The position numbers and the translations under genes are program-made. Under the pieces are notes generated by a model. The model made no database searches. It was not told where the DNA came from and saw only the letters and a program-made list of their open reading frames with translations. A stretch of 64,000 nt of DNA, from sequence record SRR20825006_483, one strand, 5' to 3'. Of the stretch, positions 1 to 64,000 are shown piece by piece (the first letter of the stretch is position 1; every line of letters starts with the position of its first letter).

Positions 1-1195
1 CCGCTTTGAGTTGCGGGCCTGGTGTCAGCATCTCGTACAATCCGATGCGACCGTGATAGCCTCGTGAATTGCAGACGGGGCACGGTGTGATTGGTGCAGG
101 GCGTCCGTTCTCGTCGACTTGTTGTTCGATCGGTGGTGGAATGAACGGTTTGTAGAGCAACGGAACTCGACCAGCCGGGATGCCCAGTTGAGCGAGCAGC
201 TTTGGAGGCGGTTCAAACCCGACTTTGCAGTTGTCACATAAACGTCGAACCAGTCGCTGATGAATCACACAGCCGATGTTGTTTGCAATCAGGCTGCGAC
301 ATTCCGGGTAACGGCCCAGGAACGTGAGCAAGGCGGGCATGGCACTTTCGGCCGCCATCCGGTGGATGACTTGTCGGTCGGCCGCGACGACTTGTTCCAA
401 CGCAACCTTCAGTGATTCAGGCTGCGGCGGGTTGGGGAACATCAACACGTCCGGTTCGCGCAGAACCATTCGGTTGACCATCTCGAGTTCGGTTTTTCCC
501 GTGTCTCCACCGAACAAGTTGGGCGAGATGTTGATGATCTCGGGTTCGGGTGATTCCGCAGGTTCGAACGATTGGAAGTCACGGACCAATCGGTCGGCGG
601 CGCTGATGGCGACGTTCCAGAAAGTCGAAACACCTTCGCTTTTCTTGGCCGTGATGAGGACGATGTTGCCCGAACCGTTCAGTTTTTCTTTGAACTGTTC
701 GATCATTTTGTCCCGCATGCCGAGGTCGCCCAATTTCTTGAACGGCATCTCTTCGGCTTCCAGACGACAGATCACACGCTCGCCGGTGGGCACGCCTTGT
801 GATTGGACGTTGAATTGATACTTGTCTTTGACCAATTTGACTCTCATGCCGCCTTTTTGGCTGCCACGACGATCGGCCGGGTTCATCAAGCACAGTTGTT
901 TCAACGCGTACAGCATCGCATCGCCGCTTTCGCGATCCAGCGGCGGTAGCTGTTCCCATGCTCCGTCGATTTGATAGCGAATCGCACAAGCGGACTTGGA
1001 AAAGTCCATCAGAATGTGCGTGGCTCGCGAAGTGATCGCGTGCGCAATTTGGCCGCCGGCGATGGCATAACCGGCGCCTTGGCGGGTGCTGATCAGCAAC
1101 GCTTGCAATTCGTTGTTGTCTTTGATCCGAGGAACGAATTCCACGGGAGCGACGGTTTGCCAGAGTTGTACTTCTTCGTTGGATTGCTTTGCCAC
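1..1195 (-). CDS. PilB/GspE-family secretion ATPase-like protein with degenerate Walker motifs (3' end beyond window edge)
   Basis: Manually translated and not in the ORF track because it has no stop in the window. GTG start at 1195 lies directly after the pilT TAA. Contains HQRLVRRLCDNCK and CPVCNSRGYHGRIGLYEML, the tetracysteine and C-terminal motifs of PilB/GspE. Walker A position reads ITAKKSEGVST. Confidence 0.85.
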   Translation of the reverse strand, partial: MAKQSNEEVQLWQTVAPVEFVPRIKDNNELQALLISTRQGAGYAIAGGQIAHAITSRATHILMDFSKSACAIRYQIDGAWEQLPPLDRESGDAMLYALKQLCLMNPADRRGSQKGGMRVKLVKDKYQFNVQSQGVPTGERVICRLEAEEMPFKKLGDLGMRDKMIEQFKEKLNGSGNIVLITAKKSEGVSTFWNVAISAADRLVRDFQSFEPAESPEPEIINISPNLFGGDTGKTELEMVNRMVLREPDVLMFPNPPQPESLKVALEQVVAADRQVIHRMAAESAMPALLTFLGRYPECRSLIANNIGCVIHQRLVRRLCDNCKVGFEPPPKLLAQLGIPAGRVPLLYKPFIPPPIEQQVDENGRPAPITPCPVCNSRGYHGRIGLYEMLTPGPQLKA

Positions 1196-2398
1196 TTACA
1201 GAATTCCTGGTGCTTTGACGTCGATGCCCTTGAGCGCCATCTTCAGCGCGTCCTTGTTCGGTGCGACTGCGAACGCGGTCGGCCGATCAATCAATTCATC
1301 GTCGATCAATTGTTTCAAACTCATGGTGAAGTCTTGCATGCCGTCTTCGGCACCGATGCGAATCGCGTCGGGTAGTTTGTTGTCGTGGCCTTCGAGGACC
1401 AGTTTGCGAATCATCGGCGAGAACGTCATCACTTCGCAGGTTGGCACTCGCGAAACGCCAGGCTTGATGCTCTTGAGCAGTTTCTGGGCGACGATGCCTT
1501 TCATATTGAAGGCGATGGCGCTGCGGATGGCGTTGTGCATTTCTTCGGGGAACAAGTCCAAGATCCGGCCAATGCAGGTCGAGGCACTCGCGGCGTGAAT
1601 CGTTCCGAAAACCAAGTGACCTGTTTCGGCCGCGTGAATCGCCGTCATGAACGTTTCTTCGTCCCGAAGCTCACCGACCAAAATGATGTCGGGGTCTTCC
1701 CGCACGGCGTGTTTCATTCCGATGGAGAAGTCCACGACGTCCTGACCAATTTCGCGTTGGTTGATCAGCGATTTGTCTTCCGTGAAGATGAATTCGATCG
1801 GGTCTTCGAGTGTCAGAATGTGTTTTCGATAGATGCTGTTGATGTAGTTCAGCATCGAACCGATCGTAGTACTTTTTCCCGAGCCCGTGACTCCGGCGAG
1901 CAGAACCATGCCCTGTTCGTAGTGGCAGAGGTTTTCAATCGAATCGGGCAGGAAGAGGCCGCGAAAGTCGGGAATGAAGTTACTAATCCGACGAGCGACC
2001 AAACCGATGTTGCCCAGCGATTTCAGCATGTTGATCCGGAAACGCCAGCGGACGCCGTCGACTTCGCATTGGTATGAAAAGTCAGCCCCGCCTTCTTCTT
2101 CGAAGATGATCAGGTTGCGATCGTCCATCATCGGGAGCAGCAACCGCACCATTTCTTCGGCTCCGATTGGTCCCCGATTGAGCGGTTTGAGTTCACCGCC
2201 GACGCGAACCATGGGAGGCTGATCGACTTTCAGGTGAAGGTCAGAACCTTCCAGTTTGACCAGGGCCCGGAAGATCTTGTCGACTTCGAGTTCCTTCTTT
2301 TCCTGCAGCAAACTGCTTTTCAGCCGCGCTGCGACCGCATCGGGCGACATATCGCGGGGGGGGCCTGCGGGAACCTTTTTCGCTGCGCCGTGTGCCAT
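1196..2398 (-). CDS. pilT: Type IV pilus retraction ATPase PilT/PilU family
   Basis: SDLHL, Walker A GVTGSGKST, LEDPIE Asp box, INQREIG, Walker B IILVGELRD, His box AETGHLVFGTIH. Start could be 2431. Confidence 0.92.
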   Translation of the reverse strand: MAHGAAKKVPAGPPRDMSPDAVAARLKSSLLQEKKELEVDKIFRALVKLEGSDLHLKVDQPPMVRVGGELKPLNRGPIGAEEMVRLLLPMMDDRNLIIFEEEGGADFSYQCEVDGVRWRFRINMLKSLGNIGLVARRISNFIPDFRGLFLPDSIENLCHYEQGMVLLAGVTGSGKSTTIGSMLNYINSIYRKHILTLEDPIEFIFTEDKSLINQREIGQDVVDFSIGMKHAVREDPDIILVGELRDEETFMTAIHAAETGHLVFGTIHAASASTCIGRILDLFPEEMHNAIRSAIAFNMKGIVAQKLLKSIKPGVSRVPTCEVMTFSPMIRKLVLEGHDNKLPDAIRIGAEDGMQDFTMSLKQLIDDELIDRPTAFAVAPNKDALKMALKGIDVKAPGIL

Positions 2399-2658
2399 TC
2401 GTTTTATTCTCGCGTGACCGGGAATGTTCACCGGGATGGCGAAATTCCCCGTGAATCGGAGGAAGGAGGAAAAGAATCTTCAGGTTGAACCCGGGCCTTA
2501 GCTTAGTCGATCAAGGCCAATTGTCGAAAGACAAGCCAGATGTTTGTAGGATGTCATCCCATGGTTTTCCAGCGGGCCTCGGCGCATCACACCCGCGACC
2601 CCCGCTCGCCCCGTTTGACTCACCGTCCTTCTTCAGTCTTTCGCAAGGCAAGTGCTCG

Positions 2659-3930
2659 ATGCTGACCGCCAATTTGATCCGGACCAAACGGGACGGAGGG
2701 GTCCTGAATGCCGACCAATGGCGGTTCCTGATCGAGGGTTACTGTGGCGGCGAGGTCACGGATTACCAAATGTCAGCCCTCGCGATGGCGATTTTCTTCC
2801 GCGGACTGGACCGACGCGAAACGGCTGAGCTGACCCGGTGCATGGTCGACAGTGGTGTACGTCTGCCCCGGGTCAACGATCGGCCTCGAGTCGACAAACA
2901 CAGCACCGGAGGGCTGGGCGACAAAGTCTCGCTGATCTTGGCTCCGTTGCTCGCGTGTTGCGAAGTGGACGTGCCGATGATCAGCGGTCGCGGCCTTGGG
3001 CGAACCGGTGGGACGCTGGACAAACTGGAATCGATTCCGGGCTACCAAACACAGCTGTCGATTGAACAATCCAGCCGAGTTCTGAAGGAAGTGGGGTGCT
3101 TCATCGTGGGAGCCACCGAGTCGATTGCACCAGCGGACCGTCGTTTGTATGGACTGCGCGACGTCACCGCGACCGTCGAATCCGTGGGGCTGATCACGGC
3201 CAGCATTCTGAGCAAGAAGCTGGCAGCAAGCTTGGATGCCCTGGTGATGGATGTGAAGGTTGGATCGGCTGGCTTCATGCCGACGATTCAGCAAGCAACC
3301 GAATTGGCGGACTCTCTGCAAGCAGTTGGTGCCGAAGCCGGGCTGCCAACCATCCCTGTTTTGTCCGACATGGATCAGCCACTCGGACGAGCCATCGGGA
3401 ATGCGAACGAAGTCAACGAGTCACTCGATGTGCTCGACGGCGGTGGACCGGAAGAGGTGCGAGCGTTGACGCTGCGATTGTCGGCCGAGTTGCTGGTGGC
3501 AACGAAACAAGCCGATGATCTGCGAGCGGCGGAGCAATTGCTGGCCCGCAAACTCGATTCGGGCGAAGCGATGCAACGATTTGAACGCATGGTGCACGAA
3601 CAAGGCGGCAAGCTTTCCGGTCATCTGCCGCTGGGCAAACAAAGCGACACTGTGGCGGAGCGTTCCGGATGGGTCGAAACGATCGATTGCCCCGCGATCG
3701 GCGACGCGATCATTTCGATGGGCGGTGGTCGACGTAAAACATCCGATCCAGTGGAACCGTCGGTTGGAATCGATTTGCACGTTCGCGTTGGCGACCGCGT
3801 CGAGATTGGTCAACCTCTTTGGACGGTGTACGAAGGCCAAGTCACTTGTCCGCCGATCCAACCCGTTTTGTTGTCGGAAACAAGCGTTCCGGCTCGACCA
3901 TTGATCCTGCAGAGAAACACAGCCGGTTAA
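2659..3930 (+). CDS. deoA: Thymidine/pyrimidine-nucleoside phosphorylase
   Basis: DYQMSAL, DKHSTGGLGDK, SGRGLGRTGGTLDKLESIPG, SILSKKLA, DVKVG motifs. Start set at MLTANLIRTKRDG. Confidence 0.92.
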   Translation: MLTANLIRTKRDGGVLNADQWRFLIEGYCGGEVTDYQMSALAMAIFFRGLDRRETAELTRCMVDSGVRLPRVNDRPRVDKHSTGGLGDKVSLILAPLLACCEVDVPMISGRGLGRTGGTLDKLESIPGYQTQLSIEQSSRVLKEVGCFIVGATESIAPADRRLYGLRDVTATVESVGLITASILSKKLAASLDALVMDVKVGSAGFMPTIQQATELADSLQAVGAEAGLPTIPVLSDMDQPLGRAIGNANEVNESLDVLDGGGPEEVRALTLRLSAELLVATKQADDLRAAEQLLARKLDSGEAMQRFERMVHEQGGKLSGHLPLGKQSDTVAERSGWVETIDCPAIGDAIISMGGGRRKTSDPVEPSVGIDLHVRVGDRVEIGQPLWTVYEGQVTCPPIQPVLLSETSVPARPLILQRNTAG

Positions 3931-3937
3931 TGCCGTT

Positions 3938-3959
3938 GCCGCGGTTTTGGAACCGCGGC
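3938..3959. terminator. GC-rich hairpin downstream of deoA (no U-tract)
   Basis: GCCGCGGTT-TTGG-AACCGCGGC, a perfect 9-bp stem just after the stop. Confidence 0.4.
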
Positions 3960-4088
3960 GAACGTTGATCGGCTAAATTGTGAGATCCAAATTTTTGTTT
4001 GGATGTCAACATGTCACCACGATTCGAAGGCAGGTCTCTTATGGTCGCATCATCATTCTGTTGCCATCGATTTAGCTCGCGGTTGCGA

Positions 4089-5588
4089 GTGTCAAAGAAA
4101 TGCATGTTGGCTTTGTTTGCGATGACGATTTGCCTCTTTGCAAGCGAGGTGTCTGCGGTTTTCGCAAACGACAAACCAAACGTGTTAATCATCCAAACCG
4201 ATGAGCACAACTTTCGGACGTTGGGTTGTTACCGCGACACGTTGCCAATCGAGGAAGCTGAGATTTGGGGCCAAGGTGCCGTGGTCGAAACACCCAGCAT
4301 CGATTCCATCGCTGCACGCGGAGCGATTTGCACGTCGTTCTACGCGACGTCTCCCGTTTGCACGCCATCCCGAGCCGCTTTCTTCACGGGGCGATACCCA
4401 CAAAACACAGGTGCCTACCAAAACGACCGACCGCTTCGCGGTGACATGGTGACGTTCGCGGAAGTTCTGCGGCGAGACGGCTACGCAACCGGCTATGCGG
4501 GCAAGTGGCATCTGGATGGGCCTGGGAAACCTCAATGGGGACCGGAACGCCAATTCGGTTTTTCTGACAATCGATACATGTTCAACCGCGGCCACTGGAA
4601 GAAATTCGACTTTGAAAACGGACAGCCGATCGTCGCGGCGACGAACAAAAAGGGCCAGCCGAACTACGACCTGGACGGAGCGGATGAGAAGACTTTCAGT
4701 ACGGATTGGTTGTGCGATCGAGCTGCTGATTTCATTCGTGAGCATTCGCAAGAACCGTTTTGTTATCACCTGTCGCTGCCTGATCCTCACGGTCCCAACA
4801 CGGTCCGTCAGCCCTACGACACCATGTTTGAAGACATGCCGGTCCGGCCACCGATGACGTTTCAGTTGGACGGGACGAAACCAGGTTGGTTGCCGGGGAC
4901 CAATCGCAATGCGGAACAGAGATTCAATGCGAGGTTGATGACGCAATACTTTGGAATGGTTCGATGCATCGATGACAACGTTGGCATGCTGCTGGCTCTG
5001 CTCGATGAACTCAGCTTGACCGAGCGAACCGTGGTGGTGTTCACTTCGGACCATGGCGACCTGTGCTATGAACATGGCCGCCTGAACAAAGGCAATCCAT
5101 ACGAAGGCAGTGCGAAGGTCCCGATGGTCATCGCGGCACCGGGGCTGGTCCCGGCGGGATTGCGGATCGATCAAGCGATGGGCACTGTTGATTTTGCTCC
5201 CACTTTGTTGTCGTTGTTGAGGAAGGAAGTGCCCGAGGGGACTCAGGGACGCGATCTATCAGAATGGTTTCGAAACATTGAGACGTCCGACGAGGAATCT
5301 CATCGAAACAGTGTCACGTTTTTGCGGGCCGCTTCCAGTAAAGCCGCTTGGATCGCCGCAGTCACGGATCGGTACAAGTTGATTGTCTCGGCGGACGATC
5401 AACCATGGCTGTTTGATCTGAAAGAGGATCCGCACGAAACCACGAACCATATCGGCAAGCCGGAGAATCAAGCGATCGCCGCGAGGTTGGCGCGTTCGCT
5501 GCTTCGCTATGGAGATCTGATGAAAGATCCCCAACTGATCGAGGGCAAGCTACGGAGCGATTTACAAAAGTTGCAGATCCAACCCTGA
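4089..5588 (+). CDS. Secreted formylglycine-dependent (S1) sulfatase
   Basis: Signal-peptide-like N-terminus, PNVLIIQTDE, CTPSRAAFFTGRYP (CxPxR), GKWHL, FTSDHG, LFDLKEDPHE. Start uncertain (3999-4104). Confidence 0.92.
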   Translation: MSKKCMLALFAMTICLFASEVSAVFANDKPNVLIIQTDEHNFRTLGCYRDTLPIEEAEIWGQGAVVETPSIDSIAARGAICTSFYATSPVCTPSRAAFFTGRYPQNTGAYQNDRPLRGDMVTFAEVLRRDGYATGYAGKWHLDGPGKPQWGPERQFGFSDNRYMFNRGHWKKFDFENGQPIVAATNKKGQPNYDLDGADEKTFSTDWLCDRAADFIREHSQEPFCYHLSLPDPHGPNTVRQPYDTMFEDMPVRPPMTFQLDGTKPGWLPGTNRNAEQRFNARLMTQYFGMVRCIDDNVGMLLALLDELSLTERTVVVFTSDHGDLCYEHGRLNKGNPYEGSAKVPMVIAAPGLVPAGLRIDQAMGTVDFAPTLLSLLRKEVPEGTQGRDLSEWFRNIETSDEESHRNSVTFLRAASSKAAWIAAVTDRYKLIVSADDQPWLFDLKEDPHETTNHIGKPENQAIAARLARSLLRYGDLMKDPQLIEGKLRSDLQKLQIQP

Positions 5589-5811
5589 GACCGCGAGAAG
5601 CCGACGCGGCGAGGTTCTTTGACGATTCAGCTAATTCGTGTTTCTCGGGTTTCTGTCTGCAATCGCAGCAATCGTCACCCGGTTCACGCTTTCTGCAGTT
5701 GTCGGCGTGTGATGGAAGTGCTGGAAATTTGCATTCCAGCGGCTCAGACGCCATGATCATCCTCAGGGTGTAACCGCCCTCCCCCTTTTCTGCTTTTTCA
5801 AAGGCGAACGA

Positions 5812-6357
5812 ATGAAGCGAGCTTTGTTGGTCATCGATGTCCAGCGTGAATACTTCGACGGTGCGTTTCCTATTCGGCATCCCGTCGGACATCTGGAATC
5901 GATCTTGGAAGTCATGGACCAAGCCCGAGACGCAAAGGTTCCAACGGCGGTGATTCGTCACCATCAACCCGATCCGGATTCACCCGTGTTCTGCAAGAAC
6001 AGCGAGATGTGGCAGTTGCATCCCGACGTGGAGTCGCGACACAGAGATGCGTTGATTGACAAGGCTTTGCCAGGTTCGTTCACCAACACGGACCTCGACG
6101 AATTTCTGAAATCCAACGATGTTGATACGGTCAGTATCGCGGGCTACATGACACAAGTTTGTTGTGACACGACGGCTCGTCAGGCCTTTCACCGTGGGTA
6201 TCAGGTTGAATTCTTAAGCGATGCGACGGGGACGTTGGACGTATCCAACAAGGCTGGTTCAGTGACTGCGGAACAGTTGCATGAATCCATCTTGGTGGCT
6301 CAGCAGATGTTCATCAGTGATGTGATTGATCGAAACGAATGGTCGGGGCGTTTGTGA
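5812..6357 (+). CDS. Isochorismatase-like cysteine hydrolase
   Basis: ALLVIDVQ, IDK..PGSF, GYMTQVCCDTTARQA, LSDAT. Confidence 0.88.
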   Translation: MKRALLVIDVQREYFDGAFPIRHPVGHLESILEVMDQARDAKVPTAVIRHHQPDPDSPVFCKNSEMWQLHPDVESRHRDALIDKALPGSFTNTDLDEFLKSNDVDTVSIAGYMTQVCCDTTARQAFHRGYQVEFLSDATGTLDVSNKAGSVTAEQLHESILVAQQMFISDVIDRNEWSGRL

Positions 6358-6440
6358 CCGAGTGGGGAGAAGCCATCGCGTTTGCCACGGTTTGAACACC
6401 ATCGTCACGCTCAGATTTCTTTTTAGGTTGGGATGAAGTC

Positions 6441-8174
6441 ATGGGGACGAAGCTTCACATAAGGTTTGTCGATGTCATCACATTCGGTGTTGCATTGATG
6501 GTGGGTTTGGTTTTGTTAGCCGGCGTTGTCCCTCGAATGAGACAAAACGCGAGGCGGTCCACGTGCGAGATGAATCTCAAACAGGTGGGGCTCGCACTTC
6601 ACAACTACCATTCTGCTTATCGAGCGATGCCGATGGGATGCGGTGGCACATCCTCCGGAAGTGCGGATGAACCGACATTGGGCAACGCGAATCGTTTGAG
6701 TCCGCTGGTGGGTTTGACTCCATTCTTTGAACAACAACCGTTGTGGGAAAAAATTGCCAACCCATTGCGAGCCAATGGGGAGGTCTTCCCGGCGATGGGC
6801 CCGGTTCCCTGGTTTGATCCAAAGGTTTACACACCTTGGAACGAACGACCCGAAGTGTTGGTTTGTCCCGCCGATCCAACCGCAAAGGATTTTCCGACGG
6901 TCGCCAGTTACACGATCAACTATGGCGACGCGGTCATGAATGTGGGGGCATCGCCGCTAGAAGAAATGCCACCCTATGGACGAACGCCCGGTGCTTTAAG
7001 AGGCATGTTTGGCTATCAGATGGTTTTTCGGTTTCGTGACGTCCTGGATGGGTTGTCCAATACGTTGCTGATGAGTGAAGCCCGAATTGGCGGTGTCCGT
7101 GTTGCGAAAGATGTCTCCGGATTGATCGAGCGACCCGCGGTTTGTCTGGACGCTCATGAGGACGATCAGACCAAATACTGGCCTGAGGGACGCGGTGCGT
7201 GTTGGGCCGACGGATCGCTGTTGTCAGTGGGTGTTCAAACCATTCTGCCTCCCAATTCTCACTCGGCGACATCGGAGAAAGGTGAGCTGGAGGGCGTGAT
7301 GTCAGCGTCGAGTCTGCACGGTGAAGGAGCTCACGTGTTGATGGCAGACGGAGCCGTGCGATTCGCGAGCAGTTCCATTGATGTGGGCGATCAGGAATCC
7401 CCGAGTGTTGCCGAAGGACACCTGGACAAAGGCAAGACTCTTCCGCCAGGTAGTAAGAGCCCGTACGGGGTTTGGGGTGCGATGGGGACGAGAGCGGCCC
7501 GGGATCGATTCGATTCCAACGAATTGTCTGAGCCTGTGCGCACTTTCACCGAAGAAGAACTCGTTGAGTTTGCGAAGTTTGAACTGGAAACTTGGCATGC
7601 GGCAAAAGGCACCGGAAAGATCCAAGCTCGTCAGGTGGATTTGACCGACAAGGGTGTCCTTGTCTTGATGTCCGAACAAGGTGGGATTCGTCGGTTGGCG
7701 TTGTCGAGATTCAGCAGCCAGGACGCTTACCGAGCGGTTCAAACCCATCGCCAACGAAAGCTGGAGGAAGCGAAGCTTTTGGTCGAGCAATTGTCGACTC
7801 AACTTGAATTGTTAGAGGACAAACAGTTCGAAACATTTGTTCGTGAGTGGGTTGTTCTCGGCGATGGTCAACAGGGAGATGATCCTGCCGCGATTGCAAT
7901 GACGGCAGGGATGATAGGGTCACAGCGAGGTGCATTGATCACCGTATACGATCAGCTTCTTGGCGTTACCAGCACAGCTACACCGGAGGTTCTGGGGAAG
8001 CTGCCAGAGGCATTGGCAACCGGCAAGGGACTCACTCGCGGTTTCCAATGGGCGTTTTTGGCTGGTCATTGGAAGCTCGTTTTTGATGCACGGGCAAATC
8101 AACGCGGTGGTCGTCAACCGGTTCAGTTTATGCGGGCGATGGAGGCCGCCAGGGATCCTTTCGGGGCCCGTTAA
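6441..8174 (+). CDS. DUF1559 pilin-like protein with H-X9-DG motif and a probable SHD1-like domain
   Basis: N-terminal TM helix, ARRSTCEMNLKQVGLALHNYHSAY, FRDVLDGLSNT, HGEGAHVLMADG, SPYGVWGAMGTR; then ETWHAAKG..IQAR..LALSRFSSQD (SHD1-like). Confidence 0.85.
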   Translation: MGTKLHIRFVDVITFGVALMVGLVLLAGVVPRMRQNARRSTCEMNLKQVGLALHNYHSAYRAMPMGCGGTSSGSADEPTLGNANRLSPLVGLTPFFEQQPLWEKIANPLRANGEVFPAMGPVPWFDPKVYTPWNERPEVLVCPADPTAKDFPTVASYTINYGDAVMNVGASPLEEMPPYGRTPGALRGMFGYQMVFRFRDVLDGLSNTLLMSEARIGGVRVAKDVSGLIERPAVCLDAHEDDQTKYWPEGRGACWADGSLLSVGVQTILPPNSHSATSEKGELEGVMSASSLHGEGAHVLMADGAVRFASSSIDVGDQESPSVAEGHLDKGKTLPPGSKSPYGVWGAMGTRAARDRFDSNELSEPVRTFTEEELVEFAKFELETWHAAKGTGKIQARQVDLTDKGVLVLMSEQGGIRRLALSRFSSQDAYRAVQTHRQRKLEEAKLLVEQLSTQLELLEDKQFETFVREWVVLGDGQQGDDPAAIAMTAGMIGSQRGALITVYDQLLGVTSTATPEVLGKLPEALATGKGLTRGFQWAFLAGHWKLVFDARANQRGGRQPVQFMRAMEAARDPFGAR

Positions 8175-8269
8175 AAGATCCCGATTGAGTGAACCGCAAC
8201 GTCGCCGCCAAGCTTGAAACACAGTCATCCCAGTGCGGATGCAACCGCCTTTTCCTTTGGAGTTCTCCG

Positions 8270-9706
8270 ATGAAGTCAAAGCTCACTCTCACAGATCTAA
8301 TCCTCGTCGGTGTGGTGGCATCAGTTGGATTCAGTTTGTTGTTGCCGGCGGTGTTGCGTCAGCGTGCTGCTGCTCGAAACATTCAGTGTTCGAACAACCT
8401 CGCAATGTTGGGCTTGGCGATGCACAACTATCACGCTGCTTACAACCAATTGCCGCCGGGGTTGGGTGGAACCGTTGGTGGAGAAGATGACACTTGCAAC
8501 CAAGGACGGCTCAGCCCGTTGGTCACGCTCTCGCCGTTTTTGGAACAGCAGGCATTGTGGGAAAAAATCGCGAATCCCTATGTGTCACCGAAGACCGGGA
8601 AGCGATTTCCGCCAATGGGTCCAGCGCCCTGGTTTGATTCAGCGGAATACACACCATGGGCATCGGCTTTCGCAACCTTGCGTTGTCCCGACGACATGCA
8701 AACCAAACCGGAAGTGCCGGAACAAGAAACAATCGTGGTGACGACATTGGCGATGCCCGAGCTGCCGCCTGGGGCGATCGATCCAGCAACGTTCTGCAAC
8801 TACGTGTTTAGTTATGGTGACGGAACGTATTTGATGGGTGAGAAGATTGACCAGAAAAATGCCGAATCGATGCGGCGCGTGCAGGCGGGTATGCGAGGTG
8901 CGTTCAGCGGGAATCAGCGAATGAGGTTTCGTGACTTCTTGGACGGGTTGTCTAATACAATTGGAATGTCCGAAACGATCACGCCGGATGAGAATGACGC
9001 GAAGGAGTCCCATATTGCTCAAGGGATTAAAGGGTTGAGCTTGAATCCATCGCTGTGCCTCAAAACGTATGACGGCAATCATACGGATTGGTGGGACGTC
9101 CGCCGGGGATCTCGTTGGGCAGACGGAGCTTTGGCGATCAGTGGTTTCCAAACCGTCTTGCCACCCAACTCGCCGACCTGTTTATCGGATTTGGGAATGG
9201 AGGACCCGATTGCATCGGCATCCAGTCGGCACGCCGATGGTGTGCATGCTTTGATGATGGACGGCCGAACCGTGTTTGTTCGGGACAGCATCGACACGGG
9301 AGATCTTTCTCAGCCGGGTGTGTCGATTGGCAGCGAATATACCCGGCCGGGATCACGCAGTCCGTATGGAGTCTGGGGCGCGATGGGAAGTCGAGCAGCC
9401 AGGGAAGTACTGGCCAGTCCAATCACCAACAATGCTTCCATCGAAGAAGTGGTCAGAGAGCAACGCAATCCAGATCAGGCTGCCGCAGCCGAGGAAAGCT
9501 GGACGACATGGACAGATCACGATGGCGAACATCGTTTGAAAGCGAAGCTCAATCGGATCATCGATCGCGAAACGGTGGAGCTGGAAGACAGCAAAGGCAT
9601 CCTGCACCGGGTGCCTTTGAACACTTTGTCCGACCGTCACATCATCATGGCGGTGATGATGTATGAGAGGGAGTTGGAATCGAAAGCGGCGTCCAAGTCG
9701 GAGTGA
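8270..9706 (+). CDS. DUF1559 pilin-like protein with C-terminal SHD1-like domain (tandem paralogue)
   Basis: LLPAVLRQRAAARNIQCSNNL..GLAMHNYH, FRDFLDGLSNT, HADGVHALMMDG; C-terminal TWTDHDG..LKAKL..VPLNTLSDRH. Confidence 0.85.
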   Translation: MKSKLTLTDLILVGVVASVGFSLLLPAVLRQRAAARNIQCSNNLAMLGLAMHNYHAAYNQLPPGLGGTVGGEDDTCNQGRLSPLVTLSPFLEQQALWEKIANPYVSPKTGKRFPPMGPAPWFDSAEYTPWASAFATLRCPDDMQTKPEVPEQETIVVTTLAMPELPPGAIDPATFCNYVFSYGDGTYLMGEKIDQKNAESMRRVQAGMRGAFSGNQRMRFRDFLDGLSNTIGMSETITPDENDAKESHIAQGIKGLSLNPSLCLKTYDGNHTDWWDVRRGSRWADGALAISGFQTVLPPNSPTCLSDLGMEDPIASASSRHADGVHALMMDGRTVFVRDSIDTGDLSQPGVSIGSEYTRPGSRSPYGVWGAMGSRAAREVLASPITNNASIEEVVREQRNPDQAAAAEESWTTWTDHDGEHRLKAKLNRIIDRETVELEDSKGILHRVPLNTLSDRHIIMAVMMYERELESKAASKSE

Positions 9707-9732
9707 TTGGAAGCCGTGATGGTGGAAGCCGA

Positions 9733-10725
9733 TCAGAACTTCAGCGATTCACGCGGCTGCATGGGATTGGCAGCGTCGAATTGCTCGATCAGTTTCTTGG
9801 ATTCGTCGTCGATCGATTCGGGCAATTGAATTTGCAATTCGACCATCAAATCGCCGTCTGTTCCCTTTGGGTTGCGAACGCCCTGTCCTTTCAGACGCAA
9901 ACGTTTGCCGCTGGAACTGCCCGCTGGAATCGAAAGCGTGATCGTTCCCGCGGGAGTTGGCACGTCGACCTTGGCACCCAAGACAGCTTCCGCGACGGTG
10001 ATCGGAAGTTTGAGTTCCAAGTGGTTGCCGTTGCGTTTGTAGAACGGGTGGTCGTCGACTTGAATGATCAGGATCAAGTCACCCGCACCACCGGGGCCGG
10101 GATGTCCCTGTTCACGCAATCGAATTTTGCTGCCGGAGCTGACCCCGGGTGGAATCGCTACCGACAGTTTTTCTTGTTTGCCACCTCGAGCGAGATAGAA
10201 CTCGACTTTGTCACCCAGCACCGCGGTGCGGAACGTGACAGACAATTCGTGCCGAATGTTCTGACCACGTTGCGGAGGTGCCGATCGCTGGCCACCACCG
10301 AATGGTGAACCGCCACCGCCCCGTGCTCCGCCACCGAGGATTTGTTCGAAGAAGTCGTTGAACCCGTTCTCAAATCCAGGTTGTCCTCCTCCCCCGCCAC
10401 CGCGACCGGCCGCGCCGAAGATTTGTTCCAGATCCAAGCCGTCAAAGGATGGGCCCGCTGCTCCGCCACCACCGCCGGCTCCGGGATTCCAACCCCCGCG
10501 AATTTTTTCGAAGTCGGATCCGTAGCGATCGTATGCCGCTCGCTTTTGTTCGTCGTTGAGGACTTCGTACGCTTCCTGAACGCGTTTGAATTTTTCTTGC
10601 GCGTCCGGATTATCGGGGTTCATGTCCGGATGGTACTTCCGGGCTAACTTGCGATAGGCTTTGGTCAGTTCGGCCTTGTCGGCGTCGCGAGAAACTCCCA
10701 GCGTTTGATACAGATCTTCGGCCAC
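9733..10725 (-). CDS. Class B J-domain co-chaperone (CbpA/DnaJ-like, no zinc finger)
   Basis: [21 protein letters not shown]-domain, G/F-rich linker, DnaJ C-terminal domains, no CxxCxGxG repeats. Confidence 0.9.
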
Positions 10726-10828
10726 AGCGTGTCAATGATTTTGAAGGCGATTGTGTCATTTTGACAGGAACAGTCTTTTGTGGATTCACCATAGCAAACA
10801 CCGAACCACAGACCGATGGGGGAATGCC

Positions 10829-12481
10829 GTGAAGTCGATTTGTCCCCTTTTTGCCCTGATTTTGTGCGGTTTTTGCCCACCTGTGTCGCTTTGGGCCGAC
10901 GGCGACCTGACGCTGCGAGTGGTTGACGAGTCGACGGGAGAACCGACGATCGCGCGCATGGAGCTGACCCGACAGCTGCCCACAACGGTGCGGCGAACGT
11001 CGCGGCCGAAGTCGGTTTCGGTGGCTCCGCGTCATTCGCTGTCGTCGGGGCCCGGATTTGTGTTGGATGAATTCGCGGAGCTGTCGCTGCAAGATGGCGT
11101 GTACGAGTTCAAGCTGACGCGAGGTCCCGAGTCGCGAGTTCTTCGAGGCACTTTCGAAGTTCAACGTGGCAGTGAAGACGAGCATCAACTCGCACTTCCG
11201 CGAATGGTCCAGATGCGACCGGAAGGCTGGACGAGCGGCGATTGCTTGGTGCCTCGTTCGGCGGAAAGCTTGCCGATGCGAATGACGGCAGAAGATCTGC
11301 ATTTCGCAAACGTCCTTCGTGATTTGGAAATCGCCGGACGCGGAACAGAGAAACCGATCCCACGTCGCAACGCTAAGAACCTGTTCGGTGAAAACGAGCC
11401 TGTGCAAACGCCTGATGGTTGGCCGACGGAACCATTGTGGATTGAGACTAATGTCGACTGCATCGGCGGTTTGGCGTTTTATCGAAACCAGATCGATCCC
11501 GACTGGAATCCAGTTCCAACGGGAAAGTTTGCTTCGCAAGAGCTTGCTTCACTCGGTTGGATAGCAAGTCTGCCGGCCGATTCTTCCACGCGTGTTGCGA
11601 TTGAAAATCCGTTCGCTTGGTTGTTGCCGATTTGGTTGGCTAGCGAAAAGATCGACGGCGTCTTTGTGCTCGGCGATTGGTTGCGACTGAATGAATCCGT
11701 CAATCGCGTTTCCGACGGACGCATGCTGCAGCCCGCCAACCGGACCGATGCGACTCAGCTTGGACGTGACGCCGAGCAGATCCATTGGCATTTGTTGGAC
11801 GCTGGTTTCCGACTGGCGCCGATGGCGGGCTCAGGTGATGAACCGGGTAACTCGCCGGTGGGATACAACCGTTTGTATGTTGCTGCTCGATCGCAGACTT
11901 CGTCGTTTGAATCGAGGGAAGAAGCGGTTGCCGTCGGGACGATGGAAGATTGGTGGAACGCGGCTTGGGACGGTTGCAGTTTCGCGACAAACGGTCCATT
12001 GATGCGAACTAATCTGGAGGGACTTTTGCCCGGCCATGTATTCGAGATTCGTCCGGCTGACGTCAGCGGCGACGAATCGGTCGAGCTGACCGCCGAAGTT
12101 GTCCTGAACGTTCGCGACCCGGTCGAGTACCTCGAAGTCATTCACAACGGTCGGTTGCACTATGGAGCGAAGTTGGACGAATTCGCGAAAGCGGGCGGTC
12201 GAATCCCTCCTCTGAAAATCAAAGAATCGGGCTGGGCGACGGTTCGAGTGGTGACATTGCACGAGGACCACTACCGGGCCGTGATTTCGTCGCCTTGGTA
12301 TTTTCAGGTTGGTGGGCAACCGAGAATCTCCGCACGCAGCGTCGCTTTTTTCCAGAAGTGGTTGGGCGAAACCGAGCAGCGATTGACCAAGCTTCCACGT
12401 GACCAATTGAAGGCATTTGTGCCCTACGTTCGGGCGGCTCGCAAATTTTGGGCGGAGCGAGCCGAGAAAGCTGGTTCGTGA
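10829..12481 (+). CDS. Secreted PHP-like (CehA/McbA-like) protein with degenerate metal ligands
   Basis: Signal peptide, TRGPE, GWTSGD, AEDL, PVGYNRLY, FATNGPL motifs recalled from this family. The HxH after SGD is absent. Confidence 0.55.
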   Translation: MKSICPLFALILCGFCPPVSLWADGDLTLRVVDESTGEPTIARMELTRQLPTTVRRTSRPKSVSVAPRHSLSSGPGFVLDEFAELSLQDGVYEFKLTRGPESRVLRGTFEVQRGSEDEHQLALPRMVQMRPEGWTSGDCLVPRSAESLPMRMTAEDLHFANVLRDLEIAGRGTEKPIPRRNAKNLFGENEPVQTPDGWPTEPLWIETNVDCIGGLAFYRNQIDPDWNPVPTGKFASQELASLGWIASLPADSSTRVAIENPFAWLLPIWLASEKIDGVFVLGDWLRLNESVNRVSDGRMLQPANRTDATQLGRDAEQIHWHLLDAGFRLAPMAGSGDEPGNSPVGYNRLYVAARSQTSSFESREEAVAVGTMEDWWNAAWDGCSFATNGPLMRTNLEGLLPGHVFEIRPADVSGDESVELTAEVVLNVRDPVEYLEVIHNGRLHYGAKLDEFAKAGGRIPPLKIKESGWATVRVVTLHEDHYRAVISSPWYFQVGGQPRISARSVAFFQKWLGETEQRLTKLPRDQLKAFVPYVRAARKFWAERAEKAGS

Positions 12482-12608
12482 GGAATCCGGCTGGAAGATG
12501 CAGCCCGCTAGAGATTCGAAGCTGGCGAGAGAATTGAAAGCGGGTGGCAATCGAGATTTGAATTGCCGCCTCTCGTCAAATCGCCGCGGATCGTCGAAAC
12601 TAGCCACC

Positions 12609-13544
12609 ATGACGAATCTTGCTAGCGATCTGTTTCCCCACCCGTCGTCGGAATTGTCCATCGACGGTCACACGCTGCGCTACATCGATACGGCGGCCAG
12701 CTCTGACATCCCGAGTTCCGCGGTCGGATCCTCCGATGGCCAGCCAACGTTTCTTTGTGTGCATGGCAATCCGACGTGGAGCTTTTACTACCGGCGAATC
12801 ATCGAGCGGTATGGCAAGCAGCAACGAGTGATCGCGGTCGATCACATCGGTTGTGGTCGCAGCGACAAACCATCGGAAGACGAATTCCCGTACACGATGG
12901 CCGCGCATCGAGACAACCTGATTCGGTTGGTCGACGAGTTGGATCTGAAGAACGTGATCCTGATCGCTCACGATTGGGGTGGTGCGATTGGCTTGTCAGC
13001 CATGCATGCTCGCCGAGACCGCTTGGCAGGGATTGGGTTGCTGAACACCGCTGCGTTCCCACCGCCATACATGCCTCAGCGAATTGCCGCGTGCCGGATG
13101 CCGGTGTTGGGAACTCCCGCAGTTCGCGGATTGAACTTGTTCGCACGGGCCGCGGTCACCATGGCCATGTCGCGTACGAAGATGAAACCCGACGTCGCAG
13201 CGGGATTGCTGGCTCCCTATGACAACTGGAAGAACCGAGTCGCAATCGATCGGTTCGTTCGCGACATTCCTTTGAATGATTCGCATCCCACGATGAAGAC
13301 TCTTCGGCAGCTGAAGTCCGATCTGCCGGACCTGGCATCGCTACCCATCTCTTTGATTTGGGGGATGAAGGATTGGTGTTTTCGGCCGGAATGTCTGCGA
13401 CGCTTCCAATCCGTTTGGCCCGACGCGGAAGTCACGGAACTGGCGACGACCGGTCACTATGTGATCGAAGACTCGCCCGAAGAAACCTTGGCCGCGATTG
13501 ATTCATTGCTCGCCCGCGTCAAGGAACGCATCGGTGCGGCGTGA
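12609..13544 (+). CDS. drbA: Haloalkane dehalogenase subfamily III / OleB-like alpha/beta hydrolase (DrbA-like)
   Basis: HGNPTW, DHIGCGRSDKP, nucleophile HDWGG, WGMKDWCF, GHYVIED. From recall, near-identical to R. baltica DrbA. Confidence 0.85.
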   Translation: MTNLASDLFPHPSSELSIDGHTLRYIDTAASSDIPSSAVGSSDGQPTFLCVHGNPTWSFYYRRIIERYGKQQRVIAVDHIGCGRSDKPSEDEFPYTMAAHRDNLIRLVDELDLKNVILIAHDWGGAIGLSAMHARRDRLAGIGLLNTAAFPPPYMPQRIAACRMPVLGTPAVRGLNLFARAAVTMAMSRTKMKPDVAAGLLAPYDNWKNRVAIDRFVRDIPLNDSHPTMKTLRQLKSDLPDLASLPISLIWGMKDWCFRPECLRRFQSVWPDAEVTELATTGHYVIEDSPEETLAAIDSLLARVKERIGAA

Positions 13545-14448
13545 TCCGTGGCAATGGATCGCGAATGCAATTGGCGGTCCAGCCGATGCGATTCAGTACG
13601 CTTGCGTGTTGGAAGCGACCGCACCGAAAGCGGGCAACGTTCATCCGGTCGCAAAGTTTGACGATCTCTGCTTTGCCGATTTCGTTTCTGCCGCCGAAAT
13701 TGCCGCCATCGAACTGACCGTGGCCCAAATGGGTTTGGGCGATCGAGTGCATTCATTGATCGATCAGACAAGACGCAGGACAAACACGAACGTCAATCTA
13801 GGAATCGCGTTGCTGTTCGGGCCGATCGTGTTGGCGGAAGAACAGCAGCGGCCGACGAGTGATTCATGGACGTTGGATCATTGGCACGACGCAACTTCAA
13901 ACGTTCTGCTGAACATCACGAAAGAACAAAGTCATCGGTTGGGACAAGCGATCGCGAAAGCGTCGGCCGGTGGCATGGATGGAGATTATCAACCGGAAGA
14001 CCCGTCGCTCGACGTTCAATCGTTGACCGATTCGTTCAATGTGATGGCCGCGATGCGAGAGGCAAAGAATCGCGATTTGATTGCGGCCGAATACGCAAAC
14101 GGCTTTGAGAGTTTCTTTGCCAATGTTGTGCCGACCGTAGAAACATCCGTTCGCGAAACGGGCGATCTGCTATCCGGTATTTCGCTGGCTCATCTGCGAT
14201 TGTTGGCCGACCGCGGTGACACGTTGATCGCGAGGAAGAATGGCCGACAAACCGAACGAGAGATTCGCAAACTAGCCGAGCGATGCGTGGACGATTTCCA
14301 ACGCAGCGGGAATTCCGGTATCGGCGAACTTGAATCGATCAAAGAGTTCGACGCGTATCTGCGGAGCGAAGCTCACCGTTTGAATCCTGGAACGACGGCG
14401 GACTTCATTGCCGCCGCCGTCTATGTTTGCTTGCGAATGCGCAGTTGA
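13534..14448 (+). CDS. CitG-family protein (triphosphoribosyl-dephospho-CoA synthase-like; Orf7 type of H4MPT/methanofuran C1 clusters)
   Basis: ACVLEATAPKAGNV, NVNLGIALL, DTLIARKNG, LNPGTTADFIAA. Overlaps the drbA stop; start uncertain. Confidence 0.8.
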   Translation: MRRDPWQWIANAIGGPADAIQYACVLEATAPKAGNVHPVAKFDDLCFADFVSAAEIAAIELTVAQMGLGDRVHSLIDQTRRRTNTNVNLGIALLFGPIVLAEEQQRPTSDSWTLDHWHDATSNVLLNITKEQSHRLGQAIAKASAGGMDGDYQPEDPSLDVQSLTDSFNVMAAMREAKNRDLIAAEYANGFESFFANVVPTVETSVRETGDLLSGISLAHLRLLADRGDTLIARKNGRQTEREIRKLAERCVDDFQRSGNSGIGELESIKEFDAYLRSEAHRLNPGTTADFIAAAVYVCLRMRS

Positions 14449-14457
14449 ACGCCGGCG

Positions 14458-15939
14458 TCATTCCTTCGCTTGCAGTTGTTGCTTCAAGCGTTGGATTTCG
14501 CGTTGCAATTCTTCCACCGTCGGTGGCTTGGGCTCGGCGGGCGGAAGACTTTCGACACTTGGTGTGAAGGAATCGTTGGGCAACGCCAACGGATCGGACT
14601 CGACCGATGGTTCCGCAGTCGGCTTGGGCGAAGGCAGAGATTCGGCGGGAGCCGGCAAAGTGAATGTCGCCTTGGGCTCGGCGTTCGGCGGAGGAAGCTC
14701 TTCGCTGGCGGGTGCCTGCGATGTCGAAGCGTTGCCGCCGAGCATCTTGCCAAACATGGATCCCATGCCGCCGAGGAAACCACTCGATGGTGATTCGCCC
14801 GAGTCGGTGGTTTCTTCGTTGGTTTCCGCGGTCGAGGTTGCTGAATTGGCGATGGCGGAACGCGTGGGTTCGCCGCCCGGCCCGCCCATTTCAATTTGCT
14901 TTTGAAGCATCGCGTCACCGCGAATCAAACCAAACTCGATTTCGTCGCCGGGTCGAAGAACGGAGATCTCACGAAGTAAGTCGTCTGTTCCACGGATGAG
15001 ACGACCGGAGGCCGAAACAATCCGATCCCCTTCGGCGAGACCCGAGACTTTGCCCGCGGTGCCATCAGGAACCGACACGATCATGACGCCACGTTGGGGT
15101 GCCGCATCGCGAACTTCGATGCCAAGTGAACCACGCGAACGAGCGAGGGTGGGGCCCGCGTTGTTAGTTGGCGGCGGCAGACGGTTGGTCGCTGGTGCTG
15201 GGAGTTGGGGGGCAGGAAACTCGTTGTCCTGCGGACGATTCATGTTTGATTCGGAGGCGTCCAAAACACTTCGGCCGGCATCGGGAAGTGTGATGGGTGG
15301 CTTGGCGGCGATGCGTTCATTGGCGATTGCCGGAACATTTCCGCGGTACAAGCGACCGCCGCGAAACAACTGCATCGCAACGGAAGGACTCTCTCCAGGT
15401 GTCGACCGGATGTCATCGAGTGCGGCGACGGCTTCGTCGAGCGAGCGTGTTCGCGAGTTGCCGATCGATACGATCAAGTCTCCCGGGCGAACACCAGCTT
15501 CATCGGCACGTGAGTCGGACGAAAAGCCGTCGACACGGAGGCCTTGGTATCCTCCGACAACCGCCGGCGAGACTCGCATGCCGAACTCGATGCTATCCGA
15601 CGCGATCTCACCGCTACGTCCCGTCACGGTGGGTTGCCCGTTCGATGCGGCTGGGTTGCGTTGCGTCGTCGGGGCACGTCGATCGGTCGACGGATTCGTT
15701 CTTGGGAACGGCGTGGCCAACGTTCGGTTTCGTCCCGAATTGGCGCGGTTGGTGGCGGCAGGATTCTGGTACGGTGGTTGTTGAAGCGGAGACGGCGGCG
15801 GGGTTTGAATGCGGTTTCGCAAACGTTCCAGCAGCCGTTGAGCCGACGCATCCGATGCGTCGATCGCATGAATGCACGAAACCATCGACAGGCAAACGGC
15901 CCAACGAATCCAGTTCGAGCGTCGACGTGATCGAAGCAT
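14458..15939 (-). CDS. Secreted protein with two PDZ domains and Pro-rich linkers
   Basis: Signal peptide (..ASAQ), SRADEAGVRPGDLIVSI and GSLGIEV..GLAEGDRIVSA, C-terminal coiled coil EELQREIQRLKQQL. Confidence 0.8.
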   Translation of the reverse strand: MLRSRRRSNWIRWAVCLSMVSCIHAIDASDASAQRLLERLRNRIQTPPPSPLQQPPYQNPAATNRANSGRNRTLATPFPRTNPSTDRRAPTTQRNPAASNGQPTVTGRSGEIASDSIEFGMRVSPAVVGGYQGLRVDGFSSDSRADEAGVRPGDLIVSIGNSRTRSLDEAVAALDDIRSTPGESPSVAMQLFRGGRLYRGNVPAIANERIAAKPPITLPDAGRSVLDASESNMNRPQDNEFPAPQLPAPATNRLPPPTNNAGPTLARSRGSLGIEVRDAAPQRGVMIVSVPDGTAGKVSGLAEGDRIVSASGRLIRGTDDLLREISVLRPGDEIEFGLIRGDAMLQKQIEMGGPGGEPTRSAIANSATSTAETNEETTDSGESPSSGFLGGMGSMFGKMLGGNASTSQAPASEELPPPNAEPKATFTLPAPAESLPSPKPTAEPSVESDPLALPNDSFTPSVESLPPAEPKPPTVEELQREIQRLKQQLQAKE

Positions 15940-16037
15940 TTTTATCTCAATTTTAGGACTGAAGGTTCCTTCGACAGTTTGCCTCCCGACGGGTGGGAGG
16001 GAACGCAGAAGGACGCGGTCAATCGATCATAGAGAGA

Positions 16038-17153
16038 ATGATGGGGAACGCCAACCAATTCGGGTTTGACGAGCCTGCCAACGGCACCCAAGCGGCCAAT
16101 TCTGGCGATGCATCCGACCGAATACCGCTTTTTCGGCCATTTTCTCTGACAGAGCTTCCCACGCTGCTGCCACCAGCACTCGCCCAAATCCCGCCATCTC
16201 GAGCGGTGATGGTGGCGGACCAAATTCGATCGGCAATTTCACGCCAAGTCACCGACGACTTGATTTTGCTGATCAGCGAGAGCTCCGATGCGATCGCGAT
16301 CGTTCTGGGAACACCCAACAGCGATATGGCGACTGTGCTGCACGCAGGCCCGATCGTCGTCGCGGCGGACCAACCCGCTCGCCCGCTCGACCGAGAATCT
16401 CAGAATTCACGATTGGCCGATGGGCTTGGCCGGACACTTGGTCAGATTTGCCGGCAGCGGGGAATCAGATTCTTGCAGTGGGCGACCGCTTGGCCACCGG
16501 AAGATTCCGCTTCTGATGCGGATGATCCATCGTTTGCAGAAGGCGACTCCACTCGGTCCATCGATTTGCCGAGTGCCTGGCCGAAGTGGATGGGGTTCTC
16601 CAAAGTCGGCGATTTGGAGTATCTCGCTCTCGACTTGAGCGAATCGTCTTCCTTCGACTCGCTGGATGCCCCGACCCAGCTGCACGCTCGTGCCGTCGAT
16701 GTCAATGACGAAGAGCAAATGAACGCAATTCGTGCGTTGGTTGAGCTGACGTATCAGGGGTCGATGGATTGTCCCTCGCTGGAACAATTTCGGACCGCGG
16801 CGGAGATCATGGATGGCTATCAAGGCGTACCCACCTACGCCCCGGATCTGTGGTTCATGCTGTCCGAGCGACCGGGAGACGAACCCATTGGATGCTTGTT
16901 AATGGCACGTCACGGTGGCGATCCGGCATCGGTTTTGGAGGTCGTCTACATGGGTGTGGTTCCTGATGCTCGTGGCCGCGGTTTCTCACGTGACATCCTT
17001 TCGTTGGCGCTTGATTGCTGTCGTGAGGAGTCCGCTTCACGAATGATTCTCGCCGTGGATCGAACCAATCGTCCGGCTCGCGATGCATACCTGCGTTTGC
17101 CGATGCAAACCGTTCTGCGTGAGTCCGTTTGGGCGAGGAATACAACCAGCTGA
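16038..17153 (+). CDS. GNAT-family N-acetyltransferase
   Basis: C-terminal EVVYMGVVPDARGRGFS (acetyl-CoA loop) and LAVDRTNRPARDAY. Confidence 0.8.
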   Translation: MMGNANQFGFDEPANGTQAANSGDASDRIPLFRPFSLTELPTLLPPALAQIPPSRAVMVADQIRSAISRQVTDDLILLISESSDAIAIVLGTPNSDMATVLHAGPIVVAADQPARPLDRESQNSRLADGLGRTLGQICRQRGIRFLQWATAWPPEDSASDADDPSFAEGDSTRSIDLPSAWPKWMGFSKVGDLEYLALDLSESSSFDSLDAPTQLHARAVDVNDEEQMNAIRALVELTYQGSMDCPSLEQFRTAAEIMDGYQGVPTYAPDLWFMLSERPGDEPIGCLLMARHGGDPASVLEVVYMGVVPDARGRGFSRDILSLALDCCREESASRMILAVDRTNRPARDAYLRLPMQTVLRESVWARNTTS

Positions 17154-17262
17154 GAACAGGAAACAAGTGTGCATCGATCTTGAATCCCCTCGCTGGAATG
17201 AGGTATCGACGTTCTGCAGAACGTGCCTTTCTTTTCCGCTCCGTGCGCCGTCGTGATTCGCT

Positions 17263-18276
17263 ATGACTGAAACCAATCTCTCACCCACCACCATTGCTTC
17301 TGAGATGAACTTGGGAGCCACTGATCCATCCACTCCAAGTTTTGCGGATGCAACGTCGGACCTGATCACGCAGATGACCGAAGGGAACTTCGATGGTTTG
17401 ACGGATTACGCGACCACACACCTCGCACCCGCACTTCTATCAGCGGGTTTGGGTTTGTTTGTCATCTTCATCGGGTACTTGGTTGCCAAGTACTTGATGC
17501 GAGTCATCAGTCGGCCGGTTTGTCGGCGTGTGGACGAAACGCTTGGCAAGTTCGTCGGCAAGATGGTTTTCTACTCGATCATGTTTGCCGTCGTCGGCGG
17601 TGTGCTGACAAAGTTGGGTGCACCACTGGGCGGATTGGCCGCGATGTTGGCCGCCGCTGGTTTTGCGGTTGGTTTGGCGTTTCAAGGAACGCTCAGCAAC
17701 TTCGCCTCCGGTGTTCTGATGTTGGTGTTTCGTCCGTTCAAGGTCGGTGATGTTGTCAACGCGGCTGGCGTGACGGGCAAGGTCGACGAGATCGATTTGT
17801 TCACGACGACGTTGGACACCCCTGACAACCGACGCATCATTGTTCCCAACAGTGCGATCGCGGGTGGAACGATTGAAAACATCAGCCACCATCAACATCG
17901 CCGTGTCGAAGTGCCCGTCGGTGTCGACTACTCCGCCGACCTGCAAACCACTCGAGATGCACTTCAAAACGCCGTGGACCAACTGTCTGCCAATGTGATC
18001 CAAGGCGAAAATCGAGGCAGTGCTGTCGTGCTGGCTGGTTTGGGTGATAGTGCGGTGAATTGGAAAGTCCGTATGTGGGTTGCCAGTTCAAATTTTTGGC
18101 CGATGACCGAGGCTTTGACCGGCGAAATCAAAACGCAACTGGATGCGGCCGAAATCGGTATCCCGTTCCCTCAAATGGATGTGCACGTGCATCAATTTGC
18201 AGACACGGCTGCAATTGCTGAAAAAGCTGGACGCACGCGGCCGACCCGACGGGGCGCCGATCGCATGGTTGGGTGA
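17263..18276 (+). CDS. mscS: Small-conductance mechanosensitive channel
   Basis: AAGFAVGLAFQGTLSNFASG, RPFKVGD, IPFPQMDVH. Confidence 0.92.
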   Translation: MTETNLSPTTIASEMNLGATDPSTPSFADATSDLITQMTEGNFDGLTDYATTHLAPALLSAGLGLFVIFIGYLVAKYLMRVISRPVCRRVDETLGKFVGKMVFYSIMFAVVGGVLTKLGAPLGGLAAMLAAAGFAVGLAFQGTLSNFASGVLMLVFRPFKVGDVVNAAGVTGKVDEIDLFTTTLDTPDNRRIIVPNSAIAGGTIENISHHQHRRVEVPVGVDYSADLQTTRDALQNAVDQLSANVIQGENRGSAVVLAGLGDSAVNWKVRMWVASSNFWPMTEALTGEIKTQLDAAEIGIPFPQMDVHVHQFADTAAIAEKAGRTRPTRRGADRMVG

Positions 18277-18372
18277 GTTGGATGCACCCTTCCGCGGAAC
18301 GGTGAACAATTGGCGAATCCGTGACTGGGATCGCTGTCGGCTAGCCCGGCGGTGACGCTGTGAAGTATGCTG

Positions 18373-18403
18373 AGGCCACCGAGTCAAATCGGTGGCCTTT
18401 TTT
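18373..18403 (+). terminator. Intrinsic terminator after mscS
   Basis: AGGCCACCGA-GTCAAA-TCGGTGGCCT followed by a T-run. Confidence 0.8.
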
Positions 18404-18443
18404 CGTTAGATGCCGTTTCATCACACCATCAATCGGTACGACC

Positions 18444-19166
18444 ATGTGGCACACCAGCCAAGGCGATCGCACGCTCGAAGGTGCCGAAGCGGAATTGATG
18501 CAGCGATTGATTGAGTCGTTGCTCGAAGATCTGCTGATGCAGTTCGATGAAGAATGGCAGCCCGATGCCGATTGGTCCTGCGAGACCGGGATCGAACTGT
18601 TTGATAACCTGCACAGCGAACAACAGATCGCATTGTTGCATGACGTCGCGCAGCACTTGTTGGAGCCCACGCCCGAAGGCATGCCGCTCAGTGCGATTGC
18701 CGAAGCCACGGTGGCAGCCCTGTTTTCGGAGTTGCACCATCACGTGGAGATGGAAATGGATTTGTCGTTGGACGTCGAAAACGTCTACTGGCGGCAATTG
18801 ATCCGTGACGCGGCGATTGATTGTTTAGTCCGCGATGACTTGCTGGGGATGGAACGTAAGACGGGTGAAGTCATTCATGTCGACGAAGTGATGCCAACGG
18901 AATTCCGGATTCCAGATTTGCATTCGTTGGACACGGCGGCGTGGGATGAATTGATCGAGTCTCTGGCAGATCAAATTCTTTGGGACCGCGACTTTGAGAT
19001 GGCGTCTTTGTTCTTGGACGAAGACCCGCGCCAATCAGCGACACGCCGAGAAGTGATGGGAATCGACGCGAATTATTTTGTTCAGATCCCGCCTGATCCC
19101 CGTCCCAGCGAAATGCCTTCGTTGGTGTCGGCGACGCAAGCGTTGATCCGGCGCAAACCTCGCTGA
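18444..19166 (+). CDS. Acidic hypothetical protein
   Basis: 240-codon ORF filling the gap between terminator and surE, globular acidic composition (LADQILWDRDF). Confidence 0.7.
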   Translation: MWHTSQGDRTLEGAEAELMQRLIESLLEDLLMQFDEEWQPDADWSCETGIELFDNLHSEQQIALLHDVAQHLLEPTPEGMPLSAIAEATVAALFSELHHHVEMEMDLSLDVENVYWRQLIRDAAIDCLVRDDLLGMERKTGEVIHVDEVMPTEFRIPDLHSLDTAAWDELIESLADQILWDRDFEMASLFLDEDPRQSATRREVMGIDANYFVQIPPDPRPSEMPSLVSATQALIRRKPR

Positions 19167-19214
19167 AACAGACTTCATCGAACTTCACTTTTGGCCAACG
19201 GTTCAGATCCGCTG

Positions 19215-20060
19215 ATGCAACGCACCGCGATTTTATTGACCAATGACGACGGGATTGATGCACCCGGCTTGATTGCAATGCATCAAGCGATCTCGCAATG
19301 GATTCAGATATCCGGCAACCAAGATCGTTATGACATCACGGTGGTTGCACCCGATCGAGGACGTAGCGAGTGTGGACACAGCGTGACGACCACCCGCGAC
19401 CTAGCCGTCACCGAAGTGCAATCACGATGGTTCGCCGTCGACGGAACGCCAGTCGATTGTGTTCGTTCTGCGATGACCGTGCTGTGCCCCAACGCTTCGC
19501 TGGTGTTCTCCGGCATCAATGCGGGCGCCAATTTGGGCGTTGACCTGCTGGTCAGCGGAACGTTCGCTGCCGCCCGCGAAGCGGCGTTGCATGGCGTCCC
19601 GAGCATGGCGGTCTCGCACTATCGACGTCCGGATGTGCCCAAAACATGGGATCACACAGGGCGATGGCTCAAGCCGGTTTTGGATTCATTTTTTCGCGAG
19701 GTGATGTCGACCGGCAATTCCGATGTCGGAATCACAGCAAATGATTCCGAGCATCGACCGGGACAATTGTGGAACGTCAATTTGCCAGCAATTGATCCGG
19801 ACACGGATTTGCCGCCGATGTTCGATTGCGAAGTGGAGCGAAAGCCAATGCAGCGAGCTGGGACGCTCAAAGATCCAGCGGAGGTTCCGGAGACGTCTCA
19901 ATCTGCGACTGGTTCGGAAGCATTGCACAGGCGAGTGAAACGTCAGCCGATCCAAATCCAATCGGATTTCCATGGACGGCCCAGGTCTTCGGGCACGGAC
20001 GTTGAGCGATGTTTTTCGGGCAATCTGACGATCAGTCGGATCAGCCCCTATCCCGCTTGA
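19215..20060 (+). CDS. surE: 5'/3'-nucleotidase SurE
   Basis: ILLTNDDGIDAPG, VVAP, GTPVDCV, SGINAGANLG, SGTFAAAREA. Confidence 0.92.
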   Translation: MQRTAILLTNDDGIDAPGLIAMHQAISQWIQISGNQDRYDITVVAPDRGRSECGHSVTTTRDLAVTEVQSRWFAVDGTPVDCVRSAMTVLCPNASLVFSGINAGANLGVDLLVSGTFAAAREAALHGVPSMAVSHYRRPDVPKTWDHTGRWLKPVLDSFFREVMSTGNSDVGITANDSEHRPGQLWNVNLPAIDPDTDLPPMFDCEVERKPMQRAGTLKDPAEVPETSQSATGSEALHRRVKRQPIQIQSDFHGRPRSSGTDVERCFSGNLTISRISPYPA

Positions 20061-20333
20061 GATACGAGGCACGCTGCAGATGCGAATCGCTTTTCGCAAT
20101 TTGCGAAACGAAAGATCTCATGCGGCGGACGATTTCCAACCACCCGCATGTTCACACTGTCCCTGATTGCACACCTGATGTGTCGCACTGGCGCAACGTG
20201 AAGGCTTGGGACAGCCTCGGCACGTGAAGCATTTGCTTCAAAGATCCAACCAATTCGGTCTCAATCGACGTGGAAAAAGAGCCACGAGGCGAGACGGGAG
20301 GGAAGGACGGGACTCAGTGTGAGAGAGCGGCAA

Positions 20334-20579
20334 TCAACGTTCGGCTTGACCAGCGACAGCGATATCGTGGTCAAGCATGGCCGAGTTTGGAGCACCCGCT
20401 TTGTCTTTGCTGGCCCGATCAACGCTGTCACGTTGATCCAATTCGCCACGCACGATCGAAACTTCTCGAGGAGCTTCGATGCCGATTGCGACACGATTGC
20501 CAGCGATTCGGTTGACCGTGATCACGATGTTGTCACCGATGACCAGCTTTTCGCCTTCTTTTCGACTAAGTACCAACAT
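20334..20579 (-). CDS. csrA: Carbon storage regulator CsrA-family RNA-binding protein
   Basis: MLVLSRKEGEKLVIGDNIVITV..VAIGIEAPREVSIVRGEL; Shine-Dalgarno AAGGA upstream. Confidence 0.92.
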   Translation of the reverse strand: MLVLSRKEGEKLVIGDNIVITVNRIAGNRVAIGIEAPREVSIVRGELDQRDSVDRASKDKAGAPNSAMLDHDIAVAGQAER

Positions 20580-20726
20580 TTCTGAATCCTTTCCCTGCGG
20601 GATGCTTTTGCGTTTTGAAAATCGTTTCAAGCGTTGGTTTTCGAGTTCAACGTCTCAGACAAGAGAGGGTTGTTCTCGTTTCACTTTGCAACACGGGGGC
20701 GATGCCCTCGTGAGGAAACTTTAATG

Positions 20727-20743
20727 AGCAAGATCTGCGCCAT
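20727..20743 (-). promoter_or_regulatory. Sigma54 (-24/-12) promoter for csrA
   Basis: Minus strand reads ATGGCGCAGATCTTGCT, matching TGGCAC-N5-TTGCW, about 150 bp upstream of the ATG. Confidence 0.7.
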
Positions 20744-20983
20744 AAGGTTCACCTAAACTTCCAAATCCTCTTAAATCATTCGCGTATGCTCAAAAAACAC
20801 ATTCTAAGCGGAAAATGGCTACATTCGCAAATCGATTTGATTTCAGACTTGGTTTGGATCGATGACAGTTTGTTCCAACCAGCTCGCGTTCAACTCATTT
20901 CAAAACGAGAGGCCGTCTCACCCTGAGACAACTGTTTCTCTCGTCCACACAAGTAGTATCAGCTAGGGGCGTGACACGTTTGG

Positions 20984-22054
20984 TCACGCATCGAGATGAG
21001 CCCGGACTTTTGTGGTGTCGGGCCCAGAAATCACGCCTTTTTCGGTGATCAACGCTGTCACCAATTCCGCCGGCGTCACATCGAATGCGGGATTCACGAC
21101 CGCGACCCCCTCCGGAGTCTGGCGAGGTGAATCGGTCCCGCACGGATACGAAACCTCGTCCGCATTGCGTTGCTCGATCGGAATCAAATCGCCCGATTCG
21201 AGTTCGGCATCAAACGTGTTTGTCGGCGCCGCGACGTAGAACGGAATGTTGTGGTGTTTGGCCAGCACCGCCAGCGGGTAGGTTCCGATCTTGTTAGCGA
21301 CGTCTCCATTGGCCGCGATTCGGTCGGCTCCCACGATGACGGCGTCGACTCGGCCTTGCCGCATCAAACTGCCGGACATGGAGTCCGTGCAGACGGTGAC
21401 CGGGATCCCGGCTTGGTGAAGTTCCCAGGCCGTCAGACGGGCTCCCTGGAGAAGCGGCCGCGTTTCATCGGCAAACACCTCCAGCGTGTGGCCGGACTCG
21501 TGCAAGTGGTACATCGGTGCCAGGGCCGTTCCCCACATCGAAGTTGCCAGCGATCCGGCGTTGCAGTGAGTCATGACGCTTTTGCAATGAGCCAATAGCG
21601 TCGCGCCATTACGGCCGATGGATCGACACATTTGCCGATCATCATCATGAATGCGAATGGCTTCAGTCACCAATTGCTCGCGAAGCTCGGCGACTTCCCC
21701 GGAGAATCCATCGACGATGGCTCGCATGCGATCGAGGGCCCAGAAGAGATTGACCGCCGTCGGTCGGCTGGTCGCCAAATGATCGATCGTTTGCCGATAC
21801 CGAGCCTGCGCTTCAGGCAGGCTCGAGTTTGACTCAGCATCGACCGGAGTCAGGGTGACTCCGTACGCGGCGGCGATGCCAATGGCGGGCGCACCGCGAA
21901 CGACCAATCGTTGGATTGCATCGTGCGTTTGGTCGATGGTTGTGCAAACCAAACGCGTCAGCGTTCCAGGCAACTTGGTTTGATCCAGCAGATCCAGTTC
22001 TGCCGGCCGCCCATTGTGGGCGGCGTGATATCGAATCGTTTCGGCTTCGTTCAC
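20984..22054 (-). CDS. mtnA: S-methyl-5-thioribose-1-phosphate isomerase
   Basis: LLDQTKLP, VRGAPAIG, RPTAVNLFWA, THCNAG, ETRPLLQGARLT, ANKIGTY, NPAFDVTP. Confidence 0.95.
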   Translation of the reverse strand: MNEAETIRYHAAHNGRPAELDLLDQTKLPGTLTRLVCTTIDQTHDAIQRLVVRGAPAIGIAAAYGVTLTPVDAESNSSLPEAQARYRQTIDHLATSRPTAVNLFWALDRMRAIVDGFSGEVAELREQLVTEAIRIHDDDRQMCRSIGRNGATLLAHCKSVMTHCNAGSLATSMWGTALAPMYHLHESGHTLEVFADETRPLLQGARLTAWELHQAGIPVTVCTDSMSGSLMRQGRVDAVIVGADRIAANGDVANKIGTYPLAVLAKHHNIPFYVAAPTNTFDAELESGDLIPIEQRNADEVSYPCGTDSPRQTPEGVAVVNPAFDVTPAELVTALITEKGVISGPDTTKVRAHLDA

Positions 22055-22084
22055 TTCAGGGACCGTTGCGAGAGGTTCGTCGAA

Positions 22085-23647
22085 TCAAACGTCAGTCGCA
22101 CTGGGAACGACAAACCCGTCGCGGTACTCGCGAGTTTCCATCGCTTTGGCTTCGTCGTTGTCGACAAAGCTTTCCGCCTCGGGATCAAACTTCAGCACGG
22201 GGCCGAGCGACAACTGCTCTTTTTCAGGATCAACGTTGTTGTCCCGAAGGTGTTGAAGCGTTCGATCGAGCGTGGCTTGATCGTCATCCAGAGACGAAAT
22301 GTTCGCGAGTGACTCGGAGATCGTTTTGGGATCGACCCGGTTTTCTTGACCAACGTAGTACGAAATGTTGCCCAGGTGAGCGACCGCGGCAGACAGGTGA
22401 CCGCAGCGCGCATCGGCATGGAGCTTCGAGGCGTCGCGAGACTGTACCGCATCGAGGAAGTTCGCAAAGTGGGCGTCGCCGACGTTGGATGTCGTCTTGA
22501 ATTCACGCACCAATTTGCGTTCTTTGTCGAACACGGCACAACGGCTGTAACTGGGACCCTGCACGAGATAGCCGTCTTCACCGTAGAAGATGACGCCGAT
22601 CTTGTTTCCCTTGCTATAGCCAAACAACTCGTTGATCTCTTGGTCGGCCGATTCGTCAACGCTGAGACCGCGAGTTTCAAACACGATGGTTTTATCGCCG
22701 TAATCGTAGATCGAAACTTGCGTGTTGGCGGTGTCGCCAGCATCAACGTAGTCGGGGTCTTTGCGTTCCGCTTTGTAACCCAAACGACCGGCATAGCTCA
22801 GCACCGCGTTGGGGTGACGATCCAGACCCAGTCCCCAACGTGCGACGTCGGTTTGGTGAGGACCCTGGTTGCCGGAGTCGCCATTGCCGTAGTGGCGTTG
22901 CCAGTGCCAGTCGTAATGGAAACGCTGACGGGTCAGTTTGGGATCGGTGTAGGTGGCCGGTCCGCTCCACTGATTGAAGTCAACGCCCGCCGGAATTTCA
23001 TAGTCACCCAATGGGCCGATCGACTTGCGCCGTTTGTAACACAGGCCACGGGCAAGCTTGACTTCGCCAATTCCACCATCAGCGAGGAACTGCATGCCTT
23101 CGCGAATGCCGGAACTGCTACGGCACTGAGTACCGGTTTGGAACATGCGGCCGTACTTGGCTGCTGCGGCGACGAGGGCACGGCCTTCGTGAATGTTGTG
23201 GCTGATCGGTTTTTCGATGTAGACGTCTTTTCCCGCCTGCATCGCTTCGACACCCATCAGTGCGTGCCAGTGATTGGGTGTGGCACTGGTCAGGATCTGC
23301 ACATCGTCCATGTCCAAAACTTCGCGAAAGTCTTTGACGACTTTGGGGCGAAGTCCCTGCAGGTCGGCGACTTTGTCGGCACGGCTGTTGCCGACTTTTT
23401 CATCAATGTCGACCAACACTCTGATTTCGGTGCGAGGATCTTTGTCGAACCCTCGAATGTGCTCTCCACCTCGGCTGTTGACGCCACAAATTGCCACGCC
23501 AAGTTTTTCGTTGGGCGAGGTGGCTTGGGCGGAAGCGGATCGGCTGGTGTGAACACCAATGGCCGCCCCGACCGCGATTCCGGTAGCGGTGAACTGACGG
23601 CGACTGATTCGCGAGCCACGGGTGGAGGAGGCTGGGGCAGATTTCAT
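22085..23647 (-). CDS. Tat-exported Gfo/Idh/MocA-family oxidoreductase
   Basis: Tat motif SRRQF, ATPNHWH, GKDVYIEKP, GTQCRS, NQGPHQTD. Confidence 0.88.
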   Translation of the reverse strand: MKSAPASSTRGSRISRRQFTATGIAVGAAIGVHTSRSASAQATSPNEKLGVAICGVNSRGGEHIRGFDKDPRTEIRVLVDIDEKVGNSRADKVADLQGLRPKVVKDFREVLDMDDVQILTSATPNHWHALMGVEAMQAGKDVYIEKPISHNIHEGRALVAAAAKYGRMFQTGTQCRSSSGIREGMQFLADGGIGEVKLARGLCYKRRKSIGPLGDYEIPAGVDFNQWSGPATYTDPKLTRQRFHYDWHWQRHYGNGDSGNQGPHQTDVARWGLGLDRHPNAVLSYAGRLGYKAERKDPDYVDAGDTANTQVSIYDYGDKTIVFETRGLSVDESADQEINELFGYSKGNKIGVIFYGEDGYLVQGPSYSRCAVFDKERKLVREFKTTSNVGDAHFANFLDAVQSRDASKLHADARCGHLSAAVAHLGNISYYVGQENRVDPKTISESLANISSLDDDQATLDRTLQHLRDNNVDPEKEQLSLGPVLKFDPEAESFVDNDEAKAMETREYRDGFVVPSATDV

Positions 23648-23945
23648 GGCGGGCCTATGGAAAGGAGAGGAAGGTGGGGCAACGGGGAAGCATGCACATT
23701 ATGCACGCTTCGTGCGGCGTATTCATCCACCTTATGCCGTCAAAGTTCCAAGACTCGCAATTTTACGCTCCGGTTAAGGAATCTCGTCGATCAGGCCGAT
23801 TCCGAGGCGAAGCCCAGATTTCCTCAAGTGGACGAGCCGCGAAGGCGGAAGGGCTGAGATCTGAAATTTTCAGGGAAAGGCCGAGCCGATCGGTTCATTT
23901 CGCAAGCCATTCGCGGCAACACGCTCGCCGCTCAGTCGCAAACAG

Positions 23946-24830
23946 TCAATTCGACTGCGTTTGCAGGAATTGATTGAGCCCCTCAAGATCATCGGTGTTG
24001 ATCAGATCCACTCCGGCATCATTCAGTACTTTCCAGGCTGCCTGGTGATCGGGCGTTGCCCAAAATCGAACTCGGCGGTTTTGTCGATGAGCTCGTTCCA
24101 GAATCCCACTTAGCTTTTCGCGATCGGCCTCGGGCAAGTCGCCTTTGCCCCGCCATTGAAAATTGCGGCCCCAGTGATCGCTGATCAAGGGCATCAGCTC
24201 GGCTGAGTAATCCTTGTTCAAATCGTCCAGTCGACCATCCACGCCTACGAAACGCGGCAAGTCTGACTGGACTGATTCGATGGGACGGTTGCCACTGATG
24301 ATGGCAGTGACGCCGCGACGGTGGACGCCATCGGAATCGACATGCGTGAACACATCGTCGTATTCCGATAGCAATTGATTGAGTGCCCGATATGTCGACT
24401 CCCCATCAGACTTCAAGTCAATCAGCAATGTGACGGGTTGGCCATCGCCTTCAACACTTTGGAAAGAGCCCGGGGAATCATTCGCGTGGGTTTGCATGCG
24501 CTGACGCAGCGGGTCGAGGTACAACGCTTTCAATGTTCGATCGGCGGAAAGTTCTGCAGTGGAGTGAGCAACCCAAAGATCACCTTCGACCAAAAAGATA
24601 TCTGCTTCGACACTGCGAAATCCATTGTCGAGTGCATCCAGCAGCGGACGATCATGCAGATAGTCGTTGTGAGCGTGAGCCTTTGGATGCGATGGAAGAA
24701 CCGTTGAGTTCGATGCGGACGTCTGGGCCGAGCATACTGTGGCGGTAAGGCTGACGAAGCAGGCTGCGATGCAGAATGGAACAGCAGCGAAGACGCTTGT
24801 TCGGCGTCGCAATGGCGATGGGATGTTCAC
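23946..24830 (-). CDS. Secreted PLC-like/GDPD-like phosphodiesterase
   Basis: Signal peptide, HAHNDY, SVEADI, LLIDLK, RVRFWATP, GVDLINTDD. Confidence 0.75.
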   Translation of the reverse strand: MNIPSPLRRRTSVFAAVPFCIAACFVSLTATVCSAQTSASNSTVLPSHPKAHAHNDYLHDRPLLDALDNGFRSVEADIFLVEGDLWVAHSTAELSADRTLKALYLDPLRQRMQTHANDSPGSFQSVEGDGQPVTLLIDLKSDGESTYRALNQLLSEYDDVFTHVDSDGVHRRGVTAIISGNRPIESVQSDLPRFVGVDGRLDDLNKDYSAELMPLISDHWGRNFQWRGKGDLPEADREKLSGILERAHRQNRRVRFWATPDHQAAWKVLNDAGVDLINTDDLEGLNQFLQTQSN

Positions 24831-24969
24831 GTGAGGCTCGTGTTGAATGCATGAATCTGGGGTGCAATTTCAGAGCCATGATTCTATCTGCTTTGCGAGG
24901 CAGCGTTGGCATCACCATTTTTTGTGAAGGCCTGGCAAAACCAACGGAGCCGATTCACAAGCTGGAAAC

Positions 24970-26520
24970 CTACGCCACTGCAGTGGGCTCGGGACGAGGC
25001 GGTACGCCGCGGGCAGAGTCGTCGATGAAGCCAGTGTCCATCCCCAAGTCCTGCAGCAACAATCTCGAACTGATGCGGCTGGACTCGTAGATCACAGGCA
25101 GTCCACTGCCCGGGTGAGTTCCGCCACCGACCAGATACACGCCATCGAGTTCTTCGAATCGATTGCGTGGTCGCTTGTGAAGCATTTGGCCTAAGTTGTG
25201 TGCCAAGTTGAACGTCGCACCCTTGTAGATCGAGTAGTCGCTTTGCCAATCGTTAGGAGTGATTTGGTGTTCCACACGAATTCGATCACGCACATCGGTC
25301 AGACCGAGTTCACCAAGTTTATCGAGAGTCAATTCGCGAAAACCGGCGGCTTCTTTTGACCAATCAACGTTTTCGGTGTCATGTGTGACGGGGACCAGCA
25401 CATAAAGCGAACTGTGCCCGGCGGGAGCCAGTGTCGGATCGGTCACGCCAGCATTCTGGACATACACCGACGGATCTTGGCTGAGGATGTGATCGGTTTC
25501 AATTTCGCGAAGGTTGCGGTTGTAGTCGCTGCTGATGTAAATGCTGTGATGTGGCAGGTCTTCGTATAATCCTTCGATCCCCAAGTACAACATGTAAGTG
25601 CTGCAGGAGAACTTCTTTTTGGCGATCTGTTCGTCCGACCAACGTTTGCGAGAAGCGTTGGGGACCGTCTTTGTCATCCAGTCAGCGAAGTCAGCATTGA
25701 CGACGAATGCATCCGCGTCGTAACGATCGGCTTGGGTATGCAACGCACGAACTCGTCGGCCTTCCATTTCGATGGAATCGACTGGTTCGTTGAGCCGGAT
25801 CTTCACACCCATCTCTTCGGCGATCTCAGCCATTTTTTCGCTCACGCGACTGCAACCACCGATGGGATGGAAGACGCCATACTCGTATTCGAGAAACGAG
25901 AGGATGCTGAACAGACTCGGGCAATTGAACGGCGACATGCCGAGGTACTTGGACTGGAACGCAAACGCGATCACAAGCCTTGGGTCGCTGAAGTAGCGTT
26001 CAAGTTCCTTGCCCAACGTTCGAAACGGATGCAGGTGCTTGGCCGCGCCCAGCAACGACGGCTTCATCACATCCAATGCGGAGTGAAAGGGCGACTCCAG
26101 AATGGGACGAAACTTTTCCAGCTTGATCCGGTTGTCGTCCATGTACCGCTTTAATTGCCCAACATCTTGCGGTGAAAACTGAGCGATCTGGCGATCCATC
26201 TCGTCCATATCGGGCGTGCAATCCAGTTGACCGCCGCCACCGAATGTCAGCCGATACTGAGGGTCCAAACGTTCCATTGGGACCTCTTCCATCAGGTCGC
26301 GACCGGTCGAGTGAAAGATCTCGTCGAGCACGCGTGGATAGAGGAAAAAGGTGGGACCGCAGTCAAAGCGGAAGCCATCGATTTCGATCGCGGATGTTCG
26401 TCCGCCGACCTGGCCGCGGCGTTCCAGGATGGTCACATCACAACCGCCCGCGGCGAGCTGCATCGCCGACGCCAGTCCACCCGGTCCGGCCCCAACGACA
26501 ACGACTTTCTTTTGGGACAT
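24970..26520 (-). CDS. crtI: Phytoene/diapophytoene desaturase (CrtI/CrtN family)
   Basis: VVVVGAGPGGL FAD motif, GFRFDCGPT, FQSKYLGMSP, YLVGGGTHPGSGLP. Confidence 0.88.
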   Translation of the reverse strand: MSQKKVVVVGAGPGGLASAMQLAAGGCDVTILERRGQVGGRTSAIEIDGFRFDCGPTFFLYPRVLDEIFHSTGRDLMEEVPMERLDPQYRLTFGGGGQLDCTPDMDEMDRQIAQFSPQDVGQLKRYMDDNRIKLEKFRPILESPFHSALDVMKPSLLGAAKHLHPFRTLGKELERYFSDPRLVIAFAFQSKYLGMSPFNCPSLFSILSFLEYEYGVFHPIGGCSRVSEKMAEIAEEMGVKIRLNEPVDSIEMEGRRVRALHTQADRYDADAFVVNADFADWMTKTVPNASRKRWSDEQIAKKKFSCSTYMLYLGIEGLYEDLPHHSIYISSDYNRNLREIETDHILSQDPSVYVQNAGVTDPTLAPAGHSSLYVLVPVTHDTENVDWSKEAAGFRELTLDKLGELGLTDVRDRIRVEHQITPNDWQSDYSIYKGATFNLAHNLGQMLHKRPRNRFEELDGVYLVGGGTHPGSGLPVIYESSRISSRLLLQDLGMDTGFIDDSARGVPPRPEPTAVA

Positions 26521-26684
26521 GACAACCTTACTGACCAAACGAAGAACACAAACCGATAGCGTGTTCCGCGAAGTGGACTTCAAACGCTCGGTGAGAGAAA
26601 CGGACTCAAGACGGCCGGGAGATTAGGGCTAGGTCTCTAGCACTTGCTTCCCGCTCACTGCTTATCTTACGCGTCCGGCCAGTG

Positions 26685-27161
26685 TTACAGATATTGTTGG
26701 TACGCCGCGACCGCCAATTTATCGCACAGTTCGTTTTCGGTGTGTCCGGCGTGACCTTTGACGTGGTGGTAGGTCACCCGGTGAGCTTGCATTTGCTGAT
26801 CGAGCTCCTGCCACAGTTCGACATTCTTGACGGGCACCAGTTTGGAACCGTCTTTGCGTTTCCAGCCGCGACTTTTCCAACCCGCCATCCAGCTCGACAT
26901 CCCCTGCCCGACGTATTTGCTGTCGGAATACAGATCGACAGCGCAAGGTTCTTTGAGAGCTTCGAGTCCACGGATGACGGCCATCAATTCCATTTGGTTG
27001 TTGGTCGTGTGAGGTTGCCCGCCCGAACGCTGGATCTCTTTCAGCGTCCGTGGGCAACGCAACACAAATGCCCAACCGCCAGGTCCCGGGTTCCCGCTGC
27101 AAGCACCGTCGGTGTACAGCTCCACGGGTTTGAAAGCAGCCTCGGTTTTGGAATCAGTCAT
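26685..27161 (-). CDS. rnhA: Ribonuclease HI
   Basis: [49 protein letters not shown]. Confidence 0.95.
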
Positions 27162-27264
27162 CTTGGTTCAGTCCGTTGGGTGGATGTGCGTCCGTGTTGC
27201 GGGATTTGGATTGCCGGATTTGAGTCGCGGAATGAATGTCGCAACGGTCTCGCTTTGACCGGGT

Positions 27265-28089
27265 TCATCCGGTGTTGCGACCGATCTGAAGCCCATCCGG
27301 CGCAAAGATGCTGCGGCCGCCGTCGACCGGCAAACAGACTCCGGTGACGAATGTGTTTTCGCAGAAGAAGCTGACCGCGTGAGCGACATCTTCGGGCGTT
27401 CCAACTCGCCGAACCAGGGTACTGTCTGCCAATTCCTTGACTGTTTCCTGCGAGACGTCATCGGATAGCAGCACGGGGCCCGGCTGAACGCAGTTGACGC
27501 GAATACGAGCGTTGTGGGCACCCAGTTCGACGGCCAGCGACCGGGTCATGACCTCAATCGCGCCTTTGCTGGGAAAGTACGCGGCATGTTCGGCATACGG
27601 TCGAACGGTGGCCCAGTCACCCAGGTTGATGATGCATCCGCCGCTCGATTGAGCGACCATGTGTCGGCCAGCGGCTCGAGCGCACAGCAACGACGCGACG
27701 GAGTTAATTTGGAAGTATCGACGGATCTCTTCACCGGTGATGTTTTCCAATCGCGTCGGGGTCCAGATCGCTGCGCTGTTGACCAGGATGTCGAGCCGGC
27801 CAAAGTGTTGATGTGTTTGATCAACGATTGCGTCGCAGGTCGCATCTTGTTCGAGTGGTCCTTGGACGACGATTGCTTCTCGGCCAAATCGTTGCTGCCA
27901 CTGTGAGGCGGTTTGTTCAGCCTCATCGACACTGGTGTTGGCATGCAAAGCGACATGGCAACCGCGTCGCGAAAGCTCTTCCGCGATGACACGGCCGACT
28001 CGCGGTGACCCACTGCCGGTGACGATGGCAACCGGATCATCGGTTTCGAAGACGTTTTGCAATCGTGAACGAAGATCGGTGGTTCCCAC
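27265..28089 (-). CDS. Short-chain dehydrogenase, pteridine reductase (PTR1/FolM)-like
   Basis: VTGSGSPRVG, VALH, LVNSAA, IINLGD, YFPSK, VNCVQPG, TGVCLPVDGGR. Confidence 0.8.
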   Translation of the reverse strand: MGTTDLRSRLQNVFETDDPVAIVTGSGSPRVGRVIAEELSRRGCHVALHANTSVDEAEQTASQWQQRFGREAIVVQGPLEQDATCDAIVDQTHQHFGRLDILVNSAAIWTPTRLENITGEEIRRYFQINSVASLLCARAAGRHMVAQSSGGCIINLGDWATVRPYAEHAAYFPSKGAIEVMTRSLAVELGAHNARIRVNCVQPGPVLLSDDVSQETVKELADSTLVRRVGTPEDVAHAVSFFCENTFVTGVCLPVDGGRSIFAPDGLQIGRNTG

Positions 28090-28090
28090 C

Positions 28091-29170
28091 TCAGATGCTC
28101 ATCTCTTCGCACGAACCGGTGACGTCGAAGCCAAGGTCGCGAATCATGTCGTAATCCGCTTGAGGGGCCTGCCCTTGCGTTGTGAGGTAGTCGCCAACGA
28201 ACACGCTGTTGGCAACGTACAACCCCATCGGTTGCAACTGACGCAGGTGCAGTTCACGACCGCCAGCGATCCGCAGTTCGCGATCGGGGTTCACGAATCG
28301 GAACATCGCCAAAGCTTTGAGCGCGTCTTGAGGCGTGAGGGCAGCGGTTCCTTCCAAAGGCGTGCCATCGATCGCGTTGAGAATGTTGACGGGAATCGAT
28401 TGCACACCGAGCTCATTCAGATCGAACGCCATCGACACGATGTCGGATTTGGATTCGCCCATACCGATGATGCCACCACTGCACATTTCCATGCCCGCAT
28501 CGCGAACGTGACGCAGCGTTTGAACGCGGTCTTCGTATGTGTGCGTTGTGCAGATCTTCTCGTAGTGCGATTCGCTGCTGTTGAGGTTGTGATTGACTCG
28601 GTCGACACCGCAAGCCTTCAGTCGAGCCGCTTGAGATTCATCCAGCAAACCCAAGCAGGCACAGATGTCCAAGTTGTACTTTTGCTTGATCTCGGGAACG
28701 ATCTCCTCGACCGCTTTCATCTCGCGTTCGTTGGGTCCACGGGCGGAAATCACCAAACAGTAGGTCTTTGCACCTCGTTCGGCAGCGACCTTGGCGGCGT
28801 CCATCAACGCATCGCGTTTGAGAATGTTGTACTTGGGAACGGGAGCGTCGGAGACCTTGGATTGGCTGCAGTAATGACAATCCTCGGGGCACAATCCGCT
28901 CTTGGCGTTCATCAAAAAGTACAACTGGACGGTGTTGCCAAAGTACTGATGACGGATTCGGTAGCCAGCCGAGATGATCGCGGGTACGTCCAAATCGGAC
29001 GCTTCCAACATCGCCAGAGCTTGCTCTCGGGTGATTGGCGTGCCATCGAGGACTTGTTGAGCTAACGCGTCGTAGTATCCCGGAGGCGAAAACACACCGA
29101 CGGACGATGACGTGTCGGCAGTGTCCGGGGCAGCAACAGAATTAGCAGCACTGGAATCAGCAACGCTCAT
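28091..29170 (-). CDS. bioB: Biotin synthase
   Basis: Radical SAM CPEDCHYC, NHNLNS, CSGGIIGMGE, SIPVN, RIAGGRE, ANSVFVGDYLTT. Confidence 0.95.
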   Translation of the reverse strand: MSVADSSAANSVAAPDTADTSSSVGVFSPPGYYDALAQQVLDGTPITREQALAMLEASDLDVPAIISAGYRIRHQYFGNTVQLYFLMNAKSGLCPEDCHYCSQSKVSDAPVPKYNILKRDALMDAAKVAAERGAKTYCLVISARGPNEREMKAVEEIVPEIKQKYNLDICACLGLLDESQAARLKACGVDRVNHNLNSSESHYEKICTTHTYEDRVQTLRHVRDAGMEMCSGGIIGMGESKSDIVSMAFDLNELGVQSIPVNILNAIDGTPLEGTAALTPQDALKALAMFRFVNPDRELRIAGGRELHLRQLQPMGLYVANSVFVGDYLTTQGQAPQADYDMIRDLGFDVTGSCEEMSI

Positions 29171-29207
29171 GGAACCAGGGGGTCAGCGGGGAAGGAGATG
29201 AGGAAGA

Positions 29208-29831
29208 TCAGGACGTGATTTCGACCCGCATCGTCGGCGTTTGGTCTGCCGTCGACAAGCCGGGGCGTTCCGAAGTGGGAGTTTCTTGGATCGCCAAATC
29301 CAAAATTTGGTCCAACTGCTCTCGCAATTCGATCATTTGGTGGCGGCTCAAACCCTGTCCGACCAAGCTCGCCGCGTGCAATCCAGCGATCACGACGAGC
29401 GAAAGTGGCACCAGCCAAAGGCCCGTCAGTGATGCACCAAGGCTCCACTGCACGTACCCGATGAGCAAACCGCCACACAGGACCATCGCCATCACGAGGT
29501 ACAGAAACATGCAGAAGGTCCAGATCTCCGGCCGCGGCGAAAAACGCCCAAATAGCTGGCAATGCGATTGATGGTCTGAAGAATCCACGGAAGGGGTGAC
29601 CTCGGTTTGAGCGTTGGAGCTCGCCGGCGCGTCACCGATCTGGACCGACAAATGAGGTGACCAGAATCGAGTCTCGGTTTTTGGCGGAGCAATCTCGACG
29701 CACTTGCCCGCCGCGACCGCCCGTGTGTTCGGTCCAAGCGACTTGATTGCCGACCGCACTCGACCCACGAGGACATCCGCTGAGACCGGAAAGTCCATAG
29801 AGAACGTGGGCTGCATTTCAAGAGGGGACAT
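29208..29831 (-). CDS. Hypothetical membrane protein (2 TM)
   Basis: FWSPHL..GRFSPRPEIWT followed by two hydrophobic helices; co-directional with bioB. Confidence 0.7.
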   Translation of the reverse strand: MSPLEMQPTFSMDFPVSADVLVGRVRSAIKSLGPNTRAVAAGKCVEIAPPKTETRFWSPHLSVQIGDAPASSNAQTEVTPSVDSSDHQSHCQLFGRFSPRPEIWTFCMFLYLVMAMVLCGGLLIGYVQWSLGASLTGLWLVPLSLVVIAGLHAASLVGQGLSRHQMIELREQLDQILDLAIQETPTSERPGLSTADQTPTMRVEITS

Positions 29832-30027
29832 CGTGCGAAATCCAAAGTCGCGAATGTGCGGAAGCTGCCCGGCATTGTGACCGGCAAGGCGAACGGAGGC
29901 AAATGTGACCAACAAAGCCGTCACCGGTGGGATGCTAGCCGTTGTTCGGCCGACTGGTTGTTTGCGGAGCCTTTGCCCGCGACACTTCGCCGCCTCGTCA
30001 CTTATTTCCGCTCATTGAGACGCAACC

Positions 30028-31458
30028 GTGCAGGACTACCGTCACACAAAAATCATTGCCACGATCGGCCCGGCAACCGAGTCCCCCGAAAAACTAGCGG
30101 CGTTGATCGAAGCGGGCGTCGATGTCATGCGACTCAATATGGCACACGGAACGCCTGAATGGGTCGGCGAAATCGTCGCACGGATCCGAAAAGTTTCCAA
30201 GGACATCAGTCGTCACGTTGCGGTGATGATGGACGTCAAAGGCCCAGAGATTCGAACCGGTGCGGTGGAGGATGCGATCGAATTGAAAGCCGGCGACGAG
30301 CTGGTCCTGTTCACCGAAGACTGCGCGGATCAATCGGCAGTCGAATCCGACGGAACTCCGCGGGTCAGTGTGAACTATCCGGGGCTGCCCGGTGCGATCG
30401 ACTTGGACAGCACGATTTTGGTCGACAGCGGTTTGTTGCATTGGCATGTGCTGAAGAAAGACGCCACCACCGTTCGCTGCCGCGTGATCACGCCCGGCGT
30501 TCTGGAATCTCGACGTCACATCAACTTGCCTGGCGTCCAAGTCAACTTGCCCGCGATCACGGACAAAGACCGCACCGATTTGGCGGCGGGCGTCAAAGCG
30601 GGCATCGACTTCGTTGCACTCTCGTTTGTTCGCCAAGCGGAAGACGTCAGCACGCTGCGTGCATTCTTAGACGAACATGGCTCACCCGCACGAATCATTT
30701 CAAAGATCGAAGACCAAGCTGGTGTTCGCAACATGAAGGCGATCATCCGGCAATCCGATGCGATCATGGTCGCTCGTGGTGACCTCGGCGTTGAAATTGA
30801 TTACCACCGATTGCCGCTTGTTCAAACCGATTTGATTCGTGCCTGCCAAGAAGATGGCAAGCCCGTCATCATCGCCACGCACCTGCTCGAGTCGATGATT
30901 CAATCACCGGTTCCAACTCGTGCGGAAGTGTCAGACGTCTCCAACGCAATTCGCGAACAGGCCGATGCGGTGATGCTGTCTGGTGAAACGACCACGGGTA
31001 AATACCCGCTAGAGTCCGTTGGTGTGCTGCAAAACATTGTCGCCAGCATCGAGCCAACGGTCAGCCGCCAACTGAACTCAAAGATCGTGCTTCGAGAGCC
31101 CAAATCGATGATGCTGCGATCGGCGTGCACTTTGGCACAGGAGATGGGTGATTCAGGAATCGTGGTCTTCACTCGCAGCGGTTTTCTCGCTTACGTCCTG
31201 GGGGCCCTGAGGCCGCGGGGTGTGCCAATTTTCGCCTTCACCGACGTCGAGCACACGTTCCGCCATTTGATGCTGCCGTGGGGTGTGGAGCCGTTCTTCA
31301 TGGAGTTCTCCGACGATCACGATCAAACGATTACCAACGCATTGGAAGTTCTGAAGGAGAGCGGTTGGTGCAAACCGGGCGTTTGGTTGGGCGTCATCAC
31401 CAACGCTCTGGCCGACGAGAAAATCATCGACACGCTTCAGTTGCGTCAGGTCCAGTAA
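30028..31458 (+). CDS. pyk: Pyruvate kinase
   Basis: TKIIATIGPA, RLNMAHG, KGPEIRTG, SKIE, MVARGDLG, PTRAEVSDV, MLSGET. Confidence 0.96.
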   Translation: MQDYRHTKIIATIGPATESPEKLAALIEAGVDVMRLNMAHGTPEWVGEIVARIRKVSKDISRHVAVMMDVKGPEIRTGAVEDAIELKAGDELVLFTEDCADQSAVESDGTPRVSVNYPGLPGAIDLDSTILVDSGLLHWHVLKKDATTVRCRVITPGVLESRRHINLPGVQVNLPAITDKDRTDLAAGVKAGIDFVALSFVRQAEDVSTLRAFLDEHGSPARIISKIEDQAGVRNMKAIIRQSDAIMVARGDLGVEIDYHRLPLVQTDLIRACQEDGKPVIIATHLLESMIQSPVPTRAEVSDVSNAIREQADAVMLSGETTTGKYPLESVGVLQNIVASIEPTVSRQLNSKIVLREPKSMMLRSACTLAQEMGDSGIVVFTRSGFLAYVLGALRPRGVPIFAFTDVEHTFRHLMLPWGVEPFFMEFSDDHDQTITNALEVLKESGWCKPGVWLGVITNALADEKIIDTLQLRQVQ

Positions 31459-31638
31459 ACCGTCGCTTGGTCTTGAGTTTGAACCTCATGCCGCTTTCGC
31501 ATGACTGGCCGTTTTACGGCTCATGATTCACCGCGATGGTCTTCGATCGCGTGGGCCAAAACCCTGTTCTACGAACGGCTCCGGTTCACAGTTTGGTTCG
31601 TTTTTAAGGCCCTGAATTTAAGGCCGCTTCGCCATCAA

Positions 31639-31655
31639 TTGGCACACTCGTTGCA
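31639..31655 (+). promoter_or_regulatory. Sigma54 (-24/-12) promoter for the hsp20 pair
   Basis: TTGGCACACTCGTTGCA, an exact match to TGGCAC-N5-TTGCA, about 105 bp upstream of the ATG. Confidence 0.8.
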
Positions 31656-31761
31656 TTTTTGAGGTTCTCAAACGACGTCGTCTGTCAGATTGACATTCGC
31701 TGTCGAATGAAACTGAATCAACAAACTTTGCTTGCACATTCGTGTAGACGGAGGATCAAAA

Positions 31762-32187
31762 ATGTTAGCGACTCGTTGGGAACCCTGGAACGAATTGAGC
31801 CAACTTTCGCGTGAGATGGATCGTTTTTTCTCTCGCGGTGGTTCATCCCCCACATCCGTTGCGACCTTTCCCGCGCTGAATGTTTGGGAAGACGAGGGCA
31901 CGGTTTACGTCGAGGCCGAGTTGCCCGGATTCAACTCTGAGCAGCTGGAGATTTACGTCGATGCGAATCAGCTCACTCTCAAAGGCGAGCGATCCGCTCC
32001 GGAAATGGAAGGCGGGACTTGGCATCGTCAGGAGCGTGGTTTCGGAAGCTTCCATCGAACGATGGAGTTGCCTGCTGACGTGGATGCCGACCAAGTCTCG
32101 GCGGAATTTCAGCACGGCATTCTGAAGATCACGTTGCCAAAGAGCGAAACCGCCAAACCACGTCGAATTGAAGTTCGGTCGAACTGA
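31762..32187 (+). CDS. Small heat shock protein (Hsp20/alpha-crystallin)
   Basis: PALNVWE, AELPG, ERGFGSFHRT, GILKITLPK, PRRIEV; Shine-Dalgarno GGAGG. Confidence 0.92.
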   Translation: MLATRWEPWNELSQLSREMDRFFSRGGSSPTSVATFPALNVWEDEGTVYVEAELPGFNSEQLEIYVDANQLTLKGERSAPEMEGGTWHRQERGFGSFHRTMELPADVDADQVSAEFQHGILKITLPKSETAKPRRIEVRSN

Positions 32188-32239
32188 CCGCTTGTTTTCT
32201 TCTTGGCCCACCCCTTTGTCTAATTGATTGGAGAATCTC

Positions 32240-32674
32240 ATGAGCACTGCCATGACGACCCATTCCAATGGGTCAGATAATAAAACGACCACCGTGACCA
32301 GCCCCAATGCTCGTTCGAAGGAACAAACCCAGAATGGCATTCGCGGCAAGATGTTCACGCCGCGATTCGATATCTGGGAAGGCGAGCAAGCGTTGACGCT
32401 GTTAGGCGATTTGCCTGGTGTCGAGCCGGAAAATTTGGACATCCAGTTTGAGAACCGATTGTTGACCGTTCGCGGAAGGGTCACACGTCATGTCGAAGCG
32501 GACCGCTACCTGCAGTCCGAGTACGAAGTCGGTGACTTTCAGCGAAGCTTTACGATCGGTGAAAAGATTGACGCGGCTGGTATCACAGCCGAGTTGAAGG
32601 ACGGAGTGCTGACACTGCATTTGCCCAAATCCGAAGAAGCAAAGCCTCGTCGAATCGAGGTCCAGGTCCGCTGA
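32240..32674 (+). CDS. Small heat shock protein (Hsp20), second copy
   Basis: PRFDIWE, DLPGV, FQRSF, DGVLTLHLPK, PRRIEV. Confidence 0.92.
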   Translation: MSTAMTTHSNGSDNKTTTVTSPNARSKEQTQNGIRGKMFTPRFDIWEGEQALTLLGDLPGVEPENLDIQFENRLLTVRGRVTRHVEADRYLQSEYEVGDFQRSFTIGEKIDAAGITAELKDGVLTLHLPKSEEAKPRRIEVQVR

Positions 32675-32711
32675 GACCGGTGACCATCGATTTGGTGTGG
32701 GTGTCAATGAG

Positions 32712-32747
32712 AAAGACCGTGCGGGGTAACCGCACGGTCTTTTGTTT
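32712..32747. terminator. Intrinsic (probably bidirectional) terminator between hsp20 and the dapA-like gene
   Basis: AAAGACCGTGCGG-GGTAA-CCGCACGGTCTTT followed by TGTTTT. Confidence 0.85.
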
Positions 32748-32774
32748 TGGAATGTTTCTACTTTGGGCCACGAC

Positions 32775-33686
32775 TCAGTCGATCAGCTTCATCGTTCGCA
32801 AAGCTTCTTGAATCTTGGATTTGGTTTCGTCGCAGACGTTGCTGAGCATGGGCTGGATCGGCCCTGTTTCTGCAACGCCGGCGAGAGCGACCGCTTCGTG
32901 CAGAACCCGAATCGGGTGGATTCCATCGCGAAGGTTTTCGAGCGGTTGGAAGTATTGCCGAATCGATTCTGCCATCTCCATATCACCGCCTTGGATGGAA
33001 CCAAGCATGTCCATGCTTTTGCGTGGTGCAACGCAAACACATCCACTGGTGAATCCTGTGATGCCGAAGCCTCGTAAGTGAACGATTGCGGGTTGCTCTC
33101 CGATGCCGCTGACAATCCGCTCCGCAGGAAAGACGTCCAAGACTTCGCGGAGGTAGTCATCTTCCGCGGGGTTGTCACGAACGACCGCGTACTTGATCCA
33201 TGAGATCACACCGTCACTTTCCAGCGACTTCAAATCTTCGGGAGACAACCAACGGTCGTGTTTCAGATAAACGACGATTGGCTTGCCGTATTGTTCGGAC
33301 AACTTACGGATACCGGTTGCGATGCCCGTCGAATCGACGATGTCTCGCGACGGCAACAGCATCGCGGTTCCAAAATCAAACTCTTGAAGGATATTGATTT
33401 GATCCGACGCGATTCCAAAGGATGGGCCAAACGATGGCACCACGGTTGTGTCCGGACCGGCCGAGTCGGAGATCATCCCGAGCAAGTCGTCAAAGTCAGC
33501 CAAGCTGGTGTGGTAGAGCACGGCGTTGCCCCCATACAGCAACGAACGGACGCCGCCGGCTTCTAAGAAGCGGATGATCTTTTCGTTTTCGTCGGCATCG
33601 ATTTGGTAGTCCGCGTCACGAGCCAACGGTGGCACCGCAAAGACGGATTCTGACAACAGGTTGGGATTGAACGGTCCAGTTTTCAT
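32775..33686 (-). CDS. DHDPS/NAL-superfamily aldolase/dehydratase
   Basis: TIM-barrel pattern with VPPL, YGGNA in place of GTTGE, VVYLK, Schiff-base Lys in IKYA, GFTSG. Substrate unknown. Confidence 0.75.
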   Translation of the reverse strand: MKTGPFNPNLLSESVFAVPPLARDADYQIDADENEKIIRFLEAGGVRSLLYGGNAVLYHTSLADFDDLLGMISDSAGPDTTVVPSFGPSFGIASDQINILQEFDFGTAMLLPSRDIVDSTGIATGIRKLSEQYGKPIVVYLKHDRWLSPEDLKSLESDGVISWIKYAVVRDNPAEDDYLREVLDVFPAERIVSGIGEQPAIVHLRGFGITGFTSGCVCVAPRKSMDMLGSIQGGDMEMAESIRQYFQPLENLRDGIHPIRVLHEAVALAGVAETGPIQPMLSNVCDETKSKIQEALRTMKLID

Positions 33687-33965
33687 GGTGGGAACTCAGG
33701 GGGCGGGGAAGTGATCGGTGGGGGCCCGCTGACAGACGACGCAACGGAAGGCAATGAGGTCCGGCGGCGGGCAAAAAAAGAACAGTCAAATCTTGGCTCA
33801 CAAAGTAACTTGTCCTTCACGCGGAAGCGACGGGAGCAGCAATCCGATCAGCGAACGGGACTCTTACGTTTCTGAATGCCTTCTTGCTGCTGTTTCGATG
33901 TTCGGATGCGATGTCGATCGAAAATGATGCCCTGAACGAACGGGAGGCTTGGGTGGATTGTGCGA

Positions 33966-33983
33966 TGTTGCGAAAATGCAACA
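33966..33983. promoter_or_regulatory. Palindromic candidate activator site upstream of the repeat-protein gene
   Basis: TGTTGC-GAAAAT-GCAACA, about 100 bp upstream of candidate sigma54 promoters. Confidence 0.45.
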
Positions 33984-34077
33984 CCTGTGTGTTTGGCGAG
34001 ACGGTCTCGGCAAAATAGCGAAGCTGCCACCCCGGGGAGGTCGCAAAAGTGTCGTTTTTCACGGGTTTTTTCTGCAA

Positions 34078-34133
34078 ATGGCTTAAGTCTTGCCTACTCT
34101 TATTTGTGCGGCTGTTTTGGCCCCAAGGATGCC
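34078..34133 (+). promoter_or_regulatory. Two tandem candidate sigma54 promoters
   Basis: TGGCTTAAGTCTTGCC (GG at 34080-81, GC at 34092-93) and TTGGCCCCAAGGATGCC (GG at 34119-20, GC at 34131-32). Confidence 0.45.
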
Positions 34134-34331
34134 TGCCGCGCCGATGGTTCGCCCTTTCCTTTGGGTGCGTCATTGCAACAATCCGGCTGTGACCCGTGGG
34201 TCTGTACACCTGTCGTCTCGAAGCATTGAGATCTCGGTGTCCCACCCAGGTTTTCCTTTTTGAGACATGCCACCATGACCGTTTCGACTCGTATCGGCCT
34301 TCGCCTCAAAGACCTCTGTTTGAATGAACGC

Positions 34332-36005
34332 ATGAATCACACTGTTCTGTCATCGAAATTTGCCAAGCTCTCGGCACTGAGTTGCTTGCTGGCAGCCGGC
34401 ACCGCATCGGCTCAGGATGCATGCTGCTTCACGCCGCAATATCGCTTGCAGTCCCAAACGATCATGCAGCCCGAATTGGTCGAGCGAACACGATTGACCT
34501 ACGAGACGCAGTACGTCGAAGAAGAGGTCAAAAGCTATCGGCCCGTTCTGAAAACTCGTGTCGAAGAACGTGAGATCACCGTCCCGGAAACGGTGACCGA
34601 AACCTCGTTCCGCGAAGAACGCTACACGATTTATAAACCGGTCACGGAGACTTCGTATCGCGAAGAAACCGTGACACAAACTCGCTACGTCAATGAGACG
34701 GCGGAACGCGAAGAACGTGTCACGACGTACCGTCCCGTGACCGAAACGCAGATGTACCAGCAGCAATACCAAGTGCAGCGTCCGGTCACCGAAACGCAAA
34801 TGGTTCAAAAGCAGTACATGGTTCAACGGCCTGTGACTGAGACCCAATTGCAGACGCAGCAAGTCACTTCCTATCGACCCGTCACCACTGTGCAACAACA
34901 AACGGTCGACGCCGGTGGTTATGTGCCGCAGACGACCGTGACACCAAGCCAACTGCAATACGGTTTGGGTTGGAACCCGCGAGCCTACTATCAACCTGGG
35001 CCGCTCGGATTGCTGGCGTACCCTCGAGGTGCCGCGACCGCGGTCCCCGTGGTCACACCGCCGCAGGTCCAAACGCAAATGGTTTATCGTCCGAACTACG
35101 TCAATCAACAGATTGCTCAGACGCAGTACGTGCCGGAAGTTCAGCAAGTCCAACGTCCGATCCAAGTGACTCGGATGCAGTCGGAAATGGTGACTCAAAA
35201 CGTTCCCGTTACCGTCCAACGGATGCAAACCGAAATGGTCACGCAGAACGTTCCCGTGCAAACGACCAAAATGGTTCCACAAACCACCGTGCGGAAAGTT
35301 CCGTACATCGTTCAGCGTCCCGTGACGGAAACGTCCACTCGCAAAGTGCCGGTGCAAAGCAAACGTTGGGTCGCCGAAGAAGTGGTTCGCAAAGTACCGG
35401 TTCAAACGAATCGCGTCGTCTACAAGACTCGTCGTGAACCGATCACGGTGAAGTACTACGAGCAAGAGGAAGTCGTGCAAGTGGTTCGCCGACCTGTGTC
35501 GGTTCCGCGATACCAAAAGTATCAAGTGCAGCAAATGGTTCCGCGAACCGTGGTTGAACGGGTTCCGTTGTCATACGTCGACCCTTTCAGTCCAGCAATC
35601 ACGAGTGGATATTCATCGTTCCATCCAATCGTTGACTCGGTTCCTTACTCGTCGAGCTATCCCAGTTCGTCAATCATCACCGAGCCTGGTTCGGTGATTA
35701 GCTCGCGACCAGTTTTGGATTCGGAAGAAACGGAACTTGAAGCTCCGTATCAATCGGATGAATCCGAACCAAAGTCGACCATGGGCAAAGTTGAGTTTGG
35801 AGCTCCCGAGCCCGACTCCGAGAGCGATCTGCCTGACAGCTACGATTACCTGTTCGATCCAAAAGATTCGGACGAAGTCGAGCAACCAGAATTGGGTGAC
35901 CGAGAAGCCAATTGGAAACGCCGTGGAACGTACGGCCAACCCGCTAGCATTCGCAACATCTCGCACCGTGTTCGTTGGAACCCGACTTACGCTCGCGAAC
36001 TTTAA
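34332..36005 (+). CDS. Secreted low-complexity V/T/Q/E/R/P-rich protein with 16-residue repeats
   Basis: Signal peptide (..TASAQD), RPVTET repeats followed by VPV repeats, acidic C-terminal tail, own terminator. Confidence 0.85.
   Translation: MNHTVLSSKFAKLSALSCLLAAGTASAQDACCFTPQYRLQSQTIMQPELVERTRLTYETQYVEEEVKSYRPVLKTRVEEREITVPETVTETSFREERYTIYKPVTETSYREETVTQTRYVNETAEREERVTTYRPVTETQMYQQQYQVQRPVTETQMVQKQYMVQRPVTETQLQTQQVTSYRPVTTVQQQTVDAGGYVPQTTVTPSQLQYGLGWNPRAYYQPGPLGLLAYPRGAATAVPVVTPPQVQTQMVYRPNYVNQQIAQTQYVPEVQQVQRPIQVTRMQSEMVTQNVPVTVQRMQTEMVTQNVPVQTTKMVPQTTVRKVPYIVQRPVTETSTRKVPVQSKRWVAEEVVRKVPVQTNRVVYKTRREPITVKYYEQEEVVQVVRRPVSVPRYQKYQVQQMVPRTVVERVPLSYVDPFSPAITSGYSSFHPIVDSVPYSSSYPSSSIITEPGSVISSRPVLDSEETELEAPYQSDESEPKSTMGKVEFGAPEPDSESDLPDSYDYLFDPKDSDEVEQPELGDREANWKRRGTYGQPASIRNISHRVRWNPTYAREL
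34488..35570 (+). repeat. Intragenic degenerate 48-nt (16-aa) tandem repeats in two blocks
   Basis: For example YRPVTETQMYQQQYQV/QRPVTETQMVQKQYMV/QRPVTETQLQTQQVTS and VPVTVQRMQTEMVTQN/VPVQTTKMVPQTTVRK/VPYIVQRPVTETSTRK/VPVQSKRWVAEEVVRK. Confidence 0.8.
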
Positions 36006-36047
36006 GCTCTCATCTGCAAACGGTTCTCGCGAACCTGCCAATGCATC

Positions 36048-36080
36048 AAAAAGGCGAGTCTTTCGGGACTCGCCTTTTTT
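36048..36080. terminator. Bidirectional intrinsic terminator
   Basis: AAAAAGGCGAGTC-TTTCGG-GACTCGCCTTTTTT between convergent genes. Confidence 0.9.
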
Positions 36081-36114
36081 CGTCGCTACAGGTGTCGTGC
36101 TTGCGTCTCGACGC

Positions 36115-36999
36115 TCAACGATTCATTTGTTCGATCGTCAAGTCGTAGATTTCGTCGGCGTCTAAAACTAGAGAGTTCGAGGTGAAGAGTTTGGCGATTG
36201 CGGCTTTGTGAGTCCGCATTTTCAAACCGCCGACACCGATCGGACCATACGCCACGGGACCATCCTCGTCCCCATCATGAAGCAGCTTGGCTTTGTCGAA
36301 CGCTTCGACGCCTCCGAGTCCGGCGGGTGGCACCGCGTTGAGGTCAATGGCAACTCGTAGCTTGGACAAACTGTCGATCAACTCCTTCGAAGCCAACTCC
36401 ACGCCGGCGGCTCCGCTGGCGATAATCACATCGGCTCGTTCCAGCAAAGCTTGGAAGTCATCCGGGGTTTCGGGAGCGGCAGCTTCGAGGTTGCCCGAGC
36501 TGACCTGCTCGCCGATTTCTTTGCAGGCGATCTCGGCACGGTTGAGCGATCGGCTTGTCAGCAACACGTCGGCGTTTTGCCGTGCCAACATTTGTGCGAC
36601 ACGACGGCCAACCGGACCGGTGCCTCCCAGGACCACCGCCGTGCATCCATTTAGAGACACGTGCTTGGAGGCGGAGGCAACCGCAGCGGCGGCGGTCGTG
36701 TTGCATCCCGATGCGTCCAACATCACCGACACACGGACGGGCCCAAAGAATGCCTTTTGGACACTGCGAAAGATCGCTTCGGCTTTCACGACGTCGTTTC
36801 CACCGATGAACAGAGCTGAGTTCTTCAGGTCGTCGCCGCCCCGGGTGAACATGGCTCCGTGGACCAGCGACTCGACCGCTTCGCTCTGTACGTTGCCGTA
36901 CTGAAGCAAGTGATCGACGCCCGCATCCACCGCGACCACCGAATCGAACGAACTGGGATGAGGATCCACGTCCAGTTGAAGAAGGATTTTCTTAGACAT
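36115..36999 (-). CDS. mtdC: Methylene-tetrahydromethanopterin dehydrogenase (Mtd family, planctomycete MtdC type)
   Basis: KILLQLD..PSSFDSVVAVDAG, VHGAMFTRG, FIGG, VSVMLDASGCNTTAAA, GGTGPVG, DLNAVPPAG; adjacent to fae. Confidence 0.85.
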   Translation of the reverse strand: MSKKILLQLDVDPHPSSFDSVVAVDAGVDHLLQYGNVQSEAVESLVHGAMFTRGGDDLKNSALFIGGNDVVKAEAIFRSVQKAFFGPVRVSVMLDASGCNTTAAAAVASASKHVSLNGCTAVVLGGTGPVGRRVAQMLARQNADVLLTSRSLNRAEIACKEIGEQVSSGNLEAAAPETPDDFQALLERADVIIASGAAGVELASKELIDSLSKLRVAIDLNAVPPAGLGGVEAFDKAKLLHDGDEDGPVAYGPIGVGGLKMRTHKAAIAKLFTSNSLVLDADEIYDLTIEQMNR

Positions 37000-37040
37000 C
37001 GTCGCGACCGTTGCTGGTGAGAGGAACTTCTTTGAAGGCA

Positions 37041-37072
37041 AAAGAAAAGCTTCGGGTTCTCACCCGAAGCTT
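37041..37072 (-). terminator. Intrinsic terminator between fae and mtd
   Basis: AAGCTTCGGGT-loop-ACCCGAAGCTT, an 11-bp stem, followed on the minus strand by TTCTTTT. Confidence 0.7.
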
Positions 37073-37104
37073 GTTCGTCGTTTGCTTTGGACAAAAGCTT
37101 TGGC

Positions 37105-37602
37105 TCAGAATCCCTTGAATGGGTGAGCGGCGGTGTCCTTCTTCGCCAACATGTCGTCTGCCGATGGCTTGCCTTGCATAGCCGACTTCAGAGCGTCCTT
37201 GGTGGCTTCGTAGTTGTACTTGTAGATCTTTTCGTCATCTTCGGCCGCTGGGTGAATGAACACGCCGCAGACGCAAACCAGATCTTCGCACTGGTCCTTT
37301 GGAATGATGCCTTCGCTGACGGCATCGGCAACAGCTTGTGCAACGGCGGCTTGAGCAGGTCCGAACATTTGGACGGCTTGCTTCATTCCTTTGATCGTGA
37401 CCTTGGTCACCATCACGGTCGATGGCTTGACGGCAACGTTGGGCTCGAGGACCGCCAAAAGGTTGGTGTGACCTTCGCTTTGGTTGGCCAGAGCGTTGGC
37501 GAACGCCATGCCAACAGGTCCGTCCTTGCTGCCGATCATGAGATCGATGTGAGAAATTTCGTTGCCGTCACCGACGAGGGATTCACCAATGTGGAATTGC
37601 AT
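37105..37602 (-). CDS. fae: Formaldehyde-activating enzyme
   Basis: IGESLVGDGNEISHIDL, AFANALANQ..GH, KPSTVMVTKVTIK, MFGPAQAAVA, NYEATK, HPF. Confidence 0.93.
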   Translation of the reverse strand: MQFHIGESLVGDGNEISHIDLMIGSKDGPVGMAFANALANQSEGHTNLLAVLEPNVAVKPSTVMVTKVTIKGMKQAVQMFGPAQAAVAQAVADAVSEGIIPKDQCEDLVCVCGVFIHPAAEDDEKIYKYNYEATKDALKSAMQGKPSADDMLAKKDTAAHPFKGF

Positions 37603-37682
37603 GACAAGATGCCTTTGGAGAGGGGAAACAAACGCCCAAAGAGTTACCGGTGGGAACACATGGTCCTTACCCCACACGCAGG

Positions 37683-39017
37683 ATGAACACACCAATGGCG
37701 ATGGGTGGGTCGGGCAGGCTCGAAACGGTAACAAACCCCCGCGACGGTGAAAACCGCCCCGCGATTCTGCTGGCGGGGGCGTCTGTCCGCTGGGCTGCGC
37801 AGTCACTGCGTCGTGGCATGCCAAATTCACGGGTCATCGGTCAGGATTGGTTTGGCGATTCTGACACCCGAATGGTTTGCGACCAATTTCATCCTTTTCA
37901 GACTGGCGAAGATTCCCAGGAAAATCTTTCGCAACAGATCCAATCAGTCGCGAATTTGCATGCCGCTCGCACAATTCATGTCGGCGGGCTCCAGGTTTCT
38001 GGCGGGGAAAACCCTCGGCAACGATGGAACCGTTTGCAAGCAATTGTTCGTGAAATCGCCGCCGGATCGGATTGCGGCGAATTCCCCGTCGCGACTCCGA
38101 TCACCTATCAATGCTCCGCTGGTCGATGCAGCCTGGCCGGTGCGAATGATGGTGTCGTTGTCGTCGGCGATCTGATTGCCCAGACGTCGGGGCGACCCAT
38201 TCACTGGCTTTGGAAGGAGACCAACTCCACCGGCGGAATGGGAGTTCGTTCGGTGGCGCCATCCAATATGTCAAATTCGAAGACAAGCGATGGATGGATG
38301 CAACAACGCGTGGCCGGGCGTTCGTACGGGTTGGTGGCAATTGCCAGTGCCGACCAAACACGCATGTTGGGGATCACCGTTGGGCTGCACCAAAGGTTCG
38401 GTGATCGGCCGTTTGTTTATTCCGGCTCTCGCGGTCCGGTGTCACGAATTGGAGGCGCCGATGTCAGTGACGTCCCCTGGCGTCATTTGCAAACACTGAG
38501 TGAACAAGTCGCAAAATCGTTTTCGCTTCGTGGGTTGTTCAACCTCGATTTCATTCGCGACGCATCCGGGCGATGGTGGTTGCTGGAACTGAACGCACGT
38601 CCGAGTGCGTCGTGCGAAGTGATCGAGCGCTGGGCAACGGATGCTGGTTGGTTGGCCCCGGATGATTCGTTGATGCGAATGCACATGGAGGCGATCGATG
38701 GTGGTGACTCAACGAGCCGATTTGATGGGGATTCACAAACAGCGGTTTGGTCTTCGCCAATTGTTCGCACTCAGTGGAACAAGCGAATCGTGTTCGCCAA
38801 TCGAGAAGGTGTCGTCGACGTTGGTAGGATTCGAAGGCGATTGTGTGCCGAATCAATCATCATCGAACTCGCTGACCTTCCTACTGAACGTACCCGAGTT
38901 GCAATCGGTGAGCCGATCATGACGTTGTTGCTTCGAGTTGATGACCGCGCAAAAAAAATGGCCTCGGCGCAACTGCGCCGGGCCATTCGGATTGTTCAGG
39001 GTGAACTACTTCCGTAG
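37683..39017 (+). CDS. ATP-grasp domain protein (H4MPT/methanofuran C1-cluster-associated type)
   Basis: [44 protein letters not shown]; divergent from fae. Confidence 0.7.
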
Positions 39018-42000
39018 CAACACCGCCCAGTCCTGATCCGCATCTGCGGGAGGCTGTCCGATCTTAACGGAACCACCACCGGAAACCGTTTTGACGGATC
39101 CCGAATGAAGATCGCCGCCGATGCGAGCGTTGTACCAATGAACTTGGAACTCACCGTCCGCATCACTCAAATCGATCGAAGTGGTGCCGCCATCGGGCAA
39201 GTAGATCACGTACGCTTCGCCAGCTTTCGCCAAGCAGTACTTCGAGTTGTCGTGCTTTTCATTGCCCACCAACTCGTCTGCGTTGACCATCTCCCAAAAC
39301 GGAACTGCGTTGTTTTGGAAGAACTCGATGGCGACTCGGCAAGCGTCCCAGCTTTGATCGCGACTTCGCCAATCTTCGCAGCCGAGATCATTCTCGTCGT
39401 ATTGGTAGCCGAAGTAATATTCGACTCCGCCGCCGCCACCCATGAAGTTACCCCACAGCGTTTGCTTGCGGACTTCATGTTGGGTGTAGGTCATCTTGCC
39501 AGTCTTGTCACGGCCGTCGTAGCCGCGATAACCAAGGTCGGGGCACTGACCGTGAGCGGCCGATCCAGACTCGTCAAAGGCAACCACCCAAGGTTTTCCA
39601 GCCTCACGGGCTTTCTCGCTCCACTTCACGGTTTGCCAGTGAGTGTCTTTGATGTGGCTGTTTTGCAGCGACACACCTGTCAGATTCGACTTGTCACCAA
39701 GCAACGGATCGTACTTCTTGTCTTGCTCACCCGGGTAAGTGTGCAAGACGCGATGATGACCGTACGGATCCATCTCTTCGATGTAGTTCAACATCGCGAG
39801 GTGTTCGTCGGTGGTTTGCGTCGTTTCTTCGGCGAGGTTCCAGTTCAATGCCAAATTGTGACCGAAGCGAGCGATGATCTCTCGCAAATACAGCTTTCGC
39901 TGTGATCCGAGTTTGCCACCATCGAGCGATTCAGGTTTGAAGCCTTTGGCCTTTTGGCCTTGCCGATGGTCATCGTTCTCGGTTTCCTGCAACTTGAAGT
40001 GCAGGTACATGCCGTTTTCAGTTCCATGGTCAAAGACGATGCCCCACTGATCCAGCTTGCTGCAATCATAGTGAAGTTTGTCATCACGCTGAATGAAAGG
40101 CCAAACGTTGTCGCCGTCGCCACCCGCGTTGTAGGTCAGGAATGAAAATGCGTTGCAACCCTTTGATGAAAGGTAGTTGACCGCACCGATCAAACCCTTG
40201 CCTTGACCGTCTTTCCAGGTCGGATCACCACGACGCCAATCGCCAAGGTGCGGTTCATACTTCTTCAAAGGAACCTTGCCAGGTTTGCCAGCGACGGTTC
40301 CATCGAATTCAGCATAACCAAGCAGCGTTTCTGGAGCGTCCGCACCAGCTTTGAGGAAATACTGGCCGGTGCCCGCGAATTGGAGGTGCGATTGGTTGAC
40401 GTATCGAAGTCGACCATGTGCACGGAAGTCACGTCCGGATTTGTTCGTCTTTGCGACATTGAATGTTCCGGTCTTTCCGTTGAATGCAGCCACCGTTTTG
40501 GCCGATGCATCGCGATCGATCGCAGCATCTTTTCCAGTCGCGAAATGAACGGTGTAAGTCCACTCGCCCGTTTCATCAGGAGCAAAGTGAGCCCGCCACT
40601 GGGTGCCCGATTCAGCCGATGTGTTGGCAGCATTTCCATCGGCGGCAAAGAATCCCGGTACCAAGTATTGCTTGCCGCTTTCATGTTTGAATTCGACTTC
40701 CATCCGATGATCCAAGTATGGGTTCGGAGTGTTGTCTTGCTCGTGAGCGTAGGGACCGTTGAGAGTGACGGTGACCTTGTGCCACATGCGTTTTTCACCG
40801 GTGACCTGAACGCTACCGTCGCCATCTTTTTCGCGAGGCATTTGAAGAGGTTGATCACTGACCGGTTTGGTGGGGCTGCCGGTGCGGTCGTTGGACTCAG
40901 CAGAAGTCTTCGCGGCAACGAGGTGATTCTCTTTCGCGAAATTGGCTGCCGCCTTCGCGGTCGCTTCGTTGGCTGGAGTAAAGGTCAATTCGCTCCAACG
41001 GGCCCGGCTGTATTCTGCTCCATCCGCTGATGCGATCTTCGAAGCGACTTCTAGTTCAGCTCCTTCGGTGATCTGAACGTTCGCAAATGTTTTGTGGAAC
41101 TGTTTGCCTTCGGCAAAGGTTTGGTCCGCCATCGGACAAGTGAAGGAACCTATTGACTCTTTGTCAGCCGATACCGAGTAGGTGGATTGACCGTCGTTCT
41201 CGCCCACCGCTTTCAGCGTGACGTCGTAACGTCCACTGGGAAAAGGAAAGACCTTCTTCGCAGCAGCGGATTGATTGCGATCAGGATTGATTGCCAACCA
41301 TTTGCCTTGGTCCAAGTAGTAGCCACCGGATTTGAATTCAAACTCCTTCGCCGGAAGCGAAAGGACTTGCGTGGTCACATTTTCCTTCGGCTTGTTTGAT
41401 TTACCGGCCGGAGGTCGTTGGAAATTGCTGTCGGTCGTCATCAACCATTGGTCGAACTCAAACCCATCTTCTCGCATGGAGAAGTGAATTTTGTGTTCGC
41501 CGGGCTCATGAATGTCGAGGAAGATCTTGCCGGGCTCACCGCAGTGTTGAGCCTCGGTTCGTTGCTTGCTGTCCCAGTACCAAGAGTGTTTTCCCTGACA
41601 CCATTGCAGGCGTTGCCCTGATTCAGGCCAGGTGCCATCGATGCCGACGTGCAATCCGTTGTCTTCGCTGCCGGTCGAATAGGCTCGTACCCAAACGTAG
41701 TAACGACCAGGAGTCTGGACATTCACGCGATAGGTCAGCACTGCCATTTTGCCGGGTTGCGGCGAAAAGTTGGTTCCGTGAATCAGTTTGTCCGCGTGTG
41801 TTCGCCGTGTGTCCGGCAAGATCTCCAGGTACGCCCCGCCACTGGCATCGGACGCGTGAGACGGATCTCCATCGGGTTGGACTGAAGGAGCCGATTTAAC
41901 GGTTGTCAAATAGAAGGCGCGTTTGTCGGTGTTGGTTTGTGAAGCAAAGTCTTCCGCTTCGACTTTCAAAAACCCGTTTGCTTCCGTGAACACAGCGTCT

Positions 42001-42098
42001 GGTTTTTGGGCCGCGACACTGACGCACCAGGTGGCTGTGACAGCCAAAGCAAAGACTGTTTGCAGCGTAAGGAATTTACGTAATCTACACACTTGCAT
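39006..42098 (-). CDS. Large secreted DUF5060-containing putative glycoside hydrolase
   Basis: Signal peptide, N-terminal carbohydrate-binding-like domains ([13 protein letters not shown]), [17 protein letters not shown] (DUF5060), WNLAEE catalytic-like motif, C-terminal WYNARIG..DWAVLL domain. Confidence 0.75.
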
Positions 42099-42252
42099 GG
42101 TGTTAGGACTCCTTGAGGGGGTGATAGGAGCGACCAATCTAGTTCAGTGGTTGCGGAATTAACAGCGATCGCTTGCAAGGTTGTTTTGACGATCGCAGTC
42201 CACTACAAACGGGAGGTCGCTTCCGCTCCTTTTAACCATGAAGTAGAGACAG

Positions 42253-42573
42253 ATGGACATCGAAAAATACATGGCCAACGTCAAAAAGTACGTGCCTAAT
42301 CCCAGCGAAGACGCGGTGGAATCTTTGGCCAACCATCTGCGGTTGGCTTTAGCGAACCGTGACTCAGCAATCGTCGCGGCCTCTGACCCTGAAGAACTGG
42401 CCAGCATCAAACGTGGTTACTGTTCGGTGAACCTCGATTTGACATCCGAAGAGGCCGACACAGCCATCGCGAAGGTGTGCAAGATCATGCAAGGCGACAA
42501 GTCAAAATGTCGCGTCACGTTCTACTATTTGTTGGCACAAGAAAGCGATACGATGAGCCGCGTGGCGGGATGA
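42253..42573 (+). CDS. DUF2853-like small protein
   Basis: DSAIVAASDPEEL..K..KCRVTFYYLLA. Confidence 0.7.
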   Translation: MDIEKYMANVKKYVPNPSEDAVESLANHLRLALANRDSAIVAASDPEELASIKRGYCSVNLDLTSEEADTAIAKVCKIMQGDKSKCRVTFYYLLAQESDTMSRVAG

Positions 42574-42613
42574 TGATTTTCTAATGCGCTAAACTTTCGC
42601 GAGGTATCGGTTC

Positions 42614-43663
42614 ATGTTTTTTGCGAGTGACAATTGGGCCGGTGCCGCCGATCCAATTGCGGAATCCTTGAGCCGCCACGCGAAGGGGATGTCGCCCGCC
42701 TACGGGACGAGCGACTTGGATCAACGGCTCGAGCAACGTTTCAACGATTTGTTCGAGACCGAGCTGGAAGTCTTTTTTGTCGGTACCGGTACCGCCGCGA
42801 ATTCGTTGGCTCTGTCCGCTGTTAACCGACCGGGTGGCTTTGTGCTTTGCCACCGTGATGCCCATCTGATCGAAGATGAATGTGGGGCCCCCGAATTCTT
42901 CACCTCGGGGGCTCGTCTGGCACCCGTCTCGGGAGATCTGGGAAGGATCTGCCCGCGAGCCTTGCAAAAGCAATTGCGGCGGTTCGATCCCAATTTTGTT
43001 CACCATGGACAACCGATGGCGGTCAGCATCACGCAAGCGACCGAAGTGGGAACGGTATACAACGTTGATCAGCTGAAAGAGATCAGTGGCATCGTCCATG
43101 ATCATAAGTTGCCGCTTCACATGGACGGTGCCCGTTTCGCAAACGCACTCGTCCATTTGGATCTGTCACCCGCAGAGATGACATGGAAAGCGGGTGTCGA
43201 TGTGTTGTCGTTTGGCGGTACGAAGAACGGTTGTTGGTGTGCAGAAGCCATCATCTTCTTTCGTCCTGAGTTGGCCAAGCAAATGCCATTCATTCGGAAA
43301 CGAGCGGCGCAGCTGTTTTCAAAGACTCGTTTTATTGCCGCTCAGTTCCACGCTTACCTGGATGACGATCTTTGGCTCGGCTTGGCTCGGCATGCAAACA
43401 GGATGGCATCGCGTTTGGCCGATGGAATTGAGAAGTCTTCCGCTGCGGAACTCGCTTGGCAAAACGAAACAAACGAGGTGTTCGTGGTGATGGAAAAATC
43501 GCGAGCAGAAAGCTTGCAAGCAGCGGGGGCCCGTTTCTATCCCTGGCCGACTCCGAATGACTCCACGACGGACCCACCTGAGGGGCATGCGATGTACCGA
43601 TTTGTGACCTCGTTCTGCACGGATCCCGCCGAAATTGATCAATTCCTGGGTTTACTGGGTTAG
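42614..43663 (+). CDS. ltaE: Low-specificity L-threonine aldolase
   Basis: FASDN, TGTAANSL, DECGAPEF, TQATEVGTVY, HMDGARFANA, SFGGTKNG (PLP lysine). Confidence 0.9.
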   Translation: MFFASDNWAGAADPIAESLSRHAKGMSPAYGTSDLDQRLEQRFNDLFETELEVFFVGTGTAANSLALSAVNRPGGFVLCHRDAHLIEDECGAPEFFTSGARLAPVSGDLGRICPRALQKQLRRFDPNFVHHGQPMAVSITQATEVGTVYNVDQLKEISGIVHDHKLPLHMDGARFANALVHLDLSPAEMTWKAGVDVLSFGGTKNGCWCAEAIIFFRPELAKQMPFIRKRAAQLFSKTRFIAAQFHAYLDDDLWLGLARHANRMASRLADGIEKSSAAELAWQNETNEVFVVMEKSRAESLQAAGARFYPWPTPNDSTTDPPEGHAMYRFVTSFCTDPAEIDQFLGLLG

Positions 43664-43744
43664 GCGACTACGGAGTCCCGAATGTGTCCTACGTTTGAAC
43701 GTCATCTCAAACTCGGCACTCATTTCACGGACTGATCCCAACCT

Positions 43745-44671
43745 ATGCCCATCGAATCTCTTCGCTTGTTGTTGGTCGAAGACAATGACTTGGATGCGAT
43801 GTTCATCACACGGGTGTTCCAACGCTCCAAGATGTTCGATGCCGAGATCGTTCGAGCGTGTTCGCTCAGTGAAGCTCTTGAAAAGACAGAACAATCGGAC
43901 TTCGACGTTGTCCTGCTGGATTTAGGGTTGCCTGACAGCAGCGGACTGCAATCAATCCGCGCGATTCGGGAACGAGTCACATCGATTCCTATCGTTGTCC
44001 AAACCGGCGACGATCGAGTCGAAACCGGGTTCGCCGCAATCGAAGCGGGCGCTCAAGACTTTTTATCCAAGAACGACTTGAAGGATCACTTGCTGACGCG
44101 ATTGACGATCCATGCCATTCTGCGTCAGCGTCAAATGCTGGAACTTCAAGAGGCTTCTCACATCGACTCAATGACGGGAATCGCCAATCGACGCCGCTGT
44201 GATATTGAATTCCAAACCCGGTTGGAGTTGCTTTCACAAAGCGGTGTTCCGTTTTGCGTTGCCATCGTTGACATTGATTGTTTTAAATCGATCAATGATT
44301 CCGGCGGTCACGATTTGGGTGACCACGTCATCTGCAAAGTCGGTCAAGAACTTCGTGAAATCAGCCGGCCCGATGACCTGGTGGCTCGGATCGGTGGCGA
44401 GGAGTTCGCAATCATCTTTACAAACACGTCGATTGATGAACTCGGAACGCTTCAGCAGCAACATCGAAAGGCGGTTGAGCGACTGGACTTTCACCCCGAA
44501 AACATCAGGGTGACTGTCAGTGTTGGTGGCACATGCGTGCTGGCTTCTGATGACAGCCGTTCTGCTTTTCGCCGAGCGGACTTGGCCTTGTACGCCGCAA
44601 AGAAAAACGGACGCAATCAATGCAAGATCGAGACCGCCATTCGGCCCGCGTGCAGCGGCCAGATTGCTTAA
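43745..44671 (+). CDS. Response regulator with diguanylate cyclase (REC-GGDEF)
   Basis: LLVEDN, LLDLGLPD; DIDCFKSIND, RPDD I-site, GGEEF, ADLALYAAK..GRN. Confidence 0.92.
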   Translation: MPIESLRLLLVEDNDLDAMFITRVFQRSKMFDAEIVRACSLSEALEKTEQSDFDVVLLDLGLPDSSGLQSIRAIRERVTSIPIVVQTGDDRVETGFAAIEAGAQDFLSKNDLKDHLLTRLTIHAILRQRQMLELQEASHIDSMTGIANRRRCDIEFQTRLELLSQSGVPFCVAIVDIDCFKSINDSGGHDLGDHVICKVGQELREISRPDDLVARIGGEEFAIIFTNTSIDELGTLQQQHRKAVERLDFHPENIRVTVSVGGTCVLASDDSRSAFRRADLALYAAKKNGRNQCKIETAIRPACSGQIA

Positions 44672-44677
44672 GTTCGC

Positions 44678-46018
44678 TTAAACGCGGATTCCGAGTTTTG
44701 CTTCCATTTGCTCCAGCGAGATGCCCTTGGTTTCAGGCAACATCGTGATGACCCAAAGTCCTTGCAGGACCATCATGAAGCAGAAAAAGCCAAAGATGGC
44801 AGCGGGATGAAACGTCTCCACCACGGCCGGAAAAACAAGCGTCAGCAATGCCGCAAAGATCCAGTGCGTGAAGCTTCCCAGCGATTGACCCGCGGCACGA
44901 TGCTCGTTGGGAAAGACTTCTGAGATCAGCACCCAAATGACCGCACCCTGCCCCATCGCGTGCGATGCGATGAAGGCGAAAATGCATGCGGGAACAATGC
45001 TAAATGTTTCGGATTGAAAGGCGTAGGCGCACGTCCCCAGCGACAGGATGTAGCCCGCCGAACCAATCAGTAGCAACGTGCGACGACCCAGTCGGTCGAT
45101 CAAATACAAGCCCACAAAGGTGAAGATCAGGTTGGTGATACCAATGCCGATCGATTGCAAAAGAGCGGCTTGTTCGCCCATACCGGCCAATTCAAAAATT
45201 CGCGGTGAGAAGTATAGAACGGCATTGATTCCAGAAAGCTGATTGAAAAACGCGACGAGGAATGCAATGGATATGGGAGTGAATAGTCGACGGCTCCAAA
45301 ACGGTTCCGCGGGAGTCAGGTCCGACTCGGCACGGAGAGAGGCGACAATTTCATCCACCGTCCCTTGCACCTCTTCATGGGACGCTTCTGGACGTAGTTG
45401 TTTCAGAACCGACATACCGGCCGCTTGGTCTTTCTTGACCGCGATCAACCATCGAGGGCTCGATGGCAACGAAATGCACATGACGGTGAAGATCAAAGCG
45501 GGGATCGCTTCCACCGCCAACATCCATCGCCAAGCATTCTCGTTACCCCAGGTGCCAATCAGATAATTGGACGCGAACGCGACCATGATTCCAAAGACGA
45601 TGTTGAATTGAAACAATCCAGTCAAAGTCCCGCGATGTTTCGGTGGCGAGATTTCGGAGATGTATAGCGGAGCCGCGACGGTAGAAATTCCAACGCCTAA
45701 GCCGCCGATGAAGCGAGCGATCATGAACGAGAAAACGTCTGTCGCAAAACCTGACCAAATCGCCGAAACCAAGTACAGAATCCCGATCCAGAGCAACGTC
45801 TTTTTGCGTCCGAATTTGTCAGTTGGCCAACCGCCGACCAAGGATCCGATGACGGTCCCCCACAACGCGGCGCTCAGGGCAAGACCGTGTTGGAAATCAC
45901 CCAGCGCCCACAGACCCTGGATGGCTTTTTCAGCTCCGGAAATAACGACTGTGTCAAAGCCGAACAGAAACCCCGCCAAGGACGACGTCAAACTCCACAG
46001 GAAAACACGCTGATTCAA
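44678..46018 (-). CDS. Sugar porter family MFS transporter
   Basis: GFLFGFDT, DKFGRK, PLYISEISP..RG, QLSGINAVLY, WVLISEVFP, PETKG; TTG start. Confidence 0.92.
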   Translation of the reverse strand: MNQRVFLWSLTSSLAGFLFGFDTVVISGAEKAIQGLWALGDFQHGLALSAALWGTVIGSLVGGWPTDKFGRKKTLLWIGILYLVSAIWSGFATDVFSFMIARFIGGLGVGISTVAAPLYISEISPPKHRGTLTGLFQFNIVFGIMVAFASNYLIGTWGNENAWRWMLAVEAIPALIFTVMCISLPSSPRWLIAVKKDQAAGMSVLKQLRPEASHEEVQGTVDEIVASLRAESDLTPAEPFWSRRLFTPISIAFLVAFFNQLSGINAVLYFSPRIFELAGMGEQAALLQSIGIGITNLIFTFVGLYLIDRLGRRTLLLIGSAGYILSLGTCAYAFQSETFSIVPACIFAFIASHAMGQGAVIWVLISEVFPNEHRAAGQSLGSFTHWIFAALLTLVFPAVVETFHPAAIFGFFCFMMVLQGLWVITMLPETKGISLEQMEAKLGIRV

Positions 46019-46144
46019 TTTTGATTGCCCGATGTTGGAACGTTGCTCGTCGGAGGCACGCTGCTCAACCGCCGTGCCGCCGCGCCAATGATTTCGCGCC
46101 GACCGAGCGTTTGCGTGCCCGCCGTTCCAAAGTCTAGCAAGACT

Positions 46145-47602
46145 TCATTCGGGTATGTTCACCACTGTGGATGAGTGTCCATGGGATGCGGCATTGGCTG
46201 GTTCGCCATCAGGCGGAGTGTCGTGGCGCAAACGCGTCAGTTCCTTCGCGGCGTGATAACGCGAAGCGATTCCCGGTTGTGGGTACAAACCGCCACCAAG
46301 CAGTAACAACGTCAGCAGCAGAATCGCGAAACGTTCAGCAGGGCGAGCCCGCATCGAAACCAAAGTTCGATTTTCGCGACCGGTGAAAACTCGGAAATAG
46401 GCGAGCAACACCGCGATGCCGCATAACGCCGTTGCGATCACCACCATCGTCCCAACCAACGGGTAAACCTCGACCGCGCCTTCGATCAGTAGTTCCATTC
46501 CAACGAACCCGATCGTTGCAGGGAATCCAATTGATGCGAGTCCGGTCAGCAGAAAGAATCCTGCAAGCATCGGCATTTGTGCGTAGAGACCGTGGAACTC
46601 GTCCAACGAAAAACGAGAGATTCTCGCTTCGATGCATCGCAACGTGATCCCAAATCCGGTCAAGGACATGGCCACCGACAACCACAAACTTAACGCACCG
46701 GTCAGTCCGGTAGGTGTGACCAGTTCCAGTCCAACCAAAATCAACGAAGACTGAGACAGAAGCAAGAAGCAGAACATTCGGCGAGCGTCCGATTGCACCA
46801 ACGCCATCGCACCGGCATACACCGCCGTGAACAAGGATAAAACCGCGATGCTTTGCAACGCCCACGAAGGAGCAATCGGCAAAACCAATCGCATCACCGC
46901 GTAAGCACCCACCAAAGGAGTTGTGTGCAAAATCGCGGTGCCAAAGGTGGCCTTTTCAAACAGATCCGTCATCCACAAGTGCAACGGGAAAATGCCACTT
47001 CGAAGCAGACCCGCCGCGGTCAGCAACGCACCTGGAATCAGAATGGCGGTGGTGCCGGAGTCGACCAACGTCAACCACCCATAACCAACGACCAACAACC
47101 CAGCGAACAGGCCCATGTGCAAACAATAAATCCGTGTACACCGCTGGCGACGTCGCAGTTCCAAGAAAGGCGGAATGGTGGAGGCGATCAACAATGCAAT
47201 CAATGCCCATGATGCGCGACAACTGAACGTTGCCAACACCAACGATTCTGAAATCAATGCCAACTCAAGCGAGAAACGTGGTGCCTTTGTGCGAAGTGTT
47301 GATAGCACAATGACCATGAAAATCAACGCTGCCAACGGAAGTTGAAATGCACTCAGTTCGTCAATCACGAAAACATCCGGCGGAAAGATCCAGCTCAGAA
47401 ATTGCCAGTGGTCGTGAGCTTCGAATGCGCCGACCATGGTGAAGTCGACCAGTTCGCCGATCGTCAACAACAATGTCACGATGCAGATGACAACCGTGTC
47501 CCGCAACGCGCGTTCACTGTTGCTGCGGAGTTGCAACCAGACGGCGCCGAGCAGTGGAACGAGAATCGAACATTCGATCCAGGGAAAGTGCAGTTCAGAC
47601 AA
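46145..47602 (-). CDS. NuoM/HyfF-like proton-conducting membrane subunit, third gene of the DAB operon
   Basis: About 14 TM helices, RSGIFPLHLW, GAYAVMR, GLASIGFPATIGFVGMELL; 12 bp from the upstream gene. Confidence 0.8.
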   Translation of the reverse strand: MSELHFPWIECSILVPLLGAVWLQLRSNSERALRDTVVICIVTLLLTIGELVDFTMVGAFEAHDHWQFLSWIFPPDVFVIDELSAFQLPLAALIFMVIVLSTLRTKAPRFSLELALISESLVLATFSCRASWALIALLIASTIPPFLELRRRQRCTRIYCLHMGLFAGLLVVGYGWLTLVDSGTTAILIPGALLTAAGLLRSGIFPLHLWMTDLFEKATFGTAILHTTPLVGAYAVMRLVLPIAPSWALQSIAVLSLFTAVYAGAMALVQSDARRMFCFLLLSQSSLILVGLELVTPTGLTGALSLWLSVAMSLTGFGITLRCIEARISRFSLDEFHGLYAQMPMLAGFFLLTGLASIGFPATIGFVGMELLIEGAVEVYPLVGTMVVIATALCGIAVLLAYFRVFTGRENRTLVSMRARPAERFAILLLTLLLLGGGLYPQPGIASRYHAAKELTRLRHDTPPDGEPANAASHGHSSTVVNIPE

Positions 47603-47614
47603 CGATGGGGATCC

Positions 47615-49024
47615 CTATGCGGCGGTGGAGATGTCTTGTGGTGTGTTGTCGTCAAAACCAGACTCATCGGTTTCGACGTTGGAATCAGGTTCCCGCGAGA
47701 GAAAGCGAGTGATCCGTTCTTCCGTTCGATTGCAGAAGAGGAAGAAACCAACGAATGGTCCCGCGATCCAACGATCCAGGGCAATGTCCATGAAGCCTCG
47801 GTCAAACCCGAATCGATAACACCAACGTTGGACTGGTTTTGGCAACCAGCCCACACCTGACCAAGGTTGTTGCTGCAAGCGAGAACCAATTTTGTTCTCG
47901 AGGTCGTTGTAGTCTCGAAGCAGGGTCGGAGCCCTGAGCAACTGCATCGTTCGCAATGTCGCATGCCCCATGATGTGAATGAGCGCGAGGTAACGCAGGC
48001 CCAATCCGATTTCGACGACGATGATTCCGACCTGAGTCAGGGACGCATACGCAAGCGACGTTTTTACGTCGGTTTGCACCCGAGACATCAAGGCGCCTCC
48101 GATGGCCGAAATGACGCCGAGTGAGAGGACCATCACTTGCAATGCGAGTGAAGCTTCCAACAAGGGGCTGAGACGAAGCAACAAATAGGCACCCAAATGA
48201 ACCGACAAAGCCCCGTAAAAAATTGCGCTCGACGGAGTTGGCCCTTCCATCGCGCGCGGCAACCAACCGCTGAATGGAAAGAGTGCCGATTTCCCTGCTG
48301 CACCGATCAGCAACAACGTGCCCACCAAGAGTGCTTGGGATGAAGTCACTGCCGCGGTTCCTTCCGGCCAGATTCCTGAGTTCATCAGACCGCCGAAATC
48401 GCCTTCGCCGACCATGTGATGCATCGTGATCGCGGCAATCAACAAAGCGGCATCCGAGAGCCGATAGATCGTCCAAACGCGTTGTCCATTTCGAACCGGA
48501 TTTTCGCGTTCGTGGAAATAGGCGATCAGCAAGGCAGACGACAATCCCACCATTTCCCATCCAACAAACAATGTTTCAATGGTGCCCGCCAGCGAAGACA
48601 GGACCATCCCGCAGTAGAAGATCGCGTAGAACAAAAAGAACCGAGCAAAGCCTTGTTCGCGATGCAAGTATCGCCGCGTGAACTCTCCGACGACGCCGCA
48701 TAGCACACACGAGAGCATCAAGAACGGAATGCTCAGCCGATCGAAGGTGAACTTCAAATGAAAGTGAAAGGCTTGTTCCGGAATCGTCACCCAATTCCCA
48801 AATTCGATCGGAACGTTTCGGATTCCCGTCGCCAACATCGCGATCAAAATCGCAATCGCAGGAATGAGAGAAAGCAACACCGATGTTTGCGTGAGCCGAA
48901 CCGTCGCTGTTTCACTGAGCGGGCGATTGAGCAGCAAAGTCAACCCCATCACCGCCAGCAGCAGCACGGGGCTGGCAACCACGGCGGTGCCCAGCACATG
49001 AAAGAAAATGTCCAGTGTGTTCAT
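47615..49024 (-). CDS. dabB: NuoL-like membrane subunit of a DAB/Mps inorganic carbon transporter
   Basis: [52 protein letters not shown]; overlaps the DUF2309 stop (ATGA). Confidence 0.8.
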
Positions 49025-52000
49025 ACCAAAACCTCCGATGTGTTCGCGTCGGACTCGGATGAACTCACAGGCGTTTTGATCTCAGACTCTTGAATGGTCG
49101 CAAACCCGAGGTGGTCACGTTGGCCTCTGTACCAATGCATCGAGGATTGGACCGTTGGGATCTCGCGATCGGTGACCACGTGCGGTTCAAAATGTCCGTC
49201 GATGTATCTCTGGATGGTGGAGGTCGACGGATCGAGGATGGCGAGCTGAACCCAGTTGCCTTCGACCATTCGCCGGATGCCTTCGTTTTCGGAAATGATC
49301 TTTTCAAGCATCTCCGCAGTGGTTTCGATGACAAACAGAATTCGCATCGGTTCGTGAATCTCAACCATTTGCTGTGAGAGACCCGGTCGCAGATCGCTGG
49401 CCGCACCTGTCATGACGCCGACCATGGACGCCACATTGTGCGGCAACTTCGATCCACACCCGTAACCTTCAACGTCCACCGTCGAGAAGTAGTATTCCAA
49501 GCTGATGCCACCGCAAACCGGAATCGCAGCTTGCAAGATGCGAGTGAGAATGTGTCCGTTTTCGTCATCTACCGTCGGGTCGTATTCGGTCACGAATGCT
49601 CGGCGATCCATGAACAAACCGCGCGACCAGTCACGTCGACCCACCGTGACCAATGCGTTGGTCGCGTGGTTGTATTCCGGTCGCGCTTGCGACAAATCTT
49701 CTGCGCGTTCCTCAACATGTTCGAGAGCTTCCTGAGGCGTCAAATCCAATGGAGCCGACTCAAACCGGCGGGCTCGTTCATGAGCGTTGCGGGCTCGCGT
49801 TTCGATGACATCCGATTCAATTCGTCGGAACAGCTCACGAAGTGACCGCGGCAAGAGATCCAAATCGTAGTAGTCGACGTCATCATTGCAGGTGTTGTGA
49901 TAGGCCCCGACAAAGCGAACTTCATCGGGCAGTTCGATTCCCTGTTCGGCAACGCGGCGGCGCACCCGAGGGTCGTTGGCCATCACAGCGAATGCTCTCG
50001 CGTTGGGGCCACCACGACCTCCACTGCAGGCACCACAGTTGTAAGCGGATTCGTGCGGGTTGTTCAGGCTGCCGCTGCCATGACCAAAGAACACGATGAT
50101 GGGCGGGAAGGCATCGACCATGCCGATGTCTTGCAATATGCGGACGACAATTTGGGACATCTCATCGAGGCTGTAACCCATCGACGCCGGATCGGAACCA
50201 GGGTCATCGGCCAGTCGTTCGAGATGCAGCTCAGTTGCTGGCGGACGAACCAAGCTTCCCATCGATTCGCGAATCTGTGATGTCAAACGAGGTGCCAAGA
50301 TGCGAGCGACCATCGGCACCGTCGCGATGGCGCCAAACAAACCAGTGACCCAGCCGCCAATCAACGTCCGTGAGTTTTGATGAACTTGGTGAGCGAACCA
50401 ACCCAGCCGTCGTCGCCGAACTGCACGTCGTTCACCGGCGGCCATCGAAGAAAACAACGGTTCTTCGCGGACGTAGTGTTGTGGTTTTACGATCGCCGGA
50501 CAAAGAGGGCGGAAGCTTGCGTGATCGGCACCCTGGTAGTACATCGCCACGGCAAAGAATCCGGCTGCCGATGCGGTGCGGCAATCCGGAGCGACCTCTT
50601 CCAGATGCCGCCGGAATGATTCTTCGCGGTCGTCGATGCAGAAAATCGCGGCGTAAGCTGGACGTCGTCGCGAATTTGTCGCGAGCTCACGTCGGCGACG
50701 AGAGTGAATTGAAATCGCATCGAGTGCCTGGTTGGCGTAATGGCGTTCGTAGGCGGCATGCAACAACCGGCGGCGATCCAATGACGCGAATGATTCGATT
50801 TCGGTTATCAAGCATCGCCATTGAGCGGACGACATGTTCAGCATCTGCTCGGGAGTCCAGCCTCCCAATTGAGCCAGCTGAAAAACCGTGTGGGTGCGGG
50901 AACGCACGGAGGACGCGGACCGGACGTCCGCCGTGTTCAACGCCAGTCGAAGGATCTCGCTCGCGGTTCCGATGTTGAACTTGGCTTTGCCGAAGTGCTC
51001 AATGGCGTGCGCGAGCAAAATCAAACGGATGGCCAAGTACTCGTTGAGAGATCCCTCGGGGATTGGATTCGCTAAGAATGGACTGTTTGTTTCCATCTGC
51101 CAAATCATTCCTGCCCAACCTCTCAGCGAGAGCAGACACTCGGACAGAAAACCTTCGCACTCATTGTTCGAAATACCCATTCGTTCCAGCGACTGTTCAA
51201 TACTCTGGATGGCATCCCAATCCGGCGACTGGACTTCACGTAGCGACGCGTCGACATGTTTCATCCAGTCCGCACGGATCGCCCACCGACCCAAGTACAA
51301 ATCGGCGAACGCTTTGGCGAAGCCGTTTTCCCGCTCGGGCAGCTTCCAATCCGCGAACCCCTGGTCGAGGAAGCAGCCACAAAAACGAATCAGGACGTCA
51401 TCAATCTTCGTCTTCAGATCAATGCCAAGTTCACCCCGCATCAATCGATGGAGCGAATCATTGCTTGCCGTCTTGGGTGGTTGAACCTCTGCTTTCTCAA
51501 CGCCCTGTTGGCAAGTCTCCCACAACGCGTGCAAGGTGAAGGATTCCCATTGCTGATCATTCCAGCGATGGATTTGGGATTCACCGGTCGCTTTTAAACG
51601 ATCCTGCAGTGGAGCAGGTAGCGGAGATGCCGGATTCGACGATGTGGTGTCCGTGGTGATCGGTTCCAGATGTCGCATCACCCAACCACGTGTTTGGGTG
51701 ATTGTTTTTTCGCGATAGGGCGCGGGAACTTCCTCTCGAAAGCGTTTCAACAATTCGCTCTCGGCCAAGACCCAACTGAGTCCTGATTCGGGCATGGGTT
51801 GCAGTTCGGTCTGCAACATTGACAAACGCAGCGTGTAGCGAGTCCCAAATGTCGCCACCAATTTGTCGGCGTCATCCTGCAAGTCAGCCATCAAGACTTC
51901 GCGAAGATCCTCGCGGCTGATACGACCCCGCAAAAGCTCTTGGTGGTAGCGTTCCTCGCTGAGATAGGGTTCGCAACCAAATCGTCGTCCACCCTCGATC

Positions 52001-52242
52001 ACTGCTTTCTCGAAAGGCAGATCTTCGAAAGCGTGCAGGGTGTTGTGGTGGACGAATACTGAGATAGGGCCCTGCGCAGGCAAAAAGTGACGAGCGTGTT
52101 CGATTGCTTGCAGGACGTTTGTGGCTTGATGTGAAGTGTTTGGTTGAGTGTCCTTGTGAAAGGTGGGAAGTGGTGATTTGAGACGGGTTTGCTGATTGTT
52201 GACTGGTGCGTGGTTTTGGCTCGACGTGTTGCCAGAGCTCAT
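49021..52242 (-). CDS. dabA: DUF2309 (DabA/MpsB) beta-carbonic-anhydrase-like subunit of an inorganic carbon pump
   Basis: [74 protein letters not shown]; Cys/His/Cys zinc ligands intact. Confidence 0.9.
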
Positions 52243-52325
52243 CGAGCTTTGTAAGTCGGTTTCAGTTCATATGGGAAACAGCGAGTTCTGCGGTTGCGTC
52301 CAAGAAAACAGAAGGTCGTTGGGAA

Positions 52326-52342
52326 AGCACGTGTTGTGCCAA
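52326..52342 (-). promoter_or_regulatory. Sigma54 (-24/-12) promoter for the dab operon
   Basis: Minus strand TTGGCACAACACGTGCT (GG at 52340-39, GC at 52328-27), about 85 bp upstream of the dabA ATG. Confidence 0.75.
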
Positions 52343-52451
52343 GGGCGGTTCTGGGTGAAAACGAGTGCGACTGGCGAGCTAAAACGGCGTCAAAAACGAA
52401 GTTTTCTGTTCGCTCACTCCATTTCGCTCGCGTTGGATTCTTCCCGAGGTT

Positions 52452-52490
52452 GTGCAGAATGTTGCACAAAATGTGTGCAAAGCATTGCAC
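52452..52490. promoter_or_regulatory. Tandem palindromic enhancer sites (GTGCA-N6-TGCAC x2)
   Basis: GTGCAGAATGTTGCAC (52452-67) and GTGCAAAGCATTGCAC (52475-90). Confidence 0.7.
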
Positions 52491-52532
52491 GCTGGCCGCG
52501 AATGAACATGACCCTTCAACCACGCAATCTCG

Positions 52533-53912
52533 ATGTTTGACAATCACGATGGCCCCAGCGTCAGGGGATTCGCAGCGGTGCTGGCACTGCTGAGTCTGAC
52601 GGCATTCGCGGTCACCGCGTCCATGTTGTACCACGTGCATCATGAACAAGAAATTTTCGCCAAACTGACCCAGCATTTGCCAAAGAGCGATCTCGAGGCG
52701 GCTCGCGAACTGTCAGGCGAACTGAGTCTACAAGGCGGATTGTTGGTTCTGTTGGGGCTCAACACGATCGGCACCGCGATTGCTTTCGCTTGGGTCGTGC
52801 GAGGTTACCTGACCAGTGAACGGACTTTGGAAGACGTCAAAGTTTATTCAGCGGACGTGCTGGCCAGCATGGATGCCGGAGTGATCACCACCGATCGCAA
52901 CGGACGGATGACCAGTATCAACCCGAGTGGAAAGCAGCTGGTCAGTTGCGACGAAGATCATCTGGGACGAACGCTCGAGTCGCTGGGGAAGCGGCACTCA
53001 CTGCTCGCCGAGATTCGCGAAGACGTCGCGACCTATCATCACCCGATTCGCGACCGCGACTACAACCTCGACAATCAAGGCCATCGTCAAACGCTGCGAG
53101 CCGGATGCACTCTGTTGAGGAATCGCAGAGGTGAGGAAATCGGCACCGTCCTGCACGTGCGTGACGTGTCGGAGCGGGCTTTGATGGAAGAACGTCTCCG
53201 CCGAATGGAACGTTACATGGGGTTGGGGTCACTCGCGGCAGGTTTGCAGCACGAGATCAAGAATCCGCTCAGTGCCCTGTCCCTGCATATCCAGTTGCTT
53301 TGCGAACGATTGGAAACGACCACGCAGGACGCGGAAGTCGACGAACTGCTAGACGTTTTGCACACGGAGATCCGCCGTATCAACGACGTCTTGGACGGGT
53401 TCCGCAACTACGCCTCCACCAACCAAGTCGGTCGAACTTCCGTGGACGTGGCGATTTTGATTGAACGATTGGTGCGTTTGCTGCGTCCGCAGGCTGAGCA
53501 GCAATCGGTGAAGCTGGACGTGCAGCTACCCGCTGAAATGGTGGGACTGATTGAGGGTGATTCCGTCGGTCTCGAACAAGTCCTGCTGAACTTGGCGCTC
53601 AACGGAATGGCAGCGATGACTGATGGAGGCAAGCTCACCTTCCGGCTCAGTCGCCAGGACGAGTTCGTTCGGATCGATGTGCGGGACGACGGCATCGGTA
53701 TTCCCGAAGAAATTCGGTCCCAAATTTTTGACCCTTACTTCACGACTCGCAACAACGGCACTGGCATGGGGCTGGCTTTGTGTGACAAGATCGTTCGTCA
53801 GCACGATGGTAGCATCGATTTTCGGGTGATTGAGAACTCCAATCCCGACTCCGACCATTCCGTATTGGGTACCGAGTTCACGGTCCTCCTTCCAATGAGT
53901 CAATCAGCATGA
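52533..53912 (+). CDS. Membrane sensor histidine kinase (2 TM, PAS, HisKA, HATPase; NtrB-like)
   Basis: Two TM helices, PAS (GVITTD..INP..RDVSER), LQHEIKNPL, QVLLNLALN, DDGIGI, FDPYFTT, GTGMGL. Confidence 0.92.
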   Translation: MFDNHDGPSVRGFAAVLALLSLTAFAVTASMLYHVHHEQEIFAKLTQHLPKSDLEAARELSGELSLQGGLLVLLGLNTIGTAIAFAWVVRGYLTSERTLEDVKVYSADVLASMDAGVITTDRNGRMTSINPSGKQLVSCDEDHLGRTLESLGKRHSLLAEIREDVATYHHPIRDRDYNLDNQGHRQTLRAGCTLLRNRRGEEIGTVLHVRDVSERALMEERLRRMERYMGLGSLAAGLQHEIKNPLSALSLHIQLLCERLETTTQDAEVDELLDVLHTEIRRINDVLDGFRNYASTNQVGRTSVDVAILIERLVRLLRPQAEQQSVKLDVQLPAEMVGLIEGDSVGLEQVLLNLALNGMAAMTDGGKLTFRLSRQDEFVRIDVRDDGIGIPEEIRSQIFDPYFTTRNNGTGMGLALCDKIVRQHDGSIDFRVIENSNPDSDHSVLGTEFTVLLPMSQSA

Positions 53913-55276
53913 ACCGCAGCGATTTTTCGGTACTGATCGTCGATGATGAACCCAACATTCGTTCGGGGCTTCAGAAGGGATTGGTCAATGAAGCGGATCG
54001 AATCGAAACCGCAGCCGACGCTGAACAAGGTTTGGCAACGTTTGAATCAGGTGTTTACCAATTGGTGATTGCCGACGTTCGGCTGGGTGGTGGCATGGAC
54101 GGGATCGAATTGCTGGGGCGAATTCGGCACATCGATCCGGAGGTCGCCGTCATCGTCATCACCGCCCACGGCACAGTTGAAACCGCCGTCGATGCGATGC
54201 GTGCCGGCGCGTTTGATTTCATCTCCAAACCGCTCGATTTGAATTTGGTTCGGCAACAGGTTCGGAAAGCCCGAGAGCACCGAGAGCTGCGTCAAGAAAA
54301 CCAGTCTCTGCGAACTCGATTGGCCGACGCCGGTGAGTTGTCAAACATCATCGGTCAGTGTGCCGCGATGCAGGACGTATTTCATCAAATCCGACAGGTC
54401 GCCGCGACCGAAGCCACGGTGATGATCCAGGGAGAGAGCGGTTCGGGCAAAGAATTGGTGGCGCGAGCGTTGCATGATCTGAGCGACCGAAGCGGTGGAC
54501 CATTCGTGGCGGTCAATCTGGGCGCGATGCCCGAGACACTTCTTGAGAGCGAGTTGTTTGGCCACGAAAAAGGATCATTCAGCGGCGCTTCGCGGCAAAA
54601 GCCAGGCTGTTTTGAGCAAGCGACCGGTGGGACTTTGTTTCTCGACGAAGTGACGGAGATGTCAGCGAAAAGCCAAGTGGATTTGCTGAGGGTGTTGGAG
54701 TCACGTCGTTTCACGCGAGTCGGCGGAGAGAAGTTGCTGGAAACGGACGTGCGAGTGGTTTCCGCCACCAACAAATCGGTGCCCGAGTTGATTCAAGACG
54801 GTTCCTTTCGGGAGGATCTTTACTATCGACTGAATGTCATTCCGATCGAAGTGCCGTCGCTTCGTCAGCGTCGCGATGACATCCCTTTGTTGATTGAACA
54901 CTTCCTTCAACATTTCTGTTCGCGTCATGGTCGCCCGATGAAGCAGATTGCTCCGGATGCCATGCGTGTGCTGGTTGGTGCCCAGTGGCCGGGGAACGTC
55001 CGGCAGCTTCGCAATTTGGTCGAGCGATTGGTGGTGACTCACACCGGCGACGTGATCGATTCAAACGAACTACCCACCGATTTGCAGCCGGCCATGACGG
55101 ATCGCGGGGTCAAGACGCTGCCGGCCTCGCTCAGCGAAGCGGTCGAAAACTGCGAACGTGAGATGATCTCGACCATTCTGGCCGAATGCGATTTTCATCG
55201 AGAAAACACGGCCAAGCGGCTCGGTGTCAGCGTCCGGACACTCCACTACAAAATGGGTCGCTACGGTCTGCACTGA
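53909..55276 (+). CDS. Sigma54-dependent NtrC-family response regulator (REC-AAA+-HTH)
   Basis: VDDE, IADVR, GESGSGKEL, ESELFGHEKGSFSGA, GTLFLDE, FREDLYYRLNV, WPGNVRQL, C-terminal HTH TAKRLGVSVRTLHYK. Confidence 0.93.
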   Translation: MNRSDFSVLIVDDEPNIRSGLQKGLVNEADRIETAADAEQGLATFESGVYQLVIADVRLGGGMDGIELLGRIRHIDPEVAVIVITAHGTVETAVDAMRAGAFDFISKPLDLNLVRQQVRKAREHRELRQENQSLRTRLADAGELSNIIGQCAAMQDVFHQIRQVAATEATVMIQGESGSGKELVARALHDLSDRSGGPFVAVNLGAMPETLLESELFGHEKGSFSGASRQKPGCFEQATGGTLFLDEVTEMSAKSQVDLLRVLESRRFTRVGGEKLLETDVRVVSATNKSVPELIQDGSFREDLYYRLNVIPIEVPSLRQRRDDIPLLIEHFLQHFCSRHGRPMKQIAPDAMRVLVGAQWPGNVRQLRNLVERLVVTHTGDVIDSNELPTDLQPAMTDRGVKTLPASLSEAVENCEREMISTILAECDFHRENTAKRLGVSVRTLHYKMGRYGLH

Positions 55277-55279
55277 ATC

Positions 55280-55316
55280 GTGCAATTCTTTGCAGGTTTC
55301 ACGCAATCGTTTGCAC
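55280..55316. promoter_or_regulatory. Second tandem enhancer pair (TGCA-N6-TGCA x2) upstream of sulP
   Basis: GTGCAATTCTTTGCAG (55280-95) and ACGCAATCGTTTGCAC (55301-16); same motif as 52452-52490. Confidence 0.7.
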
Positions 55317-55446
55317 GTCCACGTCGCGGATGTGCAGCCGAAGCGGCAACTCTCTGCGTTTTCCAAAAAAACGAAATAGGTTTCGCCGCGGAAAACGCTG
55401 GCAAAACGAGCGGTCGGTCACCGGTCATGCCAGATGCCAAGTCGGG

Positions 55447-55463
55447 TTGGTACGGCGCCTGCA
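55447..55463 (+). promoter_or_regulatory. Sigma54 (-24/-12) promoter for sulP
   Basis: TTGGTACGGCGCCTGCA (GG at 55449-50, GC at 55461-62), about 60 bp upstream of the ATG. Confidence 0.7.
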
Positions 55464-55523
55464 ATTGAGTGCGTCGGCCTCTGCAATGGCAGAGGTTTTC
55501 ACTCAATTCGCGATGCCGACTTC

Positions 55524-57221
55524 ATGATGAATGCACCTTCGGATTCTTCGACCGCCAGCATGGATACCCCACCCCGCGGTGACATCAGCGGGTTCAAGCG
55601 ATTTCTGAAAGACGATTTGATCGCCGGCGGCTTGGTGTTTTTGATCGCCCTGCCACTGTGTTTGGGGATCTCACTCGCCTCCGGGTTCCCCGCGATTGCC
55701 GGTGTGTTCACCGCGATCGTCGGTTCGATCCTGACGACCTTTTTGAGCAACAGCGAGCTCACCATCAAAGGTCCCGCGGCTGGGATGATCGTGATCGTAC
55801 TGGGTGCCGTGAATAGCTTCGGCTACACCGCCGGAGTGGACCCCGTCGCAGACATGCAAGCGTACAAAATGGCGCTCGCCGTCGGTGTTGTGGCCGGTTT
55901 GGTTCAGATCGCATTCGGCTTGCTACGAGCTGGCATTCTCGGTGACTTCTTCCCGACGGCAGCCGTCCACGGAATGTTGGCGGCGATTGGCGTCATCATC
56001 ATGGTCAAACAACTGCCCATCGTTGTCGGCCAGTCCGCCAGCGGCGAACCGCTTGAAATCTTGCAAGAGCTACCGCACCTCTTGATGAATGCGAATCCCG
56101 AGATCGCATTGATTGGCGGTGTGTCACTGCTGATCCTGTTTGGGTTGGCATTTCTAAAAAGTCGTACCAGCGACGGCTTCATCAACAAGATCCCTGGTCC
56201 GTTGGTGGTTCTGTTGGTCGCAATCCCGATGGGAATGGCGATGAATCTGAGCAGCGACCACACCTACACTCTGATGGGAAAAGAATTCACGGTGGGCGAA
56301 AGCGACTTGGTGACTGTGCCTTTCAACCTGTTTGGTGCGATCACGTTTCCTGATTTTGGTGTCTTCCTCAACAGCGAAACACTTCCCGCTGCTCTGGGCT
56401 GGGTGCTGATGTTTGCGTTGATTGGTTCACTGGAATCGTTGCTCAGCGCTAAAGCAGTCGACATGTTAGATCCCCACAAACGAAAAACCAATCTGGACCG
56501 AGACCTTTGGGCGGTTGGTGTCGGAAACATGGCGGCGTCGTTAATCGGCGGCCTTCCCATGATCTCAGAGATCGTGCGGAGCAAAGCCAACATTGACAAT
56601 CAAGCCAAGACTCGATTCGCGAATATGTGGCACGGAGTCTTCTTATTGGGATTCGTCGCTTTGTTGCCTGGTTTGATCCACAACATTCCGCGAGCGGCGT
56701 TGGCCGCGATGTTGGTCTTCACCGGCTTTCGTTTGGCATCGCCCAGTGAATTCCGAAGTGTGTATCGTGTTGGCCGCGAACAATTGATCATTTTCGCGAC
56801 GACATTGGTTGCCGTCCTCGCCACGGATCTGTTGATCGGAATTGCGATCGGTATTGCGACCAAGTTTGCCATTCACATGATCAATGGAGTTCCTTTGCGA
56901 TCGTTGTTTGTGCCGACGTTGCAATTCGACGAAACGTCCGAAACGGAAGTCAATGTTCATGCAGGCGATTCGGCTGTGTTCAGCAACTGGATTGGTTTTC
57001 GGCGTCAGGTTGTCGAAAAGAGTCTCAAACAAGGCAAGAACTGCACCGTCGATTTCAGCGAAGTTCACTTGATCGATCACAGTGTGATGGAAAAATTGCA
57101 CGAACTCGAAGGCGAATTCGCTCGTGAAGGGATTGAATTGAACGTCGTTGGGATGGATCATCACCAACCGTTCTCACGACACCCGATGGCTGCTCGAAAG
57201 CGATCTCTCGTGAGTCATTGA
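55524..57221 (+). CDS. SulP/SLC26-family anion (probably bicarbonate) transporter with STAS-like C-terminus
   Basis: [66 protein letters not shown]. Confidence 0.9.
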
Positions 57222-57248
57222 TTCGATCCTTTTGCCCCCTTCGACGTC

Positions 57249-57632
57249 ATGACGCGTCTCTTCGCAGGAACACCGTTTGATATTCCTCCGACCTGCGATT
57301 TGTGCGGTCAGAAGGAATCCGAATGCAAATGCACGCCCCAGCAAAAGGCTGAAGCCGAGGCGCAACAGCAACGGGAAGCCGACCGATTGCCGCCGGAAAA
57401 GCAAACCGCACGTGTTCGATTGGATCGACGTAAAGGTGGCCGAACCGTCACGCTGGTCGAAGGTTTGACGTCCCGGGCGAATGATTTACCCGAATTGCTT
57501 GGAAAGCTGCAATCTGCATGCGGTGCGGGTGGGACGGTGAAGAAGGCGGACGACTTCATCGAACTGCAGGGCGACCACGTGGAACGAGTTCGGCAGAAAC
57601 TTGCCGAGATCGGCTATCGACTTAGGAAGTGA
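57249..57632 (+). CDS. yciH: SUI1/YciH translation initiation factor-like protein
   Basis: RVRLDRRKGGRTVTLVEGL, LQSACGAGGTVK, IELQGDH; N-terminal CDLC..CKC. Confidence 0.85.
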   Translation: MTRLFAGTPFDIPPTCDLCGQKESECKCTPQQKAEAEAQQQREADRLPPEKQTARVRLDRRKGGRTVTLVEGLTSRANDLPELLGKLQSACGAGGTVKKADDFIELQGDHVERVRQKLAEIGYRLRK

Positions 57633-58297
57633 TCCGAAGATAGAAGTCGGCGGATGGTTTCCACCCTCGCACGACTCGTTTGGGTGAGATTTTGTTTTGA
57701 TTGCAGATAGCGTTGTTCCTCCGCCAATCGCTGCAACAACCGTTCGTCCTTTCGCAACAGAAACCACGGCCCAAACATCAGGCCGATGGACTCATCCAAG
57801 CCGACCGCGTTTAGCTTCTGATAGACCGGATCATGTGGTGGTCCAAACCGCGAAAAAACCAACACTTCAAAACGCCGTTTGGTGCCGGTGCACTTTTCAT
57901 CCGTTAGCCAATAGCCGTTGTCTCTTGCCCATTGCCGGACCGAGGCGATCGCTTTATTGGGTTGTAAAACGATCTGTTTGGGCAGTCGGTTCGGATGCTC
58001 ACTGAGAATGCGAACAATGGATTGACCGCCCATGCCACAAATGCTCAGTGAATCAATCTCATTTTCCTCGATGACGTCCATTCCATCGCCGAGTCGAACT
58101 TCCGCGTTGAATCGTTCCAACGTGGCGGAGGAATTCCGATACGGTTGCAGTTTGTTCTCCACCGCGATGCCTCGCTCGATTCGGTCGGCTGACAGCAGAG
58201 CGGCAAGCAGATGCCCATGATCCGATCCAATGTCGGCGTGGGTCTTCCCTCGGATTTCTGCCGCAACCAGTTTGAGGCGGGCATCAAGTCGAGGCAT
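57614..58297 (-). CDS. trmK: tRNA (adenine22-N1)-methyltransferase TrmK family
   Basis: RL..VA, ADIGSDHGHL, RLGDG, ICGMGG..IVRIL, VLQPN. Confidence 0.85.
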   Translation of the reverse strand: MPRLDARLKLVAAEIRGKTHADIGSDHGHLLAALLSADRIERGIAVENKLQPYRNSSATLERFNAEVRLGDGMDVIEENEIDSLSICGMGGQSIVRILSEHPNRLPKQIVLQPNKAIASVRQWARDNGYWLTDEKCTGTKRRFEVLVFSRFGPPHDPVYQKLNAVGLDESIGLMFGPWFLLRKDERLLQRLAEEQRYLQSKQNLTQTSRARVETIRRLLSSDHFLSR

Positions 58298-58303
58298 GGC
58301 AGA

Positions 58304-59557
58304 TCAAAGAGTTTGCGTTCGCAGCGCAGCACGATCGTTGAGGAAATCTCGAAGCTCTTGAGCCAATTGGCCCGCGGACTGGGGGCGTTCCTCGGGATCG
58401 TCGGACAGACATCGAGACAGGATGGATTCGAGTTTCGGGTTGAACTTGGGATTGATTTCGGTCGCCGGTCGCGGATCGGTGTTCGCAATCGCATCGATCG
58501 TTTCTTCGCGGCTCAGCGACAGTGCACCGTGCGGGTGCTCTCGAAGCAGAAACAGATAAAGCATCGTTGCGACTGCGTAAAGGTCCGATCGATGATCGAC
58601 GCTATTTGCGTCACCGCGGGCTTGTTCCGGTGACATGTAAAGTGGTGTACCCAGGACAGCGCCATCGTGGGTGCTGTTTGCCGACACTGGTGATTTGGTT
58701 CGGAACATGGATTTGCTCAATCCAAAATCAACCAACTTGGGTTGTTCGTCGGGACCCACCATGATGTTGGATGGTTTGACGTCTCGATGGATCACACCAT
58801 GATCGTGCGCGTGTTGCAATGCATCGCAAACCATCGCCATCATCTCGATGATGCGAGTCGCACGGGGAGATTCCCGAGCGATGTAATTCGCCAAAGACTC
58901 GCCATCGATCAATTCCATCGCGTAGTAAGCAAGGTCGCGTTCTAGATGGCTCGCATAGATGGTTGCGATTCCCGGATGATCCATTTTTCGCATCACCTGA
59001 ATTTCGCGAGCGAACCGTTCGAAGACCAAATCGGTTGCCAGGTCCGCGCGAATGATCTTGATCGCTGCCGGTTTGCCCGAGGCACGATGCATGCCTTTCC
59101 ACACGGTCGCAAAGGCTCCTCGTCCGATCAGATGATCAATGTCGAAGCCTTCGATTTGAGGTTTCGTCCACTTCATCGGTGGAACGGCTTCGACAATCCG
59201 CCTCGCGGCGGTCAGGCGGCTCTTTAAAAGCGGCGCGACAATTGGTTTTGTTAAATAGTCGTCGGCGCCCGCGTCCAAACCCTGAATCATGTCTTCGTCG
59301 CGATCGCGACTGGTGAGCAGAATGATATAGGTGAATGGGTTTTCGGGATCCTGTTTGATCCGGCGGCAGATTTCGACTCCCTCCATCCCCGGCATCAACC
59401 AATCGAGCAACGCCAACCGAGGCGGGTCGTCGGACTGAAGAAGCTCATAAGCCTCGTTCCCATCCGAAGCCAGCTCGATCCGGTAGCCCCAGTTTTCGAC
59501 AGCCGCCGAAATCAGGTTTCGCCAAACTGGATTGTCGTCAGCGATCAGCAATTTCAT
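58304..59557 (-). CDS. Receiver domain fused to a Ser/Thr protein kinase
   Basis: REC: IADDN, LLDWLMP, LLTS, DYLTKP. Kinase: GRGAFATVW, AIKI, HRDVKPSN, DFG, GTPLYMSPEQ. Confidence 0.92.
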   Translation of the reverse strand: MKLLIADDNPVWRNLISAAVENWGYRIELASDGNEAYELLQSDDPPRLALLDWLMPGMEGVEICRRIKQDPENPFTYIILLTSRDRDEDMIQGLDAGADDYLTKPIVAPLLKSRLTAARRIVEAVPPMKWTKPQIEGFDIDHLIGRGAFATVWKGMHRASGKPAAIKIIRADLATDLVFERFAREIQVMRKMDHPGIATIYASHLERDLAYYAMELIDGESLANYIARESPRATRIIEMMAMVCDALQHAHDHGVIHRDVKPSNIMVGPDEQPKLVDFGLSKSMFRTKSPVSANSTHDGAVLGTPLYMSPEQARGDANSVDHRSDLYAVATMLYLFLLREHPHGALSLSREETIDAIANTDPRPATEINPKFNPKLESILSRCLSDDPEERPQSAGQLAQELRDFLNDRAALRTQTL

Positions 59558-62136
59558 AGTGTTTCGTTTCCGGGGTTTTCTCTTCCGGATGAAGAACGCA
59601 GAAACTTCTTCAGTTCAGTTTGGGCCAAATCGAAGGCACTAGCGAGTGCTTTCATCTGATTGTTGAAAAAATGCGAGGACTTCTCTTGAGACGTTTCCCC
59701 AGAAGAAAAGGTTTCCAACCTGTCAGCGATTTCTTGAGCCCGCGTCGCACCGATTGCCGAAGCGGTTCCTTTTAACGTGTGTGCGGCTCGTGCAATTTGA
59801 GTTGAATCGCCCACTTCGATGGCTTGTTGAAGCCTTTGCATTTGTGGTGGCAATTCATCCGTGATGGTTTGGACCAACATGGCGAGCACCTGCAAATCAC
59901 CGCCAACATTGTGAAGGATCACCTCGCGGTTCAATGGTTCGGCCGACGGTTCGTCAACATTGGTTGAAGGTGACTTTTCGATTGATTGAGGCGAAGAAAC
60001 CAAGTCATCTTGGTTATCGGTATGAGTGGCGAACGATTCGATTGTTTCAAACAAAACCTCCGGCGGATAGGGCTTTGTAAGGCAATCATTCATCCCCGCG
60101 TCCAAGCATCGTTGTCGGTCTTCACGCATTGCATGGGCGGTCAATGCGACAATGGGAACCTCGCTGGCCGGAGCAGGCAAGTCGTTTCGAATGATCTGAG
60201 TCGCCGTCAAACCGTCAATTTCAGGCATTTGCACGTCCATCAGAACCAGGTCGAATGAATGCAATCGGAGTTGTTCGATTGCGTCTTTCGCATTGGAAAC
60301 GGATGTCACACGATGACCTCTCGAACGCAGCATGGTTTCCGCGACGGTGCGGTTGATGGCACCGTCTTCAACTAGCAATAGTTCACGCGGTTGGTCGCAC
60401 TGACCAAATGACTTGGTGGACGTCTCGAGCGGCTGTGTCTTCGCAATCTCGTGAGGCTCCACCCCATTGGTTGTCCGCAACGGGATGTCGAAGCGAAAGC
60501 TGCTGCCTTCGTTTGGAACACTGCTGACCTGCAGACGTCCACCCATCAACTCCACCAATTGCGAACTGATTGATAAACCCAATCCGGTTCCGCCGAACCG
60601 TCGCGTCGTGGATGAGTCGCCTTGAGTGAATGCCTCAAAGATCTTGGCCTGCTGTTGCTGCGTCATGCCGATACCGGTGTCGGTGATCGTGAATGCGATG
60701 CGAGATCCTTTCGAATCCGATGTGTCCAACGTCGTCGCGTCTCGCGTTTCGTTCTCGACGGTTACAGTGACTCGGCCCTGTTCGGTGAACTTCAGAGCGT
60801 TTCCGACCAGATTGATCAGGACCTGACGGAGTCGTGTGGGGTCACCGACAATGATTTCGGGGACTCCGACGGGCGGTTGGAATTGCAGATCGACCTCTTC
60901 GTTCTTGAGATTCACAACGGCGTGCATCGTTTGGCTGAGAAGATCCTTCAACTCAAACGGAACCGATTCCAACGTCATCTGTCCTGAATCGACCTTCGAG
61001 AAATCGAGGATGTCGTTCAGTACGGTGAGCAGACCTTTTGCCGAGGTCTGAATCATATACATGTAGTGTCGCTGTTGCTCATCGAGCGAACTGCGGGTCA
61101 TCAGTTCGGCGGTTCCCAAAATGCCGTGCATGGGCGTTCGGATTTCGTGGCTCATGTTGGCCAGGAATTGATTCTTGATGATGGCCGCTTGCCGGGCTTG
61201 CGCGGCGGCCTGGGTGGCCAAATCACGCTGGTCTTGTAACAGAGCGTGGCTGCGCTGTTGGGCAACGATTCCAGCCTTCAGCATTCCAATGCTGGTGACT
61301 GCACCCAAAAACAGAGTGATGAGTGCGGCAATGATTCCCATCGCACCGAGCCGGGTCAGGATGATCGAATGGATGTAGTTTTCGGCGGGGAAATCGACTC
61401 CGACCAACGACTCAACCTTCCCATCGGCATCAAATAGAGGCGCGTAAGCGGAAACCCATTTCCCCCATCGGTCTCGACTGGGTTGATTGGCAAAAGTTGT
61501 CACTCCGCGGAAAGCTTGTTCGATTTGCTCGACGCTGCTGTCAGAAAAAATCTCGCCGATCTCAGTGCGACTTTCTCGAACGCCTTCAATCCTTCCATCG
61601 CCGCTATAGTCGGTCTCTGAGTCGACGATGATTTTGTAGAGATGTCCGTTGTTGTTTTCGCGATCGGGCAACGGACGGGTGGACAAATCCAACTCTGTGA
61701 CCCGCCGCATGGTGTAGATGTCGGTGACTTGTGGATTGACCGATAACCAACGTTTCTGAGCCTCAATCATGCGAAGGTATTGCGGATCATCCGGCGATGT
61801 TTGCTCGTCGATGTTCGCATGCCCAAGCTGTTGCAACTCGGCCGCATAGGTTGGTGCAATTCCGAAAACTTGTTGTCGCATTCGCGATCGCTGGACACGG
61901 TCCGCGGTTTCGACCGCTATGAAACCACCGATCAGCAACAAGACGAGAATGCAGAATGACAGCCTCGTCCGCAAGCCGGAACCAATCGCTTCGGGAGAGG
62001 TGGATGTTTCCGGGTGCGTCGTGGAAGGCGGCGGCATTGCCCGTCGGACGCGCGAAAGGATGGAGGAGTGCCCGACTAAGAACACGATGGTGAACAAAGC
62101 GTAGTCGATGCGATATTCGTACCACGCTTGCCACAT
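59554..62136 (-). CDS. Membrane hybrid histidine kinase (HisKA-HATPase-REC-Hpt)
   Basis: TM helices and periplasmic domain ([13 protein letters not shown]), [44 protein letters not shown] (Hpt). Confidence 0.93.
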
Positions 62137-62139
62137 TGG

Positions 62140-62514
62140 TCAGTTGCCCTGCGTGGGAGCGAGAGTGTGTAGCACCAGCATTCCGACTCCTGCGAAGAGT
62201 GCAATCGTGTAGATCAGCACCACAATTGACCAGATGATTCGTTGCCAAGCAGAAAAATTTGGGTTTCGCCACAACAGCGGTATCCCGAAGGCACCGGTCA
62301 CAAAAAACAAGACTGTCAATGTTGCCACGGGACGATTCGACCACTGGGCCGCATCGTCGTCATTGGTGCCTTTCAAGTACGCCGGTGCAACCGTTCCTGG
62401 CTGAATGACGATCGAACGGTGAACACTATCGGTGACGCCATGCGTTTGTTCCGCTGACGAGTCAACGCCTTCGTTCGGCGGGGGGAGTTCCAGGTTCGCT
62501 TCGGCGGAAGTCAT
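62140..62514 (-). CDS. Small hypothetical membrane protein
   Basis: Two C-terminal hydrophobic helices (LFFVTGAFGIPLLW..); closely spaced in the operon. Confidence 0.7.
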   Translation of the reverse strand: MTSAEANLELPPPNEGVDSSAEQTHGVTDSVHRSIVIQPGTVAPAYLKGTNDDDAAQWSNRPVATLTVLFFVTGAFGIPLLWRNPNFSAWQRIIWSIVVLIYTIALFAGVGMLVLHTLAPTQGN

Positions 62515-62527
62515 CCAGACGATCTCG

Positions 62528-64000
62528 CTAAGGAAGTTTGTCGACGGCGGCACCGGCAGATGTTTCCGCTAATCGACTTTGTGCGGTGGCAACGAGCGGT
62601 TCGACAGCCGCATTGGACCCATACAGTTCTTCGATGCTGTACCAGATCTTCCGCGCCGCGATGGTTCGCCCTTCGACGAACATACGGTCGGCTTCTTTCA
62701 GCCGGTCCGTGATGATCCGGGCGGCTTCGGTTTGGTTGGTGTCCGCCTGTGAGATCTGCGCAATGCGGTTGCGGGCGAGATTGACCAATGGTTTGTATTG
62801 TTCTTCGTCTCCGAGCACCGTGATCATCGATTGGTATTTGTCGACTGCGGTGGCATTGTCTCCGAACGTTTCATACCGCATGGCCTCGGCAACCAGGCGT
62901 TCGGCTTCGTTCTGGAGAGGCAAGTTGCGATTCATCTTGACTGTCAAAGCATGCTCAGCCTCGACCATTCGCACGCGGTCAATTTGTTCGGCCGCCCATT
63001 CGGAGTGTTCTCCATCCGGGAATTGAGCCAACATTGGTTCCAGGTAACTGATGCGAGCTTGCGACATCGACGAGCGTGTGTCTTGTGCTAGCAACTCCTC
63101 TGCTTCGTTTCGCATCTTTGATTCGTTCATTGGCCAAGCGACCCATACCAATATGCCGATCAACAAAGCCAGGATTGGTAGCAGCACCAATGCTTGATCG
63201 TGCCACGGTGTCGCATCCGGAATCGAATCAACCTCCGCTTCGATTTCCTTTCGCCCCAGCAGCTTGCGGGCTTCTTTCCGATCCGCATCGTCCGTCACCG
63301 ACAACGGACTGAAACCACTCGAGGCATGCTCGGCGACACCACTGCGAGACATGGAACGTTTGCGGACTTCGGCTAGCTGGAGCTTGACCGCGGCAGCCGA
63401 CACCGGGCGTTGTCCGGGATCTTTGTTGAGCAACTGCATTACCAATCGATCCATCCACACGGGGCATTCCATCACGGTGGAAGCCACGGAAGTTGGCGAC
63501 TGATATTTCAGGTTGCTGGTGACTTCTTGAACGGTGGAACCAGTGATCGGCGGGGCACCTGTGAGTGCTTCGTATAGCAACGCACCGAACAGATAGAGGT
63601 CGGTGCGGGCGGTCACCGGATCGTTTGGCGTGGGGGCCTCCGGAGCCGACCGCATCATTTGGCCGATCGATGGTGGACGCGAAACGTGGTACGGACCGCT
63701 TCGAAAGGGAGGCGTTCCGTCGACGTCGCGAACATCGATCAAGACCGGACTCAGCCCAGCGATGATGACTTTGTCAGGGGTGATTCTTCCGTGAACGATG
63801 TCGCGGTCGTGCAGATACATCAACGCATCGATCAGAGGTTCCGCAAGTTCTAGAACCGATTCCCAAGGCAATCGACCTCGACGCTGGATCTCTTCGGCCA
63901 AAGTGGATCCTTCGACCAACTCATGAGCCAGGTAGGCTTCTGACTCTTCAAAGCCGCCGCCGTAGCATTTGACGATCGCTGGATGATCAAGCCGTTTGAG
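62528..64000 (-). CDS. Membrane-anchored Ser/Thr kinase-like protein, probable pseudokinase (5' end beyond window)
   Basis: Frame stays open to the edge (LKRLDHPAIVKCYGGG..ELVEG); APE, TDLYLFG..YEALTG, KDPGQRP; catalytic loop HGRITPDK; one TM and a helical external domain. Confidence 0.85.
   Translation of the reverse strand, partial: LKRLDHPAIVKCYGGGFEESEAYLAHELVEGSTLAEEIQRRGRLPWESVLELAEPLIDALMYLHDRDIVHGRITPDKVIIAGLSPVLIDVRDVDGTPPFRSGPYHVSRPPSIGQMMRSAPEAPTPNDPVTARTDLYLFGALLYEALTGAPPITGSTVQEVTSNLKYQSPTSVASTVMECPVWMDRLVMQLLNKDPGQRPVSAAAVKLQLAEVRKRSMSRSGVAEHASSGFSPLSVTDDADRKEARKLLGRKEIEAEVDSIPDATPWHDQALVLLPILALLIGILVWVAWPMNESKMRNEAEELLAQDTRSSMSQARISYLEPMLAQFPDGEHSEWAAEQIDRVRMVEAEHALTVKMNRNLPLQNEAERLVAEAMRYETFGDNATAVDKYQSMITVLGDEEQYKPLVNLARNRIAQISQADTNQTEAARIITDRLKEADRMFVEGRTIAARKIWYSIEELYGSNAAVEPLVATAQSRLAETSAGAAVDKLP

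Follow-up and report, generated by a model that had tools for sequence, protein, structure and literature searches.

A DAB-type pump and a SulP transporter flanking a kinase/activator pair: a candidate sigma-54 regulon for inorganic-carbon supply in a marine planctomycete

Introduction

Why would a marine planctomycete that is non-photosynthetic and appears to be heterotrophic keep a candidate CO2-hydrating pump, a SulP transporter and a sigma-54-type two-component system side by side? The question is raised by one locus in the 64,000-nucleotide window (the whole stretch of DNA that was analysed), for which the initial annotation had proposed that an embedded kinase/activator pair co-induces two different carbon uptake routes. 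Genome-wide statements made here rest on the nearest relative (G001, 7.1 Mb), whose locus proteins are 99-100% identical to those of the window. The RuBisCO large subunit was not found in this nearest genome, which fits a heterotroph and is consistent with the host having been presumed to be one.

Results

Gene content of the locus

A Pfam profile search places dabA, dabB and a nuoM-like gene on the minus strand, and, running divergently from them, a histidine kinase gene, an NtrC-type activator gene and then sulP; the domains of the six genes bear out the order in which they had initially been read:

46145..47602, minus strand: third DAB gene, full-length NuoM/NdhD-like antiporter-type membrane subunit, 485 aa (PF00361 only, 81 bits)
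47615..49024, minus strand: dabB, shortened NuoL-like subunit, 469 aa (PF00662 and PF00361)
49021..52242, minus strand: dabA, cytoplasmic beta-carbonic-anhydrase-like subunit, 1073 aa (PF10070)
52533..53912, plus strand: sensor histidine kinase (Pfam: PAS_4, HisKA, HATPase_c)
53909..55276, plus strand: NtrC-family sigma-54 activator (Pfam: REC, Sigma54_activat, HTH_8)
55524..57221, plus strand: SulP/SLC26-family anion transporter, 565 aa from ATG 55524 (PF00916, 203 bits)

DabA covers profile positions 1-747 of 747 of PF10070 at 781 bits (cut-off 25) and matches DabA2 (9rd0_A) in a phmmer search (E 1.6e-62). In that alignment C535, D537, H721 and C736 fall on C351, D353, H524 and C539, which the available part of the source gives as the zinc-site residues of DabA2 (10.1101/476713). 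The product of dabB, a gene that overlaps the dabA stop codon, matches the DabB2 chain 9rd0_B (E 5e-26) as well as NuoL/ND5 chains (E values up to 7e-40). The nuoM-like gene comes after dabB in 20/20 orthologous loci, and residues 6-441 of its product align with NADH dehydrogenase subunit 4 (PDB 6tjv_D); with this NdhD alignment, its 485 aa and its PF00361 match, the protein was rejected as a DAB1-type DabC. A PF10070 subunit, its zinc site and an adjacent PF00361 NuoL-like membrane subunit are all present, and to judge from their sequences the three genes are a candidate CO2-hydrating DAB pump.

The kinase begins with two hydrophobic segments around a loop of ~35 residues, followed by PAS_4, HisKA and HATPase_c, and its best NCBIfam match is AtoS (254 bits vs cut-off 646). 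The activator has the domain architecture of the NtrC family (PF00072; PF00158, 233 bits; PF02954), and the nearest genome encodes RpoN (TIGR02395, 387 bits vs cut-off 277). Equivalog status was tried and rejected for AtoC (457 vs 714), NtrC (443 vs 559) and ZraR (384 vs 760), whose NCBIfam cut-offs are all missed. In the sigma-54 contact loop the activator reads GSFSGA rather than GAFTGA, i.e. Phe is retained and Thr is replaced by Ser; among 40 locus entries of at least 50% identity we counted GSFSGA in 19, GAFSGA in 9, GSFTGA in 6 and GAFTGA in 2. This deviation counts against the sigma-54 reading, although the GSFSGA variant is stable among orthologues of the activator.

Promoters and enhancers of the two transport units

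The intergenic regions upstream of dabA and sulP hold the following elements:

52326..52341, minus strand: predicted -24/-12 promoter of the dab operon, TGGCACAACACGTGCT, GG-N10-GC spacing, predicted start ~52315, leader ~73 nt
52352..52362, minus strand: 11-mer common to both units (motif count), GTTTTCACCCA, just upstream of the dab -24 box
52453..52489, no strand: putative dab enhancer (UAS), dyads TGCAGAATGTTGCA and TGCAAAGCATTGCA, 23 bp apart, TGCA-N6-TGCA at 52453-66 and 52476-89
55281..55315, no strand: putative sulP enhancer (UAS), TGCAATTCTTTGCA and CGCAATCGTTTGCA, 21 bp apart, TGCA-N6-TGCA at 55281-94 and CGCA-N6-TGCA at 55302-15
55448..55463, plus strand: predicted -24/-12 promoter of sulP, TGGTACGGCGCCTGCA, GG-N10-GC spacing, predicted start ~55474
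55478..55505, plus strand: sulP leader, read from the sequence as a 7-bp hairpin CCTCTGC-AATG-GCAGAGG, then TTTT

The -24/-12 boxes ascribed to both transport units are present (52341-52326 on the minus, 55448-55463 on the plus strand) and resemble TGGCAC-N5-TTGCW. The pattern TGGYAC-N6-TGCW occurs three times in the window vs 0.38 expected, a number that 0/100 shuffles reach. On its own, the -24/-12 pattern is not enriched across the nearest genome (44 matches vs 96 in a reversed control), so its significance comes from position, pairing with dyads and conservation. A scan for the sigma-70 consensus returned nothing informative.

The motif scan also recovered the two palindromes per unit, 21-23 bp apart and with CGCA in one half-site, that had been described. 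Exact TGCA-N6-TGCA dyads number five in the 64 kb vs 1.34 expected, three of them at this locus, and 2/100 shuffles reach five. They do lie upstream of both starts, albeit slightly farther than the 110-170 bp first given: counted from dyad centres to the predicted starts (~52315 and ~55474), distances are ~145 and 168 bp for dabA, and 166 and 187 bp for sulP. The start codon of the kinase follows the dab UAS dyads at a distance of 44-80 bp, and the sulP UAS begins 5 bp past the stop codon of the activator. While the listed sulP open reading frame starts at 55434, which is upstream of its own promoter, alignment of relatives points to a start at ATG 55524/55527. The 11-mer occurs twice in the window vs 0.13 expected (16 copies vs 4 in the control for the nearest genome); its second copy, GTTTTCACTCA (55495-55505), lies in the sulP leader, where the hairpin and TTTT overlap it.

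Conservation and rarity of the motifs

The motif conservation upstream of orthologues that the initial annotation had named as a check was found: a box together with one or more dyads 114-203 bp upstream occurs in 24/24 orthologous dabA or sulP upstream regions examined, including three more distant Pirellulaceae/Planctomycetales records. Among these regions the inner six bases (spacer) of the dyad vary; the dyad consensus is yTGCAA-N4-yTGCAs. Within the genus, dyads and a -24/-12 box precede dabA in 13/13 loci (one box ends in G), and the relatives with the same gene order keep the sulP UAS (6/6) as well as the sulP box (6/6, one being CGGCAC...TGCT). At dabA loci of other families the motifs are absent (0/7), which marks this control as lineage-specific.

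In the 7.1 Mb of the nearest genome the tandem dyad is found at only three sites vs 0 in the control, and two of these are the dab and sulP UAS. One could argue from the unenriched boxes and the uninformative sigma-70 scan that the motifs arose by chance or have no function and that ordinary promoters transcribe the genes. Conservation in all 24 upstream regions across rearrangements, with spacers drifting, and the rarity of tandem dyads speak against this, and we consider it very improbable.

The third tandem-dyad site lies beside a paralogous activator (63% identical, near-identical C-terminal HTH) that adjoins an RND efflux operon. The motif is therefore not exclusive, and the idea that the system has an enhancer motif of its own is not established. 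A paralogue with such an HTH and the same dyads beside its own gene makes cross-regulation, or regulation by the paralogue, conceivable; promoters and dyads would then be real, with the paralogue or another dyad-binding protein as regulator or co-regulator. In line with this, three genomes of the genus retain an activator-kinase pair at 70-71% identity, and neither a three-gene DAB nor a SulP orthologue was found in them. The adjacent-type activator, however, is found with dab or sulP in each of the arrangements observed and has an orthologue (at least 71% identity) in 14/14 same-genus genomes with orthologous dabA, at least six of which (G022, G004, G021, G008, G009, G013) are without a second match at 62-63% identity (E<=1e-140). 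To us, sole or shared control by a different dyad-binding protein is quite improbable.

Linkage across rearrangements

In other lineages the dab operon ends with sulP, which then has neither promoter nor UAS of its own. In two genomes, the dab operon and an activator-sulP block (which includes the kinase in one of them) are on separate contigs; here the dab operons retain the -24/-12 box and two dyads, and sulP has a box and one dyad within 260 bp, with a further tandem pair farther upstream in one case. Co-regulation is reached in two ways, either by sulP having its own promoter and UAS or by sulP being inside the dab operon. These comparisons support the view that both units have a sigma-54-type promoter with a tandem-dyad enhancer, and linkage to the kinase/activator pair recurs.

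Might the same circuit keep pH or ions in balance? In alkaline conditions or under ionic stress, DAB hydration together with cation influx would acidify the cytoplasm and SulP would dispose of or balance the anion, with the kinase sensing envelope, pH or ionic stress instead of carbon. The antiporter-type membrane subunits of DAB (PF00361) are compatible with such a role, as is a kinase with a short periplasmic loop only and a cytoplasmic PAS domain. Moreover, a sister branch of the kinase/activator pair that has the same dyads is found next to RND efflux operons, at five loci in other genomes and also in the nearest genome, which suggests an envelope-stress ancestry. DAB complexes tested so far are nevertheless described, in the available parts of the sources, as accumulating inorganic carbon and as rescuing E. 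coli that lacks carbonic anhydrase (10.1101/476713, PMC13684180), and we find a homeostatic purpose rather improbable.

The substrate of SulP

PF00916 assigns the transporter to the SulP/SLC26 family; its C-terminal STAS_2 match stays at 20.9 bits (cut-off 29.2), and TIGR00815 spans residues 55-576 with a score under its cut-off. With 104 bits vs a cut-off of 880 for NF050096, it is not a BicA equivalog, and DauA (150 bits vs 614) was likewise rejected. Given scores this far below both cut-offs, and with the solved SLC26/SulP proteins all at about the same distance from it, the earlier claim that it carries bicarbonate is not established.

These scores bear on a reading in which the same sigma-54/two-component circuit serves anion uptake or exchange, where SulP would import sulfate or another anion, possibly against bicarbonate made by DAB, and would be fed in relatives by an anion-selective outer-membrane porin. 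SLC26 exchangers do swap anions for bicarbonate. The top SulP scores belong to the generic sulP model and DauA rather than BicA, and among solved proteins its best matches carry sulfate-transporter annotations, although all of these matches are weak. Porin_O_P genes adjoin the dab operon or the kinase-activator pair at loci of 8 genomes, and in a single genome from another family the dab-sulP operon has cysH and cysN/cysC-like genes as divergent neighbours, a hint towards sulfate. The cys linkage, however, is seen in 1/20 loci, and an anion-centred purpose leaves the conserved partnership with an energised CO2 hydratase unexplained. In addition, the sole beta-carbonic anhydrase of the nearest genome is fused to a different SulP; SulP proteins of this lineage are thereby connected with inorganic carbon, and such fusions point to bicarbonate as a SulP substrate. 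We therefore regard anion uptake or exchange as unlikely, albeit worth keeping in mind.

Discussion

With moderate confidence, we favour the reading that dab and sulP form a small sigma-54 regulon for inorganic-carbon supply under the kinase/activator pair. Co-induction of two carbon uptake routes, as initially proposed, gains from the promoter/enhancer design common to both units and from a kinase/activator linkage that recurs across rearrangements; the evidence does not extend to bicarbonate transport by SulP or to CO2 or bicarbonate as the inducing signal.

In such a regulon, the membrane kinase, with PAS as sensor, would phosphorylate the adjacent NtrC-type activator, which may then bind the tandem TGCA-N6-TGCA dyads ~145-185 bp upstream of the two -24/-12 promoters and, via DNA looping and ATP hydrolysis, open sigma-54 holoenzyme at both. 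One promoter would yield the three-subunit DAB complex, the other the SulP anion transporter. DabA, as a zinc subunit of beta-carbonic-anhydrase-like type, would turn cytoplasmic CO2 into bicarbonate, a reaction coupled to the passage of cations through NuoL-like DabB and its full-size NuoM-like partner, and SulP would most likely import bicarbonate. Both could provide bicarbonate to the carboxylases of a heterotroph at low CO2, such as on algal surfaces in alkaline water depleted of CO2.

A bolder version, which we put forward only tentatively, sees the kinase as a dedicated inorganic-carbon sensor (of CO2/bicarbonate or of the pH shift upon depletion) that in a heterotroph switches on a complete uptake route through sigma-54. 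This route would comprise a new, bicarbonate-importing SulP clade and a new DAB of three subunits, two of them full antiporter-like proteins, to which sister lineages would add an anion-selective outer-membrane porin. If true, the locus would hold the first inorganic-carbon regulon under two-component, enhancer-dependent control, and with it one of the few molecular entry points to CO2 sensing in bacteria. A full-text literature search found no description of sigma-54 control of DAB, and within that search the claim that such control is undescribed stands. The locus offers a testable candidate for an inorganic-carbon supply switch in a non-photosynthetic bacterium.

Comparison with known systems

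DAB2 of Halothiobacillus neapolitanus (DabA2-DabB2, PDB 9rd0) shares with our locus a PF10070 DabA with four zinc-site residues and a NuoL-like membrane partner, and is read, in the available parts of the sources, as an energy-coupled, one-way CO2 hydratase (10.1101/476713, PMC13144422). Here, by contrast, three genes are found: DabB is shorter (469 vs 551 aa) and followed by a full-size NuoM-like subunit, and the 1073-aa DabA aligns well to DabA2 in its C-terminal half only. The apparently heterotrophic host also differs from that of DAB2, and the regulators reported for Halothiobacillus neapolitanus are, as far as the available source text goes, of LysR and Crp/Fnr type, not sigma-54. Three subunits are also found in DAB1, described in the accessible portion of a cryo-EM report on Thermocrinis albus as a DabA-DabB-DabC heterotrimer whose third subunit packs at NuoM's place beside NuoL (PMC13684180); compared with that DabC, the third protein here is full length, with a PF00361 match and an end-to-end alignment to NdhD/NuoM. 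As a DAB-type supply of inorganic carbon in a heterotroph, MpsAB of Staphylococcus aureus is comparable: this homologue supplies dissolved inorganic carbon as an alternative to carbonic anhydrase, yet it is a two-gene Firmicutes system, and sigma-54 control is not among the features described in the available parts of the sources (PMC8552792, PMC8567241). With BicA, the cyanobacterial SulP-type bicarbonate transporter (NF050096, PDB 6ki1), our SulP has in common the PF00916 fold family and a C-terminal STAS-like region.

On the regulatory side, NtrB/NtrC sigma-54 enhancer systems, with glnAp2 as paradigm, likewise combine a REC-AAA+-HTH_8 activator encoded alongside its kinase with tandem dyads 100-200 bp upstream of a GG-N10-GC promoter. 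Here, by contrast, no equivalog cut-off is reached, the dyad is TGCA-N6-TGCA, the activator carries GSFSGA in its contact loop, the kinase has a membrane anchor and a PAS domain, and the genes predicted to be controlled encode inorganic-carbon or anion transporters.

The cyanobacterial low-CO2 regulon joins CO2-hydrating NDH-1 with CupA to bicarbonate transporters under LysR-type regulators. Bicarbonate transporters of cyanobacteria include SbtA, BicA and BCT1, according to the available part of the source (PMC13684180). That regulon differs from ours in serving an autotroph with carboxysomes and in using LysR-type regulators, sigma-70 promoters and other protein families for the CO2 module, yet the logic may well be common to both, in that one signal would co-induce a complex-I-like CO2-hydrating machine along with a transporter for bicarbonate that belongs to a different family.

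Organisation of the locus and its control regions

A three-gene dab unit on the minus strand lies divergent from a kinase-activator pair, which is followed by sulP.

Features of the DAB/SulP locus (window coordinates, strand, description)
46145-47602, minus: third dab gene, full-length NuoM/NdhD-like (PF00361)
47615-49024, minus: dabB, NuoL-like (PF00662 and PF00361)
49021-52242, minus: dabA (PF10070, 781 bits)
52341-52326, minus: -24/-12 box of dab, TGGCACAACACGTGCT, with the GG-N10-GC spacing of sigma-54
52533-53912, plus: histidine kinase (PAS_4, HisKA, HATPase_c)
53909-55276, plus: NtrC-family activator (REC, Sigma54_activat, HTH_8)
55448-55463, plus: -24/-12 box of sulP, TGGTACGGCGCCTGCA, with the GG-N10-GC spacing of sigma-54
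55524/55527 (start ATG), plus: sulP transporter, start set by alignment with relatives

The initial annotation had opened the sulP frame at 55434, upstream of the gene's own promoter, which the alignment with relatives corrects to ATG 55524/55527. Ahead of its PAS_4 domain the kinase carries a loop of ~35 residues between two hydrophobic segments, and the sigma-54 contact loop of the activator reads GSFSGA rather than GAFTGA, a variant that is stable across orthologues. The flanks encode a REC-GGDEF protein (43745-44671, plus), an MFS sugar porter (44678-46018, minus) and a REC-Ser/Thr kinase fusion (58304-59557, minus); the porter shares the strand of the nuoM-like gene, 126 bp downstream of it, a position kept in close relatives.

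Paired dyads (TGCA-N6-TGCA palindromes, here read as enhancers) together with a -24/-12 box had been proposed for both transport units, and our inspection of the sequence confirms them. The pattern TGGYAC-N6-TGCW occurs three times in the window against 0.38 expected for 64 kb, and exact dyads five times against 1.34, three of the five within the two control regions, whose fourth site has CGCA as one half-site. The members of a pair are 23 bp (dab) and 21 bp (sulP) apart, and the dyad centres fall ~145/168 bp 5' of the predicted dab start (~52315) and ~166/187 bp 5' of the predicted sulP start (~55474), which upholds the upstream placement, albeit at distances slightly larger than first given. 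The same dab dyads precede the kinase start by 44-80 bp, where no -24/-12 box for the kinase was found of the kind present in a Pirellulaceae MAG (L062). A consensus scan of 45900-57700 returned one sigma-70 promoter-like match where 4.0 were expected, and terminator matches at no more than background frequency.

Two further elements were noted in the window. A third near-consensus -24/-12 box, TGGCACACTCGTTGCA (31640-31655, plus), is intergenic after a pyruvate kinase gene and is followed, ~90-120 bp on, by an HSP20 gene (31732/31763-32187), possibly a sigma-54-dependent small heat-shock gene. The 11-mer GTTTTCACYCA has its only window copies at 52352-52362 (minus), directly 5' of the dab -24 box, and at 55495-55505 (plus), in the sulP leader past a hairpin (0.13 expected); in the nearest genome (G001) it was counted 16 times versus 4 in the control, and conservation is limited to close relatives.

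Conservation within the lineage and rarity in the genome

Among 12.6-kb regions around dabA orthologues from 20 genomes of the same order, the order dabA-dabB-nuoM-like is kept in all 20 loci. Relatives with titled records are Rhodopirellula, Aporhodopirellula and Pirellulaceae. Every same-genus locus (13/13) has at least one dyad 5' of dabA, mostly two to four, and a -24/-12 box, strict in 12 and with G as last base in one; sulP has the same design of box and dyad in 6/6 relatives of the window's gene order. The expectation that the motifs be conserved upstream of orthologues is thus borne out inside the lineage, where 24/24 pooled regions (16 dabA, 8 sulP, three more distant Pirellulaceae or Planctomycetales records included) have a box and, 114-203 bp upstream, one dyad or more; the counts are not independent, the genomes being kin. 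It does not extend beyond, the dabA loci of other families having neither dyads nor box (0/7). From 49 distinct sites the dyad consensus is yTGCAA-N4-yTGCAs, in which the half-sites are imposed by the search pattern and the inner positions are free to vary; the informative facts are the drift of the spacers and the presence, in each lineage, of a match at an unchanged distance.

Genome-wide counts come from G001 (7.1 Mb, 99% complete), whose locus proteins are 99-100% identical to those of the window. Exact matches to the tandem dyad, TGCA-N6-TGCA-N(5-12)-YGCA-N6-TGCA, number three per 7.1 Mb versus none for the control, and lie 5' of dabA, 5' of sulP and in one third place. The -24/-12 pattern is not enriched (44 matches versus 96 for the reversed control) and the box alone therefore carries no weight. 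Hence the genome-wide scan called for initially favours the proposal as to the rarity of the tandem dyad, two of three sites being those of dabA and sulP, but not as to the third site or the box. G001 encodes rpoN (387 bits, above cut-off) and 16 strong sigma-54 activator domains. A Rhodopirellula baltica stress-microarray paper names rpoN as expressed and, in the passages matching the terms searched, does not mention the locus genes (PMC2754498).

The third tandem dyad (C1:1245801-1245835 of G001, in locus L055, G001:C1:1238000-1254000) sits between an orphan sigma-54 activator and a divergent operon for a cytidylate-kinase-like protein, a membrane-fusion protein and an AcrB RND pump. This activator is 63% identical to that of our locus, with a nearly identical C-terminal helix-turn-helix, which means that, contrary to what had been supposed, the dyad is not exclusive to the DAB/SulP system. 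Activators of 61-69% identity also adjoin RND operons in five records of other genomes, four of them with dyads. Since dyads accompany RND-linked and DAB/SulP-linked activators alike, we see a family of two branches that appear to read the same dyad, and cross-talk between them is possible.

Rearranged loci and co-occurrence

One lineage has the order activator-kinase instead of kinase-activator and carries sulP as fourth gene of the dab operon, with neither box nor dyad in the short gap before it; co-expression would therefore come from one promoter rather than two. In two genomes the parts are unlinked: G021 has a kinase-activator-sulP block and the dab operon on separate contigs, and G004 has the activator divergent from sulP, with dab on another contig. 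Both dab operons retain a box with two dyads and both sulP genes a box and one dyad at most 260 bp upstream (in G004 with an additional tandem pair ~565 bp upstream), as is predicted of a trans-acting regulon. The kinase-activator operon of L062 has its own dyads and -24/-12 box, suggesting positive autoregulation, while in a second Pirellulaceae MAG (L064) a dyad pair lies 5' of the kinase and no box was found upstream of it.

The activator is present at no less than 71% identity in 14/14 same-genus genomes with orthologous dabA (at least 63% identity). Strict co-occurrence of activator and DAB/SulP fails in three genomes (G002, G011, G014), which have an activator-kinase pair of 70-71% identity beside unrelated genes and lack the three-gene DAB and the SulP orthologue; upstream of the pair are one dyad in G011 and G014 and two overlapping ones in G002, one with a CGCA half-site. 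Activator (58%) and SulP (59%) share a contig, without DAB, in one genome of another family. At a locus of another family (L044:3399-5695, minus), the genes divergent from dabA encode a HAMP kinase and an OmpR-type response regulator in place of the sigma-54 pair, so that a different type of two-component control may act on DAB there.

Substrate of SulP and host context

Family models do not settle the substrate of SulP (104 bits with the BicA model versus a cut-off of 880; 150 versus 614 with DauA), solved relatives are all weak matches, and Atlas neighbours belong to generic SulP or 'DauA family' clusters. SulP orthologues adjoin the three-gene DAB in 13/20 loci, in three arrangements, and the sole beta-carbonic anhydrase match in G001 forms the C-terminal domain of a fusion protein (768 aa) with another SulP (L141:2456-4762, minus). 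Because of this adjacency and this fusion, that is by genomic context, the substrate is probably bicarbonate. There is a hint of sulfate instead, from one genome of another family in which cysH and cysN/cysC-like genes (PAPS-reductase, CysN/CysC-like; L045:8604-11630, plus) are divergent from a dabA-dabB-nuoM-sulP operon. G001 (99% complete) has no detectable RuBisCO large subunit.

Genes for anion-selective Porin_O_P proteins adjoin the system in eight genomes (L041:3799-5241, L043, L060/L069, L062:5633-7093, L063:4910-6442, L064:5734-7140, L132:5743-7443, L046:9135-10727), where they either separate the dab operon from the activator/kinase pair or lie beside sulP-dab; the window has none. 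No -24/-12 box was recognised before these neighbouring porin genes by eye or regex, and the dyads near the L062 porin are instead upstream of the box on the kinase's strand.

Proposed mechanism and comparison with known systems

In the circuit that we envisage, the kinase would act on the activator and this on the dyads, from where it would loop onto sigma-54 holoenzyme at two promoters, so that a pump that hydrates CO2 and a transporter of an anion, probably bicarbonate, would be induced together and supply bicarbonate to a heterotroph's carboxylases under CO2 scarcity. Given its conservation, we consider it likely that the regulatory part (kinase, activator, dyads, two sigma-54 promoters) is real, with the departure of the activator's contact loop from GAFTGA as a caveat. 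The reading as a whole has our qualified preference, less firmly held than the circuit since two of its elements, a purpose in carbon supply and bicarbonate as the cargo of SulP, are inferred.

The pump itself resembles DabA2-DabB2 (DAB2, PDB 9rd0). DabA matches DabA2 (9rd0_A) with E 1.6e-62, and its C535, D537, H721 and C736 align with C351, D353, H524 and C539, whose alanine mutants, according to passages of the DAB2 work, lose rescue of carbonic-anhydrase-free E. coli (10.1101/476713). With these four residues kept, a CO2-hydrating role predicted for DabA is well founded. A second, two-gene DAB in G001 (dabB, 537 aa, then dabA, 895 aa; L056:6585-11259, minus) has no tandem dyad of the pattern searched. 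In the NuoM-like subunit (46145-47602, minus) an arginine stands opposite the lysine of the NdhD/NuoM motif K-x-P-L-x-P-L-H-x-W, which we take to be the TM7 proton-path residue.

If real, this circuit of a single kinase and activator, a 14-bp dyad and two promoters, which is compact, conserved and amenable to experiment, could show how a non-autotroph senses inorganic carbon shortage, and would add to a small number of sigma-54 regulons defined in Planctomycetota. The locus also makes an uncharacterised SulP clade a candidate carrier of bicarbonate, and puts forward a DAB variant of three subunits for structural study. Many heterotrophs and pathogens have DAB pumps, and we know of no trigger of their induction there. 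The openly available full-text literature yielded neither sigma-54 or two-component control of DAB nor a planctomycete DAB. DAB regulators so far are, in the passages drawn on, from autotrophs and of LysR or Crp/Fnr type (10.1101/476713). With three subunits the window's complex is not DAB2, which has two, nor is it DAB1, whose third subunit DabC is described as half NuoM's size and without a Pfam family (PMC13684180), whereas ours is full-length and NdhD/NuoM-like. Regulons with sigma-54 enhancers are of a known kind, as are DAB pumps; what we rate as new is their combination.
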